Of a stretch of DNA of 64,000 bases, positions 1 through 64,000 are shown in pieces. Made by a program: the position numbers and the translations under genes. The stretch is from Picochlorum sp. SENEW3 (lineage: Eukaryota). How positions within the stretch are numbered: the stretch's first letter is position 1; each line of letters begins with the position of its first letter. The notes under the pieces were generated by a model. The model was given only the letters and a program-made list of their open reading frames with translations, was not told the origin of the DNA and did not search any database. The stretch is taken from assembly GCA_034226945.1 (NCBI GenBank), contig CP120454.1, forward strand, positions 248,001-312,000, given 5' to 3'.

Positions 1-282
1 GCAGCCCAAACGTGTGGGTTTCGACAAGAGTTCACACGCACTTCCTGATCTGTTTCTCTCATGAGGACGGACAGAAAAACCCTTGAATCATTCATATGGT
101 ATAGTTATATCATTCAGGGTTTTGATTTGACATATTGCTAGATGCAGCGTATAAAATTTCCCCCATTTGGAAGAAGAAGAAGAAGAAGAAGTTCCAAGGT
201 CTGCTCACAGTAGGCTTTTCTGGCATCCGGAACGTATTTTGACACGAGTGAGATTCTTGATACATGTTACTTTGTTGCCTCG

Positions 283-3200
283 ATGAGTGGGAATGCAGTA
301 GACAGCGTGCTTCAGAAGCTCAAACACCAACTGGTCGTTGGGGGTGACACTCGTTCAACTCGTACCATGCATCACGCATCAGAGGGTGCTGAGGGCCAAG
401 GTAGCATACCTACTACGCTACATTTGGGTCATTCAGGCTTGAGTAAGGGTTATCGGAGGGACCATAAGCATATTGTGAGGTTTCTTGTCATGAAGATGAG
501 TTGGAGGGGGCTGTACCGGAGAATCATGACGGTCACTCGCGACGTGGACAATTCTGTCCTCTTGGAGACATATCATCCCGAAACTGGGGCTTTGACAAAC
601 TCATGGCCTCTGACTCAAGATGTGGTAGGCTTGTCGATAGGTGGTGAGCATCCCCATGAAGGTGGGATATTTATGTTGACTGTACGGAAGGGTGGTGGGA
701 CAAAAGAGGTGAAGTTTGCGTGTCAGGAACGAGCTGGTCTCGTAGAAGTATTATATTCTGTCATGTATCGATACGTTAGTGTGGCTGGGAATGTGGCATT
801 TGTTCCTCCATCTGAAGTCCTTCATGCCTACAAGATCTCGAAGAAGACACAGCAATGGAAGAAGGTTTTGCTTCGAATGAGTGCAATCGGATTAGACCAG
901 ATTGATGATAGGACGAAAGAAGTGACGTGGAGATGGCGGTTCTTGCACGTCTCTAAACCAGGGATTCGGTTGCTTGGAAGGGGGAACACGTCCTGTCCCC
1001 CTGGTCATCAGGTGCTTGCTTTGTTTAGTGCTACTGGGAAGTCGCCTCGTATTTTCGCCTTCAAGAATAGACAAGAATTTTGCTCCTCAGTTTCTAGTGT
1101 TGCTGTGAAATGCATGGGCATAGAGTTGGAGATTGACCATACAACGGAAGGGTTGGATCCAGAGGACTTGTTCACAGGACTTGCTACTGCAGAGAATGAA
1201 AAGGCCCTTGCCTCGGGAGAATCCCCATTATCCGAGTGGGATGTTCTAAAAGTGAAGTTGAAAGATGATGAATCTTTCATCTCTGGAAAAGATCATAAGG
1301 TCGCTCCTCGCCGATTGATACTCACCCGGCAGTCATTCATGGAGCGAAATTCAGACAATTATGATATTTGTGAATGGAGATCGCTGTCATCGATAGCTTG
1401 TCTGATACGGTATGCACAAGATCCTCAATGGATTGGAATTGAATGGGGTGATGGATCAGAAAGGGATGTGTTCATCACAAAGGAGAGGGAAGCCCTCTTG
1501 ACATCCCTCGTGTACACAGCCCAGCAGAGTGCAAAGCGGCCAATCGAAGTTTTGCCATTCACTGTTGGATCAGGGCATCCTCTAATTCGTATGCATTATC
1601 ATCCGGTTGGGTCTCCGGCTATTTTTCATGACACGGTCACGGAATTGATTTCCCTGCACATGCTTCAAGATGCATGCAACAAGTTCATTCAGTCGGGTGG
1701 CACTAATCTATCATTGGAAGCTCTTGCCCTTGCTGCTCTGGAAGCTTCCCCTGATTGCCCACTTGAGATGACACAAAATGATCATGAAGTTTCTACGATG
1801 GTCATTGGGCAACTTGAACAGCGGATTCTAGAATTCAATGCCAGTGTTCCGTACTTTGGCCTTGCTCGAGGTATGCCTTTTTATGTACATCTTCCTGGGG
1901 CAAAAATATTTCTTCACTAATATCCTTTGTTTGTAGAGAGTGTCGTTGAGCACTATGTAGTTGATACACTTCTGAGTTTGCTTCCCAAACCGACGATGGG
2001 ATATCATTCAGTAGGGGCTCTGACTCAAGATGAGGAAAGGTTGGTTCTCATGGCCCTACACGCTCTTCAAAGAGTCTCTAGTAGTAATTCAGCGAATTCG
2101 TATATACTTGGTCTTGGGGGATCATTTAAGAAGGTATATTACTGTCTTGGATGCAATAATGACCATGTTTCAGTTGAAGCAGCCCGTCTCATGTTGAGAT
2201 TCTTCCTAGGAACAAACGATGCGAGCCTGCTCGGAGAGCCATCGTGGTCGGAGAACTTTGCAAGCGATGCTGATCCAATGAAGCGTCATGAAGTACTAAT
2301 GGCTTCTCGTATGGCAAAATCAGTATGCTTTATGACCGACTCTCGTTGCGCCTCGATTGTTGAGCCTTTGAAAAGCAGGGCCATAGTTTCTCCTTTCCTT
2401 GGCAGTGTCATCATGGAAATTGTTGTCAGTGTTGCATGCTTTCCTGGAGCAGAAACTACAGATATGGCTACGAGAGAAACAATGATTGTGGAGGTTTCAT
2501 CACTAGGAAGAACTTTGTTCAGTCTCTTTAGTGATGCTAGACTGCCTGTGTATGACGGGCTGGCGCTTGTGATGAGAACTTTGGCTGAAGGAGGATCCAA
2601 AGCTGCCGAACCAATGAGACAGGCTGCTCTACAGGAAGGTGCGGTTCTGACACATTTAAGGATCGCAATGTCAGCAGATCGAAACGATGATGATCGCATC
2701 ACTAGCAGAGAACTTGTTTCTCTATGGTGTGATGGATACAAACCTGCAATGGAACTATTGAGACGGATTTTCCCGGCAGGGTTGACTGTTTATATGGACA
2801 GAAATAGCAGAAAGACTAGAAATAATGCGACTAGACCGGACTCAGGAGGTAATGGATATCATAGCAGAAATACTAGTGGAGGGGATATGTCAGCCATATA
2901 CTTTGCTGGAAAGGGGCATCAGTTAGCTTTCCCATTTCTTCAGGGAGACTGGAGTGAGTTCTGGAGTCATGTTGACCAGGATTACCATCATGCAGGCCTC
3001 ATTTGGAATGAGACTTGTCGGAGTGAACTCAGGCAGTCTCTGAAGAATGAAGAGAGCATGCTTAAAGTGGGCAGGCAGAAAATGAGTGAGGAACATGCCC
3101 AGATCCCAGCATGGAATGCAGGGGATTTCAGTATCAGGTACTCTTCTCTCGTCCCTCACATTCAGGTTGGAAACGTGTATATCAAGTTGTTGGTTGAATC

Positions 3201-6200
3201 AAATGATGAAACAGTTCTCGATTATATTCGAGACCCGAAAGGTTTTATTTCCTCTGCATATGTTGCCTTTCTGAAATTAGATGACTCATTCAGATCACAA
3301 CACATCCAGCATAGCACCTCTCGTCAGGAGTCTCAATGCTTGTGTTTGAAAGCCATGTCAATGGTATACTGTCGATATAGCTCCATTATTGGGCCATTTG
3401 AGGAGCTATCTCACATTCTTAGGATTATGGATACAACTGGAAACAGGAAGATGCGATACTATTGTATGGAGCTGATTCATTCATTTATTTGCCCTGACCA
3501 CGTGGGTGACGATGATGAGATTCGAAGAATCGCAAAAGAAAATGCCATGAGATTGTCCCAGCATGAGGGCATTCCTCTCCTTTGTGATGCTGCAGCAACA
3601 ATCCATGAAGTCGTGAGCTCCTCCAGCGCGTCAAAGGACACAAAGTTGATTACCAGTGCATTTCAGGATATTGAGCCCAAGCTTTGGTTTTATGCGGGAT
3701 ATGATCTCCTAGATAAGGTTGCCATTGAGAATAAAGACGATCTGATGAAAACATTCAATATGAGGAAACAAGGACCAGTCACAAAGAAAGAGATCCGTTC
3801 GCTTTTCCGCAATGGGAGTATCGGAAACAGTACATATGTTTCTAGAATTGGAATGAAGTACCCAGCAGTTTTGGAAAGCATAAGGGAACTTTATTGGTGG
3901 TCTGCTGAAGGAGTCGCTCCTTTCTCAGAGAGAGATTTTTCCCTGACTGCTTTGGATGTGTTGACAGGAATATTCCAACTCTGTCCAGCAAAGGATCCGA
4001 TCAGTGGAATTCAATTACTTCCATTACCTATATGCCATCGACAAATGTCTAAGAAAACTTGCGTCTCTAGAATTGCTCAGACGTTGCTCACAAATGACCC
4101 TGAGTTCGTCAATAAATCATGCAATTTGCTCTCAGTCTATATTAGTCAGAATAGTGACGCTATGAAAACCATCTATCAGACAGGAATTTTCTTTTACATA
4201 CTAGCGTACAGTGGTTCTGACCTCATTGAAGCTGGGAAGTTCTTGAGATTATCTCATTTGCAGCAAAAATTCATGCAATCGGATGGGATATCAGCAACCT
4301 GCTCGTTATCTCAGAACTCTATTTTGGGAGATTTGTTGCCAGGTATGTGACTTTGCAGTTGTACTTATTGTAGCTTGACAACACTGTTATTTATTTTTTT
4401 CTACGATTGTACAGAATCTTTGCTTTTCATTCTTGAAAGCTATGGTCATGAAGCGTTCGCTACTGCAATCACAGGAAACTCTGAAAGTCCAGAAATTATT
4501 TGGACACATGAGATGCGCTGCCAGAAACTCATACCTCATCTATGGAATCACATAGGAGACTTTACCAGGCTGCTCAAAGAGTCTTGGTCAATTTCATATG
4601 ATTATTATCCCTGTCCTCCGATTGTGTATGAAGAGATTCAGGAAGAAATATGGTGTCATAGATACTATTTGCGCCACCTTTGCAATACTTCTCAGTATCC
4701 CAATTGGAACATAGTGGATCATGTCGAATTGCTGCAAGCTATATTAGGAGCGTGGAAAGCAGAACTTGCTAAAGTTGGAGTTCAAGGTATGAGCCTGGCT
4801 GAAGCAGCGAAGGTGTTGGAATTGGACCCTTCAAGTAGCATAGATGAATCTGAGATGAAGAAGGCGTACCGGAGACTTGCCAAAAAGTATCACCCAGATC
4901 GCAATCCTGCTGGTCGGGAGCATTTCCAGTTAGTTCATGATGCATATGTCAGGCTTCATTCTGCACGTGAAGAAATATTGGGGCCTAGAGATTGGTGTAT
5001 TCTGTTGTACCTCAAGGCGCAATGTTTGCTATACAGTCGCTATCCTGAGAGCCTTGCAGAATTCAAATATGCAGGATACCCATATCTTATTGCATCGCTT
5101 TCTCTATCGAATGAGATGGATAATGAAGAGTATGCTCAGATTTTGTCCGGCAAATTCATTCCGATTCTGCAGTCTTCCTTGCATCTCTGCTGGTTGACCT
5201 GTGAGGTTTCCGAACTAAATGCAGAGGAGTTGATGAGATCAGACGGCATCAGAGTACTGGAGAGCATATTTTCAAGATGTGTCTCCATCACATCCAGAGA
5301 AGCATCTTTGTCTGACCCTCAAATTTTCATAATGGTGAACATTTTGAAAACATTTGGTGCGATGGCCAAATTTGAGTCAGCCCGCCTAGATCTTGAGGAG
5401 AGGCACCAGTTGATGAAGGATGTCATCAGATGCTGCGAATTTACTCGAGCAACTAATGTCGTGGCATTTTCCTTACAACTGATTGGAGAGATGACAAATT
5501 CTTTGAGAGCTAGAACAACTTTGATTCAAGAAAAGGCCGTGACAACTTTGATACCTTTACTGTTTGGATATGATTGTGCTAGTACCTTGGACAAGAAAGC
5601 ATCTGAGAATCGGAGTGACAACACTTATGAATACTTGGGTAGTACTCCAAATGATGTTGTGAATACTCAGCAAGATCTTCACGAAATATCGTTGCTTGCA
5701 TGTGAAGCGCTTGCAAAGTTGTTCTCCCAGGCGGGGGCACCTGATGATGAGACAGATGTCGTAGACCTAGGAAGGAGAGCTTTCCGAGCATTATTTACTC
5801 CACCAGTAGCACAATATATATCTAGCGGTCACACGTTCTTGGGATATATAAACAATCACGTGCAGAATCATACAGTCATATGGACTGAAGGGATGAAATC
5901 CCAACTGGATGAAACTCTTCAGTCTCTTGAAGAGATGGAGTCTCATGCATGCTTAGTGAATGCTGCTGACACTCAATATGCGAATCTAGTCGGGGAGACT
6001 TATATATCAGGAGTATACATTCGTCTTTTTTGCGAGCGCCCTTCAAAAGAAGGATTTAAGGAAGTAGAATTCTGCAAAGATCTTGTTAAAGTCATGCACA
6101 CATTGGAGCATTTGGGAACCTCAGACTCTTGCACCATCACATCTGCTACAGATAGCTTAGAAAGGCCAGGAAATAAGATTGAACGCAGACAAGACGAGTC

Positions 6201-8089
6201 TTGGGAATCGATGATCAGTAGGAATATTATATTATGCCTCAGGTCACTCCAGAGCCTCCTGATGTTGTCCCCCAAACTACTGGGTCTCCTCTCTACTGTG
6301 GCGAGCATTGAGCCTATCGCATCGGTCTTGTTACAGGGATGTCTCTTCTGTCCTCCGGATCCATCTCTAGGAGAATTACAAGCAATCAATCATACTGCTG
6401 GCCCTGCATTTGTTCAGCCATGCGATATGCTGAATGCCACAGAAGTTAGCATCGCTGTCTTCGTGACTCTGTCATCCAATGCAAAATGCCTCACAGCGAT
6501 AGCCCAGCCGAACATTCCACTGATGCTCAGTTTTGTTATCGATGCTCCTCCCAATATGCGAATCCTGAAGGATGCGTGTGAATGTCTGTTCAATATGGCA
6601 GAGAAAGATGCCTTTTCAAGTTTTGTTTCAGAAGGAGGACTCTTGTACCTGTTAAAATTTGCACTTGGGGATATTCCTGAGGGACTCGAAGCAACAAAAG
6701 CATCGCAGTTGGTTGAACTAAAGCAATCATGTCTTCATTCAGTAATCAAATCAGCTTCCAACGGGTTGCATGGGCAAAAGGTTATTATTCTGCTGGAGAG
6801 ACTGCTGCCTAAAGGCCTGGTTGCACAGCTTATGGTATGTTCAGATATCAGAATATCCATGTGATAAGCTCCCTATACTTTCACCTTCTTTTGGTTGCAG
6901 GATGATGAAATAGACGCCGCCTACGAAGCGTTAATGTCTTCAAGGAAGACACCAGAAGTCATCTGGAACCCTGGTATGCTCCATGACTTGCAAGGCACTT
7001 TGGTTGATCTCTGTCAACAGGCCCGGCTAGATCAGCAGCGTGACCTAATATCCGGATCAACAAAGAAAGCGTCAGGATGGTTTATTCCAAAAGAATTCAT
7101 GATCAGATATGATGCCTTGGAGGGCCACACCGAGGTAGATGGGGTATTCATCGATTTGCTGTTACAAAACCCTGGTTATCCCATAAGGTATGATCATATT
7201 CTTTTTCTGAGGTGTATTCACCCTATCTTATTATCATATCAACAAATATTCGTGCAGAAATCCCAGAAGTCTTCTAGATGCATCGTTGAAGGCCTTTATT
7301 GATGAAAGCCAAGATTCGCAGCCCAAGGAAGACTTGGGATTGCCGGACTCTGCTCTTGTAGATGTCATATTGCTCCTTTTGAGCACCCATCCTTCATTAG
7401 CGGACTATGCGGTATCATCGGGTCATCTAACAACCATTTTTACCTTGATGAAAGATGTTTCCTTACAGAAGTCTGCAAGAGCCGTGAAGTACCTCAGAAT
7501 ATCCCATGCAATCTCCATCAGCAACATGTCATCAGAAGCAATGGCTAGAGCCCACCCTCCAGTCTTACATTCTTTAATGAAAGCACTAGAGGGATCTGAG
7601 TCGACGATGCAAATTCTATCCCTCGAGATTATAAAACGTGCCATGGGACCAACACAGAAAGCAAGAGATATTCTCATCAGATCAGGCCTTGATCTGAATC
7701 TGTTACCTGCCTTGCTGAACATTTTGAATTGGAAGGAAAGCGAGTCTATGGAAAAAAGCGATGCAATAAATATGATGCGCTTCTTATGTGTTGAGATCAT
7801 CCGACTAATGGAACTCGAAGGCCCTAACCAAGGTGCTGTAACATCAGCTGTGGCAGCCTCTCCTATTTGGGCTGCATATAAGGATCAGCGCCATGACATG
7901 TTCCTGCCATCTGGTGCAAATCAATCCAATAGTCTAATAGGAATGCTTGAGGGATCACAGCCTTACATGCTCGCAGCTGGGGAGAGCAATAATACTGAGG
8001 AAGAGGTACTGGGAGATGACTTGATCCAAGAGGTGATGAAGCAAGCTACAGAGAGCACAGCAAAGGATGAGGATACTCAAGACCTTTGA
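283..8089 (+). CDS. GRV2: DnaJ domain protein RME-8/GRV2 (DNAJC13 homolog), endosomal trafficking; 5 exons, ~2510 aa
   Basis: Five consecutive + ORFs joined by phase-consistent GT-AG introns 1871-1936, 4343-4414, 6835-6900 and 7188-7257. Central J domain (KKAYRRLAKKYHPDRNP), four IWN-type repeats (LIWNE, IIWTH, VIWTE, VIWNP), a GYF-like segment (WFYAG...QGPVTKKEI) and C-terminal WAAYKDQRHDMFL. Confidence 0.95.
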
Positions 8090-8232
8090 ACAAATTTAGA
8101 CTAGTGTTTGGCACTCATATGGAAAAGGTTATTGTTCAAGACGGTTTACTCCCATAAACAAGTGTCACGAACTATGGTTACAGGAATGTGCTACCAACCA
8201 ATTGTCAATAATATTGCCAATAGCATGCCCAG

Positions 8233-11200
8233 CTACATAGTCTGTAACATGTCGTATAAAATGTTTTCTTCTTCGCTCACGGGGACAGGGACCTCTGACT
8301 TGTTCCTCTTTAATCTCTCTACCTGATCATAATAGACCATTATGTGATGCTTTAATTGTCGCCACATGTCATTGTCTGAGATTACGTCTTCCAGCCCTTT
8401 CATCTCCCGCATCTGTCCCTCAATCAGATTTCTCACATCAAGAATTGTCGTCAGCATGCTATTAATTGCCTGGTTGATGTCTGGGGCATTGCAGCAGGAC
8501 AAGATGCGACGTGCAGCATCATAAATATATTGTCTGTGAATGTCAATCATATCATGAATTGTTTCAGGTCGTTCATCCGAAGTAGACTTGTGATCGAAAG
8601 CATGTTGTACCCGCTTCCAAGATGCCCCGCTACAGCAGTCCTTGTACATCTGAGAAATAGAATCAAGGTTACGGTGGCTCTCAAACAGGAACGAATGTAT
8701 CACTCTCAATCTACTCTTCCAAACAAGATATTCTGGTTCTGTATGCATTGATCTACGAATCAGATCACGAGGAGATACTAATCTGCGCAGAGCCTTGAGA
8801 GAAAAAAGAACTCTACTGATTCTCAGATTCATATTGAAAACAGCAGCATATGCAGTTAACGTTTCATCAGAAAATAAGGCACCCATCGGCCATGGAGGTT
8901 CGAATGATACGTATATGCAATCGTACGCATTTAATCCTGAAGGAGGAATCAATACAGGGGCCATCGCACTATAGTATGGTGCTTTGATCCGAATAGCATC
9001 AGAATACTCCATACCAACACCAAATGCTTCTTGCACATTGGTGAGAGCATTGTCACCAGGCAACAAGTTTATTCTGAGGTACTCTACAAAATCAGAAGTT
9101 CGTAAACTCGAAATTGTCGATGCTTCAAACAAGATACTTTTCGCCTGATGCAATGAGAGAGGCTCCAGCGAGAATACAAGTGGCTCTAGGGCCTGAACAA
9201 ATTCAGATAGAAAATCCCCTGCAAATCCCAGAAATACCTGCCTCGCAAATTCGACAGCCATGAAAATGTCCAAATAGTCAATGAAAAGACTTGTACACGC
9301 TCTGGATACCATAGAGGCCTGTATTAGCAGAAGATCTTCTATAGAGGTCTCAAGGAGCATGGATAAAGGCAAACTAGAATTCAAAAGCACTTTCTCACAT
9401 GCAGTCTCCTTTGATTTTACTGAAGCTTTCCAGGGCTGCTTCCTTCTGCTATTTCCTAATGTACTCTTTCTTTGCATTAAATTTCGCAACCACTGCTGAA
9501 CAATACGCTGCTTTGATGTTGAGATTGAACCATTCCTATCCTCCACTCTCTCTGACCCAACCATCAGAGAGCCATCTACTGCGCACTCAACATTGCCATT
9601 CAAGAAATCAAACTCCTTGCCAATATTTTGCATCTCGAACCAGTGTTTTGGATTGCATGTCTCATCGAACGGTACCCCAGGATGCAAGTCCTCCCTCTTC
9701 TGTCCCAGCGAGATTGCTACATCATCTACCCCATCAATCTTTAGTGAGACATAATACAGGAGGCGTAGTTGGGTTCCTGCAACCGCAAGAGCTCTCTTTG
9801 ACTCATTTGATAAGAAATTAGGTATATCAGATGGGCCCACGTGGCTAATCCATGCATCAGACTTTGGAACTTTAGTACCTCCATTGTAACTTGGGGCATA
9901 CAAAACATATTCATTGCTTAATGGCCCTGTGTAGGAAGACTCTCCGTCCAAGTCACGGACTCCAAATGCCCATTTATATATGACGGACAAGTATGGAGCA
10001 AAAGCACCCAAAAGAAGTCGTTTTGCTAATGCTGCATGATCACCTTCCATCGAAAGACTCTTGTCATAAATGTATTCTAGCAGGCGGCACCCAGAGGGCA
10101 GTGTTGTGCCCCCCTCATCATTCCCATCGAGCTCTAAAAACTCAAAGAGACGGGTAAGAACTGACTGGACTCGAGAAGTCGAATGAGATAACTGCAGAAC
10201 AGACAGGCCCAGCCCACAAAATTCTCCACCCTGGGCATCTGTTTCCTCGGGAAGAGCAATGATAGGGTCCTCAAAATCAAAAAATGATCCTCTGATTGGC
10301 ATTGATTTGTTATTTTTGACATCACATTGCCCTTGAAACCCTGTTGATTTCATTCCCATTGGTTGCACCCAATTATCTGCCCCAGACCACTCAATCTCAA
10401 CCAACTCTCTGTCAATGTCATGCAAAATATCTTTCAGGGTATTTGCAAAAGCATATGTGATTGGATCAAGTGTATCCTGAGCTAGGGTCGTGTGGATATA
10501 CGACTCGATAGACACCCTACAGGTCGCAGAGCGTTCAAACGATGACAACATCCCTGCTATCGAAGGCCGGGCTAGAGCCTCTGGCATTGCCAGTCTCCCT
10601 CGTAACTTTGCCAACGATGCCCGGATACCATAAAGAGCAAGGAGAGCTTCTCTACTTATCCTCGATTCCTCGCCACTCCACAGACTGTCATTCTTTTGCT
10701 GCACAGATACCTCCGGGACAAAGCTGTTCAGATTCTGCTTCTCAATACCCCTCTCTAGTGCGTCAAGCCGCCCACCATTGCGATATAACGCATCATATTT
10801 CGTCTCCAGCTTTTCAAACGATGTCATTTTTCCCGGAGAGTGATCAATAAACAAAGAGCCAATTGACACCTTTACAGGGGACTTTGATGGATGCCAAGAG
10901 AAGGAATCCTTTTGCTCTCCATTCACCGAACCATTTCCTCTACAGATATCAATATCGCGATGCGTGACTCGTCTCTTCTTCTGATCCACAAACCATCCAA
11001 GTGCCAGAGGCCCCTCCATATCAAGCCCGTCACCACTTCCACCAGCACAAACTCCTGGAATACACTCTGAGCTCGGCTCGTCCTCAACGAACAAACCCCT
11101 ATTCATTTGCATTCGACACGATTGATGATCAATCTCCTGCACACCACGATGCGACACACCATGCAACTCATTCTCCTCATCCTCTCCAGCAGTAATCCTT

Positions 11201-11652
11201 GTCCCCTCCAGACATCTCAAAAACTCCACAACGCGCTCTCCTTCTGTACACACAAAGCCAGTTTGCTGCACATCATTGACTGTACCAAACCCTGCTGGGA
11301 GAAGAAGGTCACATCGCCCTGATTCCCTGTTCAAACTAGACTCAGACTGACGCTTCACTGACAAACGCTGCTCCAATTCCCAGACCCGTCCCGAAAGGGC
11401 TCTATCCTTGATATTTTCATGAACACTGTCCAAACCATGGATATCTCGTCCATCAACCCCATCAACGGGACTTGACAGTTGTTCGTTCAATCCCAACAAA
11501 CAAGAAAACGCAATATCTCTGTACAGACGGTACAGCGCATCCCTCGTTCTTGATCCAATATACCCTTCATCAATATTTCCACCATCTTCTGTAGCAAGAT
11601 GGTAGCATAACGCGGATACCAGGTGAGGGATGCCCAACAACGACTCGGTCAT
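8233..11652 (-). CDS. Gamma-tubulin complex component (Spc97/Spc98 family, GCP6-like)
   Basis: 1139-aa ORF with GRIP-type motifs (PYLSVIYKWAFG, IPNFLS...AGTQLRLL, RQVFLGFAGDF, PPWPMGALFS...YAAVF, IDIHRQYI). The subunit number is inferred from size. Confidence 0.75.
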   Translation of the reverse strand: MTESLLGIPHLVSALCYHLATEDGGNIDEGYIGSRTRDALYRLYRDIAFSCLLGLNEQLSSPVDGVDGRDIHGLDSVHENIKDRALSGRVWELEQRLSVKRQSESSLNRESGRCDLLLPAGFGTVNDVQQTGFVCTEGERVVEFLRCLEGTRITAGEDEENELHGVSHRGVQEIDHQSCRMQMNRGLFVEDEPSSECIPGVCAGGSGDGLDMEGPLALGWFVDQKKRRVTHRDIDICRGNGSVNGEQKDSFSWHPSKSPVKVSIGSLFIDHSPGKMTSFEKLETKYDALYRNGGRLDALERGIEKQNLNSFVPEVSVQQKNDSLWSGEESRISREALLALYGIRASLAKLRGRLAMPEALARPSIAGMLSSFERSATCRVSIESYIHTTLAQDTLDPITYAFANTLKDILHDIDRELVEIEWSGADNWVQPMGMKSTGFQGQCDVKNNKSMPIRGSFFDFEDPIIALPEETDAQGGEFCGLGLSVLQLSHSTSRVQSVLTRLFEFLELDGNDEGGTTLPSGCRLLEYIYDKSLSMEGDHAALAKRLLLGAFAPYLSVIYKWAFGVRDLDGESSYTGPLSNEYVLYAPSYNGGTKVPKSDAWISHVGPSDIPNFLSNESKRALAVAGTQLRLLYYVSLKIDGVDDVAISLGQKREDLHPGVPFDETCNPKHWFEMQNIGKEFDFLNGNVECAVDGSLMVGSERVEDRNGSISTSKQRIVQQWLRNLMQRKSTLGNSRRKQPWKASVKSKETACEKVLLNSSLPLSMLLETSIEDLLLIQASMVSRACTSLFIDYLDIFMAVEFARQVFLGFAGDFLSEFVQALEPLVFSLEPLSLHQAKSILFEASTISSLRTSDFVEYLRINLLPGDNALTNVQEAFGVGMEYSDAIRIKAPYYSAMAPVLIPPSGLNAYDCIYVSFEPPWPMGALFSDETLTAYAAVFNMNLRISRVLFSLKALRRLVSPRDLIRRSMHTEPEYLVWKSRLRVIHSFLFESHRNLDSISQMYKDCCSGASWKRVQHAFDHKSTSDERPETIHDMIDIHRQYIYDAARRILSCCNAPDINQAINSMLTTILDVRNLIEGQMREMKGLEDVISDNDMWRQLKHHIMVYYDQVERLKRNKSEVPVPVSEEENILYDMLQTM

Positions 11653-11720
11653 TGATTTGACTTTTCACACACAATTTTCATGATTTGAAGCTACATTACA
11701 ATTCAAAGATACATTTAATA

Positions 11721-12827
11721 CTATTGTTGCAGTGTTCGACTGGTTAAATTCAATCTAGAAGCCCGTGCTCGCGGGATTGCTGGTAGCGAGCGAAATTGGA
11801 AAAACAAGACTGTGACATTATCTCCGGGGGTGCCAGCATGCAACACGTCCCTCTGGCGTGATAGCGCCGCATCAACCAGCCACGATGCACAGTGCATACA
11901 TGCGTCGGTGAAATCTCCAGAGTCTTCGAGCGTTTCTGCTTGGGTGGCAGGGTCAGATGTGACCTGACGAAGCTGCCGTCTCACATCGGTGATGACGGAT
12001 GATTCTGGGGTGTAATAATCCCATACACCATCCGTAGCAGCCACCATGAACTCGTCTAATTCATCGAGTTGTTTTTTCTTCACATCTGGGGTGCAAAAGA
12101 GAGGACCATGCACCATGGTATAATCATCATCAGCAGAACGCCACTTGAGTGGAGGGCCTAGATCATAATCTCCTAGGGTTCTACATACATTGATATCACT
12201 TCCACCGATGTGATCAGAGAAGCATGAGACGCCAGCTGCTTCAAAACGTTGCTTTTCAGACTCCACAGGCGGATTGTGGGATTCCGTGAGCCCTTGGGCA
12301 CCTCCACGAACAGACAGAACAGCCTTACAGTCCCCTACATTGCTCGTGTACAACATACCGGTCTCTAATACTATCAAAGCAATCAACATGGTGGTCCCAC
12401 CTGTCATGCGATCATTCTTCACGTGGGATTCGAATGCTAATTTGTCCAACTCATACATGCAGTCACGCAAGCCCTGTTGAATTGCAGAGTCAACGGTCTC
12501 CTCTCCATGACTACCTGGGATGATTCTACGCTGTATTATAGGTACTAGAACGCTAGGCAGATTTGCCACGCACATCTCGGAGATCTCGTGTCCATGGTGT
12601 CCATCCAACACAGCCCCAACTGTGCACCTGTACTGTGCACCCAAACCTCTCACATAGAACGAAAAGGCATTCCATCGGTCATCTTGGGTTTTCCTCCCAC
12701 CGTAGGAGCATCCCACGCCCATGCTAATACCCCTATGAAGAGGAACATCGTCACTCTCGTGCGTAGATTCTGTTGCAGACATTTTCCAGGGGGGAAGCGA
12801 TATACTACCAGGCTCTGAGTAGACCAC
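11721..12827 (-). CDS. Protein phosphatase 2C (PPM family)
   Basis: Motifs QDDR, VLDGHHG, SNVGDCKAVL, CRTLGD, ATDGVWD and GDNVT. Confidence 0.92.
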   Translation of the reverse strand: MVYSEPGSISLPPWKMSATESTHESDDVPLHRGISMGVGCSYGGRKTQDDRWNAFSFYVRGLGAQYRCTVGAVLDGHHGHEISEMCVANLPSVLVPIIQRRIIPGSHGEETVDSAIQQGLRDCMYELDKLAFESHVKNDRMTGGTTMLIALIVLETGMLYTSNVGDCKAVLSVRGGAQGLTESHNPPVESEKQRFEAAGVSCFSDHIGGSDINVCRTLGDYDLGPPLKWRSADDDYTMVHGPLFCTPDVKKKQLDELDEFMVAATDGVWDYYTPESSVITDVRRQLRQVTSDPATQAETLEDSGDFTDACMHCASWLVDAALSRQRDVLHAGTPGDNVTVLFFQFRSLPAIPRARASRLNLTSRTLQQ

Positions 12828-13238
12828 TTATGGCGATAGATCACCAATACATTGGTTGATCGTGCATATATATGTGCATAAATAGTCAATTAATGGGTCG
12901 AACTGGGAAATGATTGTTTCTATCAAATACCACGTGTATCAAACAGTCACGATCCTTGTATCCGGTGAAACCATAATCATGGCATCTTTCTATACAGATG
13001 ATTCGACATCGACAACTATGTATTTATTTTCAAACTGATTTTGGTCTGACATGTGACCGTGGAGCAGGACTCGGGCAAATTCGATGTGAGATCAGGGGCC
13101 CTGATTCAGGGCTGTTGTATTAAAAATCTGTTGTACAGCACTCTACATGTATGTAGAGGGTAGATCTGTTACGGTGGAAATTGACTTGCATCAGACGTAA
13201 AAGACACGAAAACAATAAAAGATATTTGGACATTCAGT

Positions 13239-16200
13239 TTAAAATGGGCTCACAAGGTTCTTTCTTGGGCTCTGAGACTCCCCAGAGGCATCCTTAATTT
13301 TGCTGAGAATCACATGGAAATCAGGCCTGTCCTCTGGATTCCACTGGGTGCACAGGGTGACCAACTCACACAGAGTGGACATTGCCCGCTGTGATGCTTG
13401 GTCTAGTCCAGGGGGTATGGAAGGAGCTTTGAAACGCATCATTTCTGGATCAATTATCCATTGAGTTTGAATCTGGAATCCATCCATGTCACCAAATGGT
13501 CTTCTACGTTCCAGTAGCTCCCAGAGGATGACTCCAAATGAGTAGACATCTGCTTTTAGCATGAGTCCTGGATCTTGAGATTCTCCAGATTTCGGTGTTG
13601 TGGGGCTGAGTATTTCAGGTGCGCTATACGCCGCTGTGCCAATCACTCCAGGAGTGAGCGTTCTGTCAAGACCGCCGTTTGTGTAGTTGGTCCCTGATAC
13701 TGGCTGAGAGGGCTGTCTTTCCACGGCATATCTCGCCATACCAAAGTCACCAATCTTCATCACGAAACCATGTCCTATAAATATGTTTGCGGGCTTCAAA
13801 TCTCTATGGAAGATTGGCGGTAACCTTCTGTGGAGATGGTGCATTCCACGGGCAATGGATCTGGCAATAGGTAAAAGTTTTGTGGGATCAATTGTTGATG
13901 ATGCTCCCTTGTGAATAAGCATATCCAAAGTTCCACGGGGACATAATTCCATGATCAAATACGTATGTCCGACATTATGCGCGAGTCCACGTAAGTTTAC
14001 GACGTTATCATGCCAGCCTGCATGAAGGTGAATGTCAATTTCTGATTGACATGAGGCTCTCTTGACTGCAACAGGCGTTTCCTGGTACCATGCTGCATAT
14101 ACTGGACCTTCTACACCTTGTCCCAGCATTTTACCAAATGTGAGTTGAGAAAATTCAATCATCTCAACATTAATTGATGGATTCCTGGTCAAACTGCCAA
14201 TACGGTCAAGTGGTGTTGCCACCTGCGATTGACTACCATCGGTTGTCGTGCTGTCAGCATAGGCCATTCCAGCGTCAAACTTCATTTGCCATGCTTCTGA
14301 ATGAGGCGCATACTGCGATATAGTGGCATCTAAACTGTCACTTTTGTACATGGATTCGATAGCACCACCTCTTCGAAGTGGGCTTGGGGAACGCTTGTAC
14401 TGAGTGACTGGATGCTGTCCATCAGTGGAGGAGGGAGAATTGGTATTTCCAGTGTGAAGCAACCGATGGGGATCAACATTTGAAAAGCTTGATCTTCTTC
14501 CCTCGAACAAAAGATTTTCATGCCGTCTAGATACTCCAATCTTGCTTGGAGAGTCCCCAACATATGTAAAGGATCCGTGTCTGGGTGTCACGGTTCCTGA
14601 GCCAGTGTGACCTCCAGTTTTCGTCAGACCTAGTTCAATGTCATGCTGCAGCGAGTGAGCACCTGAAAGACGATTTGAAATGATTGGAGAGTGCAATGTA
14701 TCATTTCCTGTCTGTGGAGTTCCTCGCCTGCGATGTATGCCTCTGCCAGCTGATGCAATCACTGAGAAATGCTTTGCAGGGGTACCTCCTTCACCTTCAT
14801 CCAGGGACACCCTTGGCTTACATGATGACATGTATTCTGTATCATCACCGTCTCCATCCGAGGATCCTGTGCTATCTGTTTGATCACTAAATGCTTTCCT
14901 TGCTTTTGATGCTGCTGCCTGCAGTGCCTCCTTTGTCAAGAGACCTGCTGCCGACGGTCTCCAGGAGCCACTCGTCAGTCTACTTAACAATTTTGTTGGA
15001 GAATGTGGTTCTTTTTTTAGTGACTGACTCTGTTTCCGGAACATTTCTCGACCCTCGAGGCCATCTGGATTACCAAGAAGCATCACCACAAGAGTCAAAC
15101 CTCTGGCCCACTTTTCATGTGTCTCCATATCACGACACTTGAGCCGTAAATCAGGCTCCAAGGTGAACTTTAAGGTGATGGTTAGATTCTCTGTGCATGC
15201 AAGGACACTCTCCACATGCATGAGCAACACGTATTTTCTCCAGTCCCACCGCAAGGTGGATCCATCATGGGACAGTTGGAAAAACCTCCATTTACCAGCC
15301 GAGCTCACATTGAACGCTCCTAGCACCCGATTAAAGGATTTTGACGATACAATTCCATGATTCGTCTCGTTGGACGGCAGTTTCAACAACCACTCGCCAT
15401 GAATGAGCGGAAGCAGAGCTGATGGCACCTTGGCATGTCTCTGACGACCCCTGGTGGCATCCTCCCTCATTCCACCAGCTGTATCCATGGTTGTATTGTC
15501 AAATTGAGTATTTGCCTTCCATAAGTCTACTTTGTTTCCTTCATCTGGAAGCTTCCCGTACAGATCTCTGTGAAGAATTGCTAAATCGCTTCCTGACAAG
15601 AGCCTTGCATCCCACCATACAAAAGTCCTGCCAAACAGGAAAAAGACTGGAAATGCTAACAGATATGCCTGACCATGGATTTGTACTAGTGTATTACCAT
15701 AGTACACAGAAGAGAACATGTATGCCGCTGCCACAATATAACTGAAAGGATGCGAAAATTCTGCAAAGAGAGCCAGCCTGGGCTTTCCATACATGACTGC
15801 AATGCAACACACTGTCAGCCAGAGTGCTACTGCGACAACGCCGACAGTAGAAGCGACAAGTAAAGATGGAAGATATGAATCTGCTCCTGGATTGATACCA
15901 TTGATGACACCAACAATCAACAAAAGCGTCATCAATTGCACATCCAACTTTGCAAGAGCAACAAACCTATCCCTCCTCAAACTAGCTCGTCTACACCTAT
16001 CGATATTTGGTAATCGCATATCTCCTGCAATTTTCGAGTACATTCTCCAGCCAAAGCCTAAGTATGCCCATCTCGTCAGGCTCAGTGTGGCTACTTGAAG
16101 CAATGCACAGACAATGGCCACTGTGATGGATACTGTGTCCCGTCCAGCTTTCAACGAAGTCTACACACATACGGGTCATGAGCATAATATTAAAGCATCA

Positions 16201-16624
16201 TTATTGTACCATTACCCTCACCATACAATGCTTCTATAGCATAAGAACAAAATGCATCTCGTACCGAGTAGATAATAAGCTGAGCCAAGTTTAAGCCCCC
16301 ACTGGCCATGGATACCAGCAACTGATAGGCATTCTCTAGCCAAAACGCATCCAGCACAATACACAGGAACATCACCGCTGATACTAACAGCAATATCAAG
16401 TCTTGCAAGTTTCTGGAATCTTCCTTGGACAACTCGGTCACAGCAAAGGCTCCTGACACGCAGGCTTGCACAATACAAAGCCCTAAAAACAACTTGCAAG
16501 GCTTTGGCAGTGAGCCCCACAGCTGCCACACCCCGAGCCTTTGTTCTTTCCCTTCCATTTTCTGTATTTCATTAGAACGATTTTCACGATCGTCAACAAT
16601 CATGGTTGTCATTGCCTCATTCAT
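13239..16624 (-). CDS. Multi-pass membrane protein kinase: ~8 TM helices + PH-like domain + TKL (Raf-like) kinase; 2 exons, ~1093 aa
   Basis: Exon 1 is 16624-16265 (MNEAMTT...), phase-0 intron 16161-16264 (GTAC...GTAG), exon 2 is 16160-13239. Kinase motifs GQGVEG, VAVK, HRDLKPAN, DFG, GTAAYSAPE and DVYSFG. PH-like WRFFQLSHDGSTLRW...EKWARGL. Confidence 0.85.
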
Positions 16625-16938
16625 TGTACCAACTGTATGCAACCTGGTAGGTGTCACTCTACTCGCACCCTCCGACACACACAGTGTATGCGGCGCAAGA
16701 AGACCTATCCAATGGTATTGAAATACTATATAATGATATGTACACAAAAGATGGGTCACAAATTCTGGTACGCGGCTATGCCCGTCACTGTCCAACCAAC
16801 CGACCAACCGACCGGCGACTGTTGAGTCATACACAACCGCGATGTCACGAGAAGTAAAGAGAGAATCTTTTTTATGTATAAAATTGCACTGGGTTTTGCA
16901 GCGTAAAAGTCCTGTTGGCCACGTCATGCAATGATGAT

Positions 16939-16986
16939 GGCAGCTGCCTCGAGGCAGCCCTGCCAATGATCTTCAGCGCTGAAGAT
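16939..16986. repeat. Cluster of perfect palindromes upstream of the TM-PH-kinase gene
   Basis: GGCAGCTGCC 16939-16948, GCTGCCTCGAGGCAGC 16943-16958 (16 bp) and ATCTTCAGCGCTGAAGAT 16969-16986 (18 bp). Confidence 0.9.
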
Positions 16987-17113
16987 GTCTTGTTGTTGTT
17001 GGATGAGAGTCTCTCCTACCATCCCGATACTTGGGGAAATATGGAGATTTTCCATACAACGTTATGATTCAATCATTATTACATCTATATGGGAGTATAT
17101 CTATCTACATGAC

Positions 17114-17404
17114 CTAATGATGCCCTCCTTGAAGCTTGGCCTCTTGCTCGTGCTTGTAATGAGCATATTCCTGTGGCCATGCCAGAGCATATGCAAACAC
17201 AAAGCCATACCCAAGCACATCAAACAAAGGCTTCGGTGATCCACCATCGATGTACTTTGTCCTGTACCCATCGAACCATGTCGCCACGCGAGCAGACGTT
17301 TTGTTCACAGTCCAGTTTTCAGACGCAAACTTGCCAACGTATGCTGGCAGCTCCTTCACCTTGAGCCCTTTGGCACCCTGCAATAATTTCTCCACAGTTG
17401 GCAT
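17114..17404 (-). CDS. Mitochondrial ATP synthase subunit f, plant type (ATP17-like)
   Basis: 96-aa protein with KGLKVKELP...YRTKYIDGGSPKPL...AYALAWPQE..H..HEQ..GGHH, matching from memory the land-plant subunit f pattern; single TM helix. Confidence 0.8.
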   Translation of the reverse strand: MPTVEKLLQGAKGLKVKELPAYVGKFASENWTVNKTSARVATWFDGYRTKYIDGGSPKPLFDVLGYGFVFAYALAWPQEYAHYKHEQEAKLQGGHH

Positions 17405-17968
17405 TACTCTTTTTCTTCTATTTTATATAGTGATTTTGTAATCGCAATCCACGGCGATACGAGTCCTACGAGTGAGAATGACGCGAACACTACCGCGCGT
17501 ACAGGGTCGTCGTATAGCGGGGACCAAGGGAAAGAAATGCTTTGATTACCCTTCTCACGAGAGATGTAAATATATAACAATTCTAATTAATAGTAAGCCT
17601 AGTGAAACCATAGTGCGCAGAGACGATCCTGATGGGGTGGGGGATGTCGAATAGAGCATCCCATCAATCTATTCATTCGACCGATGTAGAATATCATTGT
17701 TGCGATCATTCTGTTTTGGTCTCTGAGATGGACATTCCGACATGTCACGCAAGCATTCGAGCAGTTCTTTTGTAAAATAACTGTATCTCTCTATTGCCAA
17801 AACCCAAATTTTTATACAAGATACGTACATACTGTGGGGCTTGCTAAGTTTGAGAGCAAGCGAGATACTGCAACTAGAGTTTGGTGACACAACTGCAGCA
17901 GTGTGGGACCCTTGAGAGGAACACGACTACCTATTTCTATAGCCTTGACACTTGGCTGTACGTAAATC

Positions 17969-18994
17969 ATGCTAAGGGTGGCTCGGACGCGCATCGCGAT
18001 GATGCTGGTGAGGAGAAACTATGCAGAGGGGATTTGTTGTAGTTGTGTGGATGCTCAATATGCTCGAGCGTATTCAACAGCACCCAGCGGAGTGCAGCAT
18101 GATGATGGATCCCGAGGCCCGAGTACATCAGATTCAAAAACGGTTGTTTTACTATTCGGGTGGCTGGGTGCTGCGGATCGACACTTGCTCAAGTATGTCG
18201 ATGTGTATGAGAGTTATTTGCACGAGACCAATGTTCTTGTTGTCAAACCCAGTATTGCAGAGACAAGCATGCCCAGTGTTGGGGAGAGAAATATGGTGGA
18301 ATCAATGAGGGAGAGAATACTTCCTTGGATTCGAGAAGAAAAACGGGGGAGGTCGAATGTACATATCATCATCCACTGTATGAGCAATGCAGGGTGGATT
18401 GCGGTTGGAACCATGTTTTACATGGAGCAAGAGTTGAGAAGGACCCTGGCCGACATGCATGTTCGGGATGATGCGACTGCAGTAGACGATGGAATAATGC
18501 AGGATAAAGAAGAATTAGAGCGAGATCTTCAGAGCTGGGAGGAGATGCGGACACACTTGAGAGGTATTGTGTTGGACTCGTGCCCAAGCCTTGCACTCCC
18601 AAATGTGTGGGCAAAAGGCTTGATCAGTGCAGTGACTGAGAAGAATGCGTCAGAGGTGGGGCACACATATCCCTGGATTTTATCCATGGCCAACTCCCTG
18701 TCTCGGAGGTACTTTGATTCCCCGGAGGTTTTGAAACGTTTCCGTAAAATTCGAGAGGCATGGAATGTGCACATCCCAAGGGTCCCACAGCTATACCTGT
18801 ACTCGACAGCAGACGCGCTCATACCCCATTCCCACGTGGAATCATTTGCTTCTCAGCAAAGTACGCTAGGATCTGATGTATTTACGGCCCCATGTACTGA
18901 TGCTGATCATTGCGCCATTTTGAAAAAGCATCCTTCAGACTATAGAGCCCATGTGTACTCCTTCCTCGATAAACTCATTACCCATCATGAATGA
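17969..18994 (+). CDS. DUF829/TMEM53-family alpha/beta-hydrolase-fold protein
   Basis: Motifs VLLFGWLGA..RHLLKY, HCMSNAG, VLDSCP, PQLYLYSTADALIP and a C-terminal H. Confidence 0.88.
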   Translation: MLRVARTRIAMMLVRRNYAEGICCSCVDAQYARAYSTAPSGVQHDDGSRGPSTSDSKTVVLLFGWLGAADRHLLKYVDVYESYLHETNVLVVKPSIAETSMPSVGERNMVESMRERILPWIREEKRGRSNVHIIIHCMSNAGWIAVGTMFYMEQELRRTLADMHVRDDATAVDDGIMQDKEELERDLQSWEEMRTHLRGIVLDSCPSLALPNVWAKGLISAVTEKNASEVGHTYPWILSMANSLSRRYFDSPEVLKRFRKIREAWNVHIPRVPQLYLYSTADALIPHSHVESFASQQSTLGSDVFTAPCTDADHCAILKKHPSDYRAHVYSFLDKLITHHE

Positions 18995-19003
18995 ATGAAT
19001 ACA

Positions 19004-19900
19004 TTACCATCGCCTTCTATATCGAAATGATAGATAATACAATACACCTGTAACAATACCCATGAAATTCCCAGCATGATTCAGAGGAGATGATGATGAT
19101 GAAGGATATCCATCAAGAATTCCTCCCAAATCATTCCAGACCCACAGCAGACCCAGCAGAGCCGCAGGCATGGGAATCAGACCATACAAGAGTATCGTTT
19201 GTTGCGGATACATGAGTATCGATACAATACCGATTGACTGCACGCTACCTCGTGCACCATATAACGGCGTATCCCTCCTGCCAAACCGTCGACGTGTCAA
19301 TGGAGACCCATCTGCATACAGGTGGGTTATATTTGAAGCTACTGAGCCAGCCAGATATAGACCCAACACCGTCTTCCCACCAAATAATCGCGCCACATTC
19401 GCCCCAAAAAAGTACAATGCTATCATATTCGCTGCTAGATTCCCAAACTCTGGGTGGGAGAATGCATTCGTCACAAGAGTATGTGGTCTGCTGTAGACTG
19501 AACTCCCAGTAAGCACAAAATGCCTCTGACAAAACCGTGGATTAGACTTCCATAAAAGATATACTGCACCATTGATCCCTATAATAGACCAGATCATTCC
19601 ATTCCCGTAATTATTGTATCTATCTATACGGGATATCCAACCCATCTTCGAAGATGAATTCATCATCTTGCTGCTCGAATTCCATCGCCTCTTCAAGTTG
19701 TCGCCAATCGAGCGAAAGAATGACGCATTACACCCTGATTCTATGGTATATGCTCTCGAAAACGCATGTAAAAAAGAAGAAGACGAAGCAAAGCAAGAAG
19801 AAGAAGAAGAAGAAGAACAAGAGACCCCCTGCCGTGCTACATGATTATACAAAAGGGAGAATCGAGTTGAAAAATCCCTCGCCACTCTACCGAGGCTCAT
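19004..19900 (-). CDS. Rhomboid-like membrane protein (PARL/RBL12-like), probably catalytically inactive
   Basis: Rhomboid layout (IIGINGAVYLLW, TLVTNAFSH...NM..LYFFG, LYLAG, YP...LLYGLIPMPA). Start ATG 19900 gives an R/S-rich organellar presequence. GARG replaces GASG. Confidence 0.8.
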   Translation of the reverse strand: MSLGRVARDFSTRFSLLYNHVARQGVSCSSSSSSSCFASSSSFLHAFSRAYTIESGCNASFFRSIGDNLKRRWNSSSKMMNSSSKMGWISRIDRYNNYGNGMIWSIIGINGAVYLLWKSNPRFCQRHFVLTGSSVYSRPHTLVTNAFSHPEFGNLAANMIALYFFGANVARLFGGKTVLGLYLAGSVASNITHLYADGSPLTRRRFGRRDTPLYGARGSVQSIGIVSILMYPQQTILLYGLIPMPAALLGLLWVWNDLGGILDGYPSSSSSPLNHAGNFMGIVTGVLYYLSFRYRRRW

Positions 19901-19986
19901 TGCACATACGACTAAACATGTATTTAATACATGTATTACATATAAATAGCACCTTGTGTTGATCAAGCAGGCTGAATGACATTTTA

Positions 19987-20619
19987 CTACAGACAATCCC
20001 GAGCTGCTATCCGGCACACAATGGCATCCACCAGGGACCCAATCTGCAATTCCTGATCAACTATTTTATACGCCTTGGTTATCGCCTTTTCATCACGACA
20101 CGTGTCTATATACGCATTGATATCCTCCTCCTCCTCCAAGATACACTCGTTGCTGGCAACAAGGTTGCGTAATGCATTCATGTCCTCATCAGAGGCATCA
20201 AACTTGGCAACCAACAGACATGCCGTGTCATCTTTGATACCAAATGTTCCCAAGGAAGAGCCGATATGTTTCGACCCCGACAATGAATATACTAGTTCTG
20301 AATGCAATGTTTTTGTTCTCAATGTACCACGTGCATGATGCTGCAACGCCAGTCCCGCAGCTGCTTTGACAATGAGCAGATGAGCAAGTGTGCCTGCATC
20401 AATCAATGCTGCTTCTGGTTCCAATGTTCCAGACATGAGAGACTGTCTCAGCTCACTGCATCGCACAGGAAATCCTCTCCATCATCAACACCACTCATGT
20501 ATATATGTAGACAGGAATCTATAAAAAAGGGAAGAGCACACCTACCGTGCATTGACAAGTTGAGGGACCAAAAATACTGACAACGTGTGCTCTGGGAAAG
20601 CATCAAATGTCATCATCAT
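19987..20619 (-). CDS. CGI121: KEOPS/EKC complex subunit CGI121/TPRKB; 2 exons, ~180 aa
   Basis: Motif LRTKTLHSELVYSLSGSKHIGSSLGTFGI. Exon 1 is 20619-20546, with a phase-2 intron at 20456-20545. Confidence 0.9.
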
Positions 20620-21084
20620 CACATGATGAACACTACCATTCATTTTTTTTTGTTATACCTGTTCCCACGATTGACGTTGAACCAGGTGCATAATTCGCCA
20701 TGCGTGTAGAGAACACAATCCAATATATATCGTCCTTGGACGTGGATTCCAATCAATAGAAAATTCGAATTTTTTTCTTTTTAAAAAACATACATACATG
20801 GCAGTCATGCGACACTTGATCTCATGGGCATGATCATGAGTGGTGGCCCACAACTGGTGGGACAAAGTACTTCGGGGTGGATGACTCGGTCGATTCTCAA
20901 CTGCCCATACATATGATACTGATGGGTATTAGTAGTTCATATAGTGTTTATATAGTGTATTTAATGCCTGAGAGATGTTTATGACCATGTGCCAGAGAGT
21001 TGCTTTGTAACCGACCCTCAACGACATTGGCGTGTCGCTGATAATTCACACGACGCGGGATGATTGGGTCAGAATCGTGTTGAC

Positions 21085-24000
21085 ATGAGGGATCAGAGAT
21101 ATAAAGAGGGTACTAATTATATTCAGAGCGTGGAGGAGGGGTTGGAGAATGCTCCGGATATACCTGGCTCATCCTCGTCATCTGTTGAGGTGGCCCGGTA
21201 TGGGACGGTGATGCGTGTTGATGATGATTCTTGGGATGTGCCAGAGTTTGGTAGGGTTGATGTAGATGGGAGTGGATCGACGCCTGGATGGGTTGCTCGG
21301 TACCTTGGTGAGCGGCAGGGGGGTAGTAAATTCCAGTCTGACTTTTGGAATGATTTGGATTGTGTTGCGTCTCCTGAGAATCATGATGATGTGGTGCGGT
21401 CTCCTGGTGGACGGGGGAGGCGGGGTAGTTTGGAGCCCATGAGTGCAAAAGTATGGGATGATGGTATCCCTCAGCAGCAGCAGCATGGCTCTGTGGTGAT
21501 TGCATCTGGTGATGCAGAGTCTGCGAATGTTCGACGCGACGCACATCCTATGGTACCCAAGGGTTTAGAAAAGCACTATGATTGCATTGAAGAAGAAGAA
21601 GAAGAAGAAGAAAAAGATGTTGTGAGGCAACCTGGTAGTGCGTTTGCATTCATTGGGCGGGATGAATACGGCGTGTATTATGATGATGATGATGATGACG
21701 GTGCTGGGGACCCTCCCGGATCGCATGGTCCGGATAGAAGAGAAGCTTTGAATGAAAGATATAAACGGCAGTTGAGGACGTACGAGAAGGATCATTATGG
21801 CGTTCCACTGCCATCAACAGCGAGGAGGTTTAGCTATTTTTCAAGTCCGTACAAAATTGCTGAAGTATGTACTGGATTAGGGGTGTATCTCATTAGTCTT
21901 AGAGCAGCTATTGTGTTGGCGATTATATTGTGTGTTCTTATGATTTACCCTCTCGTGGATAATGTGGCAACACAGAATTGGAGCCAAGAGTACTACTTGT
22001 ACATTGAGGTATGCATTGTTGTTGTATTGTTTATATGTGGTGTGTTGCTCATTTCTTTTAAAAAATTGGTATGCAGCCTGATGCGCCAGTATCTCAATGT
22101 GATAAAGGATATGACTCGGCAACGTGGATTATCAAAACGTCTGTTGGAGGGCATTGTGATGGAAGTGAATACACAAATCCATATGGATGTTCAAGCAAGT
22201 GTGTGTGGGACTCTCGTAAATTGAGAACGATTGAAGAATGTGTTGGTATGACGTTTGATTATCTATCATACAATATGACGGGAAAGGAACAGTGCCAAAC
22301 GCATATGCCCTGCATTCCAAGTTCAACAAACCCTGCTGCACCAGATGGACCATGCCTTTGTTGTGAGATTCAGCTATCACAGCCAACGGTGACGAATGAC
22401 ACTCATGTTGTTATTCTAGAAGACAATTATGAGCGAATACCGGCAGCACGGTTTTGGATGCTCCTCCTCTCTCAGCTTGTTTTTATGGGGTGGGTACTGG
22501 CATTGATGCACTATCAGCTCCAAATAGTTCAGGCGCATGGCAATAATGTTGTTGGACCATCTGACTTTACGGTCTGGATCAGCGACATCAGCCCTACTAG
22601 TGCGGTTGATTCATATCTGAGGAAATGGTGCCAGCAATTTGGTCCAATTATGGCGGCGTTTAATGTGCCCTCTGTTGGGGAGGCAATACGGGTAGGCCGA
22701 CAGGTTGAGGATCTTCTGATCAAGAAGGAGGAAGCGGATGCTGATCCTGGACACAAATCTTGGAATCTTTTCCTTTGGATATATAGGAAGTTCATCGTTG
22801 GGAAGTCGGAGAAACTGAAGGAGAAAGTGGAGGATCGAAAAACGAAACTCAAGATATTTGAGAAGCAGGAAGCTGTGCCTACTGGCTATGCATTGGCAAC
22901 GTTTAGGTATACTGATGCAGCTATGATGTGTTTGAATACATTTCATACCAGTCTTATTGGTAGAGTTTTTGAGATGGTCACATGTGGCCTGACGTCCACG
23001 AAACCTCTGCTTCATGGATCTGCTGTGAAAGTTGTCAGGGCCCCTGAGCCATCAGATATGATATGGGAGCACACTGAGTGTGGCCGGTATGAAGTTTGGA
23101 AAAGAAGGATCATCTCATGGACCTTTACGATATGCGTCATTATGGCAGGAGCTGGTATTCAGTATGGGCTCGCGTCACTGGCAGAAAGGTTGAGGCAAGA
23201 AAGGTATATAGCTGATATTGCTGCTGGTGATGGAGAAGAGGAGTCAGAAAGGGAAGCCGCGATCAAAACGACTCGCATAAGGATTGTTACGATTTTGACA
23301 GGTGTGATGGTCGTTGTCATCAACTTTTCGACAATGCTGACAGTTCGGTTCTTGGCATGGTATGAACGATGGACAACAAGGACATCAATGGAACGATGGG
23401 TCATGCTCAAACTGTCGTTTTCGCAATTAATAAATGCATTTGCGGCTCCAGTGATCGCAGCATATGTTTCTGGAAATAAGTCTGGGTGGTTTGTACGTGG
23501 AGGACTGATGGAAGCTGCTTTCTTCGTTCAATGCTCAAATGCATTGCTTCCTCCTCTTGTGCACTTGCTTGGCATTGGGGACAATTTCAAATTTTATGTG
23601 CTAGCTCCATTTGCAAAGACTCAGGTGTGTTCCTTTCTTGCGTATGCCGATTGTAGTTGCAAATGTCATCATCATCTTGCATTATTTGAACCTTGCAGAA
23701 AATGCTTAATCGACTGATGGCCCCACCAATTTTCCCAATGGCTGAGCAGCATGCAGCTAGTGTTGCATCAATTGGTCTGGCCATGTTCTACATGCCAGTC
23801 TTACCCATATCTCCGTATATTTCTCTGGTTGGACTCATTCTGTCCTATTTCTCTAATAAATGGATAGCCCTGCGGAGAGCAGCAGCCCCTCCCAACTTGA
23901 ATGGAATGGTGACTTCTAGTCTGAACTTTCTCCTAAGACTGTTGCCTCTTGTACAGCTCATTCTCATGAAATACTTGTACTTCAAGGTATGATACTTCTA

Positions 24001-24804
24001 CTGTTTGGTATATAAAAAAGATGTTTGTGGAGATGATGGGCCTTGCATTGTCAATCTGTGCAGGATTATTCATCTGTTACACCAGTCTTCTACACTGGAC
24101 TTGCATTTTGGATCATCTTCATGATCGCTCCAATTCGAGCGCTGTTAGGTACAGTTCAGAGATATAGACGCCCTCCTGTTGCTCTAGGATTATCGTACTC
24201 GCGTCTGTTAGGAGGGATGAGGCTTGGAGTTGGTGATGTCTACTCTCCTGTTGTTCCCAAGACGTGCTCAAGAAAATTCAAGCACCAAGTTGCAGAGACA
24301 TTTGCCCAATTGGCCCCTGCTGCATTTGACTCTATTTTGAATGGAGAAGAAATTGCTGCACAATTATCTTTGTACGGAAATAAATTCACCTTGGACCAGA
24401 TCATAGACCAAGGAGAGGCAGCACCATGGACACCATCTGCTGTCAGAAGCCCACAAGCATCATGGGAGCTACGTCGACAAGAGACCGAAGCACCTCCTTT
24501 ATCAGAACATAGAATTTCATTTACAGGAAGTATTGCAGCTGGATTTCATGAGACTCTCAATCTTTTATGGCGCCCACAGGACCCTGACCACCCAGAGGAT
24601 GTCTTCAGGCGGCATCATGCAGCAGAACCTCGAGTGCCAGTGGATCAGGATATCGAGACAGCTGAGCGCGCATATGGAGTCCATGATGATGTACCAATCA
24701 GAGCAGTATACTCAAGAGACACTCGTGACAACAATAATAATTCTGGTCATGATGACGACATTTTCAATTTCAGGCCTTTGGGTTCTGGAATCAATCGCAT
24801 ATGA
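21085..24804 (+). CDS. CSC1/OSCA/TMEM63-TMC-like polytopic channel protein; 4 exons, ~1166 aa
   Basis: Phase-0 introns 22009-22076, 23625-23698 and 23987-24063. Cytosolic domain SDFTVWISDI...TGYALATF...RAPEPSDMIWEH followed by multiple TM helices, E..TTRTS and MPVLP. Confidence 0.75.
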
Positions 24805-24840
24805 TAATGTCTTATTTATTCCTTTCGAACAAATCAAATT

Positions 24841-27800
24841 TTACAAAACAAGCTTTTCTTTAGGATAATAGTGACGAAATTTTTCCCTCTCGAGAATTTC
24901 CCAGCAATGCCATCCCAGTTCCCCCAATATGTCTTGCTTCAGTGCAAGTGCTTCCTGCAAGTCCTTCTGTGCCTCTTCTCCATCAATGAGCTTATTCAGG
25001 GCCTTGATGGCGAGACCGTAATGTTCTTCCATCAATTCTTTACGAGCATGCAATAGTAGATGATCATTATCCGATGCAGTGTCCACCCATTCTCGCAAGA
25101 GATCAAAAGATTTGCTCAACTCATCAGAGTTCTTTTGGTCAATATAAACTCTGCATTTGTGTCCCAGAGCCGACACCAAGGCTTCCTTTTGTGTCTCCAT
25201 TTCCTTCTTGATCTTCAAGGCTTCCTCGCCTTCAGGAGATGTTTTCTTGGCCACAAAAACTGCGAGTTTATCCCTGTCAATAGAGTCGATGATTGTGGTG
25301 CAAACTGAGAGCAACCGTTCCTGGAGCCTTTCCTTCTCTTCATCGGTAGCTTTTGCCAATGCACTCGCTGAGCGCTTCATTTCTTCTTTGAGAACAGGCA
25401 AATGGTTGGGCTTCTCTTCAAGAAGAGATTTGAGAAGAGAATTGTATTCCTCTTCTTCCTCTTCTGACAATTTCTGCAAGACGGCCACTTTGGCTCCCAA
25501 CAAGCGATCCTGAATGCTTTCTTCGATCTTTTGCTCTGATTTTGAAGTAGACGACTCTTTCTTTTTCGGCGGTACCACAAACATTACTGGAGAACTCCCT
25601 GGAGCTTGCTTTGCAGCACTTGTTCCAGCGAATTGCAGTTTGCCACTTAATACTGTGCCTGGCACAGCATCCTTTGGCAAATCTCCATCAGGCTTGCCCA
25701 CAAAGACACACGTTTTCTCTCCGGGCGCCAAATTCAGCTTTTTAACCTCATTCATTCCTCTAATCGCTTCAGAGTAGCTTTGATATACAGGAAGCACTAC
25801 ACCATCCAATTTTCTCTCAATCTGCAAAACTTGATCCTCAAACTTCTTCAGGAAAGATGGCTGTTCATGCCTCAAACATACAAAAATAGTATAGTCTCCC
25901 TTTTTCACCTGCATCGCCTCTGGATAGATATCTCCGACACCAATCACCCTCTTATTCTTATCACATACAACGGTAATTTGTCCACCAAGCTCACCATCAT
26001 ACACATAATTGTTTATCGCTGGAATTTTTGGGGTAATTTTCCCACCTTCAGCCAGTGTCACGTCATATGACAATACTAACTCGTGAACTGTACGATTTCC
26101 TGGCAATGCATTCCTAGGACCAGGCAATGCTTTCATGTCAGCCTTTGATGGCCGAAGAAACAGTGACAGTGCATCTAGTTTGCATGATGGTTTGATTGGC
26201 TCGCTTCTGAATGGAGCATGAATGACAGCTTTCAGGGGCCATGATGATCCATTTGCTGCAAACGAGTGACCTTTTGCCGGTTGTACATCGACCCCGTGGA
26301 ATGTAAGATCGACTGATATTGAGTTCTTCCCAAATGAGGACCAAAACTGAGCAATTGTCAGCTCCAAAGTGGAGCCTTGAACAACAGGGAACGAGGCTAG
26401 GTGTTCCATTCCATGATTCAGCCTGACAAAAGATCTATACTCGGTATCTGAATACCTTGTGTGCGAAACTAGTGATGTGGCTCGAACCATGCATGCCATG
26501 GAAGTCTCAATTTCCACGGGACGGATCACCATCTCTGCCCATGTGGCACCATGGGGTACCATGACAAACTGACGATCTTCCATTCCTGGAACAAACAATT
26601 TCTCATTCCAAGACAATGTGGTTCCTTTCATCTGTAAACCATAATCCGTCGAAAGCTTCAATGAACCAGCACCTTCTTCCAATAAATGTGGTTTGATGAC
26701 ACACACAGGAATCTTGAAAAGTGGCCCTGCTGCCTTATCTGTCGATTCAAATGCCTCAATCTCAGCGTAATGCAATCCATATCCTAACGAACTGCAATTC
26801 ACTTCAATTTCAAATGCCCTGCCATTGTGGTGCAGCATCAACATACTTGGAGCTACAACCCAACTCGCACTGCAGGACAACTCCAACTTCAGATCAATAT
26901 TCAATTTATGGTCCCTTACGTCTGCACTCTCGTGCAACTCTGGCTTCACATTGACAGTGAACGTTCTATTCTCCTTAGAATCTGCTGGATCCCTCAAATA
27001 CACTCCTCGTCCAGAAAAATGGCCATCTGTCCTTTTGACAGAGATATCAAAGCGAATATCTCCCAACGTATCCACAAGATGCGTCCCCTGAGATTGTCGC
27101 AAATAGTCCCAACCATCTTTCACTTGAAGTAGTCCGTGGCCATAGGTCAACCGACTGCTCTGATCATCTGGCTTGATAGGCATTGCTGTATTCTCAGCAG
27201 CCCTCCTAATCAGACTTGGAGTAATCTTCATCCCGGAAGATTTCATTGCTGATAACAACAATGCCAGTCCTCCACATGCACATGGAGAGCTCATCGATGT
27301 GCCATTCATCAACTGCTTCTTCTGTGTTGTCCACTGAGGCACACTTGTAATAGCTCCCCCTGGGGCGCTCACAGACACTCCAACATCTCCATCAATCGTG
27401 GGTCCACGACTAGACCAGGTATACTGAGCCCCGGACTCAATCGGATGCCTTACCGAATGCCCAGATTTTGCCAAATCTGGCGTCACGTATGCACCAATGC
27501 CCATAATACTACTACTGGTACCACCTGGTGCACCTACTGTGGACAATGCTGGCCCAGCATTACCTGCTGAGGCGACGAAAATCACACCATGCTTGTGTAC
27601 AATTTCATCTGCCAAACGAACAAATCGACCAGCATTTGGGGCAGATGCAGCTTCCCCATATGACATGTTGATTAAATCACATGAGTTCTCTAGCACAGCA
27701 GTCATAGCACGAGACAATCCCGTCATTGTCTCCATACTGCCGAGTCTCGTATCCCCAATCTTACAGGACACAATCTTGGCTCCAGGGGCAATCCCATTCA

Positions 27801-28857
27801 AACATGAATCCTCTGGAAAATGGCCAGCACTAATACCAGCAACATGTGTTCCATGACTCCCAGCATCGACAACGATGGAGAGAGTACATCCCTCATCATA
27901 TATATTCAGCGCAAAATTACACGCATCCAGCGCAGAGAATGTACCATATCGCAGACAGTCCCGATAGTTCGTGAGAGGCTCAAAATCCATCAACTGCCCA
28001 CGCTCATCAGCCTCATCAAAGAAAAACTCATACAACTGTGTCGTCTCAATCGCTGCCATCCATTTCTCACCATCATGCCACACCACACAATCAATAGAAG
28101 GACCAAAATCCTCGTACTTTTTCTCATACATTGTCTGCAACAGGTCCACCCGAGCCTCCAACTCTTCCTTCCTCTTCTTCTCTTTCTCTGTATCCCCCTC
28201 AATCTTCTCCGATACATCGATGCACGCACGCGTTTCCAATACATTATGATACTCTTGAAATTTGACCTTCCGCTCCTTTTTCATACGATGCTTCAGTCCA
28301 CCAGGATATAAATCATACAACCTTTTACTCCCAACACGCCATGTATTTGTAGGATTCTTCCAATCAGGATGCACCTTCAACGTATTCCCATACACCCCTT
28401 CAATACACCCATCATCATCAGCCTCTCGTATCGTGGACATATCCACATCCCCGGACCCCGTGCAATCCACCACATCGATAATCTTCTTCTCACCACACGT
28501 TGTTTCCTGAAGACCAGGAGCTCCTGGGTCCACACCCGTATCAAAAATCGCAATAACAACCCCACGACCATCAAACTCAGGATGCTCTCTCAAGAATGCA
28601 CTCGCTTGTATCTCCGTCTTTGGCACAACACTGCTCCAAGCCACGTCAACAAGTTCATCACCAGTCATTGACATGGTGGGATCCACTTCATCGCCGACCC
28701 CTACGCCAGCGGCAACAGCAACAGATGGTTCCATTCGTAATCTTCGTCGATTCTGTCTGTATGAAGAAGGATACACTGGTGTGTAAGGTACGGTCTGTTT
28801 CTTGAACTGCAAATTGACTCTTTTCCAATTCCCTGGTGCTGACAAGGCACCAATCAT
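24841..28857 (-). CDS. TPP2: Tripeptidyl-peptidase II (subtilase S8)
   Basis: Catalytic motifs DTGVDPG, HGTHVAGI and GTSMSSP. 1338 aa with a TPPII C-terminal region and an N-terminal extension; the exact start is uncertain. Confidence 0.96.
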   Translation of the reverse strand: MIGALSAPGNWKRVNLQFKKQTVPYTPVYPSSYRQNRRRLRMEPSVAVAAGVGVGDEVDPTMSMTGDELVDVAWSSVVPKTEIQASAFLREHPEFDGRGVVIAIFDTGVDPGAPGLQETTCGEKKIIDVVDCTGSGDVDMSTIREADDDGCIEGVYGNTLKVHPDWKNPTNTWRVGSKRLYDLYPGGLKHRMKKERKVKFQEYHNVLETRACIDVSEKIEGDTEKEKKRKEELEARVDLLQTMYEKKYEDFGPSIDCVVWHDGEKWMAAIETTQLYEFFFDEADERGQLMDFEPLTNYRDCLRYGTFSALDACNFALNIYDEGCTLSIVVDAGSHGTHVAGISAGHFPEDSCLNGIAPGAKIVSCKIGDTRLGSMETMTGLSRAMTAVLENSCDLINMSYGEAASAPNAGRFVRLADEIVHKHGVIFVASAGNAGPALSTVGAPGGTSSSIMGIGAYVTPDLAKSGHSVRHPIESGAQYTWSSRGPTIDGDVGVSVSAPGGAITSVPQWTTQKKQLMNGTSMSSPCACGGLALLLSAMKSSGMKITPSLIRRAAENTAMPIKPDDQSSRLTYGHGLLQVKDGWDYLRQSQGTHLVDTLGDIRFDISVKRTDGHFSGRGVYLRDPADSKENRTFTVNVKPELHESADVRDHKLNIDLKLELSCSASWVVAPSMLMLHHNGRAFEIEVNCSSLGYGLHYAEIEAFESTDKAAGPLFKIPVCVIKPHLLEEGAGSLKLSTDYGLQMKGTTLSWNEKLFVPGMEDRQFVMVPHGATWAEMVIRPVEIETSMACMVRATSLVSHTRYSDTEYRSFVRLNHGMEHLASFPVVQGSTLELTIAQFWSSFGKNSISVDLTFHGVDVQPAKGHSFAANGSSWPLKAVIHAPFRSEPIKPSCKLDALSLFLRPSKADMKALPGPRNALPGNRTVHELVLSYDVTLAEGGKITPKIPAINNYVYDGELGGQITVVCDKNKRVIGVGDIYPEAMQVKKGDYTIFVCLRHEQPSFLKKFEDQVLQIERKLDGVVLPVYQSYSEAIRGMNEVKKLNLAPGEKTCVFVGKPDGDLPKDAVPGTVLSGKLQFAGTSAAKQAPGSSPVMFVVPPKKKESSTSKSEQKIEESIQDRLLGAKVAVLQKLSEEEEEEYNSLLKSLLEEKPNHLPVLKEEMKRSASALAKATDEEKERLQERLLSVCTTIIDSIDRDKLAVFVAKKTSPEGEEALKIKKEMETQKEALVSALGHKCRVYIDQKNSDELSKSFDLLREWVDTASDNDHLLLHARKELMEEHYGLAIKALNKLIDGEEAQKDLQEALALKQDILGELGWHCWEILEREKFRHYYPKEKLVL

Positions 28858-28987
28858 ACTTGTTCTTGAGCCCGTATTATTAGTTTTATATGTCTATCTT
28901 CGGTGCGGTTGCTAGAGATGACAATACTCCTGCAAATTGAGATTTGTCGTTTTCAATATTCTTATTACGGCAAGAATCGAAAGGAAC

Positions 28988-30250
28988 ATGGCCATCTCAT
29001 CAAAATCTCCCCATGAATACAGCATTATCGGTCCAAAATCGTATATAAATGGTAACATGCATACTATGAGTGGCATAGGATCGCCCCATTGCTGCGTCAT
29101 TTCAAATCATACCACAGGGCTGAAATGCAGATACACACTGGATATCTTTGGGGTTGTGTCACAAGTTGGGTATCTTGCAAGGCCAAGGGGCAATCGGGTT
29201 CCTTCAAATGGCAGATGCGCTGCTGTTGGTCGATATGATGATTCTGAAACTGTGTGGGAGCAGGTCAGGGCTCAATTCGGGCACCATAATGGTGATCCAG
29301 GCCACTGGAACTTCAGTCCAGAATGGTATGGAGACGGTCAGTATAATGGTTGGGGCAGGAATGCTGGTAGAGTTGCATTTGAAAAATGTTCATCTCTGAA
29401 TGGCTTGGTTCAAGTAACATCGCATCCTGCATCTGTCTCCTGGACTGAGGAGGGGGAGGAATGGAGGGTGATGAGATTTAATAAAATGTCGAGACAGTCT
29501 GTCACACGGGTACAGTGTCGTGATGGAACCATGCTTCCCATGTGTTTGGCAGCTGAATATCTGAAGAGTGTCGCATCCGTTATCGCTGCCATGGTGGGCA
29601 TTAGGAATTTGGCAGCGCCAAGTGCTCAACAGCGTGTGCTCTGTATAGGTCTGGGAGGGGGCTCTATGCCCATGTTTCTTCGCCATTATTTCAAAGATAT
29701 GACGATTGATGCAGTAGAAATAGATCCTATAGTCGTAGAGGCAGCTCGAGAAGCCATGGGGTTTGTCGATGAGCATGAAATACGAGTCCATGTGCAAGAT
29801 GCCTATGATTTTGTTGCCACCTGTGGCAGCCAGTATGATATGATTTATATCGATGCATTTGACGGAGACGATGCGATTCCTCAATCCCTCTGTGATGAAT
29901 CATTTGTATCAAGAATATCAGACATTCTTCATCCAGACCATGGATGTCTGATTATGAATTTCCATGACAATGAGAATGTCATGCCAAAAGCCCAGTTGTT
30001 CCACACAAGAGTTGCATCAAAAGGAGGGCGAGGGCACGCATCCTTCACCACCAACTGTCGAATACAGAATAATGTGATTCTCTGTTGCTCTCGATCACCA
30101 GTCTATGCCACGATGAAGGACGAGGATGCCATCAGAGACTTGATAGGGACTGAAGCCAGTCGAGTTGGGAGCAGGTTCCCATGGCGATCAAACGGACGCA
30201 GAGCGACCGGTAATGAATGGACGCTGCTCACCGCGACTTCGCCTTTATAG
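28988..30250 (+). CDS. SAM-dependent methyltransferase (spermidine-synthase-like fold), probably organelle-targeted
   Basis: Motifs VLCIGLGGGSMP, VEIDPIVV, DA, YDMIYIDAFDG and G.LIMN. The start codon is uncertain. Confidence 0.8.
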   Translation: MAISSKSPHEYSIIGPKSYINGNMHTMSGIGSPHCCVISNHTTGLKCRYTLDIFGVVSQVGYLARPRGNRVPSNGRCAAVGRYDDSETVWEQVRAQFGHHNGDPGHWNFSPEWYGDGQYNGWGRNAGRVAFEKCSSLNGLVQVTSHPASVSWTEEGEEWRVMRFNKMSRQSVTRVQCRDGTMLPMCLAAEYLKSVASVIAAMVGIRNLAAPSAQQRVLCIGLGGGSMPMFLRHYFKDMTIDAVEIDPIVVEAAREAMGFVDEHEIRVHVQDAYDFVATCGSQYDMIYIDAFDGDDAIPQSLCDESFVSRISDILHPDHGCLIMNFHDNENVMPKAQLFHTRVASKGGRGHASFTTNCRIQNNVILCCSRSPVYATMKDEDAIRDLIGTEASRVGSRFPWRSNGRRATGNEWTLLTATSPL

Positions 30251-30275
30251 ATATTTATTGTAAAATATAGACAGT

Positions 30276-32081
30276 ATGGAGTCTGTTCAGGGGACGATGA
30301 GGTCCCTGGTACAGGACATGATGGCAAAACACATGTACGAAGGGGCAATTTTCTACGCGAATAAACTGGCTGTGATGTCAAATTACGCACCCAAGGATGC
30401 CTTCTTATTAGCAAATGCATTTTTTGTCGATAATCAGTACCATAGATGTCTTCATTTGTTAGAGTCTCGTGGTTTGGTGGAAGTGGACGTTCGGTTTCGA
30501 CTGTTGGCTGCTCGTTGTTTACTAGCAACCAGGGACTGGGATGAATGCATTCAGATGCTGCATGGACAAGATGTGCAGCGTGCTGATGAACTACCGTATG
30601 AGTGTGAGGGTGTGGAGGATACAAAAGGGTCAAAACTTCGGTTGAAATCAGCAATCTGTACCATGTTGGGCAAGGCTTTTGAGAATTTGGAAAACTTTTC
30701 CAAATGTGTCAGCTGGTATAAAGAAGCTGTTGTGTGTGATCCGTATAATGCAGAGGCTTTTACGTCTTTGATGCTGGGGAATAAATTGAATGAGAAGGAG
30801 GAAGGTGAGTTTGTGGAGCAGGTTTTGGCCATGTTGCCAGAGGATGCTGGGTGGTTGAAACACATGTACATGACCGTGTGCCAGAGCAGGAGTCCACCTG
30901 TGGAGAAACAAATCAAGATCTCATTAGATTGTCTCGATGATAAAAGTACGAATACAGGAAGTAAGCGAGCGACACGGAGGTCTCCTCGGACTGGTAAAGT
31001 GGGTGTAAGGTCAAGTTCCAGGCAGAGGAAGCAGAGCAGGTTTAGTGGTGCGTCGCAGGAAGGATCTCCTTCCACGCCTGAAAATAATGGATCTAGCAAT
31101 AGCATCGTCTGGACATTGGGCATGGATAGTGATATTGTGGCAAGCAGAGCGACCATGTTGATGAGGGATGGCAAGTACAATGAAGCTCACATCCTTGCAA
31201 AATCAGCAATGGATAGGGACTCGTATAATACAAGACTACTCCCTATATACTTATCGATAGCGATACAACTGAAGAAAAAGAATGATATTTTCATTCTCGG
31301 GCATAAACTTATGGCCAGGAGCCCAGACAGTGCCGAAGCATGGTTTGCTGCAGGGTGCTATTATTATGTCACGAGACAGTATTCGTCTGCGCGACAGTAT
31401 TTTGGAAAAGCAACGACTATTGAGAAATTGTTCGCTCCAGCGTGGATTGGATTTGCACATGCGTTTGCATGCATGGACGAGACAGACCAAGCAATGGCTG
31501 CATACAGGACAGCAGCAAGATTGTTTCCAGGGTTGCATGAGCCCATTCTTGGCATGAGTTTAGAGTACTCAAAGATGAACAATATGGCACTTGCAGAAAA
31601 GATGTGCAAAATAGCCTACAATAAATGCCCCAACGATCCTGCTCTCATGCACGAGATGGGGACCTTGGCGTACAAGAATGGACAATATGAGGAGGCTGCA
31701 TCGGTCTTGGAAAGGACCGTGGCCATGTTGGATGAACGCACGAGCGGTGGAAACATAGGAGTAGAAGATTTGAAGGAAGTTTCATTAGTAAATTTGAGCC
31801 ACGCGTACCGCAAACTATCTCGTTATGATTTGGCTATACATGCTTTGGAGAGGGCTCTGGGCATCAAGCCTCATCAGGCTGGCACCCACAGTGCAATGGC
31901 CTTTATTTATCAACTTACAGGCCAGCACAATACGGCAGTCGAGTGGTATCATAAGGCATTATCTGTGAAACCAGAAGATTCCTTCACGACAAGTATGCTT
32001 GAAATAGCATTACAGGATTCCTCAAAGCAGACGGTAGACTTGCTCGCATCACTGACAACAACTGATGATATGGAGACTTGA
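30276..32081 (+). CDS. APC6: Anaphase-promoting complex subunit 6 (CDC16)
   Basis: TPR protein with AIFYANKL, WFAAGCYY and APAWIGFAHAFA..DE.DQAMAAYRTAARLFPG.H. Confidence 0.95.
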   Translation: MESVQGTMRSLVQDMMAKHMYEGAIFYANKLAVMSNYAPKDAFLLANAFFVDNQYHRCLHLLESRGLVEVDVRFRLLAARCLLATRDWDECIQMLHGQDVQRADELPYECEGVEDTKGSKLRLKSAICTMLGKAFENLENFSKCVSWYKEAVVCDPYNAEAFTSLMLGNKLNEKEEGEFVEQVLAMLPEDAGWLKHMYMTVCQSRSPPVEKQIKISLDCLDDKSTNTGSKRATRRSPRTGKVGVRSSSRQRKQSRFSGASQEGSPSTPENNGSSNSIVWTLGMDSDIVASRATMLMRDGKYNEAHILAKSAMDRDSYNTRLLPIYLSIAIQLKKKNDIFILGHKLMARSPDSAEAWFAAGCYYYVTRQYSSARQYFGKATTIEKLFAPAWIGFAHAFACMDETDQAMAAYRTAARLFPGLHEPILGMSLEYSKMNNMALAEKMCKIAYNKCPNDPALMHEMGTLAYKNGQYEEAASVLERTVAMLDERTSGGNIGVEDLKEVSLVNLSHAYRKLSRYDLAIHALERALGIKPHQAGTHSAMAFIYQLTGQHNTAVEWYHKALSVKPEDSFTTSMLEIALQDSSKQTVDLLASLTTTDDMET

Positions 32082-32099
32082 TTCATTTTACAATATTAC

Positions 32100-33239
32100 T
32101 TACTGCGATGACTCATTTGGTATTCTATTTGTTATATTAGCAAAATCAACCGCATTAAATGCAAATGCAGCAACCAAAGGAGCCATCAAGTCCCCTGTCT
32201 CAAACCACAAAAGACCAAGATAGAACACCTCAAAAGAAGAAACTGCAGCAGCAAATCGAGCGGCTACTTGTCTTCGTGCCAGCCACAATAATGCTACTTT
32301 TCTGAAAGCATCCTCTGCATCCATAGTATCCTCTCCTGGCCCTGTCATGACCCTATAATACCGATCAGCATTGTCTAATGCATCTTTGATGACATCATAC
32401 TCCTCTTCAGTGGGACCCTGATCAATAAAGCTGCTTATTCCTGACAACAGAGACGTCAATGTCAACGCAACCAGAGGAGGTATCGTCTCTGGCACAGCCT
32501 CCCGAATGCCATCAAAAGACTGTCTATACATGTCCAGCATATTTGAAACACCCCCTGTAAATGCTGGCAATACTATCAACACAGTGGGCAGCACTTCACA
32601 CGCCAACACAAGAGCAGCCTGTGGTTTAGATAAGTTTGTTAAAATTGGCCTAAACTCATCGACTTGCTTGTTCTGCAAATCCTCTAAAAATGGAAGCTCT
32701 TGAAAAGCAGTTTCAGACCACAGCGCATTTTTAAACACACACAAAGGCACAGCAGCGCACAATCCAATACCAGCTGCAATCAGACTATCAATACTTAGAC
32801 GAGCCCCTCCCGCTGGATCCAGATCCAACAGCACACAGCATAAAACGGCAGCACCAGCGACAAGTGACCCAGCTAATACAGCAAGGCCAAGCTTTGTTTC
32901 CGTGGACTGTTCCATGAGCGTCGAGTCCAGCAGTTCATCCTCACCATCTCCAAGGCCAGATATCAATAGATCTAACCGCTTTCCAGCACGCAGATATGGA
33001 TCCATGAATCGCTCATGGCTCCTCCTATCAGAGTTCGCTGGTACAATTTCGCTGTGCTGCTCCGCATCCCCCTGACTACAAGGAGGGCGCAATCCCTGGT
33101 CTATATACCTACATTTAAATATGCTCTGATATCTATTCCGATAGAAGCATGAGGAATGACGCACAGGATGAAGGAGCTTGGTCTTCTTCCTGTCGCATGG
33201 CGTCACAGTCCCCACAGAATAAGCGCTTAAAGCACCCAT
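32100..33239 (-). CDS. Hypothetical multi-pass membrane protein, probably plastid-targeted
   Basis: Long intact ORF with a transit-peptide-like N-terminus and several hydrophobic helices; C-terminal LWFETGDLMAPLV. The start may instead be 33311. Confidence 0.65.
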   Translation of the reverse strand: MGALSAYSVGTVTPCDRKKTKLLHPVRHSSCFYRNRYQSIFKCRYIDQGLRPPCSQGDAEQHSEIVPANSDRRSHERFMDPYLRAGKRLDLLISGLGDGEDELLDSTLMEQSTETKLGLAVLAGSLVAGAAVLCCVLLDLDPAGGARLSIDSLIAAGIGLCAAVPLCVFKNALWSETAFQELPFLEDLQNKQVDEFRPILTNLSKPQAALVLACEVLPTVLIVLPAFTGGVSNMLDMYRQSFDGIREAVPETIPPLVALTLTSLLSGISSFIDQGPTEEEYDVIKDALDNADRYYRVMTGPGEDTMDAEDAFRKVALLWLARRQVAARFAAAVSSFEVFYLGLLWFETGDLMAPLVAAFAFNAVDFANITNRIPNESSQ

Positions 33240-33439
33240 AACGAGTACTCCGAACAATATGTCAGCTGAAAATACAATACAATGCTGACACACAGTTCGA
33301 GATATTGCCATGGCTGATGGGCATTCTGTATTTTTTGATACTTTTTTAAGGACACTTTTTTTTTTTTTGGAAAATTCTCCAACACATGTGTTCTGTGACC
33401 AAATCATCAATTTTCAAGGTACTACTCATACCAACACTC

Positions 33440-34507
33440 ATGAGTATACCTCAGAGAGTACAGGATGTGAGACGACTCTTGCAAGCAGCAGTGTCGCAGT
33501 CTCGGAATTCAAATGTGAACCCACAGCAGGTTCGACGGTTGCCAGTTCAGATGGGGAATACGAGCATCGAAGAGCGTTATTTACGCGATTTTTATGTTGA
33601 AGAGTGGGAGATGGTGACAGATGACGATGCATCGACCTCACAGTGCTATTTGCCTTTTCGGGTGGTCAAACCAGTGAAGGATCCTCCGGATGAGAAGAAA
33701 AAGTATCCAGTGGTCATGTTCCTTCATCCTACTGGAGGAGACAGGAATTATCACATTGTATGGGAATCTAGATATGTATCAAGAGGGTATATGACAGTTT
33801 CTGTGGATTCTCGATACCATGGGAGGAGGCAAGATTCACAGCTACCCTATCAGCATGCACTTGTCAAAGCATATAGTGAACAGGATTGTGGGGAGAAACC
33901 CTTTTTGTTGGACAATGTATGGGACCAACAGCGTATACTGGATGTCTTGGAAACAAGAGATGATGTTGATATGAGACGCATCGGTGTCACTGGCATGAGT
34001 CTGGGTGGGATGCATTCGTGGCTTCTGGCAGCATGTGATGAGAGAATTGCATGCGCATGCCCAATATGTGGTGTGCAGTACTTTAGATATGCCTTGGAGA
34101 ATGACTGTTATTACGAACGAGTGATGAGTATACCTGATGTGTTTCGCTATGCTACGGAGACGTCGTCGAGCAAAAAAGAAGGCCCATTTCCGTTGTCTGT
34201 GACCAAGGAGACTGTGCAGCGCGTGTGGGATAGGTTGCTTCCAGATATGTTGGAGCATTATGACGCAGACGTGTCTTTAGGCGCCATCGCTCCACGGCCG
34301 TTTCTGATTGTCACTGGGTGTAAAGACGCTAGAAATCCAATCAAAGGTATCGAGATGGTGTATGAAAAGGCGCAACGTGTGTATGAAGCTCTTGGGGCGA
34401 AAGACATGATAAGACTTTTTGCACAACAGGATGCAGGGCATGAATGCACAGCACACATGATGCAACAGGTTGATTCGTGGATGGATAAGCACTTGTTATT
34501 ATTATGA
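33440..34507 (+). CDS. Alpha/beta hydrolase (S9/esterase-like)
   Basis: Nucleophile elbow GMSLGG, DSRYHG, IAPRPFLI.TG..D and GH. Confidence 0.9.
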   Translation: MSIPQRVQDVRRLLQAAVSQSRNSNVNPQQVRRLPVQMGNTSIEERYLRDFYVEEWEMVTDDDASTSQCYLPFRVVKPVKDPPDEKKKYPVVMFLHPTGGDRNYHIVWESRYVSRGYMTVSVDSRYHGRRQDSQLPYQHALVKAYSEQDCGEKPFLLDNVWDQQRILDVLETRDDVDMRRIGVTGMSLGGMHSWLLAACDERIACACPICGVQYFRYALENDCYYERVMSIPDVFRYATETSSSKKEGPFPLSVTKETVQRVWDRLLPDMLEHYDADVSLGAIAPRPFLIVTGCKDARNPIKGIEMVYEKAQRVYEALGAKDMIRLFAQQDAGHECTAHMMQQVDSWMDKHLLLL

Positions 34508-34534
34508 AATGTACATATATATACAGTATACTAC

Positions 34535-36959
34535 TCAGTAAATCTCATCATCATCTTCCTCAATGTCGTCATCGTCGCCCATGAACGCGGCGCCATGATG
34601 GACATACATATCCATCAAATGTTGCATGGGACTCCGATACATTGGCATGTCATAATCATCTTCGCCCTCGTCGCCCCCGCCGCTCAAACCACCAAATTGT
34701 GATTGCATTGGATCTGCCATGTTGAAGCCCGCACGACCTGTCAGGAGATCGATGAAAGGATCCATGAAACTCTGCGCCAAATCTGGGTCAGTTCCTTGTT
34801 CCACGTCAGCAAAACTTGGCCAACTTTCTGGGTCTACAAATGCACATCCATCCTTTTGCCCACCATATGGTGTCCATACTTTCACTGTTGATTCTATACC
34901 AGATGTAGCGAGAACTGGCAAGATGGGATGAGGTCTGACACAATTTAGGATTTCGGCGTCTGCTCTCAAGAAATTCTCAACCTCTCCAGAATTGGCATTA
35001 TAGATGACGGCATATCCAGTATCCGACGCACTGATGACATATTCGTCGTTCCTGCCGAAAAAGACTGCTTCTTGTATATCAGTGTGCACATGGCTATGAT
35101 GACCATACGACTGAATGAAATTCTCATCTCTATGTCCGAGGCTCATAATTGGTGTGGGCAATCCCTTGGTGTAGGACATGCCCCAAGCCTTCATATAATT
35201 CATTTCAAACATGAGTGGTGACAACATTTGACTCGTCATATCTATCCATTCTTGCGGTATCTCTCCTCGCAGAGTACTGTCAAGGAGCTTGTCCAACATG
35301 GCCTTGCTTGTTTTGTATTCTTTCTGCACGCCTCTGAAAAACTCATTTCGAAAGGCTGTCAAGTCTCCTTCAGCATCCAACGCATCATATTCCGCACATT
35401 TCCCTTTCATCGTTTTCTCCATCACCTTAAGAATCAATAAAGAGGCCAACACAAACTCGCATTTCTTCAACGCATCCATGAGCACGATGTATGGATGCAC
35501 ACGATCCTTTGGGGCCACCCTCACTGCATACTCTGCAGACTGAAGAATAGCAAACAAATGCGAAGGCGTTGGGAGACGACGTTGTAAATATGTGTCACAA
35601 AGTCGACAATATAGAACGTAATCATGTGGATTCTCGCTTAACGCGTGTTTCAGACAACGAAGAGTCCATGCTTGGGCCTTTGGTGGCTTCTGGCATCCAT
35701 GTGGCATTGCTGCTGTATGCCACATGAGCGACTCCTTCCGATCAACCCGGTCTCTATTCCCAAAAAACGAAATCTCCCTCATACTATTATCAAACTCGAA
35801 TGCTTCAGGAAAACCCCCCAACGGCGTCGCCTTGGCAGATTTGCTGTCTGATGTGAGACAGGACCAAGACACTGCTGGGCCTTGAAAGTATGTTGCCAGC
35901 ACTTTGTCTCCCCCTGATCCGAATGTCACGTACGTAGGATATCGATAGTTGGACACACCGATAAAATTACTATACATATCCACCGATGGACTTGTTAGAC
36001 TGAGGATTGGTTCTCCACCACTGTAGCCCGAGTCCGTGAATGGCAGGCTGTCCCAAACATGAGGAGTCAACTTGCGCCTGTCAAAAACACACACATTCGT
36101 GTCCTGAGATGTCACAGCCAACATTTCCGGCCTTCTAGGATTGATTCGAAGCGATGAAATGCCCTTGTATGGATATGACGTCAGGTTTCGAAAACGAAGC
36201 AATACATTTGGACTTTCAACCTCTGACTGCGCTCTGGGATCCATTCTGTAATCATACTGCCGTACTGTTCCGTCTTCTGACGCAGACCAAAACATGTTTG
36301 GATCCGCCTGTGACACCTCGACATCTTTGACTCGGTCAGTATGACAGGAGAAAAATGTGTGCTCCGCAAGCGGATAATCACCCTGCTGACCACCTCCAAC
36401 CACGGAATCATCTTCCATCCTCCCGTCCTCCCCCACATCAACAGGTGGATCATTCTCCTCACGGAAGAAACCATCATACCTCGGACCATGGATAGGAATC
36501 AAGTTACCCCCTCCTTCTAATATTCGATGCAATCCTACCGTGTGGTCCATAGCCCCTGTCACAAGAACAGAAGAGTTGGTGTGAGGCAGAAATTGTACTC
36601 CAAAGATATTGCTCGTATGCAACGTGGGCACCGTATACGGCATACCCTGTGGGTATGGCCAGATGATGAGATTCGCATCATCAGATACAGATGCCAAGTA
36701 TGTCCCATCCTGATTCCAAGCCAAGCGATTCACACACCCCATATGCCCACGTAGTCTTCCAGTCAGACCGAACCGTCTCACGCAAAAATCATCCTCCTTT
36801 GCTATATCCTGCACATGAATAGATGTATGAGATATTTTAGCGAGTAAAGAGAGCAGAAATATCATCAAAACTGATGCATACCCTATCTTGTTCTTTCAAA
36901 CCAATCTCTCTTCTACAGAGGTACCCATATTCGGATCGAATCCTGCCTAATCCAAACAT
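34535..36959 (-). CDS. WD40 (+TPR-like) DCAF8/WDTC1-like CUL4 substrate receptor; 2 exons, ~783 aa
   Basis: Motifs LRGHMGCVNRLAWN, H.SNIFGVQFLP, SASEDGTVRQYDYR and NCVRPHP...LATSGIE. Exon 1 is 36959-36882, with a phase-0 intron at 36809-36881. Confidence 0.88.
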
Positions 36960-37057
36960 CCTTGGGATAGTTCTATGTTACATGATAATATCAACTTTTG
37001 AATAGAGATGCGAGTATTGGAATCAATGGGGGAGGAGAAGATCTGCTGTCGTCAAAG

Positions 37058-37150
37058 TAGATCTAGATCTGCAGATCTGCTTGGTTGGCCAACGTTGGCC
37101 GTTAACGGCCCATGGGCCCAACGTTGGGAGGTACCTCCCCAATATTGGGG
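37058..37150. repeat. Chain of interlocking perfect palindromes
   Basis: AGATCTAGATCT, AGATCTGCAGATCT, GGCCAACGTTGGCC, GGCCGTTAACGGCC, GGCCCATGGGCC, CCCAACGTTGGG, GGGAGGTACCTCCC and CCCCAATATTGGGG, read directly from the sequence. Confidence 0.95.
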
Positions 37151-37272
37151 GGCGATCAAACTCAATAAGAAGGGAAAACTGCTTACAAGAAAAAGAGTAC
37201 TATGTTGTATCAGCATTATTATATATGGTGGGAAAAAAACAGCAGCCATATATAGAAACTGGCATTAATTGC

Positions 37273-38736
37273 TTAATTCTTCTTTCTGCTTCCCTTTTTT
37301 GCTCCCTTCTTTGCACCACTCTTCTTCTTTGGTGAGGAGGACGATGGCGCAAAAGACGCAGGTGCTTCCTCTGGAGAGGATGATGACACAGTAGCTTCTA
37401 CGACAGATGAGGATTCCTTCTTTTTAGCTTCCTCTTCAGCTTTGAGTGCTCTAAACTTGTCCCCTTGCTTGGTGGTGGTGGTGGTGGTGGTGGTGGTGGT
37501 GGTGGTGGTCTCCACGCTGGCAGCAGTATCATCATCTACAGTCTCTGCTGAGACATCAATAATTTTGCTCGATCTGCGAGCATTCATCTCCTTTCCAGTT
37601 GGCCCACTTTTCTCTGGTTTGGGTGGAGCAACATATGTTCCAGATGATGATGCTGTGGCCACATCTGGTTCGTCAGCAAACTTGCGCCTCAAGTACACCT
37701 GCTGTGCTGTCGTCACCAAATTATTTGTAAACCAATACAGCGTCAACCCAGATGGGACATTCAACGAGAAATACCCAATCATCAATGGGATAAACTTTAA
37801 TATATTCTGTGTCTGCTGCTGTGCAGGATCCTGGCTCTGAGGTGGAGAAATAATCTTTTGTGACGCATACTGGGACACCACCAACAATACAGGCAAGAGC
37901 AAGTACGACAGCGTATCGTGCCATCCCAGTGGAGGCACGCCATCCACAGGAACAAGCCATCCCAGTCCCCCATTCAATTTTGTTGGCCCAGCAAGAGAAG
38001 GAATCCAGAAGAACCCATCCGTCAAGAGCCCTTCATCAGCAACATTTCCAAGCGCACGATACAACCCAATGAACACTGGAATAGTCGCAAGAGTAGGCAA
38101 GCACCCAGCCAAAGGATTCACTCCAGTCGTCTGATACAACTTTGCCGTCTCCATTTGAAGCCTCTCAGCATCATTTGCATACTTGGCCTGCAATTCCTTC
38201 ACTCGTGGCTGCAACTGCTGCATCCTCAGGGTACTCTCAACCTGCTTTGCACTCAACGGATACGTTGCCAGCTTCACAAGTAATGTAATCACAATGATGG
38301 AAAATCCGTACGAGTATGGTACCCCAGACTTGTCCAGACCAGCATCAATCAACTTGAGAAATGCCTCAAACGAGTCTGAAAAGATGGACATGAACCCTCC
38401 ACTCTTCTGAGGAGCATCAGCTGCCGCCTCCGCCACAGCAGCTGGATCCGCATCCCCAAAAACCATCAAATGCGTCGTCACCGCCGCGGCAATATCGTAT
38501 TGAATCCCAGCCACATCCTCCAGCCCAGCTTGACACAGAGTACTCTGTCGCTGGCCCCTCGACTGTCTCTGGTACACCTGTGGCCCAACACGAGGAACTC
38601 CTCCTCTCAGAATTAAATCCTTACCATAATGCGTATCACGTATTGCTGTAGAAGAAAGCATGGCACGGCAGCACTGCGGCTTTGTCTGCACCACATGTCC
38701 AATGCGACAGTGCCCAGATACCCTCATCGCAGACAT
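37273..38736 (-). CDS. ALB3: Chloroplast ALBINO3 (YidC/Oxa1 family) thylakoid insertase
   Basis: Motifs VPYSYGFSII, GVNPLAGCLPTLATIPV, FFWIPSLAGP and SLNVPSGLTLYW; transit peptide and basic C-tail. Confidence 0.95.
   Translation of the reverse strand: MSAMRVSGHCRIGHVVQTKPQCCRAMLSSTAIRDTHYGKDLILRGGVPRVGPQVYQRQSRGQRQSTLCQAGLEDVAGIQYDIAAAVTTHLMVFGDADPAAVAEAAADAPQKSGGFMSIFSDSFEAFLKLIDAGLDKSGVPYSYGFSIIVITLLVKLATYPLSAKQVESTLRMQQLQPRVKELQAKYANDAERLQMETAKLYQTTGVNPLAGCLPTLATIPVFIGLYRALGNVADEGLLTDGFFWIPSLAGPTKLNGGLGWLVPVDGVPPLGWHDTLSYLLLPVLLVVSQYASQKIISPPQSQDPAQQQTQNILKFIPLMIGYFSLNVPSGLTLYWFTNNLVTTAQQVYLRRKFADEPDVATASSSGTYVAPPKPEKSGPTGKEMNARRSSKIIDVSAETVDDDTAASVETTTTTTTTTTTTTKQGDKFRALKAEEEAKKKESSSVVEATVSSSSPEEAPASFAPSSSSPKKKSGAKKGAKKGSRKKN
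37471..37509. repeat. (GGT)13 microsatellite encoding poly-Thr in the ALB3 C-tail
   Basis: 13 perfect GGT units (ACC codons on the minus strand). Confidence 0.95.
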
Positions 38737-39013
38737 GTCAACTAAATGATTTCTTCCTAGATGGATCTACTTTATTCTCTGAGGAGAGAACATGGCCATG
38801 GCCAATTGTCTTCTATCGAGACGCTTTCTCTCATGTCTCTCTATCCTTACAACGCAGCCTATCAATTGCATCCTTTGACCGATGAATGATATCGTGTTCT
38901 CTTGAATAAAGAAATAAGAATCCACCACCCTGGAGTGTAGAAAACACGGCTCAACGGGATCCCATTGGTACATACACATAGTATGCCATTAGTATAATAT
39001 ATATATATATGCA

Positions 39014-39754
39014 ATGGTATCCCTAGCAATCCATTCAGTCGCAGCGAATGGAAGAATAGGCAGTCGTCAGCATGGATTATCTGCGTCGTATTGCCATTCT
39101 TCTCTTAGAAAGCGAATTATCGCTATAGAACGATCTATAGCAGTAGTATATGCATCATCATCAGAACCATCATCACTAGATGCTGGTGAAGAGGAGGGAA
39201 GAAGAGACGAGAAAGGCAAGACGCTGAGCAGTATTCTTGGAATGACCCGGGCCATGACCAGCAAGGGTGCATCGCTCAGTATGAAACAGCGATGGAGGGC
39301 GATAGGGTTGTATCTTGAAGCACTGCGCCAGCATCTTGTAGAGCATGTTGCAGTGATCAGGGCCCTGGTGGCATGGTATCAGAAACATGTGGCTGGGCCA
39401 TATGGGGTCCTTGCTGATAGATATACGCGTATGAAAGAAGACATTGTTCAAGAATATGAGCAATACCTTGCTGATGAGACGAAAAGTCGATGGAGTTGGG
39501 AGAAGAGGAATAGGAAAGAGTTGGCATTTCTGCATAGTATTCCACCATATATAGGCATGGCATGTGTGACGGTGGTGTACCAAGCATTTATTCCTCTGAG
39601 TATTTCGGCAGCTGTTCTTCTTCCATTGTATCTAAGCTGGGTCTTGTATGATCGGTGGTGGGCATCACCCATCATCTTGGGGATGGTGTTGATCAGTCGT
39701 TGGAAATTCCTAGTACCTGCGTCGTGGTGTTGGATATGGCCAGGTCTGTTCTGA
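39014..39754 (+). CDS. Hypothetical membrane protein with transit-peptide-like N-terminus
   Basis: 246-aa ORF with an S/R-rich N-terminus, helical middle and hydrophobic Trp-rich C-terminus. Confidence 0.7.
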   Translation: MVSLAIHSVAANGRIGSRQHGLSASYCHSSLRKRIIAIERSIAVVYASSSEPSSLDAGEEEGRRDEKGKTLSSILGMTRAMTSKGASLSMKQRWRAIGLYLEALRQHLVEHVAVIRALVAWYQKHVAGPYGVLADRYTRMKEDIVQEYEQYLADETKSRWSWEKRNRKELAFLHSIPPYIGMACVTVVYQAFIPLSISAAVLLPLYLSWVLYDRWWASPIILGMVLISRWKFLVPASWCWIWPGLF

Positions 39755-39801
39755 ACCCAGTGTATTACTTAATTAATAATAAATATACGTGTAAAGAATA
39801 A

Positions 39802-40830
39802 ATGGTGGTTATCGTTGCTATTCTGTTGACGGTTGTTGCCTCTACTGCGTGTTCGATTGGCAAGGCATTGCAGAAGGAGGCGACATCAAATCTACCCAAA
39901 TTTAGTCTAGATAATGAAAAGATTATTCAACAGTATAGACAGAGTGGGACGTGGCTGGTAGGGGTTGCGTTGGATGTCGGTGGGGGTATTGTTCAGACAG
40001 TTGCGTTTGCTATGGCACCGGTGTCTCTTCTTCAGCCGGTCTCAGGGATTGGTTTGGTTGGATTAGCATTGTATTCTCATTTTTATCTGAGGGAGAATCT
40101 GCGGAGTGAGGAGTGGATGGCTGTTGGGATTGCTACTCTTGGAACTGTTGGTCTGGGGAGCACGTCTGGTGGTGGGGTGGAGCAGGAAGAGGCTCAGCCA
40201 GGGGCGATACGGATGATTTTTACGCTTCTTGTAGTAGGATATGGTGTTGTTAAAATGACTGGGGTGAGAGAGCGGTATATGAAGGGTCAAAAGGGCTTGT
40301 CCAAGGTGTCTGCTGCGCTGTATGGACTGCAAGCTGGAGGGTGCTTTGGCTTGTCTGCTTCCACCATTAGGACTGGGTTTATCATGGCATCGAGTCGGCG
40401 GTGGACGTGGGCGCCATTTGGTTTGATATGTGGTGTGGCGTTGAGTTCGTATGGGTTTGTGCTGCAGACGTGCGGGTTGAAGGAAGGATCAGCGGTTATT
40501 GTGTGCACATGTGTTGCTGTTGTGGCCATGGTGGTGGGTGTGGTTGTGGGTATACTTGGTCTGGGAGAATCTATGCCATCGTCCCCGGGATCTCTGGTCG
40601 TTCGTTTGTGTAGTTGGGCGTGTATCATGTATGGTGTGGTGGTACTGAGTGGTGGTGTCAAGGTGGTGCGAGAACTGATTGCTGCTGGCATTGGATTGAT
40701 TCCAGCCAGGTATTGGCACCATGTCCCTGATGGGATTGCTGTGAAGATGAAGAATTGGATGAATAGTGTGCAGCATGATCAAGGATTGCCAGAAAAGCAT
40801 GCTGCAGCGACGCATGTTGCTCGAGATTGA
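39802..40830 (+). CDS. NIPA/DMT-superfamily transporter (probable Mg2+ transporter-like)
   Basis: About 9 TM helices; GKALQK, W..G and AFAMAPVSLLQPV...YL.E. Confidence 0.8.
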   Translation: MVVIVAILLTVVASTACSIGKALQKEATSNLPKFSLDNEKIIQQYRQSGTWLVGVALDVGGGIVQTVAFAMAPVSLLQPVSGIGLVGLALYSHFYLRENLRSEEWMAVGIATLGTVGLGSTSGGGVEQEEAQPGAIRMIFTLLVVGYGVVKMTGVRERYMKGQKGLSKVSAALYGLQAGGCFGLSASTIRTGFIMASSRRWTWAPFGLICGVALSSYGFVLQTCGLKEGSAVIVCTCVAVVAMVVGVVVGILGLGESMPSSPGSLVVRLCSWACIMYGVVVLSGGVKVVRELIAAGIGLIPARYWHHVPDGIAVKMKNWMNSVQHDQGLPEKHAAATHVARD

Positions 40831-41052
40831 TAGAGACCTCGATTACAGCATCGATCCTTTCGGCAAGGGGCGGTGGCGCCCAGCAAGCTGCCCGTTTAAA
40901 TCTACCCATAAATGTATACCCAATATTGTCAGTATATTGCACTAGAAGTATTTGAATAACAATAATTCTGTAAAAGATTGATCTTTTCTGGACAGGATAC
41001 CTTCTGTACGGGTTGATTTGAGAAGTTTTGGAACAGACCGTTGACGATCCAC

Positions 41053-41815
41053 ATGCGTGCATTCAACAAGAAGCAACTTCCATTGGTTGCGGTGGCCATT
41101 TGCGGAGGAGGTTTGTGTTTTATTCCTATGTAATATTCCTATGTTGAATATAGAATTCGAATCTGTGTCAATTGTGCGATCGCGTGACATTGAATTGAAC
41201 CTCACATGTGCAGTCATCTGTTCGAAACGGTTACTCGGGCGATTCTTCTCTCGGAACAGAAAGCAACCATCCGCGGATCCAACATCAAATATAGTGGAAG
41301 AAAACACTTGTTTGAACACCAATCGTCATACTGCGACTCGAGATGACAGGTCTGTCTACGAACGGATGAGGCAGAGGACCTGCTTCAGTAAACAAACAGC
41401 GACGAATAACGAATTGAATGGCATGCCATGTCATCATGAGCAACTCGTCTATACTCATGTTCCGAATACGCGTGTGAAATCCCGCTTTTATAGAGAGCAT
41501 GTTAGAAATATGGTCAAGGATGGGCAGCAGGTGGCTGTCCCTGGGTCACATACTGTGCCTTGGTCTGCAGAGGATGATTGGTCAATCCCATGTACTACAG
41601 CCTGCCAGTTGTACGAGGGATCTTCGTCCTCCCACGACACCGATCATGATCATAATGATGATGATGATGCATCTTCCGTGGAATCCCTCGGCTGTCTCGT
41701 AGACATGTCTGAGCAGGGCATGGAGAGACGTCGGGCAGATGTCCCTCGATTGGACTTGACCAAGGCTCTTGAGATACAGAGAATGGATTTGATGCAGACA
41801 GAGGATTGCGAATGA
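41053..41815 (+). CDS. Hypothetical protein with N-terminal signal-anchor; 2 exons, ~219 aa
   Basis: Exon 1 is 41053-41110 (MRAFNKKQLPLVAVAICGG). A phase-1 intron 41111-41213 (GTTTGT...TGCAG) joins it in frame to the 41057-41815 ORF. Confidence 0.55.
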
Positions 41816-41925
41816 TTGTGATACTTACAAAACATTGTAACCAGTAAAAGCATGGATAAACCTGTTGTGTAATCGACATGCCATCAAGGCACTGCTGGCA
41901 CCATGTGTGCACAGCATGCTCCTTT

Positions 41926-42933
41926 TTACTCTGGGTTGATGAGCTTTTTGATCTCATCGTACAAGACGAGGACGAAAGCTCCACCAGCTCCACGCAAAAT
42001 GTTGGAGAGAGCTCCCTTGAAGAAGGCTTTTCCTCCTTCATCAGCAGCAATCTTTTTCCAGCAGTCTATTGTTCCATTGTACATTTTCTTGTCACTTCCA
42101 GCCTGCATCATGAGACGGCGACGAACTGTATCGAATGGATATGACAAGACTCCTGCAGCAGATGTGACAGCCTGTGCCACAGCCCACTTGGCAACGAATG
42201 GAGCGTTCTTCTCGTCCTTGAACAAAACACCCTTGGCAGTATCATACAGTCCAAAGTATGCTCCACGGTATACAATAATTCCCTGTACGGAAACTCCGAA
42301 TCCTTGGTAGAGTGCCATTGGTCCTCCTTTCTTTGTAGTCTTACTCAAGCAGTCCACCAATCCTGAGAACTCTCTCTGTCCTCCTGATCCAACATCAGCA
42401 GCCAAACGAGTACGAGCGAAATCCAATGGATACACAATCAACAATGATCCAGCTCCAGCCAAACCTCCAGATGCCAGGTTGGTCATGAAGAATGGCCAGA
42501 AGTCAGTTGTTGGGTTATATTTTGGGAAAATACCCTTGATAGTATCCTTGAAAGCAAAGTTGAATGCCTGAGTTGGGAAATAACGCACGACATTAGCCAT
42601 ATTTCCCCTCCAGAAGGAAGAGATACCCTGCTCACGGGACACACGGACAAAACAGTCACCAATACCCGTATATCTTGGAATCTCTCCGGACTGGATCCTT
42701 GGGTTTGAATCTTGTGTCTGCAACAACAATTTAACACGCTCGATCGGAGCGACAGCTGTCTTGGAAATGGCACCCGCGGTTCCTCCCGCAGCCAAATCCA
42801 ACAAGAAGTTGAATGGGCCCTTCTCAGGCTTTTCAGCAGCAGCTGGAATCATGAATGACTTTTTCTCTTCCATGGCTTGAGATCTAGCAAGAGATGCCAG
42901 ACCAGCCTCCTTCAGAATCGTAGCAGAGAGCAT
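41926..42933 (-). CDS. AAC: Mitochondrial ADP/ATP carrier
   Basis: Motifs [38 protein letters not shown] and the RRRLMM signature. First ATG is at 42933, downstream of a probable 5'-UTR splice acceptor at ~42979. Confidence 0.97.
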
Positions 42934-43521
42934 CCTGACTGATGATGGCGAACCCGAACACAAAATGACAAGATACACCTACACAGGGAACAGATGTGAC
43001 ACAATCTGTTACAAAAGAATATCAGCAGATTAGAATATCGGCAACCCAGGGCATCTGACGATCACATGCCCTATCACACCCAGACAATCAGCGGGTTTAG
43101 ATGATGTTCAAGATATGCTTCGGTCAAAGCATGCATTCGACCGATTCTGTAATGAGATTCTTGCATGGGACACAGGGGGCGGGGTAGCACAGATTTTTAA
43201 TCTTAATGTACGGAATTTATGTCACAGGATTCATCTGTGACTGACGATTGCTCATTGAAACTAGATGATTCAGACGTCAAGATGGGATACAATTGTACAT
43301 TCAACTTTTTTTTCTCCATATAATGCGTCCCGATATCGATCGAGACGATGTCTAGAAAGGAATTTGGCGTTGCAGCCTCTTCGAAAGATTGAGTTTGTGA
43401 ATGTGCTCGATATTTGTGGGTAGATTGTACAAAATTTAGGTCTTCAATAGATATTTTTACATCAAAGAGGTCGTATTCGACTTGGAACTGATACATTCGG
43501 GGGGACGACAAGACAGGAAAA

Positions 43522-45222
43522 ATGCATGGTATCGACGAGAGTGGAGGTGGGGAATCTGTTGTCATGGGGGAGGAGGATGAATTTTACAAGAGATGTTTGC
43601 CTTCTTTGGGTCATTTTCCTCGGAGTGATGCATCGATCGCGGTGGCTTTGAATGAATTGGATGCCATGTTGGAGGCAGAGGATGGGACTGAAGAGGATGT
43701 GAGTCATCATTCTGCACAACACGTGGAGAAAACGCCTTCAGGGGCACAAGTGAGTACGCGAGAGCAAGTTGTAGGGTCTCATCCGGTGGATTTTGCGCTC
43801 GAGTTTCCCAGAATATGTATTGTGACGACGGCTTCGTTGCCCTGGTTGACTGGGACCGCAGTGAACCCAGCCCTGCGTGGGGCATACCTATGGAATCAGG
43901 GGCATCATGTGACGCTCTTGGTTCCGTGGGTGAAACGCGAGGAGCAGGGTAACCTTTTCCAAAAAGGGGTGGAGTTTGATTCTGAAAAGGATCAGCTTGA
44001 GGCTGTTCGCACTTCGTTGAGTGCAAGGGTACCTTTTGACATCACATGGGGGGATGAGAATGATGAGAATGGCAGCGGATCTCCTCGCTACCATATTAGA
44101 TTTTATGGTGGAAAATATGCACCAGCTTTGGGTTCGATAATACCCACGCAGGATATTCAGCCATTGGTTCCACAGGATGTGTCTTGCATTGTGCTGGAGG
44201 AGCCAGAGCACCTGACATGGTATCATTCTGGAAAACGATGGATTAGAGCTTTTGATAGCCATGTTCCTGTGGTTGGGGTGATGCATACGAACTACGTTGA
44301 TTATGCTCGAAGAATGGCCGGAGATGCTGCTTCAGTGACATTGAAACAGCTGAATAAGTTTTTGTGCAGACAGCATACACATAAAGTTATCAAATTGAGT
44401 GCTGCCGTGCAAAAGCTGCCGAGAGAGGAGGTATGCTTTGTGCATGGAGTGTCAGAAGGGTTTTTAAGGATAGGTAAATCCGTAAAGGCTGGTGAGGTGG
44501 TGTTTGAAAAAGCGGCATATTTTCTGGGCAAGGCATTGTGGGCAAAGGGGTTTGAGGAATTATTGGACAAGATGGAAGCTCATGAGTACGTATGCGCTCA
44601 GAATGGGAAAGAAACCATACGGGTGGATGTGTATGGACATGGGAAAGAACTTGAAGAGATCCAGAATGAATCTAGCACCAGGGGGTTGAGTCTCAACTTT
44701 CTGGGACCAAAAGACCACTTGTCAGAGGATATGGCAGCGTATAGAGTGTTTGTGAATCCATCGACGTCGGATGTGGTAGCAACAACGAGTGCAGAGGCAC
44801 TTGCGATGGGAAAGTGGCTTCTTGTTCCAAGTCATCCCTGCAATGCATTCTTTGCAGATTTTCAGAATTGCCTCGTGTATGAGAATGATGACCAGTTTAG
44901 TGACATGCTGATACATGCAGCACATTATGACCCACAACCTCTTTCGGAATCAGAGATTAATAGATTGACTTGGGAATGTGCTACGGATAGACTTTTGCTT
45001 TGCTGCAGTGAGACGACCACGGAACGAAGCAAAAGGTTGGGTTTTGAACGAGTGGCATGCAAGACGTCTTGGCTAGGATACAATGTCGGGTATGGCGTAT
45101 ATTCGATCGTCACAAAGGCGATTGATTCCGTTGTGGGGTCTATCCAGACAAGTCAGTCCGAGAGGGTGCGAGGGCGTCTCAGGCCACCAAACAAGGATGG
45201 TCTGCAGTCCCATGCGCTGTAA
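43522..45222 (+). CDS. DGD: Digalactosyldiacylglycerol synthase (GT4; DGD2-like, without a long N-terminal extension)
   Basis: Motifs IVTTASLPWLTGTAVNP, LEEPEHLTWYH, HTNY, HKVIKLS and NPSTSDVVATTSAEALAMGK. Confidence 0.93.
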   Translation: MHGIDESGGGESVVMGEEDEFYKRCLPSLGHFPRSDASIAVALNELDAMLEAEDGTEEDVSHHSAQHVEKTPSGAQVSTREQVVGSHPVDFALEFPRICIVTTASLPWLTGTAVNPALRGAYLWNQGHHVTLLVPWVKREEQGNLFQKGVEFDSEKDQLEAVRTSLSARVPFDITWGDENDENGSGSPRYHIRFYGGKYAPALGSIIPTQDIQPLVPQDVSCIVLEEPEHLTWYHSGKRWIRAFDSHVPVVGVMHTNYVDYARRMAGDAASVTLKQLNKFLCRQHTHKVIKLSAAVQKLPREEVCFVHGVSEGFLRIGKSVKAGEVVFEKAAYFLGKALWAKGFEELLDKMEAHEYVCAQNGKETIRVDVYGHGKELEEIQNESSTRGLSLNFLGPKDHLSEDMAAYRVFVNPSTSDVVATTSAEALAMGKWLLVPSHPCNAFFADFQNCLVYENDDQFSDMLIHAAHYDPQPLSESEINRLTWECATDRLLLCCSETTTERSKRLGFERVACKTSWLGYNVGYGVYSIVTKAIDSVVGSIQTSQSERVRGRLRPPNKDGLQSHAL

Positions 45223-45304
45223 CCATATATTGAATTCATTTTTATGCTCGTGAATTTCGGATATGAAATTTTTACCATGGTATACTACTAATAATAAATA
45301 TACA

Positions 45305-47362
45305 TTACCAGATCGTGGCACGTTTTGCTGCATTCAATGGCGGAACATGCTCAAGGATCTCTCGTTCAACTGCTGCATTTTGAATCCACATGGCGACCTT
45401 TCTTGCCTTTGTCTCACCTTTTTTCAACGATATAATGCGCTTAACTTCGTTTAAGGTCGAATGAGCTGGATCCAATTGGTGTGACCATCCCTCCAAGACT
45501 AGCGTTGTCACAACAGTGGCACAGATGTGTCCTGGGAGTGAAACATGATGCAATCGCACCATCTCCAGCACAGTGGCCAACGCTTCAGCCCCGCTCGATG
45601 TATTTCCTTCATCAAAAAGATGTTTTGATCTCATCTCATCAAAATGATTGCACAAGTCATTCCTGAAATCTTCTGGATCGGGACATGTCTGTTCATCTCC
45701 TGCAAAGCTAAGCACCCAATCTGCAATATCCCCAGCATCAAGTCGTGAGAACGCCTCAAAAAGACCAACCATGTTCATTTGATCCGTTTTTGATAGCTGT
45801 GTGCACATTCCAGCGTCCAAAAGAACTATGGAAGGTCTCAGGAAGGAATCCATGTTCAACTCCAGTCCCATTGATGCCATGGCCTTGCTCAGCCTAGCCC
45901 AACATTTCATACCCCATGTGCCCCCGACGGGTTCTAGATTCACAAGAATGTTGCCTGGATGAAGATCTGAGTGTACTAAATTATCTACAATAAGCATGTG
46001 AAGCATAGTCCGAGCACCTATCTGAGCCAAGTCTGTGTTGTGAGGACTACCAGCCCCTTTGGCAACATAGGCTGATATATGTTCTCCTGGTTCAAATGTT
46101 TCGACGAGCACGGTCGGAGACACGAGAGGATAGAGTGGAACTGGGAATCTCACCGTTGCCTCTTTCCTAAAATTGTAATTGAATGCATGGAGATAAAATC
46201 CCTCTTTAGACAAATCCACCTGCTCCCTCAACGGCGCTGCAAACTGCTTCAAACTCTCCTCCAATCTCAGATTCTTCAATGCAGGCAAATTACTCAATAA
46301 CCGAGCTACAGAAGTCATCAATGCAAAGTCACGCTGAATAGATTCAGTCACTCCTGGATGGCGAACTTTGACAGCAACCACAGACCCCTGCTCCATGCCA
46401 GTCAACCTTGACCCCACCGCAGACACCTTTGCCCTATGAATCTGCCCGATACTACCACTTGCTACTGGCGATGTATTGAACTCATCAAACAGAACATTCA
46501 CCGGGAACCCAAAGGCTTCCTCAATCGTCGTCTCGGTCACACTAAAATCATGTGCCGGTGCATCCGAGTGCAACTTTTCCAGCTCTTTGCACATATCCCT
46601 TGGAAACAAGTCTGCTCTCGTCGCAGCCCATTGCCCCCACTTGATAAACGCTGGACCCGATCTTTCTAACGATGTACGAAGTAATCGCATCCAAACATCC
46701 CGCTTGACCCCGTACCCTAATGCAATGGGGGCCGTCAACACCACTGGTGAAAAGATAATCCACAGCCACGCGAGTCTCACGACATTCAGAATGGCGTTCA
46801 CAATGCCCTTTTTGGTCACTCTGAGCCACCCATGACTACCATCGCAACATAAAACATCCTCAATCTCCTCATGCAAGTGTTTTTCCCTCTCAGTAACAGG
46901 CACTGAATAACACCATGCCACTGGATCCCCACGAGTCAAGAGCTGTGCCATCAACACAGATACTAATTTCGTCCAATTCGTCGCTGGCTGCATTGCATTC
47001 AATGCGTTAATCAATGCAACCTTGTAATAATTATACGTCATCATCTTTTGCTCCACCCTCATCCAAGACTCTTTAAAGTAATAATACCGTGCATTCTTTC
47101 TTGTACTAGCCCACAGCTGCTGCGTCATCTGAGGCACCCCTGCATCATACCTCATCATCATCATCATCATACGTGTATGATGACTCATACACCGCCTCAA
47201 CACCACAGACGAAGACGAAGACGACGACGCCTTCATCATCTGAGCACACATGCTGGGCATGACATCCTGCACTGCCGTCCCCAGACCCACTGACGAGGAC
47301 ACCTCCAAGACACGGCGAACTACCTGACCCTTGGCCAGTCGATTCACTATACACCCCAGCAT
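45305..47362 (-). CDS. ABC1/UbiB atypical kinase, probably mitochondrial
   Basis: Motifs GPAFIKWGQWAATRADLF, ASGSIGQIH, VAVKVRHP, HSDLHPGN and LLDAGM. Confidence 0.92.
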   Translation of the reverse strand: MLGCIVNRLAKGQVVRRVLEVSSSVGLGTAVQDVMPSMCAQMMKASSSSSSSVVLRRCMSHHTRMMMMMMRYDAGVPQMTQQLWASTRKNARYYYFKESWMRVEQKMMTYNYYKVALINALNAMQPATNWTKLVSVLMAQLLTRGDPVAWCYSVPVTEREKHLHEEIEDVLCCDGSHGWLRVTKKGIVNAILNVVRLAWLWIIFSPVVLTAPIALGYGVKRDVWMRLLRTSLERSGPAFIKWGQWAATRADLFPRDMCKELEKLHSDAPAHDFSVTETTIEEAFGFPVNVLFDEFNTSPVASGSIGQIHRAKVSAVGSRLTGMEQGSVVAVKVRHPGVTESIQRDFALMTSVARLLSNLPALKNLRLEESLKQFAAPLREQVDLSKEGFYLHAFNYNFRKEATVRFPVPLYPLVSPTVLVETFEPGEHISAYVAKGAGSPHNTDLAQIGARTMLHMLIVDNLVHSDLHPGNILVNLEPVGGTWGMKCWARLSKAMASMGLELNMDSFLRPSIVLLDAGMCTQLSKTDQMNMVGLFEAFSRLDAGDIADWVLSFAGDEQTCPDPEDFRNDLCNHFDEMRSKHLFDEGNTSSGAEALATVLEMVRLHHVSLPGHICATVVTTLVLEGWSHQLDPAHSTLNEVKRIISLKKGETKARKVAMWIQNAAVEREILEHVPPLNAAKRATIW

Positions 47363-47986
47363 ATGTAGATGATATAGATAGATCAATACACCACGCTGCA
47401 AGAGCAACAAGGACACTCCTCTCAATGCCACTTGAACTGTATCTGACAATATCTCCTCTTATTCCAAGGGCCACCCAGTACCTAGGATACCCATTATATA
47501 ATATATCTACCCACTGTTACAAAGACTGTGTGTTCTACAACGTCAAGCACCCAGAACAAAACCCTGCTGCATACATGTACACCGTAGACTCCTAAACAGC
47601 ATACACCATTGATTCATTCATTATCTAGGTAGATATAGATGTCATAATTTTGGGATTTGTAAACAAGCATGCATGCTCGCATATCAATCCCTTTGATGGA
47701 ATTTCAGACCAACGTTCTCCGTAAAAAAGAATGAAGATCCTGACCTGTCGGAGGAACGATACACGACCACGTCGGAGCCCCGACAGGTGCTATTCTGTAA
47801 CGAAAGTACTTTATTACAAACCATTGTTTGTAATAGTGAAGGAATTGGTGCGAACAAGGGAGAGCTGACGCGGGTGTTTCATCGACGTACCCGAGGAGAA
47901 GATTCATCTCTGTTCGCCTTTGACAAAGCAAGCGTACCCTAGACATATTTAGAAAAGGGTATGAAGTAAAACGAAACAACGAGAGA

Positions 47987-48637
47987 ATGATTGTGGTGGA
48001 GAATAACACGAATTCGATAGTGACGAACGCGATGGTGTCCCATTTGGATGGACAGCGACAGCAATGTCAGCATGCTGCGTTTCATGCTGAGAACAGCTAT
48101 AGAAGTAATAACCATGGACCTATACGAGTGGGGAACTATGCGGTGCAGCAGCCCCGCAAGGGATTTAAAGGGGATACAGATCTCATGGTGGATGAATTGA
48201 TTTCAGCGTGCCAAAAGAATGAGAGTCAGCTGCAGGATGTAGGAGATTTGCAAAAGACGAAGAAGGAGCGGACTCTCGTGCCATTTTTCGCCGGAGGGGA
48301 GGCTGTTGATGGGGCGCTCTCCTCGGCGCTGGAGTGGCCAGTGGGACGGGGGAACAACCATCATCATGGAATGACTGTCAAGAATGGGCGCGTTAAGGCG
48401 CATGAAAAGAAGGATGATGCGAAAAGGAATAAAAAGGGGAAGAAGCAGGTGACTGGGGATGCGAATAATAAGCCTGCCAAGGCTGTGTTTCAGCAGCAAG
48501 GGTATGGCAAGCCTACCCACAAACAAGGTCATCATGAGCAGAGGCAGCAGCAGAAGGGGAGGTATGCCGGGCCAGCGTTTACTGTGAGTCCGGTGCCGGA
48601 AAAGTTACCAATGCCCTCGAAGCTCTTTTTGTCATGA
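47987..48637 (+). CDS. Low-complexity protein with C-terminal PNRC/Edc1-type motif (putative decapping activator)
   Basis: Disordered K/Q/H-rich body ending in YAGPAFTVSPVPEKLPMP. Confidence 0.7.
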   Translation: MIVVENNTNSIVTNAMVSHLDGQRQQCQHAAFHAENSYRSNNHGPIRVGNYAVQQPRKGFKGDTDLMVDELISACQKNESQLQDVGDLQKTKKERTLVPFFAGGEAVDGALSSALEWPVGRGNNHHHGMTVKNGRVKAHEKKDDAKRNKKGKKQVTGDANNKPAKAVFQQQGYGKPTHKQGHHEQRQQQKGRYAGPAFTVSPVPEKLPMPSKLFLS

Positions 48638-49010
48638 CACAACGATGCGGAGATGGAAGATTTTTGTTTTTCCGTTTGTTTTCTTCTTGTATGTATGCAG
48701 TACAGTAGTAGGTTGTTTCTGAACTTTGACAGAGGAATAGCCCTTGCGAGTATTAAGAGCAGTGAATGGGCTATTCATAGGCAGACCATGTATATTTGTT
48801 ATGTATTGTCGTGTCATTGGTGGCGCGACGAAGAATACACACACAAGTGCAAGGATACATCCTTGCGCAAATGTATTGGATGAGAAATGCCATCATGCCA
48901 AGCATGATGCATGTGGCGGAACAGGAAAAAAAGAAGAAAAAAAGAAGAAAAAAAATTTTTTTGCATGCATCAATGTATCAACAAGTCGTGTAAGTCGGAC
49001 ATGCATGCAA

Positions 49011-50005
49011 TCAATGGAGCACATGATGATTTGATTGTTCCAGAATATCCTCCTCATCGCTGTACAGGACTTCACCCTGTCGTTTTCTGTATCGAATCCT
49101 AGCAATCTCGTCATAGTCTACATCTACGAGCGAGGAATCTCGAGAAGCCCCTGCCTTTGGAACCTGTCCATTCTGAGTTTTTGTTGTAGCAGCCTGATGG
49201 GTACGTTCCAGCGCTCGACGCTGGGCATTTAGTTGCTCTATCAATTTCCTCTGTGCCTTGGCTTGCTTTCCTCTATTCGCCTTCTCCATATTTTTCAATC
49301 GCGCTTGAGATGTTACTATACGCTGCTTAATATCGAGAATCTGCTCTCTCGCATTCTGAGCCACATGCTCCCCACTAACTTTGAATTTCAGGGATGCGGC
49401 CCATGCGGCCCCAACAACAGCAATAGCTCCCAGCACACTACTCCATATGGGCATGCCTGAAGAAGAACAGTACTCTTTGATATTTCTCTCAATCAAATCC
49501 CTCATCTCACTGGGTGCTGTACCAGTATATGACTGCAACATGTATAGTTTTCACACATGACCAGGTTATTCTTGTTGTTAAACAAATATACAATGATGCA
49601 GCAACCTACGTCGACTAGTGTACCATCAAAATAGCACTGGTATGTTGGAACTCTCTTTATACCGGCCTCATTCGCTATATCCTGCGAAAAGAAACGACAT
49701 GTCTGAGAAAGACTGTCTACATACTATGATTGAGGCATCTACACACGTACTCCGTACTCATCAGTATCTACTTCAACAAATATTCCATTCTTAAACGACG
49801 GAAGAGCAGAATATCGACTAAAAATGGGACGAAGCTGTTTACAAGCCCACATGGACGTCTGATAAAATTGCACAAACACCACCTTTTTCGTGCCTCCCTT
49901 CTCCAATGCGGCCTTGAATTGAGATATACTCGTAATCGATCGGCATCGTGTCTTTGGTGCCGCCGTCTTTCGTGTCTGTGTCGGCTTTCTTCGCCTTGGT
50001 GGCAT
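49011..50005 (-). CDS. Atypical thioredoxin-fold protein with TM helix and coiled-coil tail; 3 exons, ~282 aa
   Basis: Exons 50005-49751, 49681-49610 and 49532-49011; phase-0 introns 49682-49750 and 49533-49609. The hidden 72-nt exon supplies DIANEAGIKRVPTY (cis-Pro motif). Also VFVQFY...CKQLRP and FVEVDTDE. Confidence 0.82.
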
Positions 50006-50113
50006 GTCGTTCGTTCCTTTTCACCTTTTCCGCTCCTCTGTCCTGATGCCGTCGTTTCACTATGGTATACTACACTTTTAAACTATTTAATTATTCATAC
50101 TGACATGATCTCG

Positions 50114-50977
50114 TCAGCGAGAGAGAATCATGAATGTGATTGGCACCTGCCTCTCTTCACCTTCATGGTCACTAACTTCCTTCGTCATCTTGGTACATTC
50201 CTCCGTTACTTCAAATCCAGACACCTTCATGAGTCCAATAAACTTTTCTCTATTCGCTCGAGCTCGTTTGGGTGGATCAGCAAGGATGATTGTGCCTCCA
50301 TCTTCTTTAACAAGTTCAGGCATGACTCTGGCAATTGGCTCAATACTGAATGCTTCATACAATACATCACACGCAACAATCACGTCAAATCCATGGGGAT
50401 TCCGAACTTGTTCATTCCAATCAAATATCTCTGCGTACACTGGTGTGTCATGCGGTGTGCCTCTCACATCTGAAAATGATGACACAATCTCAGGTGGGGG
50501 CTGAGACAATTGCAATCCATTGATATGCGCATTCAGCAACGAGCATTCCAACGATAACGGTTCTCTATCAAGAAACACGACTTCTTTTGCCCCAGCAAGA
50601 CCCGCACCGACACCCGCCAATCCCAATCCGGCTCCAAAATCTGCAACTCGTTGACCCTTTACCAACTGCCTGTCTACCAGCACAGATGACGCCAAAACCT
50701 GGGAGGATGGCCAAATGCATGTCCAATATGGATCTCGATCCTCCATCCCTGCTGAAATATACATATCCATGACATAATCACAGTCCACCGTGACTATCGG
50801 AAGGGTAGTATTGTCCATGCCCAAAGGGACATGCGACAATGTGCAAGGAACGTCATGAAGTGATGTAAATAGGTCACGTGTCGATGCATAACATCTTCTA
50901 TATCTATTTTGATGCCCAAAGATAGGTATCAGGTATCCATGAGGCGTGCTAGGCTTGATGAGCCCCTGCTTCTGCAT
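50114..50977 (-). CDS. Seven-beta-strand lysine methyltransferase (METTL21/Methyltransf_16-like)
   Basis: Motifs DPYWTCIWPSS, VADFGAGLGLAG, DW and FDVIVACDVLY. The start at MQKQG is inferred; an alternative is 51100. Confidence 0.85.
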   Translation of the reverse strand: MQKQGLIKPSTPHGYLIPIFGHQNRYRRCYASTRDLFTSLHDVPCTLSHVPLGMDNTTLPIVTVDCDYVMDMYISAGMEDRDPYWTCIWPSSQVLASSVLVDRQLVKGQRVADFGAGLGLAGVGAGLAGAKEVVFLDREPLSLECSLLNAHINGLQLSQPPPEIVSSFSDVRGTPHDTPVYAEIFDWNEQVRNPHGFDVIVACDVLYEAFSIEPIARVMPELVKEDGGTIILADPPKRARANREKFIGLMKVSGFEVTEECTKMTKEVSDHEGEERQVPITFMILSR

Positions 50978-51126
50978 GTCTTCCCAACGAAACACAATGC
51001 TCGTATTGTACACACCGAAATCTACCAAACGATCCCCATATCTACATGTCACTGTAATGCATATAATTTTACATTCGCAACGGGGATGGTAATGATACAT
51101 GCTACATCCTTGTGTTCCACTTTTCT

Positions 51127-52080
51127 TTACTTTGTCATCAGACTGGGATCCATAGGGGTCACTTGCGGAATGAGCTTTGACACTCGTTGTTGATAGTCCC
51201 TATACTCCGGATATTTGCTAGAAGATATCGCTTCTGTAAAATTAGTACTGCCCTGGAATAAGAGAATGAGCCCAACCGGACCTGCCAACCACCATCCTAT
51301 TGGCGACCCAGTTGCTGCTGTCGCAAAGAAACACATGGTACACCAAAAGCTTTGCTCTGCGAAAAAGTTTGGATGCCTCGAGTGCGCCCAAAGCCCCTCC
51401 CTGAGAAATCCGACTTTCTTCTCCTTCATTGATAACCGCTTCTGAGCCTTTCTTGTATGGAAATCCCATTGCTCTTGATCTGCAACTGCCTCGACAATGA
51501 GGCACATGACTGATGCCACAATCCCAATGGCATCATACATGTTGAAGCCTACTGGCGTGTTCTGAACAGACGACATATACCATGATATGTACAATGGCAC
51601 CACAAGTGACGTCAGGAGTATGTTTTGAATGATGGCAATGAAGAAAAAGTTGAAAATCTGATACACCACTGGACTCATTCGCTCCTTGAGGATGGGCCAC
51701 CGATAATCCTCTCCGTCCCATGCATACCCTCCTTTTCTCCAGAAATTATACGTTAGTCTGACACCCCATACAGTGATGATACATGACACGACGGCTGCCC
51801 GCGGATATGATCCCGTGGATGTTTGTAATTCAGCCAGACCAAATGTCCAGGCATAATACACTGGCGCAATAGACCATATCTTGTCAACCCAGCTATACTG
51901 ATCCGTGATAAACCCCAGAATGAAGACAGCGATGATGATGAATACAGTCATCGATAGGGTATTTACCACAGGATTGCTATTCGTCAAAGCATTCGTAACA
52001 CATGAGATCGACTGGTGATGGGTCACAAGGTCTCGAAATAACGACACTGTGGAGGAAAGTGCCGTCCCAAAAGAAGCCAT
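51127..52080 (-). CDS. DUF1295 (steroid 5-alpha-reductase-like) membrane protein
   Basis: Motifs YSWVDKIWS, WGVRLTYNFWRKGGY...EDYRW, EAVADQEQW, GLWAHSRHPNFF.E and KYPEY..YQ. Confidence 0.92.
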   Translation of the reverse strand: MASFGTALSSTVSLFRDLVTHHQSISCVTNALTNSNPVVNTLSMTVFIIIAVFILGFITDQYSWVDKIWSIAPVYYAWTFGLAELQTSTGSYPRAAVVSCIITVWGVRLTYNFWRKGGYAWDGEDYRWPILKERMSPVVYQIFNFFFIAIIQNILLTSLVVPLYISWYMSSVQNTPVGFNMYDAIGIVASVMCLIVEAVADQEQWDFHTRKAQKRLSMKEKKVGFLREGLWAHSRHPNFFAEQSFWCTMCFFATAATGSPIGWWLAGPVGLILLFQGSTNFTEAISSSKYPEYRDYQQRVSKLIPQVTPMDPSLMTK

Positions 52081-52290
52081 ATTCTGCATGCAAGACACAC
52101 AAATGTTTCTCATTAGGCTACTACTGTAGTCGTATATTGAGTCCAGATCTCCCTATATCAAACTCGACCTGGATCTCTCATGTCAACCAAAAAAACAACG
52201 AATTCATTCTTCTGAGCGTACGTATTATTATTCTTGACGAAACTATATCCGTTTACTAAACGAGTATTACAATATTTACAACAAGTATTA

Positions 52291-53916
52291 TTATGTGCGC
52301 TTCGGCGACAGTCGAAATGTGTAAAAATCATTTGCAAGGTAGACTCGTGCATTGCCAGCCGTGGCACGGGCCTCTTCCTGGAGGGTCGCCACGGATGAGG
52401 ATTGCATTTCACCTACAGTCATTCCCTTCTCTCGAGCAGTTGTCCACATCTTCTTATACTTATCAACTTGATCATATCGTGCTGAAAAGTGGGTGAGAAC
52501 TAGATTTTTTGCTTTGACTCTGCGAGCAAAGCTTCCTGCCTGAGAAGAGGTGGAGTGGGTGGCAATTCTGGCCTTGTCCTCCATTCCATTCTTGTAGGTT
52601 GCTTCGTGCGATAGCAGGTCGCATCCCATGGCCGGCTTTGCAATTGCTTCTGAGTTGCAGGTATCTCCGAGGAGGACAATCTTGCGAGGATTGATGCCCT
52701 GGGCTGGGGGTTCTTCAAACACATATCCCCAGCATGGCATTCTATGCTGTAGTTGGGCAGCGGTCACCCGCAATTTGTTGTCTAATTGCGTGGACCATGT
52801 CATACCTCGTTGAACTATTTGATCTGACCCAGCATCATATGCCTTTTGCCATTCGCGTGCCTGTCGTAGATCAAGAGCCTGGTGTTGGTCAGGGCCTTGC
52901 AGCGCCAATTGGAGCAGAGGCAGTCCAGGCACCGCTGTGGGTGCCTGTTGCTTTTGAGGATCCAAGACCCAACCTGTAACAATGACGGGCATTGTCAACT
53001 GCATCTGAGCTGCTTTACATGAGGCAACCACCAACCTATGCAGCTCTGGAGGCCCATAGATGTAGACTGGCTCCTTCTCTCTTGGTGTGCCCTTTCGAGC
53101 ATTCATAATTGTACTCAATCCACCGGAAATACCAAAGCAATGATCCCCATGCAAATGTGTAATGAACATATGGGATATTGTAGCAGGATCAATCTGTGCA
53201 GACCTGAGTTGATTTCTAGTGCCTTCCCCACAATCCACAAGGACGACAGTATCGGAATTCAGACTCAAAGCCATACTAGAAACATTCCTCCGCGATGTCG
53301 GTGCACCGCTACTCGTGCCCAGCCACGTCACATGAAACGTCTCATGAGCCAATAATGAAGAGACACCATTGATGGATGGAGCAGAAGAAGATGCTGTATA
53401 GCCATTACTGCTAGTGTTGTTGTTGTTCTTCTTCTTCGTCTCCAGAGGAGATGCAGATGCAGAAGAAGAAGGAGCAACGGACGCGCTCTTCGTATCACTA
53501 GAACTGAGTATTCTATCCACAAGGACGGGTTTTGTACCCGTATCAGACAGCCCCAGTGCATCACACACCATCCTCAGCTGCCCAACCTTGCACTTGACCA
53601 GTGCAGACTTTTTCACACCACCACCCTCCCTCAACTGACCAACCAACTCATCCACAACATCCCCATCTTCTTTCGTTACATCCAATGCATACAATCGTGT
53701 ATCCAGAAGAGATCCATGATGATACCGTCGAGAATGACTCGAGTGAACATGTACCAATGTCTCGGCAAAAGACACTCGTACACCCCTATAGCCTCCAACA
53801 TAACTACGAGGCAAGATATTCATATTCGTATTCCTTACATCCCCTGCTGTTGCGCGTGATAGGAACGATGCGCATCCCATTCGACCACGCATGTATCCTG
53901 CCATATCGCCTCTCAT
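52291..53916 (-). CDS. Ribonuclease Z (short, bacterial-type metallo-beta-lactamase) with transit peptide and SAP domain
   Basis: Motifs LGTSSGAPT.RRNVS, DCGEG, THLHGDH, GDT, HEAT, HST and THFSARY; SAP-like KVGQLRMVCDALGLSDTGTKPVLVDRI. Confidence 0.88.
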   Translation of the reverse strand: MRGDMAGYMRGRMGCASFLSRATAGDVRNTNMNILPRSYVGGYRGVRVSFAETLVHVHSSHSRRYHHGSLLDTRLYALDVTKEDGDVVDELVGQLREGGGVKKSALVKCKVGQLRMVCDALGLSDTGTKPVLVDRILSSSDTKSASVAPSSSASASPLETKKKNNNNTSSNGYTASSSAPSINGVSSLLAHETFHVTWLGTSSGAPTSRRNVSSMALSLNSDTVVLVDCGEGTRNQLRSAQIDPATISHMFITHLHGDHCFGISGGLSTIMNARKGTPREKEPVYIYGPPELHRLVVASCKAAQMQLTMPVIVTGWVLDPQKQQAPTAVPGLPLLQLALQGPDQHQALDLRQAREWQKAYDAGSDQIVQRGMTWSTQLDNKLRVTAAQLQHRMPCWGYVFEEPPAQGINPRKIVLLGDTCNSEAIAKPAMGCDLLSHEATYKNGMEDKARIATHSTSSQAGSFARRVKAKNLVLTHFSARYDQVDKYKKMWTTAREKGMTVGEMQSSSVATLQEEARATAGNARVYLANDFYTFRLSPKRT

Positions 53917-54762
53917 TCCTCGCCGTCTTCTGAGATAGAAGCAAATGGATATTTGCTATTCACATTTAATGAATAAACAAGTACGCCATGTCATGAATCA
54001 AATTTGGTCATGGTAGTATCCAGCTAGCTGGACACCAGCTACATGTACATCGCAGTATCTCTGAATGAATCGGCTACAAAGCCATGGGGTACATGATCAA
54101 GAGCGCAAGGTCCTCTTCTCATGCATGGAAGCAGTCTGCTCCCATGTATGTATGTGTCTTGGTGCCACCAAGAAGGTGGTGATGGTCGTTGGCAACGTCC
54201 ATCCATCACACGCGTATACCTCGGCGACACACTGGATTTGACCGAATCCACCATTCAGAAGTGATACCTGTATGCGAGATCAATCAGTTGGACACGCTTC
54301 ATGATGTATGAATACGAGGCTGTCATTAGATTGCTCAACACACGTATATACATACATCTTTCACGTGATTTACGGATGTGCATGGAAAAGTAGTCACCTT
54401 GAAAACAAAACAGACACGGAAGACTCTGTACGCTTTGGAAAAAAGTACTCTCTGTGGCAGTGTAATAGCACAGAATTCCAGGATAAACATATATATATAT
54501 ATGTGTTGAGCGAGGGGATACTTCGGGATCATTGTCTGTGCCAGCAGAAAACAATCAATCAATCACAGCAAACAAGAAGAAGAAGAAGAAGAACACGACG
54601 AGCGCAACTCTGCCTGTGGTTGTTCGGTTGAGGTTGATCTCACATAGTAGATAATTGATACGCGTTTTGTTATTAGTTGACACAGATTCTGTGGTGACGG
54701 GGTTTGTGATTGCACGTCTCAAAGGGACGACCTGATAGAGGACAAGCAGTGGTCGTCCTTGT

Positions 54763-55356
54763 ATGCGACCAATGTATGGGAATACGCATGTAGATGGGCA
54801 TCAAATGGGGCAACAGAATGATGATAGCGGCAAGAATGAGTCTACTGTGGTAGATCAGTGGCTGCATAGGGTGAAGAGAACGTATCAGGTGCTTTTGGAC
54901 AAGAGTACCCCACGCACCCTGTACAGATGGATTGGATGGGCTGTGCTCTTGATGATATATTGTGTCAGAGTATTCTACCTGGAAGGATTTTATATTGTGA
55001 CGTATGCCATGGCAATATTCAACCTGAATTTGCTGTTGGGATTCCTGACACCGCTGGAAACCCCAAGGGATGATGGGCCAGGACTGCCATCCAAGGCAAA
55101 TGATGAATTTAGACCATTTGTCAGGCGGCTGCCAGAGTTCAAGTTCTGGTATGCGAGTATTCGTTCGGTGGTGATGGGATTTTTTGCGACATTCTTCCCC
55201 ATTTTTGATGTTCCAGTGTTCTGGCCAATCCTGGTCATGTATTGGCTGGTGCTCTTTTTTGTGACCATGAAACGGCAGATTAAGCATATGATTAAATATA
55301 AATATGTTCCCTTTTCGTTTGGGAAGAAGAAATATGGCAAATCAGGAGCAATGTAA
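54763..55356 (+). CDS. RER1: RER1 Golgi-to-ER retrieval receptor
   Basis: Motifs EFRPFVRRLPEFKFWY, FDVPVFWPIL and TMKRQIKHMIKYKYVPF. The start may be a nearby downstream ATG. Confidence 0.96.
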   Translation: MRPMYGNTHVDGHQMGQQNDDSGKNESTVVDQWLHRVKRTYQVLLDKSTPRTLYRWIGWAVLLMIYCVRVFYLEGFYIVTYAMAIFNLNLLLGFLTPLETPRDDGPGLPSKANDEFRPFVRRLPEFKFWYASIRSVVMGFFATFFPIFDVPVFWPILVMYWLVLFFVTMKRQIKHMIKYKYVPFSFGKKKYGKSGAM

Positions 55357-55365
55357 TAAATTAAT

Positions 55366-56154
55366 TCACGCAGCAGCCTGCCATACGCAGTGATCTTTCG
55401 CACCAATTCTACATAAAACTCTTGTGATGTGAGTGTTCCACACGAGACGGTGCAACAGTGTGGAGCATGCTGATAGCGCTTCCTTCAACCTCCCCGTGGC
55501 CGAGTTCCCTAGACACCATGCAATAGAAACGTGTATATCTGGGTTATCATAATACTTTGGGAGCCCGTGTCGAATAAAAACACGCGAGACGGATTCAATC
55601 ATGTCCTCAACCATCCCACCAGGGTCTGTCACATGCAATGCAACGAATGTTCTGGTACCATCCTCGTTCACCAAGACCTTGGCAGCCCCTCCAATTCGTA
55701 GATGAAGCGCTCTTTTCTTCTTCCTGAAAGCTGCCTTCAGTTCTCTCAGCAATGACTCCATCTGTACACTGGTGATGGGAACAGTCTTTGACAGACTCAC
55801 ATGGAGGCACATTGTTTCTCTGTTTTTCGACGCACGAGTACCGCTCTCAATAGGATGCATACGGGACTGAGGATCTACATGAGTGGATAGATGCGATTGA
55901 AATGCATCGTATGTTTTTCTCACACGCTCAGAATCTGGCAAGGCTATTTCTAAAAACACGTGCGTTGCATATTGGCCTTCAACGTGAGGAAATGAGCGCG
56001 TCCTACCTTGGTGGACATCTGTTTTTCCTGCATCTTTCGTAGTTATTGTAGCCTCTGAATCGGCATGACATGATGCCGTTTCAGTCTTCGCGGAAACTGG
56101 GGCATTCCGTTCCTCTTCAGCACTGTCGCTGCTATATTCAGCAATGTAGTCCAT
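55366..56154 (-). CDS. USB1: U6 snRNA phosphodiesterase USB1 (2H family)
   Basis: Motifs HQGRTRSFPHVEG.YATHV, LHVSLS and HVSIAW. Confidence 0.92.
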   Translation of the reverse strand: MDYIAEYSSDSAEEERNAPVSAKTETASCHADSEATITTKDAGKTDVHQGRTRSFPHVEGQYATHVFLEIALPDSERVRKTYDAFQSHLSTHVDPQSRMHPIESGTRASKNRETMCLHVSLSKTVPITSVQMESLLRELKAAFRKKKRALHLRIGGAAKVLVNEDGTRTFVALHVTDPGGMVEDMIESVSRVFIRHGLPKYYDNPDIHVSIAWCLGNSATGRLKEALSACSTLLHRLVWNTHITRVLCRIGAKDHCVWQAAA

Positions 56155-56280
56155 GCATTGACACCGACATTACATACAGAAATATCTAATGAAATCCCAT
56201 ATACAGAAAGAAGACTATCTCAGCTATTGTTTGACGCTTGTTTTTGAAAAATCGTTCTCTTCCCTAAATAAAATAAAATA

Positions 56281-56311
56281 GCGCATGCGCGCATGCCATA
56301 TGGCATGCATG
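56281..56311. repeat. Cluster of interlocking CATG-rich palindromes upstream of USB1
   Basis: GCGCATGCGC 56281-90, GCATGCGCGCATGC 56283-96, GCATGCCATATGGCATGC 56291-56308 (18 bp) and CATGCATG 56304-11. Confidence 0.92.
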
Positions 56312-56407
56312 ATCGCATCTTGTTCGTTTTTCAGCCTCATAGGAAAACCTGGCCAGCCAGTATCTCACAATGACTGGCTGTACCACAGTATATTTTCGCT
56401 GCGATAA

Positions 56408-57220
56408 TCACTTGTTGGGAGAAGAGTACTCGAGTGGAGCTCCATAGCTTAATTTGATCGTTCCGTCCTTGTACAATTGTTCAGGAGCCACAGTTGTCTG
56501 GTACTGTGCCTGACTTTCATCATCCACAGAATACACAGCACCTTGGCGGACACCCTTGTCATCCGTTCTCTTCACGAAAATCTTCTCATGCGGCTTTGCA
56601 GCCCCACTTGGAGGAAAATCGAATGGTGTATGATTGTCAATTTGTGGTGCGGGATTCGCAGGGTAATAATTGCATGGGACTTCTCTATACTTGAGTTTCA
56701 TGCTGCCAAAGTCCTTCTTGCCGAGGCGCTCATACGCCCAGACACTTAAATCACCATGCATTTCTCCTGCTCCCTGATCCTGGCAGCACCAACGCTTATT
56801 CGAGTATGCATTCGACGGGTACTCGCATGGGCATGTGTCTACAACTCTCACCACCAGGGTTTTGGACTCATCATAGCATGCCCCTGATCTCTCCTGATAT
56901 TGACCATATCCGTCTGTAAATGATTCACTCGTGCAGCCTACTTCAAAACACTTGCCGCATGAGTTTGAGTATTCAGGGCTCAAGTCACTCACAGCAATCA
57001 CGTCAAAGCCTGGGTAGATGTCCCTGAACTGGTATCCCAAACCGCAGCTCCCTCGATGAATTGACCAACCATCGGCACCAAAATATGTTGCACGACCAGA
57101 TTTCCATGGACCCATGCTATTGTCATCAGCAGAAGCTATTCCGAAGGACCACAGGGACAGGATAAAGTAGATGGCCGAGAGCCAACTGCCGCTGAGGTGG
57201 GTAGCGCCATGCAAATTCAT
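56408..57220 (-). CDS. Secreted expansin-like (DPBB domain) protein
   Basis: Signal peptide, then GRATYFG, GSCG, SCGKCFEVGC, VVDTCP, WC, HGDLS and YREVPC. Confidence 0.85.
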   Translation of the reverse strand: MNLHGATHLSGSWLSAIYFILSLWSFGIASADDNSMGPWKSGRATYFGADGWSIHRGSCGLGYQFRDIYPGFDVIAVSDLSPEYSNSCGKCFEVGCTSESFTDGYGQYQERSGACYDESKTLVVRVVDTCPCEYPSNAYSNKRWCCQDQGAGEMHGDLSVWAYERLGKKDFGSMKLKYREVPCNYYPANPAPQIDNHTPFDFPPSGAAKPHEKIFVKRTDDKGVRQGAVYSVDDESQAQYQTTVAPEQLYKDGTIKLSYGAPLEYSSPNK

Positions 57221-57554
57221 GATGTGCAATGATGCCTCCTTTCACTGAGTAATACCGGAATAAGTGCGCAAAGATATTTGAAATGATTACATATACAATC
57301 AATACTAGGTCATCGCCGCCTATTTCTGTCATTTCTTTGAAGTACGAACAATTGTCAGACTGTCTTACGTGCCACGAGGGTAGACGTCTGACACACAGGG
57401 TTGCGTGCGGGGAGGTGCCCTGTACATGTCGCACAGGGAGGTGGTTGTGACAGGTGGCAAAAGATGAGGGCATGTGAGCCCGTCGAGAATACAAACTCTG
57501 TACAGCCTGTATATTACTAGTACATTGAATGACACAGAATTATAGATTTTATCA

Positions 57555-60167
57555 TTATTCATCACCGAAAATGGCATCAAGGATTCCTTGAGAACCGGTG
57601 GTGGAGGGGATGGAGGCCAAGTACGCTTCTCCTGGATGGGCATCTGCAGAGGAAGGCTGTGCAGAGGCACATCGTTCAATGTGCTCCTGCCATTTCTTCC
57701 GTTCTTCTTCGGAGGTAATTTCTTTCTCTAGGACTTGTTCTATGTCTACTGGGGCTTCCTGGGCTTGGCCCTGGGAGCCTCCAAACATTTGGCCCAAGAG
57801 GGGTCCAGCAGAATTCAAGAGTGCACCCAGGTTGCCTGCATCTCCAGAAGAGCCACTGCGTCGAGCAGAGCTTGCGGATCCGGCCAGCTGCCCTAGAATG
57901 TTCTGCATACTTGATCCAGAAGCTGGAGTTGGCTTTCTGGACTCTTGGCTTCCTTCCTCCTTCTTGCCAGCTACCTTTCTTCGTTTCAGACCTCCACCTA
58001 GACCGACTGGCTTTTTGGCATTCTTCTTTGATGCCGGTCCCATGGAAGACGATTCTCCGCGCTCTTTGATTGCTTCTTCTTCCTTTTTGTCTATTTTCTC
58101 TTCCTCTTTCTCTGCCAGCGGCGCCTGCTCATCATTATTGACCGGCTGCGGCTCTTCTGTAGCCACAGCTGGTGGGGGGACAGCAGTCGCTGTGTCCTGT
58201 GGAGGTGTCACAGTATCATCGTCGCGTGATGGCTCCTCTGTTGCAGCTTCCTGAGAAGCTGTATTCATCATCTGTGCAAACCTCTGTCTCAGAACATTCC
58301 CGACTTCATTCATGATTTCAGGAAGGGCAACACTGATCATGGTGTTCAAGGACTGACTGGAAGCATCCTGGTTTCCAGTACTACGAAGTTGCGCTGCTGC
58401 TGCTGACAAGCCGCGTCTGATAGCCTCTCTGATCTCATTTAATATCTCATTGATATCAGTTGAGGCAATACCACGCAAAGCAGAAGAAAATATGTTGGCT
58501 AGATTCTGCCCACCTTGCGATCCACCAAGGCTGCCTAATATCTCCTCTACTTGAGGAATAGCTCGTCGTATTTCCTCAGCAGCAGATGGTGTTGCCTGGG
58601 CGCTGTCCTGTGAGTTAGGCTGTGTTCCGGCGCCCTGTGCTGGCCTTTGAGGAGGAGCCCTCATGCCTGGGAATGAACCCCCCATGCGGACATGCACCCT
58701 TGGATGGACATGAAATTGCGGGGCATTCGGTGTGTTTCCTTGCTGCTGAGCACCAGGTGCCCCTCCTTGCTGTTGAGCCTCCGCATCTGTAGCATTACCA
58801 GGTGGTCGAATGGGTATTCCCATTGGAACAGCCATGGATACAACACCTGCCATGGACGTCGATGTTGGTACTCCCCCTGTAATCTCAGGAACCAGACTCA
58901 TGACGCGATGGGCTTCCATATTGTGCAAAATCCCAACATTGGGGCGTGGCAAGTCATCCTCCATTTGAATATACCCTGGATACAGCTGAAGGAAGAAGAG
59001 ATTGTTGTCGGTAAGAGCAGAGACCAGGTATGCCATGGACCTCCCCAATTCTGCTCCAGACACTGCAAGACGAGTCAAATATCCTCCCACGAGCCGTATC
59101 TGACGAACAGTCTCTTCATGATTTGATATAGAAGACATACTACGCAATCTTTCTGCAGTCCTCAAAACTGTAGTAAGGATCCCTGATGGTGCCTCTGTCT
59201 GCCCAAGAACCCGCATGAATCGCTGTGTAAGGACACCAACTGTCACGGCTGCCACAACAATCAAATCCTCGTGAGAGATGTTCTGAACCCATTCTGAAGA
59301 TGTATTATTATCTTCATCCTCATCATCATCATCTCCATTCATCCCATGAACAGGAAAACTCTGCACACCCAAGGGAAGAGGGTCCTGACCCGCAGCCACC
59401 AAAGCCCTATTCACAACTTGCCTGGTCTCTCTATTCAATCCAGCATCGCCTTGCGTCAGCACGGACCGACAAGCTTGCAAAAACTGGGTCACAGCAGCAG
59501 CGAATTCTCTCGAATGTTGTTGGTCCCGAAACAGCTCCACAGATGTTTCTTGCACAGCAGGTACTCTATCCTCACGAGTATCCTCCTCCTCCAAACGGAT
59601 CAGCATTTGATTCAGAGCATCAAACGCTGACCCCAGCCTCATATTACCCTCTTCATCAAGAGAAGGTACCCTTCCCGACAATAAACTGCCCCCAATGGGA
59701 TCCGTCACCTGACTCATTCTCGAACGAAACGCGCCATCATCAAGATTCACTGCTGTAAATGGCCCAGCCACACCCGCCTGACCATTCAAATTCTGCTGCA
59801 AAGATTCCGCAAAGGAGGCTATTGAATCCGCCAATCCCGGAGGAAGCATTCCAGTCGCATCAAACCCAGGCAGCCCTTGCTCTTCCTGCTGCTGCTGCTG
59901 CCCCCCAGGCGATTGCCCAGGTGGAGGAGGAGCCACCCTTGTCACCATGTGCAACACCACATTCTCCTCCCAACCAAGCGACTCCGCAGTCGCTTCCTCA
60001 TCCGTCAGCTCCCTTCCTCTATGCAACAAACGCTGCCTCTGCGCAGGAATACCAGTCAGCTCTTCCAAACGACCCTTCAACACGCCCACAACACCCTGCT
60101 CACTTCTGTCCACCACGACAGCATGTGTCCCAGCCTCCACAGTACGAACCACCACTCGACACGACAT
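57555..60167 (-). CDS. N-terminal ubiquitin-like domain protein (BAG6/CIP73-like)
   Basis: N-terminal UBL (LKGRLEELTGIPAQRQRLLHRGREL.D...VLHMV) followed by long low-complexity and helical regions. Confidence 0.75.
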   Translation of the reverse strand: MSCRVVVRTVEAGTHAVVVDRSEQGVVGVLKGRLEELTGIPAQRQRLLHRGRELTDEEATAESLGWEENVVLHMVTRVAPPPPGQSPGGQQQQQEEQGLPGFDATGMLPPGLADSIASFAESLQQNLNGQAGVAGPFTAVNLDDGAFRSRMSQVTDPIGGSLLSGRVPSLDEEGNMRLGSAFDALNQMLIRLEEEDTREDRVPAVQETSVELFRDQQHSREFAAAVTQFLQACRSVLTQGDAGLNRETRQVVNRALVAAGQDPLPLGVQSFPVHGMNGDDDDEDEDNNTSSEWVQNISHEDLIVVAAVTVGVLTQRFMRVLGQTEAPSGILTTVLRTAERLRSMSSISNHEETVRQIRLVGGYLTRLAVSGAELGRSMAYLVSALTDNNLFFLQLYPGYIQMEDDLPRPNVGILHNMEAHRVMSLVPEITGGVPTSTSMAGVVSMAVPMGIPIRPPGNATDAEAQQQGGAPGAQQQGNTPNAPQFHVHPRVHVRMGGSFPGMRAPPQRPAQGAGTQPNSQDSAQATPSAAEEIRRAIPQVEEILGSLGGSQGGQNLANIFSSALRGIASTDINEILNEIREAIRRGLSAAAAQLRSTGNQDASSQSLNTMISVALPEIMNEVGNVLRQRFAQMMNTASQEAATEEPSRDDDTVTPPQDTATAVPPPAVATEEPQPVNNDEQAPLAEKEEEKIDKKEEEAIKERGESSSMGPASKKNAKKPVGLGGGLKRRKVAGKKEEGSQESRKPTPASGSSMQNILGQLAGSASSARRSGSSGDAGNLGALLNSAGPLLGQMFGGSQGQAQEAPVDIEQVLEKEITSEEERKKWQEHIERCASAQPSSADAHPGEAYLASIPSTTGSQGILDAIFGDE

Positions 60168-60510
60168 ACTATAATATCACTAATACAAGACTATAGCTAC
60201 CAAGATACCTTTCCTCGCCTTCGCTGTGTGCTCTCGAAGTTTCCAAAGTGGACTGATTCGATCCTACTTGAAATCTGTGCCCTATTTCCGACCGCTGCAA
60301 TCCAAAAGAATCTTTTCTTGTCTATATATACTAAATATCTGGCATTATTTATGTCAACAAAGGCTGACAAAGGAATCTAATGGCAGATCTCTAAAAAGAG
60401 AGATCTGGTTGAATCTGACACCCTCATCTCAGAGGTCTGAGCCAACAGCAAAACACCAATGTGGCTACGGCGGCACTTGTCATATAATTACATACATTAT
60501 ATATTCAAGA

Positions 60511-61614
60511 ATGATGGCCCATAGCATTCATGGTGGCTATGCCTCGGCTGTGGGAGTACGGAGGAAAAGCACTTTGACAAAGACTTTGAATAGCTCTCGC
60601 CTTATGACACGCCATTGTCCCGAAAGAGTGAATGCCGCAAGAGTGAATGCCGCAATTGGTAGTGAAGCATCTCAGCAGGAAGAGGAGGAGGAGGTGACTA
60701 TTCGAAGGCGTCCTCCTGAGGGATTGGATACACAGGCGTGCGGTCCTGTGGATTTCAAGGTTCCTAGCTCCGATGAAAACAAGCCTAGGAATATATTGGA
60801 GGAGATTGTCTGGTACAAGGCGGTGGAGATTCAAAGGATGAGGCAAAGGGTGCCCTTGGCCATGCTTATTGGTCAGGCGAAGAATGCGCCTTCAGCGAGA
60901 GATTTTATCGGTGCATTGAAGCAAAAAGCCCAGGAAACAAAGAGGCCGGGGTTGATTGCAGAGGTGAAGAAGGCGTCTCCCTCAAAGGGCGTCATTCAGC
61001 CTAATTTCGACCCAGTGAAGATTGCTCAGGCATATGAGGCTGGAGGTGCAGCCTGCTTGTCTGTTCTGACTGATTCCAAGTTTTTCCAAGGAGGATTTGA
61101 AAATCTTCAGAAGATTAGATCGGCTGGTGTCTCGTGCCCATTGCTGTGCAAAGAGTTTATTGTTGAGGCATACCAAGTATTCAAAGCGCGTGCAAGTGGT
61201 GCTGATGCTATTCTGTTGATTACAGCTGTTCTTCCAAACTCCGACATGGAGTATCTGATCAAGTCTGCTCGCAGTGTGGGACTGCAATGCCTCATAGAGG
61301 TTCACACTGTTGGTGAGTTGGAGAGAGTATTGAAGATTAAGGACCTTGATGGGTGCATGCTTGGCATCAATAATAGAGATTTGCAGACATTCAAAGTGGA
61401 TTTGGGCAATACAGAGACCATTATGTCGAGCGACGCTGGAAAAGAGGTGTTGGACAGGGGAATGATCATGGCATCAGAGAGTGGAATTTTTGTCCATGAG
61501 GATGTGGCACGGGTGCAACAGGCTGGCTGTGATGTCATCTTGGTGGGTGAGAGTTTAGTGAAGCAGGGTGACCCCAAGGCTGGAACAGAAGAGCTGTTGC
61601 GGGTTGGAAAATAA
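60511..61614 (+). CDS. trpC: Indole-3-glycerol phosphate synthase, plastid-targeted
   Basis: Motifs PRNILEEIVW, IAEVKKASPSKG, SVLTD.KFFQG, LCKEFI, GINNRDL, SESGI and LVGESL. Confidence 0.97.
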   Translation: MMAHSIHGGYASAVGVRRKSTLTKTLNSSRLMTRHCPERVNAARVNAAIGSEASQQEEEEEVTIRRRPPEGLDTQACGPVDFKVPSSDENKPRNILEEIVWYKAVEIQRMRQRVPLAMLIGQAKNAPSARDFIGALKQKAQETKRPGLIAEVKKASPSKGVIQPNFDPVKIAQAYEAGGAACLSVLTDSKFFQGGFENLQKIRSAGVSCPLLCKEFIVEAYQVFKARASGADAILLITAVLPNSDMEYLIKSARSVGLQCLIEVHTVGELERVLKIKDLDGCMLGINNRDLQTFKVDLGNTETIMSSDAGKEVLDRGMIMASESGIFVHEDVARVQQAGCDVILVGESLVKQGDPKAGTEELLRVGK

Positions 61615-61996
61615 TCCTGTTGAATACATTTGCGCCTCATGTAACCATAGCACAGAACCTGTAGAGCACAAACAACAAGATGGGAATTGCCTACCGTCAA
61701 CCCTCATCTTTGATGGGGCGTACTCCGCCGTCGAGCATCCGTCTTTATTTGTCTCGTCATGCTGTTCTTGTGCGGGCTCAGTACACCATCCCGAGGTCAG
61801 AATATATACATTTAGTAACAGTGTAAACTGTAAGGTGCGTAAACCATGCCGTCAGAATAGGCGTGCATACCGCCTGGTTGGAATTGCGGCTGCGACGAAT
61901 GGCTGTTCTGAACGAGTCTTTTGTTTGCGATGTAAAAGCTAGCATGACATATAATTATTTAAAATTGCAGGTTAGAGAAGGAATATAAATACAAAG

Positions 61997-62470
61997 ATGG
62001 TGCAGGTTGTTCGCCGCGGTGGTTCTGCCCCAAAGAAGGCAAAGAAGACTTTGACCTTCCACATCGATTGCTCCAGACCAGTCGAGGACAGTATTATGGA
62101 AATTGCTGCCTTTGAAAAGTTCTTAACTGATAAGATCAAGGTTGAAGGAAAGACTGGTACGTGTGACTCGTGAAAGCATGGAAGACGATGTCGGCCGAGT
62201 TCATGTGCGGATTCTGACACGGATGATTTGATTCTTGTAGGTGTGTTGGGGGATAATGTCAAGGTAACCAGAGATAAGACGAGAATCACTGTGACGAGCG
62301 AGGTGCCAATGTCCAAGAGATACCTCAAGTACCTTACAAAGAAGTTCCTGAAGAAGCATAATGTCAGAGATTGGCTCCGTGTGATTGCATCCAACAAGGA
62401 TAGATCAGTATACGAGTTGAGATACTTTAACATTGCTGATCAGGCAGAGGATGAGGAGGATGAAGAGTAA
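61997..62470 (+). CDS. RPL22: 60S ribosomal protein eL22; 2 coding exons, ~129 aa
   Basis: Exon 1 is 61997-62156 ([11 protein letters not shown]...IKVEGKT), phase-1 intron 62157-62240, exon 2 contains [24 protein letters not shown]. Confidence 0.96.
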
Positions 62471-62607
62471 ATATGCGTATATATTTGTTTGTAACACACA
62501 ACTAGAAGAAGAAATGCATCCTCATTGATTGGCTCTACTCTTTACGTGTACATATATTCAATGTAGTATACAGAGCCGACAAAAACGTTCGTCAATACTG
62601 TTCTTTC

Positions 62608-64000
62608 CTAAATCTTCACTGCAATTTTGGCCAAAATTCTCTTCCCATGTGGCGTGCCTCGCAGTGCCGGAAGATGTGGGCGAATGGCGTCAATCAAATC
62701 TGCGTGGACGTCCCCACTCGAGACATTAAGAGCGCTTTGTATCACATAGTTTCCATATGGATCTTGTAGCAACTGCCCAAGGTTGGGTGACTGCAGCAAT
62801 TCTTTCACAACTTCTTCTCTGGCCTTGTTGAGACCGGATCCTCCCAATTTCAGGCATTTTTCCACAACGTTAGAGGAGAATTTCTGGGTAGATAATAATG
62901 CATAATGACCTGTCAATTGTTTCATGACGAGCATGGAAGATTCCGCGTGCCCAAGTTCTAGAATGTACTGCACTACATAGTTTCCGAACGGGTCCTGAGA
63001 CAAGGGCAAGGAATGGACTGAAATTTTTTCAATAATGGCCTTTCTCTGCTGATTTGTTGAAAAGTCGATACAACGCTGTAGTACACAGCATCCATGGCGA
63101 TGGGTGGCAATGTTGAGACAATCTTCTGATGCTGCATCGTAAATAAACTGTGCTTCAGATGGCCCCAGTCGTTGCAGACATCTCTGTATGACATGATTGC
63201 CATTCAGATCTCGTATCAAATCGACTACATTAGTAGACAGGGCATCTACAACCAGTTCTATCTGCTCTCGCGTTGTCAATGTTTCGATCAGTTTCTGGAC
63301 GGCCCTAGTTCCATGTGTATTTAATGATGCTGATGCCAAACCTCCATCCACAGTTGCTGCTTGCAACACTTGCAGCCGTTGTTCTTCACTACACCGATCT
63401 AAAAGTTTTTGAATAAGGTAGTTACCAAATGGATCCTTCATAAGCTGAAGAATGTTTTCTTGGATTTCCTCAAACACAACATCAATAGCAGCAGCACCTC
63501 CCTCATCAAACTTCTTCTGCAAGAAACGACACCCTGCTTGATCCTGGGCGACTTCAGCAACTTTCCCTTTAACTTCTGATAAATTTTCGTATTTGTAAGC
63601 CTGCCCATCGGCTTCGTCACCCAATGGTCCCAACACACCAGATCCTCCTAATTGCCTGCCTCCAGAAGATTTACTTCTTCTCGGCTCATCGCGAACCTTG
63701 CTTCGATTTCTATTTCTATCTTCTCGATAATTATTTCCCTGAGACCGATTGGATCGTCGCATATCTTGAGCATCAGCATATCCTGGACCTCGCTTTCCTC
63801 TCATTGCAGCCTGATTTGACATGGCTGCCATGGCCGCTGCCGCTGCTGCCGCTGCCGCCTGATTACTCTGAAGGATTGCTGGATTCAAAGCTGCCATCTG
63901 TGCAGCGGCCAATGCAGTATGATTTTGATTCAATCCTGCAATTAAGGGATTAGCTCCATAGTCCATCCCAGGAATGCTGGCATACAACTGCTGCTGCTGC
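62608..64000 (-). CDS. Pumilio/PUF RNA-binding protein (5' end outside the window)
   Basis: Eight PUF repeats (DQAGCRFLQ, DPFGNYLIQ, HGTRAVQ, NGNHVIQ, HGCCVLQ, FGNYVVQ, FSSNVVE, YGNYVIQ). The frame stays open to the window end. Confidence 0.95.
   Translation of the reverse strand, partial: QQQQLYASIPGMDYGANPLIAGLNQNHTALAAAQMAALNPAILQSNQAAAAAAAAAMAAMSNQAAMRGKRGPGYADAQDMRRSNRSQGNNYREDRNRNRSKVRDEPRRSKSSGGRQLGGSGVLGPLGDEADGQAYKYENLSEVKGKVAEVAQDQAGCRFLQKKFDEGGAAAIDVVFEEIQENILQLMKDPFGNYLIQKLLDRCSEEQRLQVLQAATVDGGLASASLNTHGTRAVQKLIETLTTREQIELVVDALSTNVVDLIRDLNGNHVIQRCLQRLGPSEAQFIYDAASEDCLNIATHRHGCCVLQRCIDFSTNQQRKAIIEKISVHSLPLSQDPFGNYVVQYILELGHAESSMLVMKQLTGHYALLSTQKFSSNVVEKCLKLGGSGLNKAREEVVKELLQSPNLGQLLQDPYGNYVIQSALNVSSGDVHADLIDAIRPHLPALRGTPHGKRILAKIAVKI

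Follow-up and report, generated by a model that had tools for sequence, protein, structure and literature searches.

Fusions that place a cytosolic TKL-type kinase behind a multi-pass membrane domain in one chain are described as GPCR-TKL/K proteins from acanthoecid choanoflagellates, oomycetes and amoebozoans; in the available part of that account, none of them is functionally characterised and no green-algal 7TM-kinase fusion is reported (PMC12716839). In the green lineage, membrane-bound Ser/Thr kinases that belong to TKL in its broad sense also exist as the plant RLK/Pelle proteins, which have a signal peptide, a single pass and a ligand-binding ectodomain. ZAK, DLK, CTR1 and B-Raf are soluble and are recruited to membranes by partners, and CTR1 acts at a membrane. 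On the membrane side, stand-alone DUF7789 proteins (Pfam PF25044) contain a four-helix unit of ~129 positions, occurring twice, and end after this membrane domain. The fungal 'UPF0658 Golgi apparatus membrane protein' is grouped with them here, DUF7789 and UPF0658 being presumed to form one family.

We observed that one gene of Picochlorum sp. SENEW3 brings these elements together. It lies on contig CP120454.1, within the 64,000-nucleotide stretch analysed here (positions 248,001 to 312,000; the window), and the analysis confirmed a single polypeptide with an eight-helix membrane domain, a PH fold, a long linker and a TKL kinase with intact catalytic motifs. We searched the literature for the family and found nothing on DUF7789 and nothing on UPF0658 that involves a kinase fusion. 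The literature searched also held no account of the protein, in line with the initial annotation, which had called the kinase type undescribed; the combination of membrane DUF7789, PH and kinase is apparently not described in print. The features of the gene, in window coordinates, are as follows.

16265..16624, minus strand: exon 1, with the ATG at 16624 and 120 codons (residues 1-120); by the AF2 helices it encodes the cytosolic N-terminus with W36-x-x-L39-P40, TM1, TM2 and most of TM3
16161..16264, minus strand: intron of 104 nt, GT..AG, phase 0, read from the sequence
13239..16160, minus strand: exon 2, residues 121-1093 plus stop, a 973-codon stop-to-stop ORF with TM4-TM8, PH, linker and kinase all within a single open frame
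15576..16519, minus strand: eight-helix membrane domain, residues 36-315, spanning the intron (AF2 helices and hydropathy)
15051..15428, minus strand: PH-fold domain, residues 365-490 (AF2 strands and helix, Foldseek and VIA matches)
14166..15050, minus strand: linker, residues 491-785, Ser/Thr/Pro-enriched, no Pfam family
13299..14144, minus strand: protein kinase domain, residues 793-1074, TKL group (MLK/Raf-like)

The intron (16264..16161) starts with GTACGAGATG and ends with ATGTGTGTAG, and its retention leads to an in-frame stop. A scripted comparison showed that the translation of exon 1 plus exon 2 equals, letter for letter, the NCBI protein P0001 (Picochlorum sp. SENEW3, 1093 aa). A related metagenome contig (L002) is intronless at the junction, and its 1138-codon stop-free ORF reads '...LAQLVVYSTSLSAGRD...' across the site. 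In a second related contig (L003) there is a short intron, with two ORFs that break at the identical phase-0 position. Because L002 carries an intronless orthologue and L003 an intron at the same site, we take the exon junction to be real. The join across 16161-16264 that the initial annotation had proposed was thus confirmed by sequence comparison with relatives, whereas in RNA it was not recovered: none of the four sequencing runs aligned to the locus yielded junction-spanning RNA contigs. Runs X1 and X2 cover the intron and are probably DNA, and run X3 stops short of the junction; run X7 (oligo-dT RNA) gave five small identical contigs (151-206 nt), all of them within exon 2, for which DNA carry-over is possible.

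An annotation artefact, in which a neighbouring membrane-PH gene and a kinase gene have been misread as one, would fit the lack of an RNA read across the gene. It would also fit the Ostreobium orthologue, for which NCBI has two separate proteins, one of 594 aa named 'PH domain-containing' and the other a kinase of 391 aa. Another source, however, models the Ostreobium gene as a single 944-aa protein. In addition, everything from TM4 through the kinase occupies one 973-codon stop-free frame in the window, the L002 relative encodes the whole protein in its one 1138-codon frame, and a 1095-aa transcript ORF from a transcriptome source (P0171) holds all three parts, with DUF7789, PH_12 and kinase matches. 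A misreading of two genes as one is therefore very improbable, and we treat the locus as a single gene throughout.

The kinase domain of this single polypeptide is matched by Pfam PF00069 (Pkinase; E 3e-36, residues 796-1073) and PF07714 (E 4e-31), and all catalytic motifs are present (GQGVEG at 800, VAVK at 817, HRDLKPAN at 905, DFG at 925 and APE at 967). The best 60 PDB sequences listed comprised ZAK, DLK, CTR1, B-Raf/A-Raf, RIPK1/2, TAK1, MLK1 and SymRK, with ZAK/MAP3K20 as the top solved relative (5hes, 5e-25), followed by DLK, CTR1 and B-Raf (E 5e-25 to 1e-18); NCBIfam returned sub-threshold bacterial kinase models only. Judged by its motifs and PDB similarity, the kinase belongs to the TKL group and is MLK/Raf-like, which agrees with the intact TKL-type kinase first annotated. 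What it shares with ZAK, DLK, CTR1 and B-Raf is the top-scoring kinase domain with its Ser/Thr-type HRDLKPAN loop; by Pfam it is without their SAM, leucine-zipper, RBD and other domains. We rejected orthology to ZAK/MAP3K20, as the kinase is the only domain found by Pfam and sits at the C-terminus of a protein with eight membrane helices and no leucine zipper or SAM. The NCBI names 'MAP3K20' and 'dlk-1', given to two Picochlorum paralogues, are best-hit labels and not orthology. Relative to RLK/Pelle, the algal kinase is, among solved structures, closest to MLK/Raf, and the sole RLK among the PDB matches listed was SymRK (E 6e-18).

A PH-like domain had been expected after the membrane helices, and the AF2 model bears this out. 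It shows a seven-stranded sandwich (376-381, 410-416, 422-424, 430-432, 436-442, 447-452 and 458-461) with a C-terminal helix (465-483) and a core pLDDT of about 90-97. The core is nearly invariant across 32 family members, and its signature is RFFQLSHDGSTLRWxW and K380...K410-W-R412. Foldseek gave a probability of 1.00 to many PH domains, and among the matches listed all were PH or PH-like except ranks 13 and 49, which are multi-domain RhoGEF entries; the best PH match was PLC-delta1 (1mai, TM-score 0.68 on target, rmsd 2.4). With VIA, PLC-epsilon (Z 13.1) and PLC-delta1 (Z 12.8) matched over 95-102 aligned residues at 2.3-2.6 A. The closest structural matches to residues 363-487 are the PH domains of PLC-delta1, -gamma and -epsilon (Z 12.8-13.1, rmsd 2.3-2.7, at most 22% identity), which also have basic residues in strands 1-2. 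In contrast to the PLC domains, the algal PH is matched by no sequence model, and the Picochlorum clade alone has a 25-residue insertion in the loop between strands 1 and 2. The Pfam PH model found nothing in the Picochlorum protein at E<=0.1, PH_12 reached 16.8-24.1 bits in a few relatives (below its cut-off of 27), and a PH profile run against PDB sequences gave 0 matches at E<=5.

A basic K-Xn-(K/R)-X-R arrangement in strands 1-2 is a phosphoinositide-binding pattern. In the family K380 is conserved at 94% and R412 at 93%, while most rows have K, R or H at position 410. Regulation by phosphoinositides may be envisaged, being compatible with K380...(K/R/H)410-x-R412 in PH strands 1-2. The linker that follows is rich in Ser, Thr and Pro, as was first described (S+T+P 29.5% in residues 491-785 vs 20.3% in the whole protein). 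It contains a conserved helix-like stretch at ~512-541, in which L512, A536, A537, A540 and R541 are nearly invariant.

The initial annotation had counted about eight hydrophobic helices in the N-terminal region. The AF2 model of residues 1-500 (pLDDT 82.9, pTM 0.79) has exactly eight (41-67, 70-95, 99-122, 129-164, 173-209, 218-244, 247-273 and 283-310), and Kyte-Doolittle hydropathy agrees, with a mean of at least 1.5 for six of the eight and weaker values for the remaining two. Eight helices were also obtained in a TM-only model of P0124, a 386-aa relative without PH and possibly cut (pLDDT 81.4). Because the helix count is even, the TM4-TM5 loop carries nine Lys/Arg and the PH and kinase domains are cytosolic, we infer that the N-terminus and everything past TM8 lie on the cytosolic side. 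The non-cytosolic loops of the AF2 model measure just 2, 6, 8 and 9 residues, and positions conserved in at least 75% of 32 family members concentrate at the cytosolic ends of the helices. With such short outer loops and conservation on the cytosolic face, a classical ligand receptor is therefore unlikely; since there is no ectodomain, any sensing would have to occur within the membrane. Of the polytopic receptor or sensor kinase proposed at the outset, the polytopic kinase is supported and the receptor or sensor role stays hypothetical.

This topology separates the protein from two known groups of membrane-bound TKL kinases. Membership of RLK/Pelle was rejected, as the algal protein has eight helices rather than a single pass, non-cytosolic loops of 2-9 residues and no ectodomain; the contrast with single-pass plant receptor kinases drawn in the initial annotation is borne out. 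Membership of GPCR-TKL/K was likewise rejected, given that both models (residues 1-500 and P0124) show eight helices, not seven, and that both ends are predicted to be cytosolic rather than the N-terminus outside. As far as the available part of the GPCR-TKL/K account allows comparison, the algal protein also differs in having a PH domain and a ~300-residue linker between membrane and kinase (PMC12716839). A GPCR-like fold was tried and discarded, with Foldseek GPCR and GPCR-BRIL rows at TM-scores of 0.10-0.17 and rmsd of 24-29 A.

Outer loops this short would suit a membrane domain that serves as a pure anchor, in which DUF7789 only positions the kinase on one organelle (e.g. Golgi or endosome) and passes no signal, and regulation is left to the PH domain, linker phosphorylation and partners. 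A Golgi-type location is suggested by how the fungal UPF0658 proteins are named, no solved relative points to a pocket or pore, and stand-alone DUF7789 proteins are widespread in eukaryotes according to an ESM-Atlas lead. However, eight helices are more than an anchor needs, and the polar motifs D92, E97, N98, FGWR, K191 and D193 are near-invariant in three classes of algae and in two lines of paralogues. We consider a pure anchor possible but on balance doubtful.

We read the membrane domain as a divergent, probably doubled DUF7789. The two four-helix units first noted in it were recovered in structure, where halves 39-156 and 172-323 each align separately to four-helix bundles (VIA, 1-500 model), and by the DUF7789 profile, which matches either half (the first in P0035 and P0037, the second in P0036). 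Sequence likeness between the halves was not seen, with an hhalign probability of 0.7%. The Pfam profile spans 129 positions and has a gathering score of 25 bits, which was passed by two Trebouxia orthologues only, P0036 (31.6 bits, two stretches) and P0037 (30.7 bits); P0035 and P0171 score 16.5 bits, below the cut-off. Exon 1 alone gave 13.7 bits (E 0.06), again below it, and the Picochlorum protein had no match at E<=0.05 over its full length or at E<=0.01 over residues 1-500. Across the family, 5 of 32 members matched at E<=0.01, and 0 of 55 representatives did so at E<=0.001. We assign the Picochlorum protein to DUF7789 solely because of its homology to the Trebouxia proteins (E 4.5e-35).

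In the ESM-Atlas, the closest clusters consist of DUF7789 proteins of 285-327 aa from chordates, Mucoromycota and microsporidia (score 0.90, a lead only). A placement of the membrane domain near the stand-alone DUF7789 proteins is supported; these have nothing beyond the membrane domain, whereas the Picochlorum protein continues into PH and kinase. Neither the family profile nor the Trebouxia membrane domain (the latter run against shorter proteins at E<=10) retrieved stand-alone DUF7789/UPF0658 proteins, and both returned family members and exon-sized fragments only. Exhaustive phmmer against 1.84 billion representatives matched kinase-linked family members and PH fragments only, and no UPF0658 sequence was among the matches of that search or of the word-indexed protein searches. 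The motif resemblance to fungal UPF0658 proteins that the initial annotation had proposed is kept here as a conjecture. P0041, P0045 and P0109 were considered as stand-alone membrane proteins and rejected, because each carries the start of the PH domain and is therefore a fragment.

Fold comparison of the membrane domain with Foldseek and VIA, using the 1-500 and P0124 models, gave no whole-domain match, which is not proof of a new fold. The matches were generic four-helix bundles only, namely the talin rod (Z 16.2, 155-296), uroplakin, LCI1, TTYH and claudin. These results bear on the idea that DUF7789 has an activity of its own (transport, channel or scramblase-like), which the kinase and PH domain regulate or report in the manner of a 'transceptor'. 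Charged and polar residues are conserved at the helix ends and P258 within TM7 is conserved among 32 family members, which would agree with such an activity, as would kinase-free family members in other eukaryotes (a lead only) and a Ser/Thr-rich linker that could be an autophosphorylation substrate. Solved transporters and channels match only as generic bundles, however, with the LCI1, TTYH, claudin and tetraspanin rows at Z 9.7-13.5 lying within the stated noise for helical models, and no DUF7789 activity is on record. A self-regulated membrane protein is thus distinctly unlikely.

The initial annotation had suggested a search for the same architecture across chlorophytes. We found it in three core-chlorophyte classes (Trebouxiophyceae, Ulvophyceae and Chlorodendrophyceae), where it occurs in at least two paralogue lines of old origin. 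The protein search gave 39 relatives, and the named hosts are Parachlorella, Chlorella, Auxenochlorella, Helicosporidium, Myrmecia, Trebouxia, Bryopsis, Ostreobium and Tetraselmis. At E<=1e-3 there were 142 representatives; the kinase was also present in 13 of the 55 longer ones scanned, and many others are fragments. The same Picochlorum carries a second, colinear paralogue. Chlorophyceae, prasinophytes and streptophytes were absent from the named matches; as only about a quarter of the proteins in the database are named, this does not show that these groups lack the architecture. The family tree is a quick tree in which the long branches of Tetraselmis, Auxenochlorella and Chlorella A99 are unsure.

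Our preferred reading, to which we give a probability of roughly 0.6, is that the protein is a membrane-embedded MAP3K-like TKL Ser/Thr kinase gated by lipid or by its membrane domain. The double-DUF7789 domain would fix the kinase in one membrane and present a conserved cytosolic face, made up of WxxLP, DAxxxEN, the helical extension FGWRxYS after TM4, the KLD that opens TM5, and R298/W302 after TM8. The PH domain, tethered ~55 residues past TM8, would bind that face and/or the acidic head groups of lipids in the same membrane, and this binding would set the activity or the reach of the kinase on its ~300-residue Ser/Thr-rich tether. The kinase would phosphorylate cytosolic targets, possibly a MAP2K. 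The signal would be read in or at the membrane, as lipid composition, tension or a small hydrophobic ligand, and not via an ectodomain. We put forward only tentatively, as unlikely, the more specific proposal that the double DUF7789 itself senses, within the membrane, lipid composition, membrane tension or osmotic state and is coupled in one chain, via the PH domain, to a MAP3K-type kinase.

Picochlorum strains are fast-growing, salt-tolerant and used in biotechnology, and chlorophytes are, to our knowledge, without the plant-type receptor-kinase repertoire. The family offers a tractable entry to DUF7789/UPF0658 function, and to the link between membrane state and MAP3K-like signalling in chlorophytes that have no plant-type receptor kinases; the misleading database names MAP3K20 and dlk-1 are also corrected. 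Fusions of a multi-pass membrane domain to a kinase are not known outside a few protist groups, and to these the algal family adds DUF7789 as a different membrane module, and PH. If the membrane domain does act as an intramembrane sensor, a polytopic membrane protein would directly trigger a kinase cascade in chlorophytes, and the algal proteins would give a first way into the function of the uncharacterised DUF7789/UPF0658 family, which spans the eukaryotes.

The gene of P0001, the 1093-residue protein under study, lies on the minus strand in Picochlorum, a trebouxiophyte green alga. NCBI lists the product as 'Mitogen-activated protein kinase kinase kinase 20 [Picochlorum sp. SENEW3]', 1093 aa, and a script comparison found the joined translations of two exons to equal it letter for letter.

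16624-16265, minus strand: exon 1, ATG at 16624, 120 codons
16264-16161, minus strand: intron, 104 nt, GT..AG, phase 0; retention leads to an in-frame stop
16160-13242, minus strand: exon 2, open frame of 973 codons; stop at 13241-13239

The initial annotation had left the 16264-16161 junction to RNA-seq. A run search found 13 sequencing runs, 12 of which contain the gene stretch, whole or in part, and we compared four of these with the gene (X1, X2, X3 and X7). X1 and X2 behaved like DNA, with the intron covered, and X3 coverage ended before the exon junction. For X7, the sole certain oligo-dT RNA-seq run of the four, there were five contigs, identical to one another and 151-206 nt long, none of which extended beyond exon 2. 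The spliced junction was not seen joined in any of the four runs, and transcription of the gene is only weakly hinted at. Comparison with relatives, and not RNA, answers the question of the exon join. We retrieved five related metagenome loci and inspected two for the join. One (L002) carries a single stop-to-stop frame of 1138 codons without interruption, reading '...LNLAQLVVYSTSLSAGRDTVSITV...' across the proposed splice site. The other (L003) has two frames, the first ending '...LAQLIIYSVSVSIL*' and the second starting 'FDVVVVQTSLIAGRD...'; this break is a short intron at a phase-0 position identical to that of P0001. Trebouxia and other orthologues align gap-free over the site. A mis-joined gene model is hardly credible, since both the window and L002 show a single frame that speaks against it. 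Upstream of the ATG, the frame stays open for ~115 codons (16625-16972, minus strand) and holds an earlier in-frame Met ('...CMTWPTGLL...'); this stretch is probably 5' UTR, because homologue N-termini agree with the annotated start at 16624. The neighbouring genes look unrelated to the kinase.

4351-6864, plus strand: DnaJ-domain protein
8233-11664, minus strand: gamma-tubulin complex component (GCP_C_terminal)
11721-12827, minus strand: PP2C phosphatase ORF (PF00481, E 2.4e-30), directly downstream of the kinase gene on the same strand
17966-18994, plus strand: DUF829 protein
19004-20056, minus strand: rhomboid protease

A PP2C-like ORF also follows the kinase orthologue in L002 (7081-8160). 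The adjacency could be plain synteny of close relatives or a kinase/phosphatase pair, and the shared order says little because L002 is a close relative.

We modelled residues 1-500 with AlphaFold2 from a 32-row family alignment (mean pLDDT 82.9, pTM 0.79). The roughly eight hydrophobic N-terminal helices proposed earlier appear in the model as eight long helices (41-67, 70-95, 99-122, 129-164, 173-209, 218-244, 247-273 and 283-310), six strong and two weak by hydropathy, and a tether at 330-357 is of low confidence. Since the helix number is even and the helix 4-helix 5 loop holds nine Lys/Arg, both termini, the PH domain and the kinase are all predicted to be cytosolic. The opposite-side loops have only 2, 6, 8 and 9 residues, so the protein would have no ectodomain. 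Fold searches with this model, or with a second one (pLDDT 81.4) built for P0124, a relative of 386 aa that has the membrane domain alone, gave no match to the whole eight helices. The best fold matches were talin rod (Z 16.2), uroplakin, LCI1 and TTYH, at scores within or near the tool's stated chance range for helical models. We rejected a GPCR likeness, as Foldseek GPCR rows had an rmsd of 24-29 A. The sole family link of the membrane domain is Pfam DUF7789 (129 positions). Exon 1 alone scored 13.7 bits (cut-off 25) and a Pfam scan of whole P0001 gave no significant DUF7789 match; the Trebouxia orthologues P0036 and P0037 exceeded the cut-off at 31.6 and 30.7 bits. DUF7789 was matched in 5 of 32 family members at E<=0.01. 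In P0036 the profile covers the second half of the membrane domain, in some other members the first. The idea of two 4-helix units held structurally, each half aligning separately with generic four-helix bundles in both models. It found no counterpart in profile comparison, which saw no similarity between the halves, and the putative internal duplication is therefore old. As a lead only, ESM Atlas neighbours of residues 30-320 were stand-alone DUF7789 clusters (285-327 aa, score 0.90) from chordates, Mucoromycota and microsporidia. DUF7789 is mentioned nowhere in the literature searched, and UPF0658, the fungal Golgi protein name proposed initially, is only a gene-list name in the mentions examined.

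The proposed PH-like domain was borne out by the model, which shows a seven-stranded sandwich with a closing helix at 465-483. The top Foldseek rows listed were PH or PH-like except for two RhoGEF entries of several domains, at ranks 13 and 49, and the best match was PLC-delta1 1mai (TM-score 0.68 on target, rmsd 2.4, E-value only 5e-3). The independent aligner VIA gave Z 13.1 for PLC-epsilon, 12.8 for PLC-gamma1 and 12.8 for PLC-delta1 (95 residues at 2.3 A, 22% identity). The domain is divergent in sequence: no Pfam PH model reaches P0001, PH_12 stays below cut-off in a few relatives, and a PH-domain profile found no matches among PDB sequences. Its core 'RFFQLSHDGSTLRWxW' is almost invariant across the family. 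Phosphoinositide-binding PH domains carry a K-Xn-(K/R)-X-R pattern, with which conserved K380 and R412, and position 410, basic in most rows, would be compatible. Dozens of short database proteins (P0065-P0098 and others) match only the signature 'RFFQLS.D..TLRW.W' at 40-50% identity; these may be exon fragments of the family or a PH module in other architectures, for example that of P0076, P0089 and P0106, PH-plus-kinase models without a membrane part. The linker (491-785) is Ser/Thr/Pro-enriched (29.5%), with one conserved stretch at ~512-541, and leads, as first described, to a kinase with intact catalytic motifs (GQGVEG, VAVK, HRDLKPAN, DFG and APE). The kinase was all that Pfam detected on P0001 (Pkinase, E 3e-36, residues 796-1073). 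We assign it to the TKL group by sequence, because its closest solved relatives among the matches listed are ZAK/MAP3K20 (5e-25), DLK, CTR1, B-Raf, RIPK2 and TAK1. A ZAK or DLK identity was rejected; nothing else of either protein is present, so the database names are best-hit labels.

A word-indexed database search returned 39 relatives of P0001, and exhaustive phmmer with residues 121-490 against 1.84 billion representatives returned 142 at E<=1e-3. By Pfam scan, 13 of the 55 longer phmmer relatives also have the kinase; many others are exon-sized or truncated pieces. The suggested search across chlorophytes produced the following named members, all with 'hypothetical' or automatic names.

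Trebouxiophyceae: Parachlorella kessleri, [Myrmecia] bisecta, two Trebouxia, Auxenochlorella, Chlorella sp. A99, Chlorella variabilis, Helicosporidium, three Picochlorum
Ulvophyceae: Bryopsis sp., Ostreobium quekettii
Chlorodendrophyceae: Tetraselmis striata

One relative (P0171) is a 1095-aa ORF of a transcript, with DUF7789, PH_12 and kinase matches. For the Ostreobium quekettii orthologue (records P0042, P0204, P0205), EukProt gives a single 944-aa model, and NCBI gives two proteins, one of 594 aa called 'PH domain-containing' and a kinase of 391 aa; NCBI has probably divided the gene in error. SENEW3 has a paralogue on another contig (P0327, 1168 aa, NCBI name 'MAP3K dlk-1') with a colinear 8TM-PH-kinase layout, 26% identical to P0001 over the membrane-PH part (E 2e-40) and 44% over the kinase (E 2e-67). 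A quick tree of 25 rows, with three long branches, grouped the P0001 clade with Chlorellales (support 99), the P0327 clade with a transcriptome-derived relative (support 100), and Trebouxia/Myrmecia, Bryopsidales and Tetraselmis in an open group. The P0327 clade appears separate and old. The nearest described kind to the P0001 family is the 7TM-kinase fusions GPCR-TKL/K and GPCR-PIPK, placed in choanoflagellates, oomycetes and amoebozoans by PMC12716839. The P0001 family shares with this kind the idea of joining a multi-pass domain to a TKL kinase, but it has another membrane module, of eight helices, a PH domain in between, and green algae as hosts.

At a threshold of >=75% across 32 family members, the conserved membrane-domain residues were W36, L39, P40, D92, A93, E97, N98, F156-G-W-R159, Y161, S162, D167, R169, K191, D193, P258, R298 and W302. 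All except P258 lie at cytosolic helix ends or in helical extensions of TM4 and TM5, which in the model reach out into the cytosol. We consider it unlikely that the membrane domain is an anchor only, and quite improbable that the membrane part of P0001 has an activity of its own, which the attached kinase regulates. In conclusion, we favour, at a probability of about 0.6, a membrane-embedded MAP3K-like kinase with PH/membrane-domain gating. The double-DUF7789 domain would hold the kinase in one membrane and present the conserved cytosolic face; the PH domain, ~55 residues after TM8, would bind acidic lipid and/or that face and so gate the kinase on its long, probably phosphorylated tether. Any signal would be sensed inside the membrane.

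What the first reader, a model, noticed from the sequence alone, without database searches (positions are those of the whole stretch)
37058..37150. Chain of interlocking perfect palindromes with ~10-bp (one helical turn) spacing
Seen: five perfect 14-bp palindromes lie within 93 bp (37065-78, 37087-100, 37097-110, 37126-39, 37137-50), plus three 12-bp ones (37059-70, 37107-18, 37117-28). The last six have centres at 37093.5, 37103.5, 37112.5, 37122.5, 37132.5 and 37143.5, each sharing its right arm end with the left arm end of the next. They mostly have different cores (AACGTT twice, GTTAAC, CCATGG, GGTACC, AATATT), so this is not a tandem repeat. Under a uniform base model a 14-bp palindrome occurs about once per 16 kb (4^-7). 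The chain lies 100-190 bp upstream of the WD40 gene ATG. Inference: a phased array of dimeric-factor sites, a nucleosome-positioning or cruciform element, or the product of an iterative fold-back/template-switch process. It also looks like a polylinker (BglII, XbaI, PstI, HpaI, NcoI, ApaI, KpnI sites), but similar clusters elsewhere in the window favour a native origin.
Basis: partly seen in the sequence, partly recalled or inferred. Interest (0 to 1): 0.78.

Follow-up and report, generated by a model that had tools for sequence, protein, structure and literature searches.

The report
Hypervariable chain of interlocking DNA palindromes
A 93-base stretch between two genes of a photosynthetic microbe is made almost entirely of overlapping mirror-symmetric DNA words; it is natural, changes fast between strains, has an old core shared with a related species, and looks like the work of copying errors in which DNA is copied backwards off itself.

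Summary
All eight listed palindromes sit at the stated coordinates, and two further 10-bp ones lie among them. Palindromes of 10 bp or more cover 89 of 100 bp here. In 200 dinucleotide shuffles of the window the best 100-bp cover had mean 24.9 and maximum 38.

The chain is native. There is no plasmid match. 20 listed sequencing runs from 9 studies hold the region, and a contig from a different study spans the chain unchanged.

It lies in a 407-bp spacer between two genes on the minus strand, 123 bp past the stop of an Alb3/YidC-type insertase gene and 193-285 bp before the first ATG of a WD40 gene.

Three results shape the reading:
- The left third is a copy-number-variable AGATCTGC 8-mer repeat. 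The right two thirds are two diverged copies of a three-palindrome unit of about 29 nt.
- Strains differ mainly inside the chain, by runs of adjacent substitutions and by indels.
- A syntenic relative keeps a 12-mer and an 8-mer palindrome core at the same place, with different but still symmetric arms.

Best reading: an old palindrome pair expanded by duplication and short template switches. A functional role for the core is not excluded.

The parts
37039..37046 (+). Solo copy of the 8-mer AGATCTGC, 18 nt to the left of the chain
   Evidence: Direct-repeat family D2
37059..37080 (+). Left part of the chain: AGATCT followed by AGATCTGC x2. The palindromes 37059-70, 37065-78 and 37071-80 follow automatically from this tandem unit. 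Copy number differs between strains.
   Evidence: TRF finds period 8, 2.0 copies, 100% matches. Run X12 has GC put in behind 37064. One X12 contig stops at 37080 and the other starts at 37065 behind a 16-letter loose end made of the same unit.
37084..37093 (.). 10-bp palindrome GTTGGCCAAC, interlocked with the next one
37087..37100 (.). P1, GGCCAACGTTGGCC. Its inner 12-mer GCCAACGTTGGC is conserved in the syntenic relative L001 (4422-4433).
   Evidence: blastn-short E 0.008
37097..37110 (.). P2, GGCCGTTAACGGCC. Its inner 8-mer CGTTAACG is conserved in L001 inside a 20-bp palindrome (4401-4420), collinear with P1.
37107..37118 (.). P3, GGCCCATGGGCC
37117..37128 (.). P4, CCCAACGTTGGG, a second copy of the P1 core
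   Evidence: CAACGTTG occurs only twice in the window, both times here; repeat D1
37126..37139 (.). P5, GGGAGGTACCTCCC. It is the counterpart of P2 in the second unit and differs from it at three mirrored position pairs.
   Evidence: read directly from the sequence
37137..37150 (.). P6, CCCCAATATTGGGG. It is the counterpart of P3 with four extra central letters.
37089..37141 (+). Two copies of a three-palindrome unit (37089-37112 and 37118-37141): 24 nt, 75% identical, 29-nt spacing
   Evidence: Direct-repeat family D1
37273..38736 (-). Upstream neighbour: Alb3/YidC/Oxa1-type membrane insertase gene. Its stop codon is 123 bp from the chain.
   Evidence: ORF; Pfam 60KD_IMP E 4.6e-54
34535..36865 (-). 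Downstream neighbour: WD40 gene (WDTC1-like). Its first in-frame ATG is 193 bp from the chain.
   Evidence: ORF; Pfam WD40 E 1.7e-21; Atlas look-alikes named WD and tetratricopeptide repeats protein 1

Best explanation
The chain is a natural, fast-changing piece of non-coding DNA in the spacer between two genes that run in the same direction. It grew around an older pair of palindromes with cores CCAACGTTGG and CGTTAACG, which a related species still carries at the same place.

Three processes built the present form in this lineage:
(a) slippage of an AGATCTGC 8-mer on the left;
(b) a tandem duplication of a three-palindrome unit of about 29 nt on the right;
(c) repeated short template switches, in which a polymerase copies a few bases from the opposite or nascent strand. 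Each such event writes the reverse complement of one arm or flank onto the other side.

Template switches create, extend and re-perfect dyad symmetry right through the centre of each palindrome. They let neighbouring palindromes grow until they abut or share a few bases, and they produce the runs of adjacent substitutions and the indels seen between strains.

Shown here: the anatomy, the natural occurrence, the concentration of strain differences in the chain, and the conserved core. Inferred: the copying mechanism, the order of events, and whether the core has a function.
For: Anatomy:
- 58 of the 94 letters at 37059-37152 parse as zero-loop reverse-complement copies of 5-7 nt. In the right part (37094-37150) the copies are 6-7 nt and are separated by 2-4 new nt. 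5000 shuffles of the segment gave a mean of 0.46 and a maximum of 11 copied letters.
- The linkers between cores alternate between self-complementary or complementary forms (GGCC, GGCC, GGCC, then GGG, CCC, GGG). This is read directly.
- All 10 palindromes in the window chain and all 4 in the L001 spacer are symmetric through the very centre. Copying from a duplex partner predicts this. Selection for a hairpin stem does not, because loop bases would be free to vary.
- The two copies of the 24-nt block differ only at mirrored positions inside the palindromes.

Strain differences, run X12 against the window:
- 12 listed substitutions in the 92-bp chain.
- 7 in the 193 bp of spacer to its left.
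- 2 in the 122 bp of spacer to its right.
- 9 in 666 bp of coding sequence.
- The chain substitutions come as runs of 5, 3 and 4 adjacent letters.
- That contig's alignment (37065-37460) carries 20 gap letters, of which 18 fall at 37060-37145 by depth.
- The ACGT>TGCA run at 37121-24 keeps P4 a perfect 12-bp palindrome.

Run X2 has 0 substitutions over 961 bp but 13 gap letters, which the dip in depth places at about 37060-37145.

Old core:
- L001 is syntenic, with Alb3 followed by WD40.
- It shares with the window spacer only a 12-mer (E 0.008) and a collinear 8-mer.
- 4 of L001's 5 palindromes of 12 bp or more lie in this spacer of about 430 bp, out of 7161 bp.

Known mechanism:
- Template-switch mutations can create perfect inverted repeats and repair the pairing of existing ones (PMC8794818; passages read).
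- PMC5453318 is relevant too (search listing only).
Against: - No ancestral allele or outgroup close enough to polarise a single change was available, so no individual template-switch event is demonstrated.
- The X12 allele could be rebuilt only in part. 12 of its 20 gap letters were not listed, and depth places 10 deleted letters within 37103-37145. The claim that its palindromes are as perfect as those in the window is therefore unproven.
- A 12-mer and an 8-mer survive between species whose WD40 proteins are only 37% identical. A purely neutral by-product does not predict this, so it points to selection on the core.
- Outside the chain the window shows only a mild excess of inverted repeats, so there is no sign of a strong genome-wide template-switch bias.
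- No whole genome was held.
Confidence: 0.5

Rival explanations
1. The chain is a functional cis-element. It would be an array of dyad-symmetric sites for one or more dimeric DNA-binding proteins, such as a promoter module of the WD40 gene or a terminator or insulator after the Alb3 gene. Selection would keep it palindromic, and the sites would sit on one face of the helix.
For: - The 12-mer GCCAACGTTGGC and the 8-mer CGTTAACG are conserved in order and position, about 170-200 nt past the Alb3 stop, in a species whose WD40 protein is only 37% identical. The rest of the spacer does not align.
- The orthologous spacer of that species is also rich in palindromes.
- Centre-to-centre spacing is 9-11 bp.
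- Symmetry through the centre is what symmetric double-strand DNA binders need.
Against: - The six right-hand palindromes have five different cores.
- CAACGTTG occurs nowhere else in the 64 kb and in only 1 of the 35 related loci, so it is not a recurrent promoter motif here.
- The chain is the most variable part of the spacer between strains.
- Run X2 seems to lack 13 letters within P1 and P2 (inferred from depth only).
- The 10-bp spacing follows from arm length and overlap.
- No RNA, transcription-start or chromatin data could be brought to bear.
Confidence: 0.25
2. The chain is a one-off scar of double-strand-break repair. A Pol theta-type polymerase would have extended a 3' end by alternating a few untemplated bases with short templated copies, and the product was then sealed into the chromosome.
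For: - The parse into 2-4 new letters followed by copies of 6-7 letters matches the scale reported for Pol theta.
- PMC4912351 (passages read) describes oscillation between non-templated extension, snap-back extension and templated extension in trans, with switches after 4, 7 or 8 nt and a median insertion of 7 bp.
Against: - The core palindromes are shared with another species, so they predate any single recent event.
- The right part is a duplicated unit of about 29 nt.
- Alleles keep changing.
- By my own reasoning, snap-back in cis needs a loop of a few unpaired bases, whereas every palindrome here is perfect through its centre.
- No allele lacking the insertion was seen.
- Whether the organism has a POLQ gene was not tested.
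Confidence: 0.1
3. The chain is a pile of excision footprints of a cut-and-paste transposon. Hairpin intermediates on the flanking DNA would have left palindromic additions next to duplicated target sites.
For: - AGATCTGC occurs as a perfect 8-bp tandem duplication, has a third copy 18 nt away, and varies in copy number between strains.
Against: - No contig of the four runs laid carries an insertion at the site.
- The palindromes are even-length, 12-14 bp long and interlocked, not short additions between two copies of one target duplication.
- The right part shows no 8-bp duplication pattern.
- Slippage explains the variation of the 8-mer more simply.
Confidence: 0.05
4. The chain is an artefact: a cloning-vector polylinker or an assembly error.
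For: Many six-cutter restriction sites are packed into 93 bp. The enzyme names are recalled from memory; the hexamers are read.
Against: - There is no match in 72,556 plasmid records at E up to 10.
- 20 listed runs from 9 studies hold the region.
- The contig of run X9, from another study, spans 36832-37276, and all 5 of its differences lie at 36861-36890, outside the chain.
- X2 and X12 carry variant alleles in the same genomic context.
- A syntenic relative has homologous cores.
- UniVec itself was not available.
Confidence: 0.01

Closest known systems
Template-switch mutations, also called quasipalindrome correction (Ripley-type model; four-point model of Loytynoja and Goldman, PMC5453318, search listing only; Monttinen and Loytynoja, PMC8794818, passages read)
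   Same: - Short reverse-complement copies create perfect inverted repeats or restore them.
- They produce multi-base 'compensatory' changes in one step.
- They appear as clusters of adjacent differences between close relatives.
   Different: The described cases are mostly single hairpins with a loop. Here ten zero-loop palindromes interlock over 93 bp. They combine with a tandem duplication and an 8-mer repeat, and they sit on a core conserved between species. No single event could be polarised here.
Pol theta-mediated end joining with templated insertions (Kent et al. 2016, PMC4912351, passages read)
   Same: A few new bases alternate with copied tracts of 6-7 nt, the same length scale as the reported switching.
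   Different: The core is old and the alleles keep changing, so this is not a single repair scar. The perfect centres argue against snap-back in cis. The enzyme was not looked for in this organism.
Bacterial REP/BIME-type stacks of palindromes at gene ends. Comparable bacterial arrays are noted earlier in this scan (e1-5194791, e1-5202463), unchecked here.
   Same: Rows of perfect palindromes sit just after a gene end, and their arms change while symmetry is kept.
   Different: - This is a eukaryotic nuclear spacer.
- No repeated family is visible in 64 kb.
- No associated transposase is known.
- The units are 12-14 bp and overlap.
Hypervariable intergenic palindrome of Ostreococcus lucimarinus
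   Same: It is a mutation-prone perfect inverted repeat between two genes of a compact algal genome, with many natural variants, and was read as a template-switch by-product.
   Different: That case is a single 44-nt hairpin. This one is a chain of ten short interlocking palindromes with a core conserved across species.
Minisatellite or VNTR loci
   Same: Length varies between near-identical strains, and the 8-mer unit varies in copy number.
   Different: Only the left third is a plain tandem repeat. The rest is organised by dyad symmetry, not by direct repetition.

Membership tests
Template-switch (quasipalindrome) mutation products | The new sequence is the reverse complement of immediately adjacent sequence | tested here: met
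   58 of 94 letters parse as zero-loop reverse-complement copies. The maximum in 5000 shuffles of the segment was 11.
Template-switch (quasipalindrome) mutation products | Close relatives differ by clusters of adjacent changes that keep or extend the inverted repeat | tested here: inconclusive
   Run X12 shows substitution runs of 5, 3 and 4 letters plus indels inside the chain. ACGT>TGCA keeps P4 palindromic. The allele could not be fully rebuilt because 12 gap letters were not listed.
Template-switch (quasipalindrome) mutation products | The derived state is shown against an ancestral state from an outgroup | not testable with these tools
   The only syntenic relative (L001) is too distant to align outside the two cores.
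Pol theta end-joining scar | Short templated tracts alternate with non-templated bases | tested here: met
   New pieces are 2-4 nt and copies 6-7 nt. The scale matches PMC4912351.
Pol theta end-joining scar | A single insertion event, with an allele lacking the insertion | tested here: not met
   The core is shared with another species. None of the 3 DNA runs laid shows an empty site.
Tandem repeat / minisatellite | Head-to-tail copies of one unit | tested here: inconclusive
   TRF reports only AGATCTGC x2 at 37065-80. A 24-nt pair at 75% identity with 29-nt spacing covers the right part.
Array of transcription-factor sites (cis-regulatory module) | The motif is conserved at the orthologous place in other species | tested here: met
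   A 12-mer and a collinear 8-mer are shared with L001. The 12-mer has blastn-short E 0.008. This holds for the core only, not for the other palindromes.
Array of transcription-factor sites (cis-regulatory module) | The motif recurs at other regulated genes, or a cognate binding protein is known | tested here: not met
   CAACGTTG occurs 2 times in 64 kb, both in the chain. AACGTT occurs 11 times against 7.84 expected. The whole genome is not held. The literature search 'AACGTT' + 'diatom' found 2 papers, neither about a binding site by title or abstract.
Cloning vector polylinker | Matches vector sequence and is absent from independent natural samples | tested here: not met
   There is no plasmid match. 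The chain is present in contigs of other studies.
Cut-and-paste transposon excision footprints | A target-site duplication flanks short palindromic additions, and an occupied allele exists | tested here: inconclusive
   The 8-mer duplication is present. No occupied allele is seen in the 4 runs laid, and the right part has no such pattern.
Structured RNA (Rfam family, microRNA-like hairpin) | Matches a covariance model, or has a stem with a free loop | tested here: not met
   There are 0 Rfam matches at E up to 1 in 36500-37700. All palindromes are symmetric through the centre.
REP/BIME-like dispersed palindromic element | Many copies dispersed in the genome | tested here: inconclusive
   There is no other copy in the 64 kb. 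The whole genome is not held.

The most novel reading that the evidence does not exclude
The conserved P1-P2 palindrome pair is a real protein-bound or cruciform-forming boundary element between the two tandem genes. Its tendency to extrude or stall replication seeds a self-propagating growth of further perfect palindromes next to it. This would be a eukaryotic counterpart of the bacterial gene-end palindrome stacks, in which function (the core) and a symmetry-copying mutational process (the hypervariable chain) are coupled at one locus.
Probability: 0.18. Interest if true: 0.75.

Novelty: new variant of a known kind. Interest (0 to 1): 0.5.

Why it matters
Template switching is accepted as a source of single hairpins and of mutation clusters. 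Natural loci where it appears to have acted again and again, leaving a readable series of steps, are rare.

This locus is short enough to amplify and varies between near-identical strains. It sits in a microbe that occurs in cultures and in several kinds of environmental samples. These properties would make it a convenient natural reporter for measuring how fast dyad symmetry is created, extended and lost in a eukaryotic nucleus.

The conserved two-palindrome core is a separate, testable candidate for a regulatory or boundary element in a very compact genome.

Tried and rejected
The 64-kb window served as the only background.
- Exact search of metagenome contigs with a 22-nt conserved left flank: 0 hits.
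- Searching the rest of the L001 record: the record is not held.
- Other relatives of the Alb3 gene: 35 loci were fetched, but only L001 also carries the WD40 gene (tblastn, 1 of 35). The other 34 gave no orthologous spacer.
- Global alignment of the two spacers: uninformative, because MAFFT did not place the shared cores together. Exact-match and blastn-short comparisons were used instead.
- RNA evidence: the oligo-dT metatranscriptome run X15 gave a contig over the Alb3 3' end that stops at 37243, and none over the chain. With contigs only, this says nothing firm about transcription.
- Rfam: no match.
- Folding as single-stranded DNA: -22.9 kcal/mol, z -3.4. This is unsurprising for palindromes and does not separate the hypotheses.
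- Naming a binding factor from the cores (Myb, bZIP T-box, RFX, CCAAT-type): I compared them from memory only. None fitted convincingly, so none is claimed.
- Literature: the searches 'diatom, palindromic, intergenic, motif', 'AACGTT, diatom' and 'perfect palindromes, intergenic, eukaryot, overrepresented' listed no description of such chains among the rows shown. One search failed on term syntax and was not repeated.
- Earlier notes of this scan: nothing for this genome or for look-alike stretches.
- Lineage: the two Atlas look-ups named the protein families but not the lineage. 'Diatom-like' is my guess and was not tested.
Full report
**What is there**

- 37059-70 (12 bp)
- 37065-78 (14 bp)
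- 37087-100 (14 bp)
- 37097-110 (14 bp)
- 37107-18 (12 bp)
- 37117-28 (12 bp)
- 37126-39 (14 bp)
- 37137-50 (14 bp)

Two further 10-bp palindromes lie at 37071-80 and 37084-93. Neighbours share 2-4 bases.

In the 100-bp window 37051-37150, 89 bases lie inside a palindrome of 10 bp or more. The next best 100-bp window of the 64 kb has 38. In 200 dinucleotide-preserving shuffles of the whole window the best value had mean 24.9 and maximum 38. In 5000 shuffles of the segment itself the cover had mean 1.17 and maximum 29. Chance is excluded.

**Context**

The chain lies in a 407-bp spacer between two genes on the minus strand.
- An ORF at 37273-38736 matches Pfam 60KD_IMP at E 4.6e-54, the Alb3/YidC/Oxa1 insertase family.
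- An ORF at 34535-36865 matches WD40. Its Atlas look-alikes are named WD and tetratricopeptide repeats protein 1.

The window is about 46% G+C and densely packed with long ORFs. The insertase is of the type found in plastid-bearing eukaryotes. I suspect a diatom-like alga, but that is a guess and was not tested.

**Artefact or native?**

- A blastn search of 37020-37170 against 72,556 plasmid records at E up to 10 found nothing. UniVec itself was not available.
- 20 listed public runs from 9 studies hold the 3-kb region or part of it, 14 of them half or more of its sampled words.
- I laid 4 of these runs on 36200-37460.
- The contig of run X9 (a salt-lake metagenome, another study, low depth 3.6) spans 36832-37276. 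It has 4 substitutions and 1 gap, all at 36861-36890, so the chain is letter-for-letter the same.
- Runs X2 and X12 carry the same genomic context with variant chains.

The sequence is native. The polylinker idea can be dropped.

**Anatomy**

The left third is a tandem repeat.
- TRF reports AGATCTGC x2 at 37065-80. An AGATCT stands in front of it and a solo copy lies at 37039-46.
- The unit is a 6-bp palindrome plus GC, so its tandem copies generate the first three 'interlocking palindromes' automatically.

The right two thirds (37084-37150) are not seen by TRF, but the repeat finder reports a 24-nt direct repeat: 37089-37112 against 37118-37141, 75% identical, 29-nt spacing. Read this way, P1-P2-P3 and P4-P5-P6 are two copies of one three-palindrome unit:
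- P4 repeats the CCAACGTTGG core of P1.
- P5 differs from P2 at three mirrored position pairs.
- P6 is P3 with four extra central letters.

A greedy parse treats a stretch as 'copied' if it is the reverse complement of the letters just before it, with no loop. It explains 58 of the 94 letters at 37059-37152. Across the whole stretch the copies are 5-7 nt. In the right part (37094-37150) they are 6-7 nt and are separated by new pieces of 2-4 nt. Shuffles of the segment gave a mean of 0.46 and a maximum of 11 copied letters.

The linkers between the palindromic cores run GGCC, GGCC, GGCC, GGG, CCC, GGG. Each is the complement of the one before, as serial reverse-complement copying predicts.

The centre spacing of about 10 bp is simply arm length (6-7 nt) plus the next arm minus the overlap (2-4 nt). 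It is not independent evidence for helical phasing.

**Strain variation**

Against run X12, a named organism about 2% diverged, the listed substitutions distribute as follows:

| Region | Length | Listed substitutions |
|---|---|---|
| WD40 coding sequence | 666 bp | 9 |
| Spacer left of the chain | 193 bp | 7 |
| Chain | 92 bp | 12 |
| Spacer right of the chain | 122 bp | 2 |

- The 12 chain substitutions come as three runs of adjacent letters: 37095-99, 37114-16 and 37121-24.
- The alignment of the X12 contig that covers the chain from 37065 (to 37460) carries 20 gap letters and is 16 letters shorter than the window. By depth, 18 of them are deleted letters at 37060-37145.
- The ACGT>TGCA run keeps P4 a perfect 12-bp palindrome with a new centre.
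- X12 also has GC put in behind 37064. One of its contigs stops at 37080 and the other starts at 37065 behind a 16-letter loose end made of the 8-mer unit. I read this as at least four AGATCTGC copies, too long for the assembler's word length. That is an inference.
- Run X2 has no substitution over 961 bp but 13 gap letters. By the depth dip, 12 fall in 37060-37102 and 1 in 37103-37145. A single 13-nt deletion between the two AACG words of P1 and P2 would fit, but the event itself was not listed.

Applying the listed X12 edits to the window in a script gave a sequence still full of palindromes, two of them 18 bp long. However, 12 of X12's 20 gap letters were not listed, and depth puts 10 deleted letters within 37103-37145. 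That rebuild is incomplete, so I use it only as a hint.

Between strains, then, the listed substitutions and the gap letters are several times denser in the chain than in the spacer on either side, and the changes are complex.

**A related species**

An exact search with a conserved 22-nt flank found nothing. A protein-guided search with the Alb3 ORF returned 35 loci. Only L001 also encodes the WD40 gene downstream (tblastn, 1 of 35). L001 comes from a 25-kb metagenome contig with 45% G+C.
- Its Alb3 protein is 74% identical to the window's.
- Its WD40 protein is 37% identical.
- Nucleotide alignment is confined to coding sequence.

Within the two spacers (407 and about 430 bp), the same-strand exact matches of 8 letters or more are:
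- GCCAACGTTGGC (12 letters, blastn-short E 0.008);
- the 10 letters of that core matching the second copy in P4;
- CGTTAACG (8 letters);
- one non-collinear 10-mer.

The 12-mer and the 8-mer lie in the same order, 8 and 15 nt apart start to start, and 170-200 nt past the Alb3 stop in both species.

In 1000 mononucleotide shuffles of the L001 spacer, 42 gave any match of 11 letters or more. A collinear 8-mer within a few tens of bases makes chance much less likely. My own rough estimate is of the order of 1e-4, even allowing for both spacers being rich in palindromes.

In L001 the two cores sit in palindromes with different arms: a 20-bp one at 4401-4420 and a 12-bp one at 4422-4433. Two further palindromes of 16 and 20 bp abut each other directly after the stop codon, at 4225-4260. 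Of L001's 5 palindromes of 12 bp or more in 7161 bp, 4 are in this spacer.

The P1-P2 pair is therefore older than the split of the two species. The arms around the cores differ between the species and are exactly symmetric in each.

**What this means**

*RNA structure.* All 10 palindromes of the window chain and all 4 of the L001 spacer are symmetric through the centre. A hairpin stem under selection would leave 3-4 loop bases free. Under my reasoning, the chance that every central tetranucleotide is self-complementary is negligible. This argues against an RNA-structure explanation. There is also no Rfam match. It argues equally against snap-back synthesis in cis. What is made or kept here is duplex-level dyad symmetry, as produced when a polymerase briefly copies the complementary or nascent strand (template-switch mutation), or as required by symmetric double-strand binders.

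*A single repair scar.* The old core, the duplicated 29-nt unit and the ongoing strain differences argue against a single repair scar. The step sizes nevertheless match the switching reported for Pol theta (PMC4912351, passages read).

*A neutral by-product.* The conserved core argues against a purely neutral by-product.

*A selected array.* Three findings argue against selection on the chain as a whole: it is hypervariable, its cores differ from one another, and the motif is absent from the rest of the 64 kb. CAACGTTG occurs 2 times, both in the chain. AACGTT occurs 11 times against 7.84 expected.

I therefore commit to a composite reading at confidence 0.5:
- an old palindrome pair, possibly functional;
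- an 8-mer slippage array on one side;
- on the other side, a duplicated unit that short template switches have extended and kept perfectly symmetric, so that neighbouring palindromes grew until they abut or overlap.

The mechanism is inferred. Template switching is documented to create perfect inverted repeats and to repair their pairing (PMC8794818, passages read; PMC5453318, search listing only).

**Background in the window**

- Palindromes with arms of 7 or more number 19, against about 4 in 30 shuffles. Five of them are in the chain and several others are AT runs.
- Palindromes of 12 bp or more look enriched in the roughly 12% of the window outside long ORFs, but not inside ORFs (my comparison with the shuffle rates).
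- Counted by spacer length 0-12 and leaving the chain out, inverted repeats with arms of 6 or more are only mildly above shuffles at all spacer lengths.
- Three two-member mini-clusters exist, at 16943-86, 19643-64 and 56283-308.

The chain is an outlier.

**Comparison with what is known, and novelty**

The process I propose is a known kind: template-switch or quasipalindrome mutation, plus slippage and duplication. The unusual features are as follows:
- ten zero-loop palindromes interlock over 93 bp in a eukaryotic nuclear spacer;
- the structure varies between near-identical strains;
- it is built on a core conserved between species.

My literature searches listed no description of such chains among the rows shown. 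This is not proof of absence. Supplements were not consulted, and most subscription journals are not in the library.

Earlier notes of this scan describe a hypervariable single palindrome between genes of another compact alga (e1-563604), and overlapping palindromes read as excision scars (e1-7223056). Both are unchecked leads from other genomes. I rate this finding a new variant of a known kind, of moderate interest.

**Limits**

- No whole genome was held.
- Only one syntenic relative was found.
- Strain alleles were seen only as difference tables of assembled contigs, with some indels not listed.
- There are no usable RNA, transcription-start or chromatin data.
- The lineage was not established.

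Noticed in passing
L001:4225-4260: In the related species, two perfect palindromes of 16 and 20 bp abut each other with no gap, and the first starts at the base right after the Alb3 stop codon. The window has no counterpart at that position.
   Followed up: partly
window:56283-56308: A mini-chain lies in a non-ORF stretch: a 14-bp and an 18-bp perfect palindrome overlap by the shared word GCATGC, which occurs three times within 26 bp.
   Followed up: no
window:16943-16986: Two perfect palindromes of 16 and 18 bp lie 10 bp apart at the end of a long ORF (16193-16972).
   Followed up: no
window:19643-19664: Two interlocking palindromes (14 and 12 bp, sharing 4 bases) lie inside a long ORF. They are built from GAAGATG/CATCTTC-type words, perhaps acidic-residue codon repeats.
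   Followed up: no
window:36825-36866: Run X12 differs from the window by four small deletions totalling 9 letters at 36825-36838 and by several substitutions just inside the annotated start of the WD40 ORF. The Atlas does not hold this exact protein. The true start codon may lie further in, which would lengthen the spacer.
   Followed up: no
window:37470-37505: A (GGT)n run on the plus strand encodes a run of 12 threonines in the C-terminal tail of the Alb3-like protein.
   Followed up: no
window:38793-38804: The 12-bp palindrome TGGCCATGGCCA lies 57 bp upstream of the Alb3 ATG. It resembles P3 of the chain (GGCCCATGGGCC).
   Followed up: no
window:36894-36903 and L001:4397-4406: The 10-mer TGGTTTGAAA is shared by the two spacers but at non-collinear positions. 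In L001 it leads into the 20-bp palindrome. In the window it lies near the WD40 start. The blastn-short E value of 0.13 is compatible with chance.
   Followed up: partly
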